A stretch of 64,000 bases of DNA from Eledone cirrhosa (taxonomy: Eukaryota). Shown here piece after piece: positions 1-64,000 of this stretch. How positions within the stretch are numbered: the first letter of the stretch is position 1; each line of letters opens with the position of its first letter. A program made the translations under genes and the position numbers. Location: contig OZ024746.1 of the NCBI GenBank assembly GCA_964016885.1, positions 2,108,001 to 2,172,000 of the forward strand. Direction: 5' to 3'. The notes beneath the pieces were generated by a model that did not search any database, was not told where the DNA came from, and worked only from the letters and a program-made list of their open reading frames with translations.

Positions 1-745
1 GGGATCCAGGAGGATCATTTAGAGACGGTTGATAGGACCCCTTAGAAGGTGTGTCTGAGGAATCTGTCCCCATAACTCTTTCAAGAACTAATTGGACTAG
101 AGAATGTTTCGTTTATATATCTTCCCATTCCTGCTAAGAACCCCTCCAGTCGACCCTAAACCTGTTGATATTTAAGTATTAACTGAGGAAATGAACTTCG
201 AACCAAGAATAAATGGAATCGATGCGTAACAGTTTGAAAAGAAACATGGTAGGGCAAACTTAGAAAAAGATCAAATTCCAATGCTCCCGAAAGGAACTGG
301 TAGGCGCTGCCTGGGACCATCAGGCACCCGTAAATGCTGTTTCAAATTGCTGATAGGGTTAGCTCAGCATAGACATGCTCCTAAGAAATACATTAGCTTT
401 GTAAAACAAAGTTTGGAGTAGCTCCAAGTTTAGAGATTATATTCTAGATGTTCTAAACATGCTAGTTTACCGGTTTAAAAAAGCACAATAGAATTTTCGG
501 CCTAAAGTACCGGCAAATTCCTGTGAAGATCAAGAAAAAGAACCGACAAATTTCGATCACTTGATGCAGAACATTGACACTCCACAAACAAAACAGTCTA
601 AATACCAACAGAAAAACATAATATCCATAATCAGGGCCTATATAGAAACAGCAAAACAATTTAAAACCAGAAATCACGAAAAATTTTGCTGAAATTATTG
701 TATATCAGTAAGTTCCAAAAAGACAAAAGCTGTACAGCTGGTTGA

Positions 746-795
<50 letters not shown>

Positions 796-1689
796 GGTGG
801 TGGAGAGAAGAGAGATCTATTTGTTTAATGGTTTCGTACGTTACAATGTCGTGGCAAGGAGGAATAAAGCGTTATGCATAAATGTCTACAGTGAAAATAT
901 ATTGAAAAACAAAAAATCATATTTTTTTTCTAAGTTCAATTAAATGGAATAAAGGATATCTAAAGACCAAAATCTTCGTTACTCCAGAGTAAACCATGAT
1001 GGACTGAAAACCCAACGAAGCTAATAAAAATGTGAACTTTTAATAAAGGTTTTAAAATAAATATCTTCACTGCAGAAAATTAATTATTGGATAAAGCACC
1101 ATACTTTTTATTTATTAAATTTATTTTTTACATTAAACACCCTATAAACCAATATAATTGCGCGAAAGTAACCGGATGGCATTTGCCTTTCATCCTTACG
1201 AGGTCGATAAAATAAAGTACCAGTAATGTACTGAGTAATTGCTGGCCTTGTGCCAAAAGTAGAAACACTATCAGCAATGTTAAATCACATAAGGTTGAAA
1301 ATAGATTTGTTTGTGATCATATTCGAGGAAATCACGCCTATTAACGATCACTTACTTCAGTAAACCCTCCACGCAGTAACCAAGTATCAAAATAGGAAAA
1401 CATTGTAAATGGGGCACCAATCGACCAAATGCACCAACATCATTTAACGTCCTTTCTCCCTATCTGCCTGTCTCTATATATACACTATGTGTTTATATTT
1501 CTTAGTTTAATTCCAAACGCGCCAAGAAAATATTGCATGTAGGACTCGAAAGAGACATACCACTAAACAGAAGCTTTTTACTTTCATTTGTGGACCATTA
1601 AAAGTTGTAATGTTCTCATTTTCTATAATTAAATCGTATTATAGATGTATGTTATATACATATATAATGTGTACTATTGAGACGTTAGT

Positions 1690-1820
1690 TCTTGTCTCAT
1701 GACCCTGTAATAAACAGGCTAATCTCCAGAGTAACAAGATTCACTATTTAACCTTAATAAAATGAATATTAAAACTCCATTTCGGTATTGAGTACTCTTT
1801 TCTCTCAGCCATCAACCACA
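1690..1820 (+). mobile_element. Penelope-pLTR-like fragment with a decayed type I hammerhead (1690-1739)
   Basis: UCUUGU-CUcAUGA-c-CCUGU/ACAGG-c-uAAu-CUC ca GAG-UA-ACAAGA: stems intact, core mutated. Same family as 23186-23313; ends near a (TA)n run. Confidence 0.7.
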
Positions 1821-1845
1821 CACGGATGGATATATATATATATAT

Positions 1846-2027
1846 ATAGGAGAAAGTATGACCCCGACGGCAGAGCTCAAGCCGTTTCGACGGCTATTTC
1901 TGGACTAGTTCAGAAATAGCCGTCGAAACGGTCATACTTTCTCCTATTACCCACTCTACTACCCTAAGTATTGAGTACTCTGGTGCATTATGGACCATCT
2001 GGTTCCTTACCACAACTCCTTCGTTAT
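1846..2027. mobile_element. Palindromic Penelope-pLTR-like fragment; related copy at 17330-17400
   Basis: Inverted repeats 1846-1863/1930-1947 and 1882-1902/1911-1931. Carries the hammerhead 3' half GAAACGGUC. Flanked by (TA)n on both sides. Confidence 0.55.
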
Positions 2028-2275
2028 ATATATATATATATACAAGTGTAGTTTAAAAAGATATCTAATATTTAATTTACAATTCACAAAAAAACCCAAG
2101 GACTGAGGTGAAAATAAATTTTACATGTAGTTAAACTCTTTATCATCGATGATCAAACAAAATGAAATTGGTTTAAAGTGAGAAAATAAAACATCGATAC
2201 TTCTGGGTAATTTGTTGTCAATGAAGAAAGCAGTTACGTCCCTTGTCTACCTTAGGAACAAATATATATTGTAAG

Positions 2276-2413
2276 ACAACGGTATGGATGACCAAAGAGT
2301 AATAAGAGGAGAAATCGCATGAAATATATAAACACTTATATATATATTGTACACACACAACGGTATGGATGACTCAAGAGTAATACGATGAAAAATTGCA
2401 CGAAATATATAAA
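2276..2413. repeat. Imperfect ~57-bp direct repeat, two copies
   Basis: ACAACGGTATGGATGAC..AAGAGTAATA.GA.GA.AAAT.GCA.GAAATATATAAA at ~2276 and ~2357. Confidence 0.75.
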
Positions 2414-3376
2414 TAAATAGTCGCCTGTTTAGAATAAGAATACGATGAGTCTTTTTCTATGGAAGACGCCTCGATCCATAACATTTCTGATTATATCAGG
2501 GAAATCTTTTAGCGTCAACTAAATTACTACAGATTATTAAAAAAAAATTTACTATTTAAAATAAATATTTATTTTCAATATTTCCGATAATAAAGTTTTG
2601 AGATTAATGTGGATGGTCGGCTACGCAGTTGATTGACTGCGCTATCCTTCACCACAGCTGCCAACCACGCTAGATTTTTGAAATCCAATAACCTACACAA
2701 CAAATCCACATCGTTTGGATAAAAATACCACCGGAAGCTGATCAAAAGCACACAAGGGACATACTAAATATAATGTGCGAATTGTACGAATTTCTTTTGG
2801 TGGGGGCGCTAATGATCCCTCTCAAATGTTCACATTTTTCGTATACCCATTTTAAAACCGGATTTAACGCTAGTAACGAGAGTATATAATTAAAAGCATA
2901 GATATTACAAATCGAAACGAATAAGAACTACTAACACAGAGGTATAAAAGTGAATAATTTACTAGAGGGGGAAAGAGCTTCCATGTTAGAGAAGCTTAGT
3001 TCGTACCATGATACCAAGGAGCCAAGAAGACAAATTGGTCACTAAGTGAGGGATTTAATTTTCACTTTCACTGGAGCCAAGCAATGGAATTTAAAACTAT
3101 AGAAATCTAGACAAACATAAATATCTATAAAACGATTCTTCCTACTAAAAATAAACATAAATACCTACAATTCTAACTGAAAATATAATATATATTTAAC
3201 ATTTCACTTAATGTACAGAAAATATCTGAAAATTATACTTAAAATAGCGAGCAATCATAAATGATAAACAATTTAATAATACTTACATAAAAAAGTTGTT
3301 AACTATTTCATACTAAAATATCCAATAAAAATAACGACACACTTCACACAGAGCGTGAAATATATAAAAAGGATAC

Positions 3377-3646
3377 AGCAGTAACCCAAAAGTTGGGAAT
3401 TTTCTTTATAAGCTCATTTCTCCGATCGAAGTATGGTCTTCTTAATTTGTTAAATTTCTGTTCAACTTTCAGAATCTCTTCGCTCGCTTTCTCATTCAGG
3501 GCATCGATTTCGTTTTGACACGAATCGATGTCTTCCAAAGCCTTTTGGGTTTCACTATCGAAATCACGACTTTCTTCAGCTTCAGAGCTTGCTTCTGAAA
3601 CGGCTACTTTTTGTACTTTGCGTGGTGTTCCTGTGCCCGTTTCCAT
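3377..3646 (-). CDS. SET: First coding exon of SET / TAF-I (NAP-family histone chaperone, I2PP2A); gene continues beyond the left edge of the window
   Basis: Translation ...ETQKALEDIDSCQNEIDALNEKASEEILKVEQKFNKLRRPYFDRRNELIKKIPNFWVTA matches the SET N-terminal dimerisation helix. Phase-0 donor GCT|GTATCC at 3377/3376. Acceptor (T)n-ATTTGCCTAG|G gives an exon start at 3706, which includes 5'UTR. Confidence 0.93.
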
Positions 3647-4042
3647 CTTTGATTCTGATCCTTCGACGTTATTACCTTTCTACAGTGAAGATTTCGCGGT
3701 TAAAACCTAGGCAAATAAAAAAAAAATTGGCAACAATTGAGCAGGCGTGCTCAGTCTTTGTGTATGTGTATGTATGTATATATATGTCTATACATATACT
3801 TATTTGTGTATATCTTAGGTACAGATATACAAACACATGTATAAATATATATATATTATATACACACTTGCCTTTCGCTATGGGTTTGGATACAGAAAAA
3901 ATAGAAAGCAGTGGAATCTGCGATTGTTAAATTACTTTTGTCTTTTTCAGTAAATACAGTGAAGATGGGCTCAGTTGGTGAGTGTTGTAACAAATAAGAA
4001 CGTTTGCAAAAGTTTGCAAGGTACCTTTGCGCAAATACTCAC

Positions 4043-4130
4043 GCTTCACGCGGGAGTATAAAATCAGAACAGTATGGATGAAGTGATTGGATAAACTAAA
4101 TGAATGGCGCCATCTCGATACATTCTTAAC
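4043..4130 (-). other. SET: Putative non-coding first exon of SET
   Basis: Strong minus-strand donor GAAGC|GTGAGT at 4043/4042 pairs with the acceptor at 3707 (336-nt intron). The 5' boundary is a guess. Confidence 0.5.
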
Positions 4131-4198
4131 CAATCGTTGTAGACGTCACATAAATATTCTCCACGGTAAACATCCGGGCACTGGAACCAGTGAACAAG
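4050..4198. promoter_or_regulatory. Bidirectional promoter between SET and the RSBN1-like gene
   Basis: CpG-richer island between divergent genes. Oppositely oriented CCAAT boxes (ATTGG ~4086-4090, CCAAT ~4130-4134), palindromic ATGGCGCCAT (YY1-like core on both strands, 4104-4113) and CRE-like GACGTCA (4142-4148). Confidence 0.65.
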
Positions 4199-4835
4199 AT
4201 GGAGGAAGTTGAACCAGAAGAAGACAAACCAATACGTACTGCTGAAGCTAACACTTTCATAGCTTTAGATTTTACCTGTAAACAAATTTGCACCGGCGAG
4301 GAACTGCCTCTGGTCGGGCTTGATATTACAAAAAGTACTGAGAGCGAAACACAGGACGAAGTGTCGGTAGCAGGCGTAACTAAACGAGACCTTCAGAGCT
4401 ATCGCAATTTACCTGGTCTGCTGTCACCACATGCAGCAGCTCATGTTGTGAAGGACGAGAACGATAATACAACTACAGCAACGTCGTCAACAACATCAAC
4501 AGCTACTACTACGACACCATCAGACGCTAAAAGGCCTAAACTTTCCGCTTCATTACCATCGCCTGGCCATCAACAACTGCCCGATCCTTGCGCTAGTCCC
4601 GAGTCGGGAAAGAGAAAGAGGATCCAGCATGATTATCGTCGGCTGTCCAGTTCTGGATATATGGACGACTATGTTAGTGGTAAAGAGAGGCGTTTCTCTT
4701 CGACTAGTGACTCTGATGTAAGCTCTTCACCGGCCTCACCTAAATCTAAAACCAATTCATCAACGAAGGTCAAAATGATCAAGCAATCACCTAATTCTTC
4801 TGAAACGTCACTCAATGGATTACCTTCAAATAAAG
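4199..4835 (+). CDS. RSBN1: Probable first coding exon of the RSBN1/RSBN1L (KDM9)-like gene; S/T/P-rich disordered N-terminus with an NLS-like KRKR
   Basis: 212-codon open frame from AAGATGG. Donor AAG|GTAAGA at 4835/4836 is phase 1 and matches the phase-1 acceptor at 60425/60426 (G+AT = Asp). Assignment to RSBN1 rests on phase and orientation, not on sequence recognition. Confidence 0.75.
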
Positions 4836-4899
4836 GTAAGAGTAATATTTATCTCTAAAAAAAAATAAACAAAACAAAAACCAGTGGTAGTATAAGATT

Positions 4900-5940
4900 G
4901 TGTGTGTATAAATGTGTATATGTATATATAGATATTTATTATATAATATAAATATATATTATATGAAAAAAAAAATTATATATACTATATGTACTGTATG
5001 TGGGATTATATAAAATAGTTATATATATGTATATATTGTATATATATATGTATTATATGTTGGATTATATTATATTGTATAAGTATTATATATATTTATA
5101 TATACATATTGTATATGTGTGTGTATTGTATTTATTCATTAATATATATATATTAATATATACATATATATATATATGTAATATGTATATATATTATATA
5201 TATATATATATGTATATTATATGTATTGTAATTATTATGTAAATATATATATATATTATGTATATATTATATAATATATATGGATATTTTATATATATGT
5301 ATGTTTATATGTATATATTATATGTGTATGTATAATATGTGTATGTATAATATATGTGTATGTATAATATGTGTATGTATAATATATATGTATATATAAT
5401 ATGTATGTATATATAATATATATATATATGTATATATGTTATATATGATATATATAATATGTATATATAATATGTATATATGATATATTTATGTATATAT
5501 AATATGTATATATGATATATTTATGTATATATAATATATATATATGATATATTTATGTATATATAATATATATATATGATATATATATATAATATATATA
5601 TATATATCATATATATATACATATATCATATGTATATATAATATATATATATATGTATATATGATATATATATATATCATATATACATATATCATATGTA
5701 TATATAATATATATATATGTATATATGATATATATATCATATATATATATATCATATATATATATATCATATATACATATATATATATTATATATACATA
5801 TGATATATGTATATATGATATATATATATATCATATATACATATATATATATCATATATATATATATCATATATACATATATCATATATATATATATATA
5901 TCATATATACATATATCATATATACATATATCATATATAT

Positions 5941-5973
<33 letters not shown>

Positions 5974-6360
5974 CATATATATATATATATCATATATATA
6001 TATATCATATATATATATATATCATATATATATATATGTATATATGATATATATATATGATATGAATATATGATATATATATATGATATATATATATGTT
6101 ATATCTATATATATATGTATATATGATATATGTATATATGATATATATATATATGATATATATATATGATATATGTATATATGTATATGATATATATATG
6201 TATATATGATATATGTATATATGATATATATATATATGATATATATATATGATATATGTATATATGTATATGATATATATATGTATATATGATATATATA
6301 TATATATTATATATATATATATTATATATGATATATATATATGATATATATGTATATATG

Positions 6361-6400
<40 letters not shown>

Positions 6401-6701
6401 GATATATGTATATATGATATATGTATATATGATAAATATATATATGATATGAATATATGATATATATGTGTATATGATATATATGTATATATATATATAT
6501 TATATATATACATATATATATTATATATACATATATATCATATATATATTTATATCATATATATATATATATCATATATATATATATTATGTATATATGA
6601 TATATATTATGTATATATGATATATATTATGTATATATGATATATATATTATGTATATATGATATATATTATGTTTATATGATATATATATATTATATAT
6701 G

Positions 6702-6736
<35 letters not shown>

Positions 6737-6753
6737 AATATATATGCATATAT

Positions 6754-6791
<38 letters not shown>

Positions 6792-7441
6792 AATATATGA
6801 TATGCATATATGATATATATATGTATATATGATATATATATGATATATATATATATGTATATATGATATATATATGATATATATATATATGTATATATGA
6901 TATATATATATTAATATATGATATGTATATATGATAAATATATATGTATATTTGATAAATATATATGTATATATGATATATATATATGTATATATGTATA
7001 TATGATATATATATATCATAGATATATGTATATATGATAAATATATATGTATATATATGATATATATGTATATGTGTATATGATATATATATATATGTAT
7101 ATATGATATATATGTATGTATGATATATATGTATATATGATATATATATATATATATGTATATATGATATATATATATGTATGTATGATATATATGTATA
7201 TATGATATATATATATATATGTATATATGATATATATATATATATGTATATATGATATATATATATGTATGTATGATATATATGTATGTATGATATATAT
7301 ATATGTATATATGATATATATGTATATATGTTATATATATATATATATGATATATATGTATATATGTTATATATATATATATATGATATATATGTATATA
7401 TGTTATATATATATATATATATATGATATATATATATATGT

Positions 7442-7473
<32 letters not shown>

Positions 7474-7480
7474 TATATGT

Positions 7481-7512
<32 letters not shown>

Positions 7513-7718
7513 TATATGTTATATATATATATGTATATATATATATATGTTATATATGTATATGATATATATGTATATGATATATATGTATATATGATAT
7601 ATATATATATATGTATATATGATATATATATATATGTATATATGATATATGTATATATGATATATATGTATATATGATATATATATATGTATATATGATA
7701 TATATATATGTATATATG

Positions 7719-7749
<31 letters not shown>

Positions 7750-7940
7750 TATATTATATTTTTGTATATATGATATATATATATATATATATATGATATA
7801 TATATATATATTATATTTTTGTATATATGATATATATATATATATATATATGATATATATATATATATTATATTTTTGTATATATGATATATATATATTA
7901 TATTTTTGTATATATGATATATATTATATTTTTGTATATA

Positions 7941-7976
<36 letters not shown>

Positions 7977-8060
7977 TTTGTATATATGATATATATATAT
8001 ATTATATTTTTGTATATATGATATATATATTATATATATTTGTATATATATTATATATAT
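4900..8060. repeat. Compound (TA)n / TATG / TGA microsatellite field
   Basis: About 3.1 kb of near-pure alternating TA with periodic G/C interruptions. Confidence 0.97.
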
Positions 8061-8380
8061 GGAGGCACATGGCTTAGTGGTTAGAGCATTGGCCTTGCAA
8101 TCGAAAGGTTGTGAGTTCAATTCTCAGACCAGGTGATGTGTTGTTTCCTTGAGCAAGACACTTTATTTCACATTGCTCCAGTTTACTCAGCTGTAGAAAT
8201 GAGATGATAGGGGATGGGGTCCCTATCATTCCACTGTAAAGTGGTTGTGGAGGTCCCACGGCAACAAAGCACCCAGCACTCACTGTAAATGAAAAAGGGC
8301 ATCCAGCTGTAGAAATCAAGCCAGAATCAGTTCCCGTCCCATCCTTGCAAGCAGGGAAAAGCTGACGTAAAATGATGATG
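8061..8380 (+). mobile_element. tRNA-derived SINE with CORE-like middle and RTE-type (GAT)n tail
   Basis: Head GGAGGCACATGGCTTAGTGGTTAGAGCA (A box) and GAGTTCAATTC (B box), CCTTGAGCAAGACACTT CORE-like block, tail ...GACGTAAAATGATGATG. Four closely similar copies in the window. Confidence 0.88.
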
Positions 8381-8418
8381 ATATATATATATCTGCGTAT
8401 ATATACATATATATCTGC

Positions 8419-8458
<40 letters not shown>

Positions 8459-8478
8459 GCGGATATATATGTATATAT

Positions 8479-8512
<34 letters not shown>

Positions 8513-8554
8513 CAAAGTGTTAAAACGATCAAATTTTAGTTTAGAACATTTATT

Positions 8555-8601
8555 TGCTGACAATTGTTTCTTTCAGAGGGAAGTCTGGAATCATCTGAGC
8601 A
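8555..8601 (-). ncRNA. Type I hammerhead ribozyme motif, U4A variant (mirror copy)
   Basis: Reverse complement of 9094-9140 with one stem II mismatch. Confidence 0.75.
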
Positions 8602-9093
8602 GAGGGAATGTTGAAACATATGACTAAAATCCTAGTCATTTAGAACATTTAGGGTATATAATTGTTTTTAGTGTCAAATGCATCTTGTGGAGAGTCGAAA
8701 CAAATACCTACATTATCACCACCTGCCTCTCTAACAAATTGCACACTATCTTTAACAATTATAACATGATTTAACACCCCACTCAAAATATGTTTATTTC
8801 AACTGCATTATAACTCTTTTCTCATACATGCTTATTGACAGTATTGACTCCTGCATTGTACCTGAATATTTATGGTTTATCCTTTTCGCTTACACATCTT
8901 ACACTCTCAACCAGTGCTGCCTGTAATTGTGTTCTTTCAAGCAAAACATCTTTTTAACTCCTGACTCTCCACATGATGCCTTTGACACTAAAAACAATTA
9001 TGTACCCTAAAAACAATTATGTACCCTAAAAACAATTATGTACACTAAAAACAATTATGTACCCTAAAAACAAAACTGTTTCAAGATTCCCTC

Positions 9094-9140
9094 TGCTCAG
9101 ATGATTCCAGACTTCCCTCTGGAAGAAACAATTGTCAGCA
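9094..9140 (+). ncRNA. Type I hammerhead ribozyme motif, U4A core variant
   Basis: UGCU-CAGAUGA-UUCCAGA(cuuccc)UCUGGAA-GAAA-CAAUUG-UC^-AGCA; palindromic stem III ACAAUUGU, GUC cleavage triplet. Confidence 0.8.
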
Positions 9141-9190
9141 AATAAATGTTCTAAACTAAAATTTGATCGTTTTAACACTTTGTATCTCGG

Positions 9191-9223
<33 letters not shown>

Positions 9224-9267
9224 ATCTTTGGATTTTAGTCTTCAAATTTATTATTATTACTATATAT

Positions 9268-9603
9268 ATCATCATCATCATTTTACGTCCGCTTTTCCCT
9301 GCTTGCAAGGGTGGGACGGGAACTGATTCTGGCTTGATTTCTACAGCTGGATGCCCTTCCTAACACCAACCTCATTTACAGTGAGTGGTGGGTGCTTATT
9401 TGCCGTGGCACCTGCACGACCACTTTACAGTGGAATGATAGGGACCCCAGTCCCTATCATCTCATTTCTACAGCTGAGTGAACTGGAGCAATGTGAAATA
9501 AAGTGTCTTGCTCAAGGAAACAACACATCACCCGGTCTGAGAATTGAACTCACAACCTTTCGATTGCAAGGCCAATGCTCTAACCACTAAGCCATGTGCC
9601 TCC
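9268..9603 (-). mobile_element. tRNA-derived CORE-like SINE, same family as 8061, inverted
   Basis: Reverse complement of the 8061/13549 family, including the (ATC)n tail. Confidence 0.88.
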
Positions 9604-10059
9604 ATCATATATTTATATATCTATATATATGTATATATATGTGTATATATGTATATATATGTTATCTGTATATATATATATATGTATATGTATCTGTATA
9701 TATATGTATATGTATCTGTATATATATATATATGTATTATATATATGTATATATATATGTACATATATATGTATATATATGTATATATATAGATGTATAT
9801 ATATATAGATGTATATATATATATAGATGTATATATATATATAGATGTATATATATATATAGATGTATATATATATATATATGTATATATATATGTATAT
9901 ATATAGATGTATATATATATAGATGTATATATATATAGATGTATATATATATATAGATGTATATATATATAGATGTATATATATATATATATGTATATAT
10001 ATAGATGTATATATATATATATATAGATGTATATATATATATATGTATATATATAGATG

Positions 10060-10099
<40 letters not shown>

Positions 10100-10135
10100 G
10101 ATGTATATATATATATATATGTATATATATAGATG

Positions 10136-10172
<37 letters not shown>

Positions 10173-10657
10173 GTATATATATAGATGTATATATGTATAT
10201 ATATATATGTATATATATATATGTATATATATATATGTATATATATGTATATATATATATGTATATATATAGATGTATATATATAGATGTATATATATAT
10301 ATGTATATATGTACATATATAGATGTATATATATATATGTATATGTATATATATATATGTATGTATATATATGTATATATATATATGTATATATATATAT
10401 GTATATATATATATGTATATATATATATGTATATATATATATGTATATATATATATGTATATATATATATGTATATGTATATATGTATATGGATATATGT
10501 ATATATATATATGTATATATGTATATATGTATATGTATATATGTATATATATATATGTATATATGTATATATATATATGTATATATGTATATATATATAT
10601 GTATATGTATATATATGTATATGTATATATATATATATGTATATATATATGTATATG

Positions 10658-10688
<31 letters not shown>

Positions 10689-10757
10689 GTATATGTATAT
10701 ATATGTATATATATATATATGTATATGTATATGTATATATATGTATATATGTATATG

Positions 10758-10806
<49 letters not shown>

Positions 10807-10977
10807 ATATATGTATATGTATATATATATATATGTATATGTATATATATGTATATGTATATATATATATATGTATATATGTATATATATATATATATGT
10901 ATATATGTATATATATATATGTATATAGATATATGTATATATATATATGTATATATATATATGTATATATATATATG

Positions 10978-11028
<51 letters not shown>

Positions 11029-11143
11029 GTATATATATATGTATATATATATATATGTATATATATATGTATATATATATATATGTATATATATGTATAT
11101 ATATATATATGTATATATGTATATATATATATATGTATATATG

Positions 11144-11174
<31 letters not shown>

Positions 11175-11403
11175 GTATATATATATGTATATATATATAT
11201 ATGTATATATATATATGTATATATATATATGTATATATGTATATATGTATATATATATATGTATATATGTATATGTATGTATATATGTATATATATATAT
11301 ATGTATATATATATATGTATATATGTATATATATATATGTATGTATATATGTATGTATATATATATGTATATATATATGTATATATGTATATATATATGT
11401 ATA

Positions 11404-11433
<30 letters not shown>
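9604..11433. repeat. (TA)n / GTATA microsatellite field
   Basis: About 1.8 kb of low-complexity TA. Confidence 0.97.
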
Positions 11434-11434
<1 letters not shown>

Positions 11435-12582
11435 GGATCAAGAGCTTCCTGTCAAACAGAACCCAACATGTTGTAGTTGAGGGAGTCAAATCAAGCCCAG
11501 CCAAAGTCAGTAGTGGGGTCCCACAAGGGACTGTGTTGGGCCCACTTCTCTTCATCATCTATATTAATGACATCACTGACATCATCAAACACAGCAACAT
11601 TAAAATTTTCGCTGATGATTCCAAGCTCCAAAATGTCATCACTGGCGTGGATGACCGGATAAGCCTTCAGTCAGACGTACTGGCTGTTACCCAATGGGCA
11701 GAAAAGAACAACATGTTATTGAACGAAGACAAATTGGAACTGATCCACTTTGGAAAAGAGGATGCTCTGAAACTCCTGTACTCCCTTCCCTCCGGGGAAA
11801 CTCTCGTGGCATCTAACAACATCAGAGACTTGGGAGTAACCGTGGACAGCAACATAAGCTGGACCACGCATATAAGCAGCAAAGTTGACATGGCCCGCCG
11901 AATGTGTTCCTGGATCCTCAGAACCTTCCAGTCGAGAGATTCCCGCACCATTATCCTTCTCTTCTCTACTTTTGCCCGACCACACCTTGAATACTGTTGT
12001 CCACTGTGGTCTCCCCACACGAAACAAAGTATCATGAAACTTGAAGCTCCTCAAAGGGCAATCACGAAAAAGATAGATGGCATGTCAGACCTTGACTACT
12101 GGGGTCGATTAGAAAACCTGAAACTTTACTCACTCCAACGTCGCCGTGAGCGTTATATTATCTGCATGATGTGGAAAATGTTGCATCATCACTGCCCAAA
12201 TAATGTTGGCATCGCCTTCAAGATACACCCAAGGCTTGGGCCCCGTGCTATCCGTCCCATTCAAAAATCTAAATCGCAACTCATAACAACAATACGGCAC
12301 AATTATTTCACCTCAATCGGCCCTGCTCTCTTCAACATCACACCAGGACACGTCAAAACAGAAACTGACCACACAAAATTCAAGAAGTCTTTGGACAAAT
12401 TCCTCCAAGTAATCCCGGACAAACCACCCACACCCGGATATGTCTCCGCAAACAGTAATTCTCTTCTCGAATGGGCCATGGTGCCCAAATCCTGAATTGA
12501 AAGACTTCGCCAGGTGGTGCTATTAAGTTAGACATGGCCTGGGCCAATACTGGCCAAAACATTTCAAAGTTATTCAAAGTTA
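11434..12582 (+). mobile_element. 5'-truncated CR1/L2-group LINE: C-terminal RT ORF2 fragment plus 3'UTR
   Basis: Uninterrupted frame [17 protein letters not shown]...[21 protein letters not shown]...IFADDSKL...[13 protein letters not shown]...[10 protein letters not shown], stop at 12495. Tail (TTCAAAGTTA)x2 runs into (TA)n. Confidence 0.92.
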
Positions 12583-12586
12583 TATG

Positions 12587-12621
<35 letters not shown>

Positions 12622-12626
12622 GTATG

Positions 12627-12679
<53 letters not shown>

Positions 12680-12750
12680 GTATATATGTATATGTATGTA
12701 TATATGTATATGTGTATATGTATGTATATACGTATATGTGTATATGTATG

Positions 12751-12781
<31 letters not shown>

Positions 12782-12949
12782 GTATATAGTATATATATAT
12801 ATGTATATATGTATATATATGTATATATGTATATATATATATATGTATATATGTATATATATGTATATATATATATATATGTATATATGTATATATATGT
12901 ATATATGTATATATATGTATATATGTATATATATATATATGTATATATG

Positions 12950-12981
<32 letters not shown>

Positions 12982-13036
12982 TATATATATATATATGTAT
13001 ATAATATATAAGAACAAAAGATGGTTAAAAGAGTTC

Positions 13037-13121
13037 CATGTATTTTATTATGCGCATTTCAAAAACAAATATCATCATGCAATAATATTTGTGTTTTCAT
13101 CAGATTAAACAGGAAGACATG
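13037..13121 (-). ncRNA. Type I hammerhead ribozyme with intact core (mirror copy)
   Basis: Reverse complement of 13232-13316, with a single A.A mismatch in stem I (UUUAAU). Confidence 0.82.
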
Positions 13122-13231
13122 ATATGAAGGTTAAAAAACACTTATGGATAGTGCAGTTTTAAATCAACATATGTTAATACGTGATATGTTGATTTAAAAC
13201 TGCACTAAAAAGTGTTTTTTAACCTTCATAT

Positions 13232-13316
13232 CATGTCTTCCTGTTTTATCTGATGAAAACACAAATATTATTGCATGATGATATTTGTTTTTGAAATGCG
13301 CATAATAAAATACATG
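13232..13316 (+). ncRNA. Type I hammerhead ribozyme with intact core
   Basis: CAUGU-cuuccug-UUUUAU | CUGAUGA (13250-13256) | long stem II CAAAUAUUAUU/GAUGAUAUUUG | GAAA (13293-13296) | palindromic stem III AUGCGCAU | AUA^ (cut after 13304) | AUAAAA-u-ACAUG. Confidence 0.88.
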
Positions 13317-13447
13317 GAACTCTTTTAACCATCTTTTGTTCTTATATATTATGTATACTCCAGTTCTACAAACTGTAGAGTGCTTCTTATCCGATATCTG
13401 CATTGCTTTATTGTACTACAATAAAACTCACCTCCTACATATATGTG

Positions 13448-13500
<53 letters not shown>

Positions 13501-13548
13501 GTATATATATATATATGTATATATATATATGTATACATATATGTATAT

Positions 13549-13884
13549 GGAGGCACATGGGTTAGTGGTTAGTGCATTGGCCTTGCAATCAAAAGGTTGT
13601 GAGTTCAATTCTCAGACCGGGTGATGTGTTGTTTCCTTGAGCAAGACACTTTATTTCAGATTGCTCCAGTTTACTCAGCTGTAGAAATGAGATGATAGGG
13701 ACCCCAGTCCCTATCATTCCACTGCAAAGTGGTCGTGGAGGTGCCACGGCAAAAGAGCACCCACCACTCACTGTAAATGAGGTTGGTGTTAGGAAGGGCA
13801 TCCAGCTGTAGAAATCAAGCCTGAATCAGTTCCCGTCCCACCCTTGCAAGCACTGAAAAGCGGAGGTAAAATGAAATGATGATG
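13549..13884 (+). mobile_element. tRNA-derived CORE-like SINE
   Basis: Same family as 8061; embedded in (TA)n. Confidence 0.88.
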
Positions 13885-15594
<1,710 letters not shown>

Positions 15595-15595
15595 A

Positions 15596-16030
15596 AGACT
15601 CAATAGCCATCCAAAATCACCGGGAGAGATGACCCCTTAGCCTTTGTCAAGGCAGAATTCTAGGAGAAGGAAAACTCTGATATAACACCTGCAACCCTGA
15701 TGGTATCCAATGATGTTGACTTGTTCTTCTTTTTGGTAAATATCATCTTGGTTAAGAGAGTGGGACTGGCTTTATGCAGTGCCTTTGCTCACTATAAAAG
15801 CTTCACAGCACAGGCATTGCTTTATATCTGGAGATCTCTCTGCACTTGTCATCACGTGGTCAATATGATGCACTATGTGTCAATAATGGTCACAAGTGTA
15901 GTCTTTGTACCAGAGTTTTCAAGTCGCTGGCTGGACTAAAAAGTCACATTCGTTCAGCGCATCGGTAGGGGTTCTCCTACATGGATGTAAAGCAGTGGCC
16001 GTACTCGAAAACGAGTTGGCAGCCACCATA
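15596..16030 (+). mobile_element. Short RTE-derived element: 5'UTR-like start joined to the ORF C-terminal zinc finger and 3'UTR
   Basis: CTAGGAGAAGGAAAACTCTGA motif typical of RTE 5'UTRs. [24 protein letters not shown]2H2 end at ~15897-15968. Flanked by (TA)n. Confidence 0.6.
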
Positions 16031-16196
16031 TATATATGTATATGTATATATATATATGTATATATATATATGTATATATATATGTATATGTATATATGTA
16101 TATATATATATGTATATATATATATGTATATATATATATGTATATATGTATATATGTGTATATGTATATATGTATATATGTATATATGTGTATATG

Positions 16197-16227
<31 letters not shown>

Positions 16228-16376
16228 GTATATATATGTATATGTATATATGTATATATATATATGTATATATGTATATGTGTATATGTATATATGTATA
16301 TGTATATATGTATATGTATATATGTATATATATATATGTATATATATATATGTATATATATATGTATGTATGTATA

Positions 16377-16409
<33 letters not shown>

Positions 16410-16520
16410 ATATATATGTATGTATGTATATGTATATATATATGTATTTATATATGTATATATATATGTATATATATATATGTATATGTATGTATGTATA
16501 TGTATATATATATATGTATG

Positions 16521-16554
<34 letters not shown>

Positions 16555-16841
16555 TGTATGTATGTATATATATGTGTATATATGTGCATATAGATGTGTA
16601 TATATATGTATATATATATATGTATATGTATATATATGTGTATATATATGTATATGTATATATATATATATGTATGTATATATGTGTATGTATATATATA
16701 TATGTGTATGTATATATATATATGTATGTATATATATGCATATATATATATGTATGTGTATATGTATGTGTATATATATATGTATGTATATATATATATG
16801 TATATATGTGTATAATATGTATATATCTATATATATCTATG

Positions 16842-16894
<53 letters not shown>

Positions 16895-16915
16895 CTATGT
16901 ATATATATATATATC

Positions 16916-16960
<45 letters not shown>

Positions 16961-16996
16961 CTTTGTATATATATATATATCTGTGTATATATATAT

Positions 16997-16997
<1 letters not shown>
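16031..16997. repeat. (TA)n / TATG microsatellite field
   Basis: Low-complexity TA. Confidence 0.97.
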
Positions 16998-17031
<34 letters not shown>

Positions 17032-17290
17032 TTAGCGTCCGTGTTCCACGCTTGCATGGGTTTGGACGGGAGTTTTCCCACTTGAGGCAAGAGCGGTTGT
17101 CTTGCTCGCATAGGACTGTCTGGCAGGTTTTCTACAGTTGGATGCCCTTCCTAACACCAACCACATTTACAGTGTGGGGCTGGGAGGTTTTTACCGTGTT
17201 GCCTACACGGCCACATTACAGCGTGGACTGTGTGTTTTTTTGTTGTGACACCTACACGATCTCATTTGTTTCGGCCTGGATGTTGTGGCA
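16998..17290 (-). mobile_element. RTE-type 3' tail element
   Basis: (ATC)n tail followed by GGATGCCCTTCCTAACACCAACC, shared with the SINE tails and with 34230-34480 and 51730-51965. Confidence 0.7.
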
Positions 17291-17632
17291 CCAACATAAC
17301 TACATATATATAGGACTCTATTCCCACTCTACTACCCTAAGTATTGAATACTCTAGTGCGTTATGGTCCATCTGGTTCCTTATCACAATTCCTTTATTAG
17401 ATATATATATATATATATACATAGATATATATATATATATATAAGTATTGATATGTATATATTTATATATATATATATGTAACTATGTATATATATATGT
17501 ATCTATGTGTATATATAAGTATATATGTATAACGAAGGAATGGTAAGGAACCAGATGAACCATGTATCTATGTATATATATATGTATATATGTATCTATG
17601 TATATATATGTATATATATCTATGTATATTGT

Positions 17633-17966
17633 GGAGGCATATGGCTTAGGGGTTAGAGCATTGGTGTTGCAATCGAAAGGTTGTGAGTTCAATTCTCAGA
17701 CCAGGTGATGTGTTGTTTCCTTGAGCAAGACACTTTATTTCACATTGCTCCAGTTTACTCAGCTGTAGAAATGAGATGATAGGGACTGGAGTTCATATCA
17801 TTCCACTGCAAAGTGTTCGTGGAGATGCCTCGGCAACAAAGCACCCAGCACTCACTGTAAATGAGATTGGTGTTAGGAAGGGCATCCAGCTGTAGAAATC
17901 AAGCCAGTATCAGTTCCCGTCCCACCCTTGCAAGCAGGGAAAAGCGGACGTAAAATGAAATGATGA
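17633..17966 (+). mobile_element. tRNA-derived CORE-like SINE
   Basis: Same family as 8061. Confidence 0.88.
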
Positions 17967-18315
17967 TATATATATAAGAAAATCAAGAAAGTGGGCAAGG
18001 CGACGAACGAAAACAAGGCAAAACGAAAAACAATTTTTAGAAGGGGGAAACATAAAAAAAAAAAATTACAAACAAAAGACACAGAACTGCAGGGTCATCG
18101 GCCGGTGAGATGGACTTGGCTGTTATGAACCCTACCAACGGCACAGTTGGTCCACCCGGGGTCACAGCGTCTGACACAAGTCAAAGCCCTGTCTTATGGA
18201 GTAAGAGACAAGACAAAACAGCAACTTATTGCAATTAAGCTATGACAAGTACACATAGAATTCCACGTGGCGATGTATGTATATATAATATAATATATAT
18301 ATATCTTAACTTTTT

Positions 18316-20790
18316 ACCCACATATTGCTAGGAGGGTTATGGGGGCAGTCTTGAAGGATGCCTTCCAGCGAATCTGCTCTGAAGCAACTGCCTCCAATTG
18401 ATCCTGCTGGATCCCCAAGTAAGACTAGACAAGCTTATGGATGTTATCCAACAATTTTACTCCCGGTTTTTCTTTTTGAGTGGCCTACTGGCTGGTTTTG
18501 CCTGTAAAATCTGTTCAGGAATTGTTGCCATTTTGAAGATTATGAACAGGAAAATTGACAGAGTCCGACACCCACAATGAATGGTCTCAATGTAGCACTA
18601 TTTATCTGAACACAAATACTATGGCATTCGTATAGAGACATCAGGGCAACAAGCTGTTCATTGAGATCCCATACTCCTGCAGAAGTTTCAACATGTGCCG
18701 TGGAACACAGTCATATGCCTTTCTACAAAACTGGAATACACCTCTTAGTAATAACCCCACAATTTCTCAAAGAATTGATGCAGTGTGAATATTTGGTCCC
18801 CTGTGCTGTGTCCAGAACAAAAACCACACTGTTTCTCAGCTAGCTTCAACTTGACAATCTCCCTACACCATTTTTCCAGACACTTAACATATACTTTACC
18901 AGAGAGGCTTTAACAAGATCTGTAATTGGGACAACTTCTCTTGTCTCCTTTTTGAAAACTGGGATTATCACTTCTGATTGCCATTGATTAGGTGACTTTC
19001 CAGAGATTCATGCCACCTGGCACACATAAATTAGCTAGAGAATACCTTCTCTAAGTCTTTTAACATCTCGGGCTTAATTTCATTCTTCCCAGTGGCCTTG
19101 CCACATTTGAGCTCTTCAAGTGACCTCAGCCTCCATGAGGTTAGTCATCACTCCCAGATGCACCTCTTCTACATCAGATGCTGCTGTTGTGATTGGGTTT
19201 AGGAGATTTGCAAAGTATTCTCTCCACTTTGCAAGGTTGTATTTCTCTGAAGAGTGAAGGACCTCAGGAGGACATCTCATTACGAAATTAGATGATTTTT
19301 GCTGATCTGAAGTCGGATTCCAGCTTAACGCCAAAGTCCTCCCATGTCTTAACTTTGGACTCCTTTACTGTCTTTCTTATGAGCCTGCATGCAAGAAAGA
19401 GGACTTATTTTCAAGCTAAACTTTGTAAGCGTCCTTCATTCCTTAGATGGCATTTTTGACCACTTGATTGAACGAAGGAGTCCTCCTACTACCTGTTCTA
19501 CACCAAGTTGCTTCTGCTCACAGCATTTATCAGCTGAAGTAGAAACTGCCAAGCTGAACAATCTCCACTTTGTTTCAACATCTTCAGTTTGTTCGTGGAG
19601 TTCTTTGAATTTGGATGCAAACTTGTCCATGACTTCCTTATCTGCCAGAGCTTCCCACTTTATCCTATAGGTTGAGCTGGACTTGCAAGTTTTGTGGGCT
19701 CTCTTTGTTTTAGGTAGTCTCAAGTTGCAGATAACTAGATGGTGATCAGTTCACAGCTCAACTATTGATCTCTGTCCCTGATTCCCCTTATACCATTTAT
19801 ATTTATGGATGTCTTTGTGCTGGATAAAAGTGTTCATAATAGAAAGCCTTATTAGACTAGAACAGAAGTCTAATAAGGCCTTTCTATTTGTATTTAGATT
19901 CGGATCATCGTTCCCTCCAGTCACTCCTCTCCATGTCAGGTAGTCAGTGCCAATTAGGATATATGACTGTCTTAACTATATCTAACACTGTAGTGACTTC
20001 ATCAAGCAAGGACTTGTATTTGGGCTCTCTGGTGCATAAACTTGCACCACACACACCTTTTTTTCAAAACCTAGGCTTCAAGAGGCAAATCCTCCCTCCC
20101 AATGGTATCCAGTTCATAACCCATTCTGACAAGGATCGGGGCTTTTGAGTATGTCCACTCCCGCTTGTGCAGTCTCTTCTGGTATTGCATCTGAACAGTG
20201 GGTGGGGTTTATGTGAAAACTCCGAGTATATTCAGCTTCATCCACTAGTTTCTGCTCCTCATTTGTGAGGATTTTGATGTTCCAGCTTCCGATGGTTACG
20301 GTTTGCTCCCTTCTGAATCCTCTTTGAGGTCTCGGGATACGTATACCTCGTATTCCACGCCTTCCAGGACAGGCCAGTTAGCAGCGTTGGGTGGAGACTG
20401 CAATATATTTTTTGAACAAGTCCCTCTACCTAAGGCCTGAATGCGTCCCTAGTTTTCCCATGCGAAGGACAATGCAGTATGACTGCCTTTATTGTGTCTA
20501 GCCATATTGCAGTGTTGGGGTGCTTTCATTCGTGCCAATCTGGTTCTAAGAACTGCGAAGGCTGGGCTTTTTCCGAGGCAGCCTTTACTCGCCTCCTTGT
20601 AGCTACATCACTGAGTTGTGAGAGTCTTCTTGGGGAGCTAACAGTATCTCCCATTACTCCATTTCCTCTAGTAGTTCACCAGGGTTGCTTATTTGTCCGG
20701 TAGCAACCCGTTTATATCGTAACTAACCACCATATCTGCTCACCGTATTCTCGCTGTCCGCCACCTGCGACTCGTTCTCTAGCAGAACAG
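18316..20790 (-). mobile_element. Decayed, internally deleted RTE-clade LINE
   Basis: Minus-strand remnants of an APE endonuclease (WNI.. near 20283; TDHHLVICNL near 19720-19750), KWREYFANLLNP, and an RT region (V..PVFKKE.., LCFC..GHSTGDQIFT). Many stops and frameshifts. Confidence 0.8.
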
Positions 20791-20949
20791 CTCTGTAAGT
20801 TAGAATAAATAATTTTTTATTTTTTAAATCATAAAACCCATTTTAACTGAGTGTAATCTAGTCTGCAAATTGGCAGAATTGTTCGAATATCGAATAGAAT
20901 GGTCTGCGGTATTTCTGTCTATAATTTATATTTATATATATATATATAT

Positions 20950-21067
20950 CCGAGTTTAATCGAGGGTAACCCCAGTAAAATAGGTGCTCAATAAATTAGT
21001 AGGGTGAAAACATCATATTGCATTCCTGATCATTTCATACGACTGAAACAGTTCCAGTTCCGTAGAA

Positions 21068-21071
<4 letters not shown>
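20950..21071. mobile_element. pLTR-like fragment with a degenerate hammerhead (21020-21070, plus strand, G8C)
   Basis: GCAUUC-CUGAUcA-...-GAAA-CAG uuccaguu CcG-UA-GAAGC; same family as 50521 and 52070. 20950-20992 matches 51995-52040. Flanked by (TA)n. Confidence 0.6.
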
Positions 21072-21147
<76 letters not shown>

Positions 21148-22535
21148 ACATACATATACATCTCATTACAAAATTGGTTTGGTGTACTTTTAATTCGTGT
21201 AGATTTCCCACCTCTTTTATTGCAAAACTAGTCTCTACCCCAAACGCTTCTGCGTTTTTTTACGTCTCTATATATAATTAGATAACTCCCTTTTTCGCGA
21301 TAGGAGACTTTGGTATAATTGATTCAATTGCGTTATTTACTTCATCCATGAGTACCTTATCTTATTTCAATGATATTTTATACAAATATGACACAAGACA
21401 CAATCAGAGCACCCTGTCTATGTTCACGAAATTAAATCATTTATGTTTAGGTATCATCTGTATATATAATTGTCTACTATGTGAAGCATATTTAATTGAT
21501 ATAAATGTGTGTGTATTTATATATACACACACACTCACACATTTGTCTGGTATATGCCATACGTATGCGTACTTTCTTTTTCAGTTAGTCGTTATATTTA
21601 TAAACTATAAGAAAATCTAAAATATTTATAATGTACCAAATTTATATTAGGTTTCAGTTTTCATACCACTATTTATCATTCTAATTTAAATTTCTTAAAC
21701 AGAATCGTGTATTACATATACGACGGTGTATTTAATTGTTTCTTCCTTTCCCTATAAAAAATCTTCTGCTTTCTCACTAAATATGTGATGATGAAAATCA
21801 TTTATTTTGTATTAAAATCTCATCTTTAGACATATGGAGGAATATGTATTCTTTGATTTATTAAATATCTATTGATGATATATATATATATATATATAAT
21901 ATATTGTTCGATTTATGAAGACACTATTTTTATCGTTTTAGTATTATCAGAAAAGGGGAATTAACAAATTATGTTTCTGGATTTCTTTGTCGCTGATATA
22001 AATAAATCTTAATGTTATACGTAGTTACTTCCTAACTGCTTTCTCTATTGTATTATCAGCAATGTCCGTAAACTATGTTGATTAGTGTGGTAAAAAACCA
22101 AAAAAAACCGAGCTGACCAGACTGACTGTAACAGAAAATTTTATTCAGATTTTATAAGTGTCCAATGTTAATGCATCAACACCAGTTATTTATTTATTCT
22201 AGTGTCCTTTTCCTGACCATATCGCCACATGCTGGCTTGACATGCATTGATAAATGCGTGCCGCGTATCAAAATAGAAATGGAGCTTTTAAAATGTAAAG
22301 TAAATAAAAGTACCTTGGTGACATTAAAAAAAAAAAAAAATGTTTTCAACATGGGTGTCTACGTGGTCATTTTCCCGAGGGAAGCACAGATTGATTATTT
22401 TATTCCTAGATACTGTTAAAAAGACAAGATGGTTGCGACTGTAAACACTGTTCAAAAGCCTGCTTAATCAAGACTGACCTGGGGCTTTTAACAACAGAAC
22501 CTGTAATTAATTTTCACGTTTGTGTACATAACTAG

Positions 22536-22672
22536 AGGCGGGGAATTGGCAGAATCGTTAGAACATCGGATAGAATGCTCCCTGCACTTTAAGTTCAATC
22601 CCGCCGAGTAACTTTGTCTTTCGTCCTTTCCATGTCGATAAAAAAAAAGTATTAGTCAAGTACTGGGGTCGA
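22536..22672 (+). mobile_element. Nin/Deu-domain-like SINE fragment (further plus-strand fragments at ~1180-1268 and ~56625-56750)
   Basis: GTTCAATCCCGCCGAG..AACTTTGTCTTTCGTCCTTTC..GTCGATAAAA; reverse complement of the 35869 family. Confidence 0.65.
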
Positions 22673-22751
22673 TTCTTCCTCTATTATCTCTTTCTCACTT
22701 CCTTTCAATCATTCTCTATCCTTCTCTGGAAGAAATCTGCTATATTCTGAC

Positions 22752-22858
22752 CCGGAGAGGAATGGGCTCCGTCAGGTTTAAAAATGCCCTAGAAAAGCCG
22801 TATGTCAATACGGCACCCCAAGAACTCCGCCAAGAGTTACGGGACTATGCATGCATAC
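22752..22858. repeat. Dispersed repeat, second copy at ~49518-49620
   Basis: Shared CTCC.TCAGGTTT.AAA.ATGCC.TAGAAA...TATGTCAATA.GGC...GAGTTA..GGAC.ATGCATGCA. Confidence 0.7.
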
Positions 22859-23036
22859 TTAATTGATTTTCTCGTTATTGAAATATATCCTGTTTTCATT
22901 AAATATTGTGCTAATTATATATCAGGTCAGTTTAGTGTATAGTTGCTTATGTATTATGTAACTATAGACAGAGATATGTTTGTATATTAAAAGCAAACAA
23001 TAAGTAATACATCTGTTTGTGATTCGTATACGGGTG

Positions 23037-23103
<67 letters not shown>

Positions 23104-23133
23104 GTATTCATTTTATTAAGGCTAAATAGTGAA

Positions 23134-23181
23134 TCTTATTACTCTGGAGTTTCGCCTGTTTATCACAGGTTCATCAGACAA
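23134..23181 (-). ncRNA. Type I hammerhead ribozyme with intact core
   Basis: UUGU-CUGAUGA-a-CCUGU(gauaa)ACAGG-c-GAAA-CUC(ca)GAG-UA^-AUAA. Confidence 0.8.
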
Positions 23182-23185
23182 CTGT

Positions 23186-23233
23186 TCGTGTCTGATGACC
23201 ATGATAAACAGGTGAAACTCCAGGATAACAAGA
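23186..23233 (+). ncRNA. Hammerhead motif, core intact but stems II and III damaged
   Basis: UCGUGU-CUGAUGA-ccaugauaaacaggu-GAAA-CUCCAGGA-UA-ACAAGA. Confidence 0.6.
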
Positions 23234-24749
23234 CTCACTATTTAGCCATAATAGAATGAATATTAAAACTCTATTTCAGTATTGAGTACTCTTTTCTCTC
23301 AGCCTTCAACCACATGTATTTGTGTGCTTTGAGTGAATGAAAAACAGCACTCAGACTCCTTTGAATATCATGCACTGTTTTAGGATCCCTTTTGTTCCTC
23401 ATAATATCAAGTATGTAAATCTTATTGTGCTCCTCAGCTACGAGGCAATAAACCTATACATTCACTCAACCTCCTATTAGTCTAGTCTATGTATTAATAC
23501 TACATTTCATCATAACACTCTACTATTTTAAAGAAAGGCAGACATGCTTACCAATATTATAATAGATATACAATAAGATGTTGATTTGGGCCCCAAAACA
23601 TTAAAGTTATATTGGAAATCTAAACAAAGCTATCTATATGACCCAACAAGGCCTAGATGTCATAAGGATTAGTTACATAATGGTTTCTGATTTAGGCACA
23701 AGGCCAGAAAATTTGAGGGAGGGGAAAGTCGATTAAATTGACTCCAGTGCCTTACTGGTGCTTTATTTATTGACGAGCCCCCCCCCCCCCCCCCCCCCGT
23801 AGGGATTAGTTACATAACACCAAATGCTTCATTACCACAACATTTCATGATTTCCATTATTAACAAAAAACCCACAACAAAATATTTCTCTTTCCTGAAA
23901 CAAAAGCCCTTTTACATAGTGAATCTGTCCCACCCCTCATCTAGGCAAGGAACATACTTTCCTGCTTGTTGAATGCTCACTGGTTCCCAACAGTTATGTT
24001 AAACCTCTGAAAATCACATCCTAAATAAGCTCGGCTTCTTGCAATTTACTCTCAAACTAGAGACACAAAAATGTTTCAGATGGCAAATGACAGCTCTCTC
24101 AAACACTTAGATATATTATATGGAATGTCTTCAGACAAGAAAGAGCAAACAAGAGGAATGGGAAGAACATTCCTTTTTAAATCTTTTGTCAGCAAAAATT
24201 TCTATGCAACAGTTTAGAATATAAAGAGCTGCAATTGAAAGACTTCTAAAATGTCTCAAAAACTCAAAGATTAAACAGATTTTTAAAGGATGTCAAGATG
24301 CACATCTTCCTAACGCCTCTGAACAACAATTTAGAAATAGCTATACTCAGAGTAGAGGAGCCTTCACTAACTCACTATGATAAAAAAGGTGATTGAGTAT
24401 GTAACAGTCAGTATTCAATATTACTCTGCTTAGCTTAACCATTAGTTACCACAAACTATGGAACATGTATATATAATTATATCTCTATGTACATATATAT
24501 ATATATATATATATATACACATCAACAGACAGGGTTAGTACTCAAGCAGAGCTATTGACATCTTAAATAGACTGGGGCCCAGCATCTTGATTACATATCC
24601 CATCATACACCTGAGTGTATTTTATCATGACATTAAGTACTAGAGAGGTTGTTATGCCTTTCATACAGCTGAAAAGTCCTCTCGGCCCTTTGTTTGACTG
24701 GATGCCTTTCCTACCATTAACTGCTTTACAGAGTACTGGGTGTGTTTAG

Positions 24750-25275
24750 CTTTTTGTTGATCTAGAAAAGGCCTTTTACAGTACCTTGATTTATTATCTA
24801 GTGGTTCTTAAGGAAATTAGGTGTAGAAGAATGGCTTGTGAGAGCAGTACATGTACAGAGGAGTTGTTAGTAAAGTGAGGAATTCAAGGTACAGGTAGTT
24901 CATCAGGGTTCAGTTCTTAGCCCACTGCTATTCATCATAGTTCTCCAGGCTATAACAAAGGAGTTTAAGATTGGCGTCCATGACTGGCAGGTGTAGAATC
25001 AGTCTGCTGGAATTTGCAGACGACATGGTATTACTTAACTCGACAGAAGGTGATCTCCAACTTGCGCATGATAGGTTTGATGCTGAGCACTGCATGGCTA
25101 GAATGAAAATCGGTGGTGTGAAAACTGAGACACTTGTCCTTTCAAGAAAGCCTGTGCAGTGTATTCTTTGTGTGGGGTTACACTGAAGTAGTGAACAAGA
25201 GATGGAAGGTAGGAGGCTGAATTAAATGAAAGAATTGCAGAGCTGGTGCAGTAATGCGTCAGCTTCAGCATTCGG
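24750..25275 (+). mobile_element. RTE LINE RT remnant
   Basis: AFVDLEKAF, VHQGSVLSPLLFIIVLQA and LLEFADDMVLL motifs. Confidence 0.8.
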
Positions 25276-26921
25276 TAATATATATAGTTTTTAAAATTAA
25301 AATAATTTATTTCTGTTCATATCAGTCACACCAGTCATACAACAGTGTTTAACTTAATCTATTCAGTTTCTATCTTATCTCTAACTGAATAAGAGTTAAC
25401 TGTGAATTGCCTGCCTTCTCTAAGAAGTGTTAAATAGAACATTGACATCATATTAAAAATAAATGCAAGGTTAAATATTTGCTCCTTTTAGAGGAAAAGT
25501 TATAAGTTTTTGTGTGGATTTTAGATAAATATTGGCTGATGTCAAGCATGAATGGAAACGGAGCAAAGATTATTGAAACCAGTAAATTCATCATTATGGT
25601 GACATGCCATAAAGTTTGAATTGTCAAAATACATGCAACTAAAATTATATTCAAGAAATTCAGAAGAGTAAAAACAACAAATCAAATTCAACACCTTGTG
25701 TAGAAAATGGCATATTGACCCCAGTACATATTTTTTCAAGTCTGGTACTTATTTTATCAATCCTCTTTTTTTTTTTGTTGAACTGCTAAGTTATGGGCAT
25801 AAACAGACACAGTTACATATTTAAAACACCCATGTATACATACAATAGGCTTCTGCAGTTTCTGTCTACTAAATTCCACTCGCAAGGTTCAACCCAAGGC
25901 TATAGTAGAAGACACTTGTCCACAGAACTGAACTCCTTTCAGTATTTAATAAAATATAAAGGAATGCACTGCTGAGCATGAAAAGCATTCTAGAAGGAAG
26001 CTTTTAGCTTCTCAAAATATCCATGTTAATTTAATCAATAAGAAGATTTTGATCCAGTTCCCAAGCTCAGATCAGAATGACCCTTCTGAATTTATTCCAA
26101 AATATGTGAGTACTTTATGTGTATCAGACTTGCTACCACACAGATTAAAGAGTAACACTATAGTCAGTCTACTATGTACAACTGATCAAAGGAATGGCAA
26201 ATGGAACAGTGCCTACTGCTATTGGAACAGAATTCAATAACACAAAAATTATAGCTTATGGTTTTCATCAGGAAAATTGTATTTATTCATTTATTCCAAT
26301 AGTTACCTTTTTTCAGTGATAAGTATATCACAAAGGCAATAATTTAAAAAGCAATGTACTATATTGCAGTCTGTGTTCTCACATGGTCAACTATATGTTG
26401 CTTCTAGAGGTGGGGAACCTTTTCATGTTGAAAGGCCACATTAAGTTACTTATAATATAATAAGGCCGCATTCAAGAAACCATAATTATATATTCTTAAA
26501 ATCTACATTATTTTGTAAAAAAATCTAATTACTATCTACTAATTATCTAAAAAATGTTACAACAGACACAAAATAAAACAAATTCAAATATACAGTCAAG
26601 TTGTCTAACTTTTCACTTCTCTTATTCCAAGATGGTCTCCACTTCATCCAGTTTCTTTTCACACTCCATGCTGTTTGTGTCTGTATGTATGTGTACATGT
26701 GACACACACACACACATATATATATATATTTCGTTTCTGAATTTGTTTATCAAGATTCTTTATCTGAAAACGTGTGTTGAAACCGATATTGTTATACTTT
26801 GGGAGGGCCATGTTGCCAATAAGAAACACACGCACCAGTTGCTTTCACTTCAATTTATTATAAATTAAATTTATAAATTTCCGGTTGGTTGGTTCCACAA
26901 GCAGACGATTGTTCATATATT

Positions 26922-26962
26922 GTCAAAGTTCTTTCGTCACATTCTGTGACCTCTTCAGTGAC
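26922..26962 (-). ncRNA. Minimal type I hammerhead motif
   Basis: GUCA-CUGAAGA-g-GUCAC(agaau)GUGAC-GAAA-GAAC-UU^-UGAC; lies between two TA-rich runs. Confidence 0.68.
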
Positions 26963-27020
26963 TGGGGATTTTTTTTGTTTTTGTGCCTTTCCTTTGTTTT
27001 GTCCTACGCCATCTTGTTTT

Positions 27021-27064
<44 letters not shown>

Positions 27065-27066
<2 letters not shown>

Positions 27067-28800
27067 GGCTGCATCTCGATTTCAAGAATTACTATTTCCA
27101 CACTTGCGACAGGAAGAAATGCCATAGAGACCATAATTGGCAGCATTTTGTATATGGCTTCTAATACCAGCTTTACTGAGGCAAATCCAGCCACACTCAT
27201 TGCACATAAGGTCATTTTGAGCACCTGAAAAGTATCTAGGTAAAATAATATTGTGCAGACCCCTTTTTAATTCTTTATACTCCACTTGAGATTTTTCAAA
27301 TTCCAGTTTTCCATTAAGCACTGTTCTCCTCCAAGATGATCAATGCCTTCTCAGTTATCTTCTCTGATTTTTAACTTTATCAAAGTTCTTTTGATGCAGT
27401 CTTTATACCTGAGTTTTAGTTAATGCCTTACCCATGATTCATTGACTAACTCCCTGTACAGAAACTGCTTAGGAATACAATGATCTGGGATTCTTACAAC
27501 ATGGTCGCTCCAGTGCAATCTATATTGAATTATGAGAGATTCAATACTTTCAAAATAACTTCATTCCAGCTCTTCAGCATCACTCACATGTGAAGACACT
27601 GTTGATGAAAATGGTCAAGCATTTTTATATTTCTGTGATTTGTGACCCAAGTTTCACATACATACAACAATAAAGACAACATACATGTTCTGTGCACCTT
27701 TAGCTTTGTATCAATGGAAATCCCACATCGACACCAGAGACACTCATCTAATTTTCTAAAAGAATCACTTGCTTTCTTTAGTCATAAAGAGATTTCATCA
27801 TCAAGAGTTTGTTCACTGTGCTGCCTAACTACACAACATTTACCCACAACCTTCAATGTTTTGCCATACACATAAATGCTAGGCTTAGTGAAATCCTTAC
27901 CCAGAGCAATTTGGTACATGACTACTGTCAGGGTCAATGTGCTGCATGTCAGTCTCAGATTGAGCAACAACATCACAAGCATCTGCGTACAAACGTTCAC
28001 GTTTAACCCATTAGCATTTAAACTGGCCGTATCCAGCCAGACCTCTCTCACATGTTCAAACCAGTTGCTCATACCAACGTTATGGTATGGTTCTCAAAAT
28101 AAATATCATCATCAAAATCTTGTAGATTCGATATTATGTGAGATAAAGCCTTTACCGTGAAAATACAATAGTTAATATAGAGTAATCTAAATGCTAAAGG
28201 GTTAAAGAAGTGGAAACCATAGAGAAATACAATGCAAACAGAGTAAGTGCTAGCATATTCCTTTGCTTTACCCCATTTTCAACAAAAATGGAATCTGACA
28301 CCTGTCCCTATCTTGGCACAAGCTTGTATACTATCATGAAAACCTCTCAGAACTGATACAAACTTGTCAGGACAATCAAGCTTACCCAGAATCTTCCATA
28401 AGGCCATTCTTCATATCAAGAGCCTTTGTCAGGTCAACAAAGACATGATATAAATCCATTCCCTTCTCAATGCATTTCCTGTAGTTGCCTCACAGAGATC
28501 ATCATATCGGTCACTTCTAATGCCACATTGTGACTCAGGAAAAACATTGCCAATAATGTTATCAAGCATTCTGTCCAGCATGATCTTAGACAAAACTTTT
28601 CCCCCAAACTGACAAGAAGGTTAGCCTGTAATAATTACCACAAACATCCATTGCACCTTTTCCTTTATCAAGCACCACCATCAATGCATTGTTCCAGACT
28701 TGTGGAATACTTTCTTGTAAAAAGTCAAAGATTGTTTCAACTTCCATTTCCAGTACCTCAGTACATATACCATCCATCCCTGGTGACTTTCCATTTTTGT
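27065..28800 (-). mobile_element. Decayed RTE-clade LINE (3' part), interrupted by a TTAA MITE
   Basis: C-terminal CNECGWICLSKAGIRSH zinc finger, LRFNRTKVHRT-like region, FVDLTKA and GKGAMDVCGNY motifs on the minus strand. Confidence 0.78.
28007..28201. mobile_element. TTAA-targeting (piggyBac-type) MITE
   Basis: TTAA|CCCATTAGCATTTA...TAAATGCTAAAGGG|TTAA. Confidence 0.82.
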
Positions 28801-29047
28801 TACTGTTATTATTTTACACTGGTTGCTACCATAATTTGTGTGTTCTATGTTACCTCTATTTTCCCTAGGTTTGTGATTATCGCTATAATTACTAGTTTTT
28901 GCCGTCTTATTGAATAATGACCAAAAGTTCAGTTTAAGTGTATATTTATTGCCCAAGTTGAGTCTATGTAGTGATATACAAGATAATGTTATAATTTTTG
29001 CTGACTAAATGGGGGTTATTGTTATACAGAATTTTATTATTATAGCC

Positions 29048-31200
29048 CAGGGGTCACCAAACTTTTTTCACAGTGGGCCGGATAACTGAAAGAATGACGA
29101 GCGCGGGTTGCATAATCATTCTGTTCAATACTTGCAAGCCAGAACAAAAGCTCTGGGAAAAAAGACGAAACACTACGTTTAGCACATTCCATGTTAATCA
29201 TGGGTGAGTGGCGTGCAATGCACAAAAAACAAAGACGACCAACATATTTATTTACTAAAAAGTTACCAAAGAAGGCGACGTTAGCAAAAATATAGTTACA
29301 TCAGACCTAGTGTGCACATATCCGAATCTTACAAACTAAGCAGCAAAAAAGGTTAGTGAGATTTGTGAAACTGACGTTTGGCTTTCAAGATATCAATGTA
29401 TGGTTTGGAATTGCTGCATCCGATCAAGAGAATTGCTTTCAAATGTTCATGAGTCAATCTCGTTCGATGTGATGACTTCACATACTTCATTTTTGAAAAT
29501 GTTTGCTCACAGACATAAGTTGTTCCAAACAATGATGCCATACCAGCGGCAAATTTTTTTCAGAAGCGGTAAAATTCAACAAGTTTTTCTTCTCTGTGCT
29601 TCTCTTTCAACAAGTCATTTGCTTGCAAATCAATGAGCTCCAACTATAGTTCAACTGGCACATCATCAGGTTACAATCAAACGGATTCTGGAACAGAAGA
29701 ATGTCACTCTCAATTCTGTCGAGATCTGAAAATCTCTCCAAAAAATGCTTCTTCAAGTCACGAATAATCTTTTTAGGAAAATCGAGGTTGACATCTTCAG
29801 GAATTGTAGCGCAGTTGAAACAGTGAAAATGAGAGAAGTTTTCTCCTTCCAGTTGTGCTTCAAACAATGACAGCTTTCTCCGAAACCCTTTGATGATTCT
29901 GTAGAGATCACAGACAAGGTTATCCTTTCCCTGAAGTTTCAAGTTCAGTTCATTCATGTGGGATGTGATGTCGACCAAAAATGACAACTTTGACAGCCAG
30001 GTAGGATCTGACAGTTGTGGATCAGCTCTATCTTTTTCAGTGAGAAAAACATCTATTTCGTTTCGGAGCTTGTAAAAACGAAACGGCCGCAGCTGAGCCA
30101 CCTCAATTTCTGCAAGAAAAGCCTGGAACTGATGGTGATTGAGTGCATGTCCTCGAATGAAGTTCACAGCAGAAACGACTGGTTTCAGTACACAAGAAAT
30201 ATCCAAGTCTTTCCCACAGAGTGCTTGCTGATGTATGATGCAGTGTATGAACAGAGCGCTCGGAATTTGCGAATCTTCCAACTGAGTCCTGATCTGCCCG
30301 ACCAGACCCTTCCTCACTCCAGCCATGTTTTTTCCTCCATCAACTGTAACACCTTGAAGCTGATTCCACTGAAGGTTATAGTCTTGCAAAATTTTCTGCA
30401 CTTCCATGAAAATGTCTTTTCCAGTTGTTGTGCCATGCATGCAGCAAACGGATGCCAACTCTTCCGTTATCTGAAAGTCCAAATTGACACCACGAATGAA
30501 CACGAGAAGTTGTGACGTACTCGAGAGATCAGTAGACTCATCCAGCGCCAGAGAATACCACAAGTTCCTGGCTTTCTCGCGTATCTGTAGCACTATGTTC
30601 TCTCCAAGTTCTTCTGCTCTCCGCACAACTGAACTTGCCGAAAGGCTGATACTTCCAAACAAATCGGCTTTCTCTCTCAGGACACAAGTCATTTGCTGCT
30701 TCCATCATACACTCTTTGATGAAGTTGCCATCAGTAAACGGTTTTCCTCGCTCTGCCAACTTATGTACTATTTTGTAACTTGTACGAGTGACAGATTCAT
30801 TTTCAGCAAACTTTCTCGTGAAGAGATTTCTTTGAGTTTCTAAACCACGTTTTATGGACTCATATTTCTCAGAGCGTAACTTTCCAGAAAACTTTGAATA
30901 TGTTGATAGATGTTTTGTTTCATAGTGACGCCGAAGATTGTACTCTTTCAAAATGGCAACACTTTCGCTGCATACCACGCAACTAGCTTTCTGGTCCTTA
31001 GAAGTATTTTACTCCCCATTCTTCATTGAAAACGCGACACTCGGCGTCCACTTTTCTTTTCTTAGTAGCCATAATAAAGGGTGAAGAAAACGGGATCTGA
31101 AAATGAAAAAGACATTGAATTAGAAACATCTCGTGTTCCATACATTTTATCACGCAAATGCAAGCACCGTCGGCGGGCCGTAGTAGTTTGGTGACCCCTG
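29048..31200 (-). mobile_element. hAT DNA transposon, Charlie/Buster (SPIN/OC1-like) group, full length with a broken transposase
   Basis: Perfect 16-bp TIR CAGGGGTCACCAAACT; 8-bp TSD TTATAGCC/TTATATCC. Confidence 0.93.
29353..31072 (-). pseudogene. hAT transposase pseudogene (GTF2IRD2/Buster-like)
   Basis: MATKKRKVDAECRVFNEEW.., KEYNLRRHYETKH, YSLALDESTD, HCIIHQQALC, LQGK and FGTTYVCEQTFSKMK, split over at least four frames. Confidence 0.9.
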
Positions 31201-31339
31201 TTATATCCAGATCTGTGCAGAGCTTCATTGTAATATTGAGTACTCTGATTAAAGCCAACCTGGTTAGAGGAAAGTTTAGAGATGCTATTAGATACATTAT
31301 TGTCAAGTTATATTATTGTTAGATACATTATTGTACAAG

Positions 31340-31536
31340 CCATGTACAGAGTAGCTGTCAGCAAAGTGAGATTAGGAAATTAGTTTAGTGAGGAATTTAA
31401 GGTACAAGTAGGAGTTCATTAAGGTTCAGTTCTTAGATCACTACTATTCATTATAATTCTCCAGGCGATAACAGAGGAGATGAGAAAGGATTGCGACATG
31501 TGGAAAAGCGGACATAAAAAACGATGATGATGATGA
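31340..31536 (+). mobile_element. RTE RT and tail remnant
   Basis: QAMYRVAVSKVR..FSEEFKVQVGVH.GSVL, then a (GAT)n tail. Confidence 0.7.
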
Positions 31537-32215
31537 GATATTTGCCCGGTTTATGAAAGGGTTTGTATAGACTGACCTCAATATTTAAATTTGTCTTGAA
31601 AGTTCACTACTCTATTATTAGTATCTATAGTTTTGTTATACTCCTTAAAGTATCTATGTAAACGTTTTTTATTTAAGTTTCTTACTAATAGTGAAGAGTA
31701 CATTGTCGCAATATAGGCCCCCTAAATATCATCTTGTGCTGATTTCTGTTCTATTTCTTTTGTGAGTAGTTGCAATACATGGTATGTATTTTTCCCTGTA
31801 AGAGTAATAATGTTATTTCAGTTTTGTAATATTTTGTATTGAATACTTATTCAATTATTGTATATTGTATGAATATTTCTTCACAATGATATTGAAATTT
31901 TCCTTGTTGAGATTCCTGCATCCCTTCCATAGTTTAGTAGGCATTGTACTAAGCTGTTTTTATCTTTATTGTATGGCTGCACTACTAGAAGTGAGTTAAC
32001 AGCCTGTACAAATAATTAATAATAGGTGAAGGTGATGATTCTAAGAAATTGTTATTGTTTAAATAATGTGCCATCTATAACTACTTATTTATTGCCTGAC
32101 TCATTTCTAAAACCTGCATCAACAGGTTCTCATATATGTTATCTAGATTTGTGCAAATGTTGTTTGCATATACTTAAAAAAAAAAGAGATTCAAAGTAGA
32201 TTTAGTTAACTTGCC

Positions 32216-32478
32216 TAACCCTTTCATAATGCATTCCTAATGAAATACACTCTGTTTTAATTAATGAATGAAATATTTTGAAGGATTTATTAAAATTATT
32301 AATTATTTCATCACTAAGATTTAATGTAAAATTATGTTGGAAAATTTTAATGTAAAATTATGTTTGAAAATTTTAATGTAAAATTATGTTGGAAAATTTT
32401 AATTTAAATTGGAAACCTTTAAAATGGATTTTATAGAACCAGAGTCAGTTATGGTCGGGTTGGTAACTAAACGGTTAA
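32216..32478. mobile_element. TTAA-type MITE, family 2 (other copies ~36794-37041, 47652-47886, partial 58199 and 63809), with an internal 26-bp x3 tandem
   Basis: TAACCCTTTC...GGTTGGTAACTAAACGGTTAA; clear similarity to 47652-47886. Tandem TTAATGTAAAATTATGTTGGAAAATT at 32321, 32347 and 32373. Confidence 0.7.
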
Positions 32479-33889
32479 AACTTTATCTAAACATTTGTGT
32501 TATCTATTTAGATATTTAAGTGAGAATGTTTATATGTAAGCGTTACTAAGTTTCAATGTTAATTGATATACGCAATAGCTTTGCCACCAATGTGAAGTTT
32601 GTTTTTTCGCTAGTGTGGCTTAGGAAACTCTATACGTTCTCTTGATAAAATAATATTTAACCACTAACTTTTTCAGATTTGGTTTTATAAAACTTTAAAA
32701 TTACTTTTTAAAATTATTATTGGAAGTTTTCTCAATTATGTACTAAAAAATATAATCAAATTTATGTGTTTGATGTGTTACGTATTGAAATGTGCAGATT
32801 TGTAAATGTTTATTAGAAGAATAATTGTGAAATCCATTTGATATTTGGATAGTTAATCTAAAACTAGTATGGGCAACATTTGTGTTTTTTAGCTTGCAAC
32901 ATCTGTCTTTGCCGACTATTTTAAAGCAGATTTTTAAAGAATAAATTCATTTCCTGTATTATATTGCATGGAAATAATGAATTTCATACAATTGGGAAAA
33001 AAAAAGAGGCATGTTCAACATTATATTTATAAATTTAGATATTTTACAGAAATTAATGTAATTACTAGGTCTTTACTGCTGAAATTTTAATGAAGACTAC
33101 ATAATTATCATAAATTGAAAATTGTCCCAACCCCCCTTTTTAAAAAAAATTATTGAATGGGCATTTTAAAAACTCATTGCAGGATAAAACATATTTCCAA
33201 TGGAAATATAAAAAATATTTGTCTTAAAATATTTTCAAAATAACATAAAAGCTATTTTTCCAATGCAGCAAGAATCAAATAATCTCTTATCATAAAAGTA
33301 TCTCTGGAATAAAATTTCACTTAATTTTGTTAAGTATTCAATTTTTAATCCTTTTTTCGTACACTGCAGATAACATTTTTGTCATTTATTTTAAGTCAAC
33401 CTCATTTGAAGGTCATTTTTCTTCTTCTTGGCTGTCTTTACTATTTATTCACAATGAAACCTGTCAGTTTTCTTGACATTCATATTAAATTCTCTGAGTT
33501 TCCATAGCACAAGTGTTTATTGCCTAACTTCCTGTTGCATGACTATTGGATTACATTTTTTGTTTAGTTTTTAAATTGGCATTTCACATTTCTATATTAC
33601 ATCAACCAGGAAAGAAAATTTCTTTGAACTAGTCATTTGTAACACTGATGCATGTAAGTTACATAACAGAACTTACCGTATATACACATATATAAGTTGT
33701 GCAAAAAAATCAATGGTTAAATGGAGTTGGCTTATATTCGAGGGCAATATTTTGCTGATTTTCACCAACTTCAAAATTCTACGTAAATAAGGTGGTAAAA
33801 TATTTTCACTTTGGGGGTGAATATCACACTGGCGGTTTTACTGTATTTGTATAATGGATTAATGATATATATATATGATGCTGTTTACT

Positions 33890-34480
33890 TGAGAGAAGAC
33901 TACGTTGGTATGGTCACGTGATGCGTATGAAAGACGACAGTTGTATAAAAAAGTGCAGGGCGATCAAAATTGATGGAAGTTACGGAGTAGGTAGACCCAG
34001 AAAAACCTGGGACGATTTGATAAATTCCGACCGTACACACTTACACCTCTCCAAGACAATGTCACTGGACCGAGATCTTTGGCGCTACACAGTAATACAG
34101 AAGAACTGCCTTGCCTATGTACAAAACGAAACCTACAGTCAGTAGGCACCTCTTAACCAAATATATACCCCAACCCACTCCCACCAACACCACCCGTTAT
34201 GTTGAATACCACAACATCCAGTCCAAAATAAATGAGGTCGTGTAGTTGTCACGACAAAAACCTCCACGCTGTAATGTGGCCCTGTAGGTAACACGGTAAA
34301 AACCTCCCAGTCCACACTGTAAACGTGGTTGTTAGGAAGGGCATCCGGCCGTAGAGAACCTGCCAGACAGTCCTATACGAGCGAGACATGGTCACCCGAC
34401 CAATCTTGCCTCAAGTAGGACAATTCCTGTCTAAACTCATGCTAGCGTGGAAGATAGACGTTAAACGATGATGATGATGA
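33890..34480 (+). mobile_element. RTE LINE 3' end
   Basis: RLRWYGHVMRM...GRPRKTWDD..., then a 3'UTR ending GACGTTAAACGATGATGATG. Confidence 0.85.
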
Positions 34481-35868
34481 TATATATATATATGTCAATT
34501 ATAATATTAGGTAAACAATCCCATTGTTATTGATCTAGTCAATTTCCTGAATAGTTATTACCTATAATGAGGTTTATAGTTCAGTCAGTGTTTCAGCTTT
34601 GACATAAAATAAAGCAGACAATAAATTTGATGAGACATGCCTAAGTATTCTCTGATGAAATGTGTGTTGTGGTGCCAGTTGAGATTGAAATATGCTCTAT
34701 ATGAGATTCAAAACTTTTTATTTCCTATTTCTGCAACATAAATCTGCTACCACAGAACTAATAAGGATTACTCAAAAGCTACAATTGCTTGAGTTAGATT
34801 ATTCTGGAAATATTAGCATTATATTTTTTTGTATTTGTTTATCAGCACTGAGGTAAGTTAGTCTATTACAAAACATTGCTTCTTAATGAAACCTTTCATT
34901 TATCTAAAAGTTATAGATCTTCCAAAGTTTTTACTAAACATAAATCATAAAAGCTTTTAGAATTGTTGAAGATTAAACATGTTAGATTTTAATGCTAGCA
35001 ATTCTAGAAGTTTAATTTTCATTAGGAAATAGATTTGGTTTACTATTTTTGTTAGTGAATAAAAATGATTACTTTTTAAAAATTATTAATTCTCTAAATC
35101 CTTCTTATCTTTTCACATTGGCTCAGTTCAATGTAACCAAAATTAACCTTGATTCATAGAAATTGATCTGTTAGAAAAGGATTTTACAGTTGACTCTTTG
35201 GTACTGAATCTAACTCATTCCAGAACCTTATTCAATTAAAATATATGTATTTATCAAGTCATTCCAAACTATCAATCCATACTGAAACTATACATAAAGC
35301 ATCCTACACTCTTTAAATAATATTAAAACACAAATTATCAAAAGCAACAAATACATATAATAAAAACAATGTCATGATTGTACAAAAAGATTGTAAAAAT
35401 AAATTTGAAAAAAATTGTTTTCAATTTTTGTTTTACTTATAGTTTGTCTTGATCTGTATCATTAACAGAAGAGTGTGAATAAAATGAAATGATTCAACAT
35501 AACATTTAAAGCTCCTGCTATCATACACATGCTCACAGAATTTCCGTTAACAAGCCCAAGCAACTTTTTGTCATTTTAATTTTTGATGTATTATTTCTGT
35601 TACCATAGATGTTCATTACTAAAGAGCTGATTGTATTTCTAAATATTTTTGTTGATTTGAAATCCCTGCTTAATATTTAACCATGTATTCACTAAAGAAA
35701 CTAGAAAGTGTAACCTTATTTGAGATACTGGGTCAGTTGAGGTTGGATTTAATTGACCTACGCTTAAGGTTAAAGGAGGAATAACTACTGAACAAGTTAC
35801 AGTTAATATGTGAAATGATTAATTATAGAAATACTTGTTTTAGATATTAGTATATGTTCACAAATAAT

Positions 35869-36056
35869 TGTTTCTATTTTTGGCACAAGGCTAGCAATTA
35901 TCCCAGTGCATTACTGGTACTTTATTTTATCGATCCTGTAAGGATGAAAGGCAAAGTTAACCTCGGCGGGATTTGAACTCAGACAATAAAGGGATGTAAC
36001 TCTATGTTGCAAAGCATGACGTCCGACCCTCTACCGATACTGCCAATCCACCGCCC
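35869..36056 (-). mobile_element. Nin/Deu-domain-like tRNA SINE with a 16-bp TSD (related minus-strand copies ~23680, 40630, 40888, 49345, 54645, 59755)
   Basis: ACTGGTACTTTATTTTATCGA.CC.GTAAGGATGAAAGGCAAAGTTAACCTCGGCGGGATTTGAACTC; flanked by TATGTTCACAAATAAT on both sides. Confidence 0.82.
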
Positions 36057-36502
36057 TATGTTCACAAATAATAAGGTTACAGTTTTGATTAAATCAGCCT
36101 CAGTACTTCACTGGTACTTATTTTCTCAAATTGATTAAAAGCATAGCAAACATGTCCTTCCTTTTAAGATGGTATGGTATGATTTGAAGGATATTTGGCT
36201 GCTGTTTGTGGTATATCCTCTGTCCATGCTGAGGTTCATTGAATTTATATAAATGATGTTGATATCACTGAAATACACTAGTGCAGTAGAATCTGCTTAT
36301 TATAATCATGGATAACATTATTGATTGATTATTGACTCCAAGTACTGTATTTGTTTAATGTTATTAGCCAGTTATTATTGAAAAGACTTTGTTCCAAATT
36401 AAGTGGCGTCCACTATATATATTTAATAACAAACAATAAGGTTAATAATTTGAAAAACCCTAACTTCTCGTATGTTAACTCATCTAATCTAAAATTCTAA
36501 GA

Positions 36503-36767
36503 CAAGGGTCCCCAACCTTTTGGGTCCGCAGGCCGGATAGCCATGCAGCGGTGGCTCCGTGGGTCGGATGAGCAATTAATACTACTTATACACAAATAAT
36601 CATTTATTTATCCCTTATGTTAGATTTGAAACAAAATTCAATTTTGATACTTAGAGCTGTCCCAAGCAGAAAAATACTTATAAACATTGTTTTATTCGGG
36701 GGAGAATTTATTGCAAACTGTACCCATTTTCTTCACAGGCCGGATTGAAACCCTTTGGGGACCCCTG
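36503..36767. mobile_element. hAT-type MITE
   Basis: TIR CAAGGGTCCCCAA / TTGGGGACCCCTG; 8-bp flanks TTCTAAGA/GTTTAAGA. Confidence 0.75.
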
Positions 36768-39536
36768 GTTTAAGATTTGTTTTGTTTTCTGTTTAATCTT
36801 TTTGATACCAACCCTGGCTTTATGAGAAAAACCTCCCTGTTTTAAAGTGTTCATACTTATATTAAAACCTTCTATCATAATTTTATGTAAGAACATTTTG
36901 TTATGTTCCAAACACCTGCTTACTAATAAAAATATTAGTAGTTATTTTACTAAATTCCTCTCAATATTTTTGTTATTTTCAAAATTTATTGAAGTACATT
37001 GGCAGTGTATTTCATTAGAAATATGATAATGAAAGGCTTAAGTGGTGTTGTATATTTCTGACAAGATTACTCTCAACTTGTTATATCATCATCACCACTC
37101 TTTATATGTTTAATAATTTTCCTTTACACATTCCAATACCATTAGAGCAGTTTATTATTATTGTACAATTCATTTTTCACCTTTTAGCCACTCACTATTT
37201 ACACTATATGAATACCATCTAATTTACCAATCGTTTGTGAACAGAATGAAGTTTATTTCTTAAAACTTTTTCTAACTGCATTTCCAATGGAATATTCTCT
37301 ATTTCAACCAAGAATTTTGTGGGATTTACTAAATTATTATTCCATTACTAAGAAAGTAAGTTAGCATATGGTTCTTAGAAGAGATTAATGTAAACAGAAA
37401 TTCTTTAAAATCGATAGATGGGGTGGTGGTGATAATAGAACCCAGGGCTGATTTTGGTTGGGTTGATATAAAAAAAAGGTTAAATAACTGAGTTTGGCTA
37501 TAATGTTGAATAATTAATATAATCCTACATGCTGAAATACAGAAGTCACACACAAGCTTCAACTGAGAAAAAAAACTTTCTTAGTTTCCTCAACCTAAAC
37601 AGAAATTCTTTTTTACTTTTCAGATGTATACTTGCATGCATTTATTTATCAAGAAAAGAAAATTATTCATATATAAAAATATTTATATATGAGAGAGATG
37701 AGAGCAAGCTTTGAAGCCAAATCAGTTCTAAATTTATGAAACAAATGCACTGTTTGTTAAGTACAATGCATTTTGCATTTTCTTTTAAATTCAAAGTTGC
37801 TGTTTAACCAGATGTCAGCTCTGATTGACCAACACCTATGATTAAAGACATTCCAGTCTGGTCAACACTTTTGAATATTTAGGACTACATTATACAATGT
37901 TTCCTGTTTTTCAGTAAGGTGTAATTTGAGGGGTTTTTTTTTGTATTTCTAGTAGGTTGAGTAACCAGAGGAGCTGCCTCTTTCTCTTATTTGTTAGTTT
38001 TAGAGGGCAAGAAGGTAGTACCCTTAACTATATTAGGGCTTCGCAGACTGGGAGAGAGTAATATTTAACTTAAGTTTGTATGATCAATGTGTAATCCATA
38101 TTTTAATTTTGTAGGTTAGTTAGAAGTGAAATATGGATTTTTTTTTTTTTTGTGTGGCAGGATTTAAACATTAAACACATCTTTTATTTGCCTCCCCCCT
38201 ATAAGTTGGTAGTGCTGGTGCCATGACAAAACACACCCAGCCTGCTCTGTAAGGTAGTAGGGCTGGTGCCATGAAAAATGCTTCCAGTAGAAACCCAACG
38301 GAACATATGAACGAGTGATAGTCACCTGATCTGTTGAGCCCCAGAATGTGACAACCAATCTAATCCATTGTTAACATGAAAATAGACGTTAAACGATGAT
38401 GATGATTATACATCATTTACTTACTATTCATGTCCATTTCAATCTAGTTTCTATTCTTGCATACATTGGTCAATGTTATTAAGTCTCTTCCTCATTTACA
38501 CTGGCTGAATCACATGAATCACTACATGTTTCATGTAGTTGAGTGAAAGACACTCTTTCTGGTCACTCTTATTTTATATGTTTTGTAAACAATAGTCATT
38601 GTTGGTTCTAAGTTTCCAACAAGCTAGACTGTCTCTGATTCACCACATTAGTGAGAGTGTCTGTGCAACTCAAGCAGAATAAATACCACCAGATATTTTT
38701 GTTTTATGGCAATTTTCTTACCAATGTTTATTTCTGCAGATTGCACACATGTGCATACGCTTATTAACAGACAAAACAAGCTTCTGCACATTCTCAGTCT
38801 ACCAAATTTGACATGCCATTCAGCCATTTTGGCTCAATGAAGTACAAAAGTAAAAAATATAAATTACTCTCTTGATCTAGTTAGTCAAGCCTTTTGTGTG
38901 TGTCTGTGTGTGTGGCAAACAGGAGATATTTTGGGATACATTTCAGTTGGATTCTTTTTGTTGTTCAGTGACTTGTTGATGTAAAAAGATAACTTTAGTT
39001 GGTGTCAAAGTTACAGGCTGGATAAAATCTGGTCAAATATCTTTAGTGATTTTATAAGTGATATTAAAAAAATTCTTTTATGAATGGGTATGACTGACAA
39101 ATGAATCAGGATGTGGTCTGGTTGCTAATACATTGTTCCATAAAGGAACATTACCTAGTTTATCCTATAATAATTATTTGAGGTCTGTGTTCTCTGCTAG
39201 CAAGGGTTGGATGAGTCATCACAGATAAACTTGGTACTTAGTCTGAACTACTGACTTCTCAGACAGGCCAGGGACATGCATCTTACATATATTCCTGCAC
39301 TCTATCAAGTGCATTTTATTGTCGTACCAACAATAGGTAGGTTATGTCTTTGATACAGCTGAAGAGTTCTTTCAACTGTTTGTTAGGCAAGTTTTCTGCA
39401 CTTGGATTTTCTTTCTATCATTAATTATTGAAAATTATGCCTATATCTTGCAGAAAGCCTTACAAATATTTCAAGAACAATTTATAAACAATGAAGCATA
39501 TTTATTTTTGAATTCACTCAAATTAATCCCTATGTT

Positions 39537-39773
39537 CTTGGTTGCCAGATTGCCCTACTTTTCAGGATAGCATGCTATTTTAAAATATTAATTTTTAAAG
39601 GTAAGAATCCTATTAAATTTCTATTTGACGTGAATTGGAACTAATTTACAGGTTTCCTTGTGTATATATTTTTAATTTGCAAGCAAAGTTTTTATTTTGG
39701 GCTATTTTCTTAATAGTCTGCTGTTTTTTGAAACTGTGCTACTTGAAATAGTGGAAGTCATCTGGCAACCCTG
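39537..39773. mobile_element. Old hAT-type MITE
   Basis: GGTTGCCAGAT ... ATCTGGCAACCCTG inverted ends; TSD degraded. Confidence 0.55.
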
Positions 39774-41380
39774 TTTGTGTTTCTGCCCTTAAAAGGGCAA
39801 ACCTTGTACATAAAATAGATTCTGAAAATAGAATTAGAAGCTTTCATCGTAACTTGACTATAGAAAATAGTCTAATATTAGGACATGAAGCCATATAACG
39901 GAAAATCCGTTCTCTCTTATTTTCATAATAAGTATGCTGTGGGTTAGTTTCCCAAGCACACTAATGCCCATCTTTCCATTATGGAGGTTTATGTGCCCTA
40001 ACATTAAACTATTTTCTATAATTAATCTACGGCAAAATCTTGTAATTCTATTTTCAGTCATCACCATATTCTAATCCACACGTGCTTTCATAAAATAGAT
40101 TTATATTCCAAATTTGTTTTGAAGAGTCGACTTGCATAATTTGTTTTCTCCATCATGGCTAAGGCCATGCTAACTCCCAAGAAACCTATGAAATACAAAC
40201 CTCATAGGTTTCAACTAAACTTACATTGATGTGGGCTGTAACAATAGCCACATTTATAAGATTTTCCTAGAGTTTTTGGTAAATGTCAAAAATACAGACT
40301 ATAAACTACCCATATAAATATATCTTTATGCCAAACATGTTAATATAAACTAACATTTATTATTTTTATGATATTCTATTTTTTGTTTTATCTTCGTATA
40401 GTTTAAATTCAACTTCACTTTATTTATATATCTGATGATGATGATGATGGTGATCTGTTTCTGTTTCTGTTTCTGTTTGGAAATTATTGAAAAACATTGT
40501 TTATTATTGGCCGAAACAATATAAATGTAAAATATACAAATATGAGGAGTGTTCAATACTGTTCAAGTTCAAAACTAGACATCTTGATAAGGGTTGATTT
40601 TTAAATAATTTTAATTAGAATATTATTATTTATTTCAGTCTCATGACATGGGTGTAGGCTTTCCACTGAGATATGAGAAAAGCTGAACATTGGTTTCTGA
40701 TTTAGGCACACGGACAGCAATTTTAGGGGAGGGAAAAGTTGATTAATTGACCCAGTGTATTACTGGTATTTTATTTTATTGACTCCTGTAAGGATGAAAG
40801 GCAAAACTAACCTCAGCAGGATTTGATCTCAGAACATAAAGGGGTGTAACTCTATGCCATGAAGCAGGGTGTCCAAAGCTAAATAATTGTTTCTACTTTA
40901 GGCACAAGGCCAGCAATTACCCAGTGCGTTACTGGTACTTTATTTCATCGACCCCGTAAGGATGAAAGGCAAAGTCAACCTCGGCGGGATTTGAACTCAG
41001 ATCGTAAAGGGACGTAACTATGCTGGAAAGCATAACGTCCGACCCTCTACCGATACTGCCAATCCACTCTATGCCATGAAGCAGGGTGTCCAAAGCTAAA
41101 TAATGAACCTTGTTTATCGATACAACTGTTGTTTTCTGATAACCTATTATACTTTTATTTGTACCTAGTAGCAGAAACTAAAGGAGGAGATGCTTTGTGG
41201 TATTTAACCCCTTTGATACCAACCTGCCCCCAAATCACCCATTTTAACTTATTAGCATTTAAACTGGCCATATCCAGCCAGAATTCTCTCACCTCTTTCT
41301 ATTCAAAATGGTCAAAACTGGCTGCTCATACCAATGTTAAAGTATTGTTCTCAAAATAAATATCAAAATCTCATAGATTC

Positions 41381-42022
41381 GATATTGTGTGAGGTAAAGC
41401 CTTTACCATGAAACTATAATAGCATATATAAAGTAATGTGAATGTTATGTGAGATATTGTGTGAGGTAAAGCCTTTACCATGAAACTATAATAGCATATA
41501 TAAAGTAATGTAAATGTTATGTGAGATATTGTGTGAGGTAAAGCCTTTACCATGAAACTATAATAGCATATATAAAGTAATGTAAATGTTATGTGAGATA
41601 TTGTGTGAGGTAAAGCCTTTACCATGAAACTATAATAGCATATATAAAGTAATGTAAATGTTATGTGAGATATTGTGTGAGGTAAAGCCTTTACCATGAA
41701 ACTATAATAGCATATATAAAGTAATGTAAATGTTATGTGAGATATTGTGTGAGGTAAAGCCTTTACCATGAAACTATAATAGCATATATAAAGTAATGTG
41801 AATGTTATGTGAGATATTGTGTGAGGTAAAGCCTTTACCATGAAACTATAATAGCATATATAAAGTAATGTGAATGTTATGTGAGATATTGTGTGAGGTA
41901 AAGCCTTTACCATGAAACTATAATAGCATATATAAAGTAATGTGAATGTTATGTGAGATATTGTGTGAGGTAAAGCCTTTACCATGAAACTATAATAGCA
42001 TATATAAAGTAATGTGAATGTT
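41381..42022. repeat. 72-bp minisatellite, about 9 copies, inside a TTAA MITE (41244-42032)
   Basis: Unit GATATTGTGTGAGGTAAAGCCTTTACCATGAAACTATAATAGCATATATAAAGTAATGTRAATGTTATGTGA; single-copy homolog at ~28130-28195. Confidence 0.93.
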
Positions 42023-42090
42023 AAATGGTTAAAGAGTTTCTATTTAAATTAAAATCCTTCTAACATAATTTTACTTTTAAGTAAATACCA

Positions 42091-43171
42091 TCTATATATT
42101 AATTTGAACAACGTCAGTATTCCGTGTGTCATAATTCTCGATTATCATTGGTTCATAGGTTTCAAATGACTCCGCTCATCTCAACGACACCAAACTTAAA
42201 TTAATACGCATAATGCCAATGAGGGAGTGAGAGGGGAGAGTAAGAAACAGAGAGGCAAAGTGAACGCTGTAACTATTACCATGTGTGCGTGTGTATGTAT
42301 GTGCGCGTATGTTTATGTGTGTGTGCGTGCAGCGTTCCACAGAAAGTAAAAACTATCAACATGTGTGAGTGTGTAAGTGCACGGGTGCGTGTGTGTGCGC
42401 GCGTTTCCATGCGTGTATGTGTGTGTACGTGGGGCGTTCCACAATCGCCACGCAGTTTATCTGTCTGTCAGTCTAACATACACAGAGTTGTGAAGGGAGT
42501 AAATAGGGATCTTTTATATTTATTATTGTGTCATTTTTTGACAATTGCTCGAAATGAATACTGATAATAAAAGCAATTCGACTTTATCAAACAGTGAACT
42601 ACAGTGGCGACGGCATGCAGCCAGGAATGAAGAAAAACGGGCCGAACAGCGCCATCGGAACGCCGAACTTCAGAGGCGAAGACGCGCCACCATGAATGAA
42701 GAGGAGCTGGCTGAACAATGCCAACGAAACACTGGAGCCAAGCAGCGACAGCGTGCTGCGATGGTTGAAGACGAACTGGCTGAGCATCATCTTTTATATT
42801 AATTATCTATATCTATATCTACATATAATATAAAAGATTGGAACTTCCATCATCCTTTTGAGAAATGTGGAACAACCACGTCTATGCAATGATACACGTT
42901 TTACAGTCAGGCAGAAGATGAACCATCTCCTAGAGGTCACTATTCTAGGTGGGAGCACCTAGAATTGTTCATATACTATGCACAAACGGTACAACGAAGA
43001 ATCTGGTATACCTGGAAGATTTTTTTTTTTTTTTACTGTTTTCTGTATCGCACAGACACCACGGACTCGCCTCATACTGTAACCAGACAAACGTCCAATA
43101 CAGTCATTTTCTCTTTTACCTGTCTTCTCTTATCATCTGTTTACCCGGACGAAGCTGGGTACGTCAGCTAG
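42091..43171 (+). mobile_element. Non-autonomous Helitron
   Basis: A|TC start; subterminal hairpin ACCCGG..CTGGGT then CTAG|T end; no TSD. Internal R/E-rich repeat peptide and GAPRIVHILCTNGTTKNLVYLE, resembling the RepHel Pif1 helicase C-terminus. Confidence 0.85.
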
Positions 43172-44199
43172 TCTTAATGAAATAACTTTAGTCAATCCCT
43201 TCAAATACTTCACTGATTAATTCAAATGCAATAAATATAATTAGATATGCAGTAACAAAAGGGTTAATTACATCTCTACATTCAAATCTGAAGGTGGTCA
43301 ACTTTAATCCTGTTAGTGTCAATGAATGAAATATTAGTCAAATATTAGGATCAATGTAATGAAGTGTCTTCCTTGCTAAAAACATGTTTCATTGTTTCCT
43401 ATGTTAAAAAGTATTTTATATGTTTTGAGAATGCACAAGTTCATACATATAGATTTTATTTTGATAATGTTTTTCTTTATTAGTCACATTTTCAATGCAT
43501 TACTATTTATTTCACTGTCCAAGTCCATACAGAATTTTCAGTGAAAGGCTCTACTTAATGTTTAATACATGAAATATCAATTACTTACTATGGTGTTGTT
43601 GTTGTTTTTATAGTCACATTTGTCAATTGTTTGAAAGTTTATTTTCTATTTATTTAAATATCTCTAACCGAAGTGAAGTCACTGTATAGATTTAATGTTT
43701 TTAATGAGACAGCCATAAAAGTGACGAGGATGAAAAGGAACAGCAAGTCACTAGAATAGAAGCTAGACATCATGTATACTTAGCAAGAAGAGAAGCTAGA
43801 CATTGGATATATTTGACAGATAGAAGAGCTGAAAGTAACAAATGATTGAGGACACATACTTGTCACTCACACAATGTGGCTGTTGTTTAGTCTCAGGTCT
43901 AATGATTAAAGGTATTTCATATGTACAAGAAACCAAAGATCACATCCAATGTTAATTAGACTGTAATATGAAGGAAATTTAACTATTTCTATCAGGTTGA
44001 GCAGGCTTGTAGTCTAGTAAAGGGAGGTGGTATCCCCAATGACTTGTGAAGATGCTTAAGAAAGGAGCAACTACAGCAGCATCAAATGATGAAATTAACT
44101 GAATCAGCTAATTAGGAAGAGAATTAACTTACATGAAATAGTTTGGAGCATTATTGATGTCTTCTTCTCAGTGAGATAACTACAGGAATAGTTATGATC

Positions 44200-45180
44200 T
44201 AAATGCAAACCAGTATACCTAGCATTTGAGAGGGCCTTGATAAGGTTTCATACTCAATTGTCTTGTGGTGGTCACTAAGAACACGGGTGTTATCAGTAAT
44301 GTCAGTTTTATCAGAATTTAGTAAGGACTCTAGTAGATAGGTTGGTGTCTATCAGGACTCAGTTCTCACCTAAGCCCACATTTCTCTAGGTCACATATGA
44401 TGGAGGAATTCATGACTGGCTGCATGTGGAAACTCATCTAATGTAACAACCAAGATTTTATAGAATTGGTCAAAGTATTTGATGAAAAGTTCCAAAAGTG
44501 GAAGCAAAAGCTTAAAATCAAGAGATCTGAAAATAAACATAACAAAGACAAAAATCTTAGCCAAAATGAATATAGAATTCTATTGCCACCTGAAGTGTTG
44601 CCATACTTGATATCTTTGCAAGACAAGTGTATGTAGGAATTTTATATTCTGTACTCAAAGTAAACTATGGGTACACAATAGAGGCAGTGAGGGGTGATAG
44701 GCAGGCTGACACATTACTCTGTATGTTACAGATGTACAGAAGTAGTTAGTAGTAAAAATACTTATACAATGAGTTCTCTGAGTGAAGTGCAGATGTGTAC
44801 AAAATGTGATGTTGCATGGCAATGAAACATGTATATTAAATACAGAAGATATGCTAAGACTGGAGAGAAATGAGGCAAGCATGTGCCGTTGGATGTGTAA
44901 TGTTAACTTGAGGTAAATGATGACCACAAGTGAACTGAGAGACAAAACTGAATATTAGAGGAATTAGCTTTATTGTGTAAGAGAGAAAACTGCTGGTATG
45001 GACATGTAATGTGTATGAAGGGTGACAGTAGGGAGTAGTATCAATCAATTTATGTGGAAAGAACCTGTGAAAGAGGAAACATCATCAAGATGTGGTAAAA
45101 ACTGATCTTAAGGATGACAACAAGTGGGGAAATTCTGGGCTGGAGAAAACCTATCTAAACTAAGGAAACACGTAAAATGA
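44200..45180 (+). mobile_element. Highly decayed RTE LINE
   Basis: Remnants such as CVQNVMLHGNET, LERNEASMCRWMCNV and WYGHV. Confidence 0.7.
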
Positions 45181-45186
45181 TAATGA

Positions 45187-45348
45187 TACTACTATAGTAT
45201 ATAGCTATATACTACTATAGTATATAGCTATATACTACTATAGTATATAGCTATATACTACTATAGTATATAGCTATATACTACTATAGTATATAGCTAT
45301 ATACTACTATAGTATATAGCTATATACTACTATAGTATATAGCTATAT
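45187..45348. repeat. 23-bp perfect minisatellite, about 7 copies
   Basis: Unit TACTATAGTATATAGCTATATAC. Confidence 0.92.
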
Positions 45349-46227
45349 GATTTTTGAAGACGTAAAAGTTGATGGCTTAGCAGTGACTGTTAAGAACACT
45401 ATATATTGTATGTATTAATAGAATTATTGATTGAAAAGGCTTAGAGAAAATGATTCTAATGATACTATATAATTCATAAGAAAAAGTAATGGAGGTAGTC
45501 TGAATATACTATTAATAAGAATGAAACAATTGTTTTTTTTTGTCTATTGATCACTTGATATAATCTTTCAAATAATAAACTGATAGAAAACAAAGAAAAT
45601 ATAGTTTTCAACTATTAAAGTAATGTTTTTTCTTCCTGTGTTTTTCATTGTAAGTTTAATTATAATTGTTTGAGAAGAAAATAATTACTGATCAGTTTAA
45701 TTTTTAATGTATTCTTGTGAAATATTCATCAATTTTTTTTTTTGTCTACAAATATTATCTGCAAACAGTAAAGAATATTTGTATATTAATTCTGGAAATA
45801 AAATATTTGGTTTCATAAAGTGAAGTGTGTATGTGTGCATATATATATATACACACACACACACACACCTGTGTTTCATACAGCAAATACCTTTTGAACA
45901 CATGTTATATTTGTGTCAGCCTAATCAATCACCCTGTTTGTTACTTCTAGTTTCTCTCTTGTATCTTGTTTTGTTGTTTTTATTCAGTATGGTAGGACAT
46001 TGTTGTTGTTCTAAATATGAAAATAATATTGTAATGAGTTGTTTCAGCTGAGGTGATAAAATGGACTTTAGTGAATGAAACTGATTTTTGTCTCTGTCTG
46101 TGTTTTATTTAGATTACCCATTGAGTAATACTTATATCTCTTTTACCTGTTCCAGCCATCCGGCTGAGGCCATGCTGAGGCACTGCCATTTAACTTCTGC
46201 TGAAAAATCATACAATTCACATGTATC

Positions 46228-47010
46228 ATTCATCATCATACGTCCATTTTTCCATGCTAGCATGGGTTAGACAGGTCAGGTGACTGTTTCTGGCTTGGTT
46301 TCTACAGCAGGATGCCCTTCCTAACACCAACCACATTTACAGTATGGAATGGGTGCTTTTCGTTGTGACACCCGCACGACCGCTATGACTTTAGTCTTTG
46401 ACCAGTTAACTTTAAGACCTTTTGATTCTAGGCCATGCTTCCAGCTTTGGAATATCTTCTCTAATTCTGCCATAGTTTCAGCTATAAGGGTTACATCATC
46501 TGCATATAGAAGTTTCTATGGGTAGCCAGTCATAAACTCTTCTATTATAGTCTTCAGAATGATAATAAACAGGAGTAGGCTAAGGACAGAGCCCAAATGG
46601 ACACCTACCTGCATGTTAAATTCTTCACTATAGTTATTGTTAATTCTAACCTTGCTGACTGTTCCTCTATACATGGCTTGTACTTCCTTCACAAACCACT
46701 CAGCTACTCTTAGTTTTCTAAGAGCCCATCAGATAATGGAATGGGAGACTCCGTCAAAAGCTTTCTCCATGTCAACATAAGTTAAGTAGAGGGGTTTACT
46801 TTTAACTAGGTATTTCTTCTGCAGTTGCCTCACAAGGAAGAAAGCATCCATTGTACTTTTACTTGGTACAAATCCAAACTGCATTTCATCTAGGTTAACT
46901 TTATCCCTAATCACCTGTGCTATTACTCTTTGTGATCTCAACCAATTGAGGCCTCTATAGTTTTCTGTCTAGAGCATCTCCTTTACCCTTGTAGCGGTTG
47001 ACAATGAGGG
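46228..47010 (-). mobile_element. RTE RT remnant plus tail
   Basis: YKGKGDALDR, LDEMQFGFVPSKSTMDAFFLVRQLQKKYL...YVDMEKAFD, LYADDV. Confidence 0.85.
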
Positions 47011-48104
47011 TGAGTTCTCCATTATCATCACGAACACACTTCTGCCCATCAACATCACAATTTTCCCTGACACTGTGCCTCGCAATCCTGAACACCTCAC
47101 ACTTTTGGGTCTCACATTGCAGAACAGGCTTTTTCTGCTTCCATTCTTGCAAAGTACACTTGTCGTTTGTAGAATGAAATGTCTTGCTCAAAAACACCAG
47201 ATGCTGCCCAGTCCAGGAACTGAACCCATTATTTTCTGATCTGCTAGGTCGTACACCTACACAGCTTAGGTGTTATTTACTTTTCCTACATAGAGCTGTT
47301 AATTAAAATTATAAAATGCTAATTGTCGTAATTTACCATATATAAATAAGCAATGTGTCCTCATTTAATAGTGCTTTTTACCATTTCTTCTAGTCTATAA
47401 TAATTCCATCATCAAGTTATGGTAGTTTTTAGTGTACCTTCTTCAGCATGTCAGCACCTCCCATATAATTGTAAAAATATATTTTTACAATCTTACCAAA
47501 GATATGTTCTCTAAGACTGCTTAGCTTCGCAAAAACTGTGATAGATTAATAAAAATTAGACATTGACTAAACCTTAGAGATTTTTCCCTTTTAACAAAAC
47601 CCTGGATGGAATTAGTCTCTAATGCTCCATAACTTTCAAATGTTTGCAAACTTAACACTTTCATGACCACATTTCTAATGAAATGCGCTCTATTTCAATT
47701 AATTAATGAAGAATTTTGAAGGATCTATTAAAATTATCAATTATTTCATAACTAAGATAGTAACTTAATGTCATGGTTTTATATAGAATGATGTTGGAAG
47801 ATGTTAATTTAAATTGGAAACTTTTAAAATGGGTGATTTCATAGAATCAGAGCTGGTCTTGGCTGGGTTGGTAATAGAAGGGTTAACACCCTAGATGATT
47901 CAAACTATTACATTTCAATATATATTTTGTCCAGTTTTATGAGGAATTTTAAGGCAATTATTATTTCACAAAGCACTTGCTTCAGCCTGATTTAAGTAGT
48001 TCTTCAACAATTAGTTTAGGGACAAAGGGACTAAATATTTAAAGCTTTTTTCCTCCTCAACTATTAGACTGTTCTAAGCATAAATTTTAATGTCTATTTG
48101 TCAT

Positions 48105-48975
48105 CATCTTCATCATTTTATGTCCTCTTTCCACACTGACACAGCTTATCATGGTTGGAGTGACCTCATGTCATTCATACATTCCATATTTGGCATGGTT
48201 TCTAGGATTATGCCCTTCCTAATGTAAACTATCTTACAGGGTATACTGGGTGCATTTTTTTTTGTGACACCAGCACTAACCCTTTACAGAGTGGACTGAG
48301 TGCATTTTATTGGGGCATCAACACTAACCCATTACAAGGTGTATAAGGTGCATTTTATCATGGCATTGGCACTAGAGGTTGCCAGACTGAAGAAGAGTCC
48401 TCTCCAACCCTACACTGTCTCCATTCAAGTGTGAAACACTATAGACCACGTCTATTTTTAGTATTACAGTGCTTGTAAACAGGTTTCTTTTTGTATCATG
48501 GTATATCACCAATTAGCTCAGTCCTGTGTTATCCTCTTTGTTAGGTTCAATTTCTTGAGGTCGTTCTTCATCTTCTCTGTTTTCCCCCTTCTATATGTTC
48601 CATCCACCTCAAGTACTCTGCACTTTTTTTTATGTAACTCTTACTCTCCTTATATATACCCACACCAGCACAAATGTCTCTCTTATATGTTAAATTGAAT
48701 TCTTATACTCAACTTTTCTCTGTTTACTTGTGCTCTGCTCTTGATGTATATGAACATTACAAATCCAGCAAATTATGCATGCCTCATTTCTTTTTAACCA
48801 CCACAGATGTGCACTCAAGGCCCATGTCTCATTGCTATACATCATATAATTTGCCTTTCACTTTGTTGCCATCAGAGGTAACAGCTTTTTGAACTATTTC
48901 AACCCTATTCTTACTCTGGCTATAACACTTTCAGTACATCCACCTCTACTACTAATGTTATCACCTAGATAGCAC
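48105..48975 (-). mobile_element. Decayed RTE 3' region
   Basis: Minus-strand YLGDNISSRGGCTESVIARVRIG and GRGKTEKMKND-like remnants, ending in an (ATC)n-type tail. Confidence 0.6.
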
Positions 48976-50312
48976 AATGTAATTGTGTAAGAGCAATCAT
49001 ATAGAGACCTATGAATGATATATTTCAATCTGTGGTAATCATATTTTAGAAGTTTTAGATACATAATTTTATTTTAGTAATGTTTTCACAGTGGGATTCA
49101 AAGCATGGTTGCAAAGCTTGTGCTTATATTTGTGTGATAGAAACTGTGCTTGATGTTGAGGTTTTGTAACGAGCAAATGTAATAAGCATAGAAGACTTCA
49201 TGCAATGTAGGTAGGTCATATAGTTCATATGTAAGATAAAAGAATTCCAAATTATCTACTCTGTGGAGAATTTTGTTTAGAGAAAAGCCTCCTTACCCAC
49301 AGACAAAGCTAAGATACAAAAAATACTTTATATTGAGCGAACCTTAAGGATTTCTACTATAGGCACAAGGCCAGCGATTTTTGGGAGGGGAAAGTTGATT
49401 AAATCGACCCCTGTAAAGATGATAGGCAAAATTAACCTCTGCGGAATTTGAACATAGATCGTAAAGGAGTGTATTCCTATACTGCAAAGCATGGTATCCA
49501 ACACTGTATTCATATCTGGAGAGGGTTGACCTCCATCAGGTTTTAAAATGCCATAGAAACGCCTTATGTCAATATGGCGTCCCTATGATTCTCTTGGGAG
49601 TTATAGGACCATGCATGCAATAAGTTGGGGGAAAATACAATTGGTAGGGTATTGTTGAGAAGTATACTCAATGTATCCAAGGCATTTTGAAGAGAATCAC
49701 ATTGAAAATTAAAACAAGGTCCAAAGAAAGGAAACCCCATAAATATTAATAACCCCTCCAGATGCTCAACTTGTATTCAAGTGAAATTGAGAAGGGATGT
49801 TTGTGTGATAGTTCTGGTCATACCCATTATTGAATTGACTTAGATTATATGTGTGTATAGGTAAGCATATCTATATATATGATGACGGACTTTCTCGCCA
49901 AAAATGATGTATAAACATCTAGTTAGTCAATCAACTAAATGACCTACTCCTTGAATTAGTGCACAAAGTGACCGATTATTTAGTCATATGTACTTTTAAC
50001 TCCTAATGTCCTATACCGAATGAAACCACATTAGCAAGACATCCTTGAAAAACCCAAAACAACACTATGAATGCATCACCTTAAAATTAAAGTATTTACT
50101 TTAAATTTTCACATCTATTAATAAAGATAAAACCATAAACTTTTAAATTAATCAAGTCATGTTTGGATATTTTCTGCTAAATCATTACAAGATACAATTC
50201 TCATGTATTGGTGTGACTGTGACAAGGCTAGACTTTTGAATAACACATACAATCCATTCAACAGGCCCCCACACAATTTAATCATTTTCACTCACAAGAC
50301 TTGGGTCAAACC

Positions 50313-50348
<36 letters not shown>

Positions 50349-50520
50349 GGTTTGACCCTCTTTCTGCCTTTGTCACTCTAAATATAAATTATAGCCTTAA
50401 AGAATTAGCTTTTAATGAATTCCCTTTTCTTTCAACCAATGACCTCCACCCATCCCACTCCCCACCCTCTCCTACCACCTGAAAAGATATAAATACTACA
50501 ACATTTATTTTTGGAAAGCC

Positions 50521-50571
50521 AGATTTCTGATGATTTCTAAAGAATGAAACAGTTCTAGTCCTGTAGAATCT
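50521..50571 (+). ncRNA. Type I hammerhead ribozyme with intact core
   Basis: AGAUUU-CUGAUGA-uUUC(uaaa)GAAu-GAAA-CAG(uucuaguc)CUG-UA^-GAAUCU; all three stems can form in a monomer. Confidence 0.82.
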
Positions 50572-50801
50572 CATCTATATTAAAACTATATATATATATA
50601 TAAAGAGGGTCAAAACAACTATATATATATATATATAAAGAGGGTCAAACCAACTATATATATATATAAAGAAAAAATTCTAATGATGGATGAAGATTTC
50701 TATGTAAAAGACAAATTATAAAGCTATTGAAGTTAGAATTAAGGTAACCACTTGAGATATACATATATATATATATATCGTGTGTGTGTATGAATATACA
50801 C

Positions 50802-50833
<32 letters not shown>

Positions 50834-51994
50834 TCATACACACACACATATATGTATATTCATACACACACATACATATATATATATATATATGTGTGTA
50901 TATTCATACACACACACACATATATGTATATTCAGACACACAGATACATACATATATGTGTGTATGTGTTAGAATTGTACTGGAAATAAAAGAAAAAAAA
51001 ATCAATAGGTTTAACACAGCAATTAATCAAAAACAAACAAAAAATTAAGATAAAAAAAACTATGTATGCAACACTATTGAATCAATAAGACTTCTTTCAT
51101 TCTTGCACACCAGCTTTATTCTTTCTGTGTAAAATTAACATATGAAGAGGGAAGGTGGGTGGCTTATAGATGGAGGAGGGCAGTGAAAGTACCACTGATG
51201 AATCAATAAAAATCTCTCACATTGGTTGGTGTGCCACAACTGGTTTCTGCCAGTCATATTACAGAAATGAAAAGAAGGAAGTATATAAAAATGAATAAAT
51301 GCATAATTTTGTTTCTTTCTTTCTGTTTTTTTAAAAAGAAACAAAACATTATTTCAGTAAGCGAAGCTAGTTTACCTTATCTAGTCATATTAGAGGTTTC
51401 ACTTTGTCACCTCTCATACAGCATGTTCTCTTGCTACTACTACTATCATCATCACCACCACCACTACTACTGCTACGTCCACCACCTACACTGTTACTAC
51501 TACTGTTTCTTTCCAATGATAGATTTGTATCTTTACTATATAGAACCTCTATAAAAACACACCCCATTGCTCAATTTTATCATATATTATAGCACATGCC
51601 ATAAGTAAATAAAGTAAGTTGTCTTTGAAAGGCCTTATTATTATGCAAAAATACGTAAAAATATTTTGGCAACAAAGAATTATTTACCACACACACATAT
51701 ATATAATGTATTACCCTTACTCTAAAGTTATGTTGGTACCACAAAACATTCAGCCCACACTGTAAAGTAGTCGTGTAGGTGTGTTACAACAAAAATCACC
51801 CAGTCCACACTGTAAAGTGGTCGCGTAGGAGACACGGTAAAAAACACCCAACACACACTGAGGTTGGCATTAGGAAGGGCATTCAGCCAGAAACTTACCT
51901 CAAATGGGACAAAACCGCTTAACCCATGCTATCGTGGAAGATAGACGTTAAACAATGATGATGACATATACACACACATACGTATGTGTGTGTA

Positions 51995-52115
51995 TCCCGG
52001 GTTCGATCGGGGGTAACCACAGTAAGTAAGGTACTCAATACAGAGAGTATAAATATTTAATATAGAAATGGCTTCTACAGGACTAGAACTGTTTTATTCG
52101 AAGGAAATCATCAGG

Positions 52116-52118
<3 letters not shown>
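51995..52118 (-). mobile_element. pLTR-like fragment with an inactivated hammerhead (52070-52114, G12A)
   Basis: CUGAUGA-uUUC(cuuc)GAAu-aAAA-CAG(uucuaguc)CUG-UA-GAAGCC; same family as 50521; abuts (TA)n. Confidence 0.7.
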
Positions 52119-52151
<33 letters not shown>

Positions 52152-54162
52152 CAGCTCAGCAAATATATATTTTTTTAATTTTTTCTACTGCTGATGCCAT
52201 GATAGAATAAACAAGACGTGGATCCCTTCCCTGTCTAGTCTCGGATCATGACAACCTCTCCAATGCAAGCACGAAAGGCAGACGTAAAATGTAGGTGTAT
52301 GGGACAAACCCGTCTAACCCATGCTATCGTGGAAGATAGACGTTAAACAATTATCATCATATATAAATAAATGAAAGTTTTTGATTCTCTGTGTCTGCCT
52401 AAAACTCAGAAACTATCGTAGGGACACCCACAAAATTACATATATATATTCACAAGATTCTCGGACAAGTAATGGTAACAATATTTTTGATTTACGAAAC
52501 AAGGAATCCATTCAAGTTCAATTGTAAATATTTCCTTATGCATATCGAAAGAAACCGTCCATTTTGTTTCTCCCTTATGTAGAGAAAGAAGGGAGTGGGT
52601 AGGGGAGAGGAAGAAAGAAAACAAAACGGTGAGAGATACGTTTGACTAATTGGGGATGTGAAGGTAAAACTATTGAGGTGTAATTATTATGCTTTACTCA
52701 TACTTTAACTCTCCCCTATCTTTGCCCTTGTGCACTTCTCTTTCTGTCACAAAAGTAGGCATGGGACAGTGCGTGCTTGTATTCTTAATTCACACACACA
52801 CACACACGTGTGTGTGTGTGTGTGTATATATATGTGTGTATGCAAAAGACAAACGGTAATAACAAAGCAAACGTCACAGTGTAATGAAAGAAATATATTA
52901 TTATGTATTATTTGACGAATGTCTTGTGAAGTAAGAGCATGAAAAGTTCATTTAGACTGCAGTGGATAAGACAACCTCTGCTCATACAATGGAATGCCCT
53001 TCCCCGGAAAGACAGACGATATAAAATAGAAAAGACCCTCTATATGTTGACTATCTGATAGTCTCTTTAGCTGTGGTGCCACAAGAAAATGCACCTGGTG
53101 CATTCTGTTAATTGGTTGGTATTAGGAAGAGCAGCCAACCATAGAAACCATACCAAATATGGAATCTGTTGGACTGTGAGAACTTGTCCAACCCTTGCCA
53201 GCTCGAAAAACAGTTATAAAATGGTGATTATGATGCGTGTGTGTATATAATGATGATGATGATGATGAATATATATGTGCACAAATACATACACACAGAC
53301 ATATGTATCTGTCTCTGTTTTGACATTGAAACTGGTGCTGCTGTTTATATTCCATAACTTAACAATTTGGTAAATATTAAAGATTAACAAAATAAGTACT
53401 GTAGTCTATATGATTGATTAAATGCTTGAAGGTGGTCCATCAGCATGGCTGCAATTCAGTGGCTAACACCTGTAAAAGAACACACATTTGCTTTCTTCTT
53501 TGACCTGCACTAGCAATAGGTTTAATATTCAATGTTGGAATAGTATTAACAAGAATGAATAATATTTGTGTTGTAATAACTACTAGGAAATGATAATGTT
53601 GCAGTAAATACTAGGGAATGATAATGTTGTAATAACTACTAGGGGATGATAACAAGGACCAGGCATACACACACATTTACATCTTAATGCGTGTATTTGA
53701 TTTATGTATTTCCCTGTTCACTTTTGTATATGTAAATAATTCTGTTAGGACTGCAGTATCAATCTGTGTAAAGAAAGTATACAGTGTCATTTGGGGAAGA
53801 GACCAGTTTTTCACACAACATTGAATAACAAAAATTCATAATTTCCCTTCAATGTCTTTTTTCTATCCCTTTCTCTATATTATGATCTTATATTTAATTA
53901 CTTGTAGTAGTGTCTTATCTTGTTTTGCATCAATAATTATGTCAGATTTACTTGATTATAGATCGTGTTTTGTCTAATTATATAGCTTGATCTCAAACAA
54001 TATTATATAAAAAGCCCCACCCTGATACAGCAAATTGTGAAATTGACTACAAAGGATGTTAGGGATATATATCGTCACCGTTTAATGTCTACTTTCCATG
54101 CTAGCATGGGTTAGACAGGTTGTCATATTTGAGGCACGTCGAGGTTGGATGACCATGTCTTG

Positions 54163-54231
<69 letters not shown>

Positions 54232-57200
54232 AACAAAAGTTAAGTCATATATTTTTTTTTATAGCGGATTTGTTTTCTTTTTCAAAATGTGCATTATTCA
54301 AAATTGTAAACATTGAAAATTAATTATTTCCACATTTTATCAATAAACACCTTTTTGAGATCAAAATGTGTTTAAATATAAATTACATTTTAACCTTCAG
54401 GGTTTTATTTAATGAAAAGTAAATTATTATAAAATTAAAAAAAAAATGTTTCTATCTTTGCAATTCCGATATTACGATCATATTCCATTTAACTTCTAAA
54501 TATTTATTGCACATGATATCATGAATATTAACAGATTTATGAATTTTAATAGTGGGTTTCAAAGTATTTAATTGCTAAAAACAATATATTTTATTGTACA
54601 GCATTATAAAATTATATGTATACTTTCAAAATTGGCAACAGATATAATTGTTTTTACTTTTGGCACAAGGCCAGCAATTATCACGGAGCATTACTTGTAC
54701 TTTATTTTATCGACCCCGTAATGATGAAAAGCAAAGTTAACCTCGGCGGGATTTAAACTCAGAACGTAAAGGGTCATACGTAGGAACAGGAGAATAAGGG
54801 GTGAGATGATAGATAATAGAAAAATGGTAACATGAACAGGACCAAGCTGTCAAAATAGACTTACAGTTTCAACTGCTACCAACAGTAGTGCTCGTCCACT
54901 TGGGACCTTACAATGTCTAACATGAACAATAAAGTACTTTTGAGTCTCAAATAATCAGTCCCTTCCTCTTATTAATTTTTTTAATTTTTTCCAACCCGCC
55001 GCTTATTAAATTTTGCTAATCTATCCTTGAAGTTTTAATTTTAGTGGTAGCATTCCCGTGATAATTAATTTTCTTTAGATATTAAAAGACACATAATTTA
55101 AAAAAAAGTACATTACCAGAAACTCCATACGTTATAAAATAAATGATGGTTGGGGTCTCAATATGTAAACTGAATGACTAATTCTGGTTTTTAAAAAAAT
55201 CAACAGACAACCTAAAAAAATTACCGATTGGCATTCTGGGCATACTGTAACACCCCAGACCACTGTCCACACTGTAAAGTAGTCGTTTTGGTGCCACGAC
55301 AAAAAATGACCACTCCACACTGTAAATGGCGTTAGGAAAGGCATCCGGCTCGTCTAACCATGCCTGTGTGTGGAAAAATGAACGTTAAACAGTGATGATG
55401 ATGTTGATATGTGTGTGTAAAAAGTAAACAAATAACAAAAATGAAGAAATATATTAGTTTAATGCTTGAAATAATAGGAAAAGAGTCTTAACGTTTCAGA
55501 CACTCATCATTCGTCAAATGGTAGAATGAGGAATAAAAGATGAAATAAAAAGATAAAGAGTGAGAACAAGAAGGGGAGAGGGAACAAAAAAAAACAAAAA
55601 TGCGTATTCAGTCAGCCATTACACATGATTTGGTGAAGTAGATTTGGTATGTTGTGACCAGCCAACACTTGCTAGCAGAGACACAATGGATGATGATATA
55701 TGTATGTGTGTGTTGTTTTCTCAGCTTCTACAATAGCTTCTGTCAACATTTTGTGAATGTCACCTAAATCTACACTGTAGTTCTGATGAGAGGAAAAGAA
55801 GTGTGTCTTCTCAAACTGCCATTAGACACTTGACTGAAATTACCTTTTTTGACACCAGCACCCCTCCACCAACTCACTTTTAGCCCTATTGTTTTCTATC
55901 CAACAATTACTAACATGCAACAATTATCAGCACTAACCTCAGCCACTTACTCTCTTTATTCAACTATTGTATAGTCAGGCACTACCTTTCTCTCCAAATA
56001 AAGTTTATTTGAATGTTGTAATTTAGTTTATTTGATTTGTCTGCTTACTATATATAAAATACCTCTTTTCCAAATTTTCCCCTCCAGATGTCTCTGTTAT
56101 TTCTTTTTGTGGGTTTTTTTTCCTTGTCTCTATAAACTTTTGTCAGTAGCTTTTTTCTCTAAACCTCGTTGCCTCTTATTTTTATGGGATATAGTAATTT
56201 TGTATTTTTTATGCTTGTGTACTACCCTCACCAATTCTAATTTTCCAACAGTTACCAGTTATGTAATTAAATACACTACCATCACTTTGATTTGTTTTGT
56301 ATCTATTGACAGTGGATATATGTCTCTGAGTGTTGTTCTTCTAATATTGAAGAACTTTCTTTTAGCTTTAACATTTCAAATATTGCAGTGGTATTTTATC
56401 AGTTCTGTTATATTTTTGGTATCTAGCTCATTACTATATCTAATTAAACACATGTGTTCTTTTTATCAGAAACAAACAGAAAACTAATTCCTTCTGATTT
56501 TTATTGTTATTGTAATAATAATGTTTAACATAGATGTTTATTTGAATATAAAATAGGAATTTGTTGATCCACTGGTTTTAAATTCTAACCTTCATTCATC
56601 TACTTTTATATTCTAAATCAAGAGGGTGATGGGTTGGCAGAGTGTTAGACAAATGTTCTTTGTTTTGAGTTCAGATCCCACTGATGTCAACTTTGTCTTT
56701 CATCTTCTCAGGGTCTATAAAATAAAGCACTGATCAGATATTAGGGTGGCTTGAATCTATTTTTCCTTTCCCTTGAATTTTCCAGACAAGAGAGCTACCT
56801 GTGTTTGTACTAACCTAGTAATCTTATATTCTATCACATATTAGAAGAACCACCGAGACTGTTTTTATGTATACAATAGCAAACTACAGAAATTCTTGTC
56901 AATTTTTTAGTGTCACCCTATGTGCAGAAGTAGGTTGTTTTCTGTACAGCTAGGGGAACTGGGCTATTTTATAGTTAAGAATCTTGGCTAGTTACAAATC
57001 ACGGATTGCTACTCAGGTTGAACTGTACTTTATCAACGACACCATCTGTGCTTTTAGGTAACAGTCAGCCTAACTGAAAATAGGTTTCACTTCCAATTAT
57101 TGTTTGGTGATGAGCCAGCACTTTGTGGAAATATTAAAAGCTACAAACTGGCTCTATTCTACCTAGTAAGGGAAAATTATGTAAAACTTTTTAGAAATAT

Positions 57201-58349
57201 AGCAAAAATAGTAGCCTTACCATTTCACCATTGACAGGTTACTTAAATTGAAAATTTATATTTGCTTTTATTTCAAATTATCAAACACAACTACTTTATA
57301 TAGTGTAATTATCTTAACTGTTTCAAACATGAAACCCATGAACACTTCTACAGCGAAGAAGACATTATAAATTACAAAAAGAATGAGAGTTTTATTTAAA
57401 ATTCCGTAAATAAATAAATATCTGAACTCCAATATATAAAAAAAGTATGAATATTCTTGTAGAGATAGACCTTGTCTTCTTGTACAAAAATGATTGGCCT
57501 AGTCATAGGGGTTAATGATAATTATACTTTTTTAATCAATGCCCCCCCCCCCCCCCCACCCAATTAGCAGAGTTGTTAGTACCGCAAATTAAATGCCTCT
57601 CTATTTGTTCTGGATCTCTATGCTCTGATTTCAAAGGAGATACAGTTCTCTCACCATTCTTGTCTCTAAGGTTTAGGTTCAACATATTGGGAGTTATATC
57701 AATAATATTGATTGTTTCAGCATTGAGCTGTCTTCTTATATACTTTATATACAGCTCGGTGTGTGACTTATGAGAGTGAAATCTCTTTATCAGGGATATG
57801 GTGCAATATTGGTAATGAGCTGAAACCATATCAACTTAGCCAAGTACAATTCTAGATTACATTTAATAGAATTGAGCAAAGTAAGCTGTAGAAAACTTTA
57901 TCTGGATTCAAGTTAAAGCTATTTCCTTTCAGTAACAATACTAAATAAATGTCTTGAGAAAGACTTCAATATTATGTATTCTCCTCCAATAAATCTGTAA
58001 TATTGTGCTCACATAAGCTGTAATTAATAATGAATCTTACTGTTTTTTCCATTGAACTAATGAAGTATTCTATATTTATGAATTGGCAAAAAGTTAAACT
58101 ATGAAAGACTGACAATATTAAATTACAAAAGAAAAAAAGACTAAATTACTCAAATAAAAAAAAAAATTAGATGTATAATAATATTTAAAAAAAATTCTTT
58201 AACTCTTTTGATACTAAACTGGCCCTGGTTCTGTGATACAAAGCTGATTTAAAAGTTTTGATGTTTATCTAAAAACTTTATAATTTTATGTCATAACATG
58301 TTGATACTCCAAAACACCAGTTATTTTATCAAATCTCAGTAAATCTCTA

Positions 58350-59450
58350 TAACTTTTGTTGATCTAGAGAAAGCCTTTATATCTAGCTTTCATTGACCTA
58401 CAAAAAGTGTTGTGTAGGTCTATTATCTGGTGGTCCTTAAATAAATTAGGTGTAGGAAAGCGGCTTGTAAGAGCAATGCAAGCCATGCACAGGGGAGCTG
58501 TAAGTAAAGCGAGAATAGGAAATGAGTTTAGTGAAGAATTTAAAGTACAGGTAGGAGTGCCTCAGTGTTCAGTTCTTGACTCACTTCTGTTAATCTTAGT
58601 CCTCCAGGCCATAACAGGAGTTTTAGGCTGGTTGCCCTTGGTAACTTCTGTATACTGATGATTTGGGTCCTCTTAACTGAATCTGTGGAAGAACTAGAGA
58701 ATAAATTCAGGCTGTGGACAAAACAAAATGTTGATAAATAGGAAAGAAGATAGGGCACCAATCTCATCAGGGAAGTGACCTTGTTCGATATGTAGAAACG
58801 GAGTAGGCATAAACTCTATATGATGTACACAATACAGATCTTGGGTACATAAGAGGTGTAGTGGGATAACAGGCAAACTAACAAGAAAGGAAGACTTTGT
58901 ATGTTGTAGATGTTCAGGGACAATTGATAGTAAGAATGCCAAATATAAATAAATAATATAAACCTTTTCCAATCTCTGGAAGGATCTATAGAAGTGGTTG
59001 ATAGCTTCTGCTACTTAGGTGATACTTAGGAGTGTAGGAAGGTGCTTGTAGAGCATAGTAGCTAGAATAAGGACAGGATGGAAGAAGTTTAGGGAACGGC
59101 TAACCCTGCTAACAATAAAAGGTTTCTCTTTACAAATGAAAGTTCATCTGTATGACACCTGTGTGCGAATTGCCATGCTACATGGAAATGTGACATGGGC
59201 TATGACAGTGTTGGTGTGGACATGTGATGCACATGGTTGATGATCGCTGGGTGAAGAAGCCTCAAATAATCCCAGTGGAAGGAAGCTGCAGTTGAAGAAG
59301 ACCTGGATTGAAGTGGTGAGAGCTGATCTTAGATTGTTAAAGCTCACAGAGGAGATGACAAAGGAATGTGTCATGTGGAGAGATACTCTACTGAGAAAGA
59401 CCCGTCCAACTCAGGCAAGTGTGGAACAACAGACGTAGAGTGATGATGAT
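58350..59450 (+). mobile_element. Decayed RTE LINE, RT through the 3' tail
   Basis: FVDLEKAF, LVRAMQAMHRGAVSKARIGNEFSEEFKVQVGVPQ, EVVDSFCYLGD, ARIRTGWKKFRE, (GAT)n tail. Confidence 0.85.
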
Positions 59451-60081
59451 ATATATGGAGGGCTTCTGCACAGTTTCTGTTTACCATATTTCAGTCATAA
59501 GGCATTGATCAACCCCGGGGCTTTATACTTTTTGACAATGATTTGATAGTGAATAGTATTTGGTTTCTTTTAACTGTTTTAAATTAATATCTTAACACCT
59601 ATTATTTATTTAAAAAATTTGTTTAATATATTTTTATGTCAACTTCTTTATAAAACCTATTTTGTATGAATTTTGTAACATAAGTATGATTTCATTGCTT
59701 GTTGGTTTTCTTTACATTGGGATATTTATATGAAGAAAGAGGAAGCTGAAATAATGATTTCTGATTTAGGCACAAGGCCAACAATTTTAGGGGAGGGCAA
59801 AGTTGATTAAATCAACCCCAGCACATTACTGGTACTTCATTTTATTGTCCCCGTAAGGATGAAAGGAAAAGCTAACCTCGGCGAGATTTGAACTCAAAAC
59901 ACAATGGGGGGGGGGGGTAACTATATGCTGTAAAGCATGTTGTCCAGTGCTCTGGGGAGGTAACTATATGCTGTAGGTCCAGTGCTCTGTCAATACTGTC
60001 AATTCAGCTAACAAAGTAGCCTCTATTTCTCAACATGTGAGAAATAGCAGCCACATTGTTTTAAAATCACCAGGACATACT

Positions 60082-60269
60082 CAGGGCTGGGTTAAGTTCT
60101 TTTGAGGCCCTAAGCACACAAAAGATTATGATGCCTCTCATATATAAAATATGCAAAGAGGTTTTTTTTTTAAAAGAACAAATACATTTAATTTAAATAA
60201 AATGGTGCCTCCTCTTCTCTTGATGTTATAAGCATGTACTTATTTTACTTAATGGTTAATCCAGCCCTT
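60082..60269. mobile_element. hAT-type MITE with a perfect 8-bp TSD
   Basis: GACATACT|CAGGGCTGGGTTAA...TTAATCCAGCCCTT|GACATACT. Confidence 0.8.
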
Positions 60270-60425
60270 GACATACTAAATAAACTACTGAATTAATATT
60301 CAGAACTGCTGACTCAGGATGAAACATAAGTTTTAAAAATAAAGTTTGGGGTGAAATTAATTTGTTAGATAATTGTTTTCTGTGTATTTTTGATGACTTA
60401 TTATTTGTTTGTTATTTTTTCACAG

Positions 60426-61851
60426 ATCTTCATGAATCACCAACCCAAGACGCTAACCCATGTTCACAAACACCCATAGAAAATCTCAAAAAGAAAGAAA
60501 AGACTAAAGTGATGAAGACTGAAACGAGTGGTAGTGGTGGTTCTCAAAAATCACATGGTATGTGTGTGAAAAAATCAAAGGCTGGTCATAGTGAAAGTAG
60601 TGTTTCTGGAAGTCAGGAAATATCGTCTTTGACATCTGGAGACAAAGATAAACGAAAACATCATCATCATCATTCTCATCATCATTCTCACCATCACCAT
60701 CATAATATACATCCTCATCATCACCACCACAAGTGTGAGCCTCAGTTTGAGAAATCCTCCAACTTCAAGCAACATATTCACACTTCTGAAAAAGAAAACA
60801 TCAAAAAGAAGGACACAACGGATGAATCAGCTTCAAAGCGAGTTAATGGGAATTCTTCATGTGTGGCTCATGTGAAACCAGCGCCAAAGAAAAGGATTGT
60901 TAGTAATTGTGGTGTCCAAGTAAATCTTCGACGGCGAACAGAGAACAAAGCTGTTCAAGTTTCTTCAAAACTTTCTGGTAGCCATCATGATAAAGATTCA
61001 TTACGGAGAGAACATTCTTCTTTACATGCTGACCGAAAAGCTGAAGTTGCCCAGAAACTTGAGTGTCACAGTCGCCGTTCTATGTCTAGTAAAGGGACAC
61101 AAACCAATAAAGAAACTAGACCTAAATCTACTATGCACAGCTTGAATGACCTAAAGATTTCTCTTTCTACTGACTTTGATCATACTATTAAGTCTCTGAA
61201 AACAGATCCTCCACCAGTTACTGGAGATAATGGTGGTCAGTCTACCGAAGTCTTAAAATATCGTGATTATATGCATTTTGAATATTACACTAATGGTGGG
61301 GCCATGGTATTGCATTCCTACCAAGAAGAGCTTGATAAGCTAACTGAGGAACAAATGCTTGAATTCACTAAAGAATATTTTCATGTTGTCTTTGATGAAG
61401 TATCAGAGGGGGTTTCTAACTGTGTCATGGGCATTGTACATAATGCAGCTGCATATATGCCGGACTTTTTGGAGTATTTTGCATCTGATTATTCTAACCT
61501 AACTGTGAAAACAGGTGTGTTAGGGAAATCCGATATCGAAACCAAATCTATGGCAGCTTATTGCGATATGGTATATAAAACATATGAAAATGGAACTGTA
61601 CGGACAGGGCCACTCCTTCAGCTCAGCCTTGTTGGCACAGTGCATGAAGAAGTTGGAGATTATTTCCCTGAATTCTTAGATATGCTGGAAGAAAACCCAT
61701 TTCTTCGAGTTACAATGCCATGGGGTGAATTAGCTTCAATAAAAATGAAAGATAGGAGAGAGAGTAATGATGGCCCAATTTTATGGTCACGTCCTGGAGA
61801 ACAGTTAATTCCTACAGCTGATTTGCCTAAATCTCCATACAAACGAAAAAG
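60426..61851 (+). CDS. RSBN1: Large exon of the RSBN1/RSBN1L (round spermatid basic protein 1, KDM9 family) gene
   Basis: Poly-His and basic region followed by the conserved RSBN1 block (NGGAMVLHSY...MGIVHNAAAYMPDFLEYF...GVLGKSDIET...GPLLQLSLVGTVHEEVGDYFPEFLDMLEENPFL...PWG...SNDGPILWSRPGEQLIPTADLPKSPYKRKR). Acceptor TTTTTTCACAG|AT; donor AG|GTAAGT at 61851/61852. Confidence 0.92.
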
Positions 61852-64000
61852 GTAAGTTCATTTTCAGTTTAGTGATTTCTACTTCAGAGATAAATGCCAT
61901 TAAGTCCTCCAAAATCTGATAGTGTCGGTTTATATATTTTTCTTTTACTAATTAAATATGCATTTAATTTTCAACTTGGTTTTTATAACTTTAATGTTTG
62001 AATTCTTAATACTGCTTTAAAATCTTTTTAGTTTTCACTAAGTTATTTTGTAAAACATATTTAATCTTCAGATTTATACTTTTATATATTGTTTGTACTT
62101 TGAAGAATATATTTTGTAAGTAGATAACAAAATATTTTCAAAAATATTGATGAGGAAAAATACTCTAATATCGGTGTTGTATATTATTTTATTTTTAATT
62201 TTATACATAGTTTCTTCAGTTTGTGTAAATTAGATAAAGTTTTAAGCTTAAGATATGCACTGAGTCTTGAATCTAAAAACTATAATTTAACAATAATCCA
62301 TTTATTTTAACTTTTAACACTCTGTAATGATTTAGCAAAACATCTTTAAAAAAAAACAGGTTTGTTAATTCAGATATTTATAGTCTCTTTACTAGTTAAC
62401 AGATTGTTATAGAAATTTACAGTAAATTAATATAATGCAATCATAAAGCTGTTGTGTACTTTCCAAGAATATAATACTAATTCAGTTTCATGCAGATATA
62501 GAATGTTAAAAGTTAAAATGGGATTGGGGCTTCGTTGATTTTCTTTCACCCGTCCCCTTCTTTATTCTTATCTGTTTTAAGACAGTGATGGTATAAATTC
62601 CACCTCACAACAGTCTAGCATCCAAAACTGAGAAAGAATTGTTATCAGTTGCACAGCATCTCAGCTAGTGACTATTTTATAGCAGTGTGGACTGAACATT
62701 TCAGATTAAAGTGTTTTTATGAAGAGGTCAGCAAATTGCTGGTGACATGACAAGAATTATTTGCTTTTTAGTTTTGTTAATTAGCAAATATAGTTTTGTT
62801 AGTTAGCAAATATCTTTCATATGCTGATGGCCTCTTGATGGTGATAACTATGTTGATGTTCATTGAGCCATAGAACAGCTCAATGTGTACATATCACATG
62901 TTGGCATGAAGACCAATGTAACCAAGACAAAGTATCTATCTTCTGGAAGAAGTCAATCAATTTAAATGTCTTAGCATCACCTTCATTGCCACAGGTTAAA
63001 ATAAAGATAGAAAGAAAAACATTTAGCCAAATATTAGATTTCTAAAAATGATCAAATTCATTCTAATAACTATAAACTCTTTATTCAAAACAGTTATAGT
63101 TGTCTTTGATGTATTAATTTTAGCAACAAGAAAACCCTTACTGAATTACATTTTTGTTAGTTTCAGTTCCTCATTTATACTTAAGATCATTTGTATTATA
63201 AATTTAACCCAATTAAAAACAAACAATAATAGGAAAACATTACCTATGCTCATTATATCATAAAATCTATTTAGAGTTTGATATCAATTGATTTATAAAT
63301 TTGTAACAGTTATTCAAAGAAATAAAACAGTAAGGATGTTTACTACTCACTCATATGCTGGTTTAGGTAATATCTTACAAGGTTTCTTGTGTTTTTATGT
63401 TAGAGACTCCAGTCCTATCATAAAAGGCATCATGCCACCCATAAAAGGCATCAAACCCATGACCCTGTGATCACCCTAACCACTACTCACAACCCTCCCA
63501 ATAGTCTAATGAAATATGTTAACTGGTTTTTAAAAGTGTATATATTAAATTTGGGGGATAATTTAGGATTATGTAAATAATCATCATTTTTACATTTGCT
63601 TTTCTGTGTATTGGTTGGCTGGGACCTTTTTAACACTGTCTCTCCCCTCATTACAGTCCTTCATCTTCCTTGTGAGATTAAACATCCTAACATTAGATCT
63701 ACCACTTCTTCAGTCTTTCACTTACATCATTTGATACTCTTTTGAGACTGTTAGTCATTATATTCATTACTTGCACAGTCTTCTCTCAGCACATTATAGC
63801 TGTTATCTTTAACCCTTTCATGACTGCATTTCTCATGAAATATACTCTACATTAATTAATGAAGAATTTTGACATATTGGTTGTGGATAGTGTTCTGGAT
63901 TTTAGGATTTTTCTCCCTTCCAAATGTTTCGCATGGTGTCAACTTTGTTGTTTCTCATCTTTTCACAGTTATATTTAGTAGAGTTGTTTTAATGTGTTGT

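Follow-up and report, generated by a model that had tools for sequence, protein, structure and literature searches.

The window analysed here is a 64,000-nucleotide stretch of the Eledone cirrhosa genome (GenBank contig OZ024746.1, positions 2,108,001 to 2,172,000 of the forward strand), and the positions below are counted from its first letter. By tblastn against the window, an octopus RSBN1-like protein aligns on the plus strand at 4199-4834 (amino acids 1-216) and at 60425-61852, with 89-91% identity to Octopus bimaculoides and 82-83% to Argonauta hians. Head to head with its first coding exon and about 0.5 kb away, an exon at 3347-3679 on the minus strand shows a weak NAP (SET-like) match (E 2.8e-5, below the cut-off). 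The first coding intron of the RSBN1-like gene contains a palindromic element, and the features at the locus are as follows:

4835-60424, plus strand: first coding intron of the RSBN1-like gene (tblastn; 55.6 kb), containing the element.
12585-13000, no strand: the portion of the (TA)n/(TATG)n target microsatellite that lies left of the element, from the sequence.
13001-13172, minus strand: tail-less arm, a Penelope-like element end (pLTR), with its 5′ end at 13172 and its 3′ end blending into (TA)n at about 12998-13001.
13035-13114, minus strand: type I hammerhead motif with its core at 13103-13097 and a cut predicted after 13049; stem I holds a private A·A mismatch, 13106/13046.
13173-13183, no strand: head-to-head junction of 11 nt, private to this insertion; a 31-mer spanning it occurs once in the genome.
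13184-13352, plus strand: tail-bearing arm (pLTR), with its 5′ end at the fixed boundary of the family, 13184, a likely transcription start.
13239-13318, plus strand: type I hammerhead motif; stem I 13242-13249/13305-13312 with extension 13239-13241/13316-13318, core 13250-13256, stem II 13257-13292, GAA 13293-13295, stem III 13296-13303.
13353-13438, plus strand: one-sided tail of 83-86 nt, its start blurred by TA.
13439-13549, no strand: the portion of the same (TA)n/(TATG)n target microsatellite that lies right of the element, from the sequence.

The near-perfect palindrome described in the earlier note is real, as its outer arms, 13001-13144 and 13209-13352, are paired at 142 of 144 positions, with mismatches at 13106/13247 and 13144/13209, and past a 3-nt indel the inner arms pair up to 13172/13184, with the 11-nt junction between them. 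Both substitutions are A/T transversions and not the A-to-G marks of editing. The tail-bearing arm carries a private 3-nt deletion near 13208, and the base adjoining it at the junction is G where long copies have C; both end points of the tail-less arm recur in other copies. The limits formerly given to the element, 13001 to 13352, missed the tail, by which one side runs on to 13438. Folding of the tail, in which a hairpin was sought, gave a z of only −1.8, and the output of a general repeat search of the window was swamped by microsatellites. Directly after the right microsatellite lies a SINE-like dispersed repeat (13550-13870), with similar frames at 8077-8535 and 9327-9587.

The palindrome is almost certainly an insertion of a high-copy Penelope-like element (PLE), a retrotransposon. 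Scoring of 40 among 170 candidate dispersed copies gave 94-98% agreement with its right arm, and a 32-mer over the hammerhead core and stem II has 10,553 exact matches in the genome and none for the reversed control, with a further 1,217 matches for a sister subfamily; the locus is one of thousands of PLE ends, a point missing from the earlier note. Among 20 loci fetched from the list of 32-mer matches, 17 of them chosen for wide match spacing, an ORF frame of at least 150 aa adjoins the arm in nine, reaching up to 800 aa from the first Met. Two of the fetched loci (L041 and L042) are partial tandems that form pLTRs, in which the tail continues into the 5′ leader of the ORF, and in L041 same-sense hammerheads stand 3.94 kb apart.

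The ORF has 18 homologues at 29-38% identity. A structure model built from 11 sequences (mean pLDDT 71.7, pTM 0.49) found telomerase RTs as its top three PDB matches (E 3e-8 to 3e-7, TMq about 0.26); Pfam returned no RT or GIY-YIG domain for the ORF or 10 homologues, and a PDB sequence search with the ORF gave nothing useful. The putative endonuclease, on which Pfam is silent, corresponds to a confidently modelled domain at residues 657-750, and its IY..YFG, R, H, E, N pattern, with motifs read by eye, is conserved in the homologue alignment. Of the motifs given for the Hydra clade, the ORF carries DKT, a CxCx5C linker, and CxxC and CxH beside the conserved E and N, with no CCHH seen by eye, and at the RWK position it has RW followed by T or I, RWK itself being present in 5 of 10 aligned homologues. 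In the L031 copy (1392-3791), residues from about 561 to 656, between the RT and the zinc-finger linker, form a low-confidence Asn/Thr/Pro-rich stretch that is about 70 aa longer than in the homologues and recalls the Asn-rich inserts of Adineta vaga Penelopes (PMC3846280). The ORF resembles, by eye, the Hydra proteins in the supplement of Craig et al. 2021 (PMC8557442), and its repeat unit measures 3.9 kb against the "generally <3 kb" tendency given there for the Hydra clade; the family is probably of the Hydra clade and distinct from Hydra-1_Obim. It is also young, the C-terminal 146 aa of the ORF being 97-100% identical and free of stops in all 150 scored matches (the best 150 of 61,274), with frames of at least 800 aa in 17 of these 150, a set biased to the best.

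The plus hammerhead motif is as the earlier note described it, with a CUGAUGA/GAAA core, an AUA cleavage site, a long stem II and a bulged, extended stem I. Stem I has 8 bp followed by a 3-nt bulge and a 3-bp extension, stem II has 15 pairs and one 1x1 mismatch, stem III is palindromic, and the predicted cut falls after 13304. An intact hammerhead had been claimed for each strand; in the plus copy the core boxes, the NUH site and stems I-III are all present, but the minus copy carries at 13106 a change, found in 1 of 122 arms, that makes an A·A mismatch of the third pair of stem I and lowers its predicted pairing from 0.61 to 0.01. A strict hammerhead descriptor matched once in the window and never in 100 shuffled windows, and a loose one matched four times against a shuffled mean of 0.07. 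An Rfam search of the window returned no hammerhead at gathering score or among the 55 matches up to E=10, and near the palindrome only sub-threshold hairpin look-alikes. Stem II opens with an A-U pair in place of the usual G-C (G10.1-C11.1); among 13 aligned motifs this position is A-U in 8 and G-U in 4, with G-C readable in L022, and it is also variable in the published Hydra table (PMC8557442).

These 13 motifs have the same architecture and come from related families in the fetched loci. Over 221 cells they are paired at 96.4%, with 25 double changes, values that none of 500 shuffles reached, and five pairs carry a double change against 3.6 in shuffles, a number reached by 100 of 500; since the motifs share ancestry and are not independent, the shuffle figures are not probabilities, and the misaligned but retained L022 depresses the pair counts. 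The covariation shows that the source elements keep the hammerhead fold under selection. In 13 of 13 motifs, as read by eye (window 13260/13289 and loci L007, L008, L010, L018, L019, L022, L055, L070, L085 and L096), stem II has a 1x1 mismatch in its fourth position, after three pairs; the 5′ side of this mismatch is nearly always C, and it is a candidate site of tertiary contact. The 15-bp stem II would place loop 2 far from the stem I bulge, which the earlier note considered suited to such contacts. Subfamily variants common in the stems (window 13243, 13267 and 13283) are A/G changes with pairing kept as G·U, which would fit structural selection or fixed A-to-I editing alike.

Folding, proposed earlier as a check, predicts no hammerhead within the full hairpin, where at about −269 kcal/mol the predicted probability of stems I-III falls below 1e-18 in a transcript of either strand; transcription from either direction meets the antisense arm first. 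The suggestion that the self-complementary stem III serves dimeric cleavage holds for the kind of motif, as type I motifs of this kind are reported to need same-sense dimers (PMC4209133, PMC6765202), but not for the locus, because the two copies lie on opposite strands and therefore no transcript carries two sense copies. Pairing two sense copies via the palindromic stem III gives a predicted dimer of −34.1 kcal/mol, against −40.5 for the best cofold and 2 × −14.2 for the monomers, and a same-sense dimer is possible by these energies, which are not decisive. Given the opposite-strand copies and the predicted burial in the hairpin, the hammerheads of the palindrome are likely inert, and a reading of the palindrome as a special ribozyme device finds no support. 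If it acts at all, the hammerhead would act in tandem copies holding two same-sense motifs, and such pairs, 3.3-3.9 kb apart, were found in tandem copies.

The layout of the palindrome recurs in the genome, and adjacent inverted copies are also present among the fetched long loci. Among 32 short loci, taken in chromosome order from the first 44 Mb of one contig with the long-type L106 left out, 29 are head-to-head pairs with exactly one tail and three are solo or damaged. Both arms are complete in 18 of the 29, as in the present palindrome; the tail arm is shortened in nine and the tail-less arm in two. Scaled from 44 Mb to 3.0 Gb, the 18 complete palindromes extrapolate to about 1,200 genome-wide. 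Where the tail arm is the shortened one (nine loci), each arm has sequence that the other lacks, and therefore neither is a plain copy of the other; in L136, L143 and L158 the tail arm shares nothing with the tail-less arm. The 3′ ends of 198 arms fall at the tail-less end in 93 and at the tail end in 90, and nearly all run into (TA)n.

The 5′ end is fixed as well. Exact-match counts for patterns extended 5′-ward by successive steps of 6 nt are 14,400, 12,013, 4,980 and 4,619 (the last pattern being one base shorter at its 3′ end), and the drop at 13184 keeps 41% of the matches against 83% and 93% on the flanking steps. Therefore, about half of the arms stop at the base equivalent to 13184, and both window arms do. 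The ribozyme cut is crossed with no such boundary (from 15,474 to 14,008 matches, 91%), which indicates that inserted copies derive from RNA uncut by the hammerhead, a reading that concerns only the templates used for insertion. Long copies have pyrimidines and then C before the boundary A, a context that fits a transcription initiator, and the boundary is likely a (capped) transcription start.

The base before the 5′ end is G in 17 of 35 junction arms (16 of 26 loci; of 49 arms, 13 overlapping and one long-type were set aside), with 9% G at −2 to −8. A copied cap would give such a G, to which microhomology can add, and the excess is confounded, as a single junction serves both arms of a locus and G also precedes 5 of 16 ATA sites in the antisense unit. 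A GTG before the 5′ end, present in many of the first 30 loci, proved to be a selection effect of the query, occurring in only 54 of 12,013 arms, and these 30 loci were excluded from the class count and the G count.

The two arms of one insertion resemble each other far more than arms at large. At 10 diagnostic sites, left from 15 polymorphic ones after removal of three close to the junction and two in the TA end, which alignments overrun, 48 of 61 arm pairs of one insertion agree throughout, with a mean of 0.38 differences within an insertion against 4.30 for random pairs. Substitutions likewise number 1.8 between arms of one insertion and 7.0 between loci (17 loci, 136 pairs), and shared subfamily variants hold also where the arms lie 2-5 kb apart. 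These low within-insertion differences show that the arms of one insertion come from one source. The near-identity of the window arms had been taken as a sign of recent origin or homogenisation; recent origin stands, but homogenisation is unneeded because subfamily variants are generally common to both arms of an insertion. Two or more differences occur in 9 of 61 pairs (L008, L009, L146, L148 and five more), some of which could be insertions from two different RNAs or products of gene conversion. One further long inverted pair (L037, 508-3548) is tail-less on both arms and flanked left and right by identical sequence; it is either a larger inverted duplication or an assembly fold-back.

Based on these findings, we propose that the locus is very probably a short PLE insertion with Hydra-clade motifs and two head-to-head, hammerhead-bearing ends, likely primed on two strands. 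First, the endonuclease would cut both strands of the (TA)n target. One target 3′ end would then prime at the end of the tail, 13438, and the other about 83 nt upstream, near 13355, and both cDNAs would copy the same sense RNA to its 5′ end, 13184. Finally, the two cDNAs would be joined head to head through microhomology or with a few extra bases. Two cDNAs primed on one sense RNA give the exact geometry that is found, with the 3′ ends outward and a single tail, and we lean slightly towards this route for the palindrome. The idea resembles the twin priming of LINE-1. A PLE protein cuts and extends both strands in vitro, its reverse transcription begins at two internal positions that mark the limits of the tail, and hammerhead cleavage is dispensable for its insertion, as reported for PAc (PMC11167929). 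We give an even chance to the proposal that the palindromes record how inverted ends are made, namely that both cut strands prime on one capped sense RNA uncut by the hammerhead. In a literature search of limited coverage, none of the titles and abstracts listed described PLE palindromes as primed from both strands or as having a capped 5′ end at one base.

The same element could also have gained its second arm by self-priming, in which the first cDNA or an antisense RNA folds back, with the tail trimmed on one side. This is a possible route, to which we assign a distinctly lower probability. It would account for the overlapping 4-nt palindrome at the junction of 13 of 49 arms, for a fold-back-junction 31-mer, 3 nt past the left arm, that reaches depths of 4,200-4,900 in three read runs, and for the near-identity of the arms of one insertion, and junction palindromes have been read as antisense-template self-priming in published work (PMC3846280). 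However, the fold-back of one cDNA cannot yield the 9 of 32 loci in which 5′ sequence is missing from the tail arm only; an antisense template covers those nine but not the two reverse cases, and it would need antisense RNA whose 3′ end always falls on the same base. More than one priming route may also be at work.

Alternatively, the short palindromes could be a self-propagating non-autonomous element, SINE-like or retrozyme-like, with its own masters and the family RT acting in trans. The start of about half of all arms at one base and the great number of short copies would fit such an element. Metazoan non-LTR retrozymes are, like the present insertion, non-coding, PLE-derived and equipped with a type I hammerhead (bioRxiv 10.64898/2026.07.22.740005). 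We nevertheless consider it improbable. Junctions vary by copy and that of the present palindrome is unique, which means that the palindrome is remade at each insertion; the window arm is 1-3 bases in 146 off the arms of long copies (L046, L032, L035 and L042), and upstream sequence is absent from the short copies. Moreover, the retrozymes are same-sense tandem arrays, whereas the present insertion is an inverted pair with one motif per strand (bioRxiv 10.64898/2026.07.22.740005).

A ribozyme or dsRNA switch co-opted by the host to act on the RSBN1 pre-mRNA, through cleavage, A-to-I editing or siRNA, is very improbable. The element does lie within intron 1 of the RSBN1-like gene and, as the earlier note stated, in the sense of its pre-mRNA, since plus-strand exons flank it, and a palindrome always has one sense copy. 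Within the pre-mRNA its two arms would fold into about 170 bp of hairpin, on which ADAR or Dicer would be likely to act. Against co-option, however, this is a young copy of a family with more than 10,000 arms, both arms carry private damage, the hammerhead is predicted to be masked, and a similar pair of another family lies 10 kb away.

A fold-back chimera of the assembly is slightly less probable again. The private junction is spanned by none of the listed contigs of three read runs, and as these contigs break in the repeat, this is evidence neither way. Two substitutions and a 3-nt indel separate the arms, 11 extra bases stand at the junction, only one arm has a tail, and the layout recurs in 29 of 32 sampled loci, all of which speaks against a chimera; contigs of the three runs, which may be from the assembly's own sample, also contain joints, at depths of 17-550, between the arm 5′ end and various places in the opposite arm (15 of 105 rows). 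A DNA transposon of MITE or foldback type, whose long terminal inverted repeats would hold a hammerhead by chance, would match the long inverted repeat and the TA-rich target, but its probability is negligible given the unequal ends with a one-sided tail, the variable centre, the arms adjoining an RT ORF, and a hammerhead that covaries and exceeds shuffles.

Inverted 5′-truncated copies, one-sided tails, (TA)n targets and pLTR hammerheads have already been described for PLEs (PMC8557442, PMC3846280). With the Hydra-clade elements of Craig et al. the present family shares an ORF with DKT, CxCx5C, CxxC and CxH and a C-terminal endonuclease (putative here, assigned by motifs), (TA)n targets, a canonical type I hammerhead that lies near the 3′ end and has a palindromic stem III, and an inverted 5′-truncated copy with a one-sided tail; in Penelope-13_HM the inverted copy likewise places the same hammerhead on both strands (PMC8557442). 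The family differs from Hydra-1_Obim in its N-terminus and hammerhead, compared by eye, and from the clade as described there in its stem II (15 bp against about 3-7 bp in the listed Hydra motifs), its tail (83-86 nt against 30-40 nt in published PLEs) and its 3.9-kb unit with a 1-kb 3′ UTR, and it is absent from the Hydra entries consulted in the supplement table of that paper (PMC8557442).

The minimal hammerheads of metazoan PLEs resemble the present one in being type I motifs in the pLTR with a long helix II and a small palindromic helix III, whereas an 8-bp stem I, an A-U first pair of stem II and the lack of an extra base after position 9 set ours apart; low monomer activity is reported for the minimal motifs, and in Schistosoma mansoni dual hammerheads lie on opposite strands 100-700 bp apart (PMC4209133). 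The Penelope elements of Adineta vaga (PMC3846280) and Drosophila virilis (PMC2377424) also have head-to-head inverted pLTRs with junction palindromes, an optional tail on one pLTR, a promoter and initiator in the pLTR, and asparagine-rich inserts between RT and endonuclease. They differ in their low copy number and in the antisense-template self-priming proposed for them, and the portions of these accounts drawn on here do not quantify a fixed 5′ boundary. PAc, a Poseidon element of Anolis carolinensis, shares two internal RT starts that bound the tail (putative in our family), AT-rich targets, and insertion that does not depend on hammerhead cleavage, with no PAc reads ending at the cut, but it belongs to another clade and its tail lies inside the ORF, whereas ours lies 86 nt upstream of the start codon; the parts of that report used here do not address inverted products (PMC11167929).

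The window locus itself matters little, being one of very many insertions of PLE ends in which twin hammerheads on opposite strands are a published by-product. The origin of inverted repeats and of the one-sided tail has, however, been named as unresolved (Craig et al. 2021, PMC8557442), and the family supplies clean counts that bear on this origin: about half of all arms begin at the same base, the ribozyme cut shows no boundary, and there are arm pairs in which neither arm contains the other. If true, two-strand priming would replace the idea of antisense self-priming for inverted PLE ends and would tie the in vitro result of two starts and two strands to the inverted-end puzzle, and a young family with more than 10,000 arms and many open ORFs would serve as a test system. 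In this group of animals, where RNA editing is known to be extensive, intronic copies would be long dsRNA substrates.

The same intron holds other mobile sequences. A LINE-type RT fragment, recognised by motif, lies at about 11430-12490 on the plus strand, and at 29610-31312 on the minus strand are the broken remains of a transposase-like sequence that weakly matches DUF4371. At 23100-23260, beside a (TA)n tract and 10 kb from the palindrome, a second head-to-head hammerhead pair of another family has clearly diverged arms, with cores at 23177 on the minus strand and 23192 on the plus strand. Other families are also represented by type I hammerhead-like motifs at 50527 (plus), 52114 (minus) and 26958 (minus), the GAAA box being altered at 52114.
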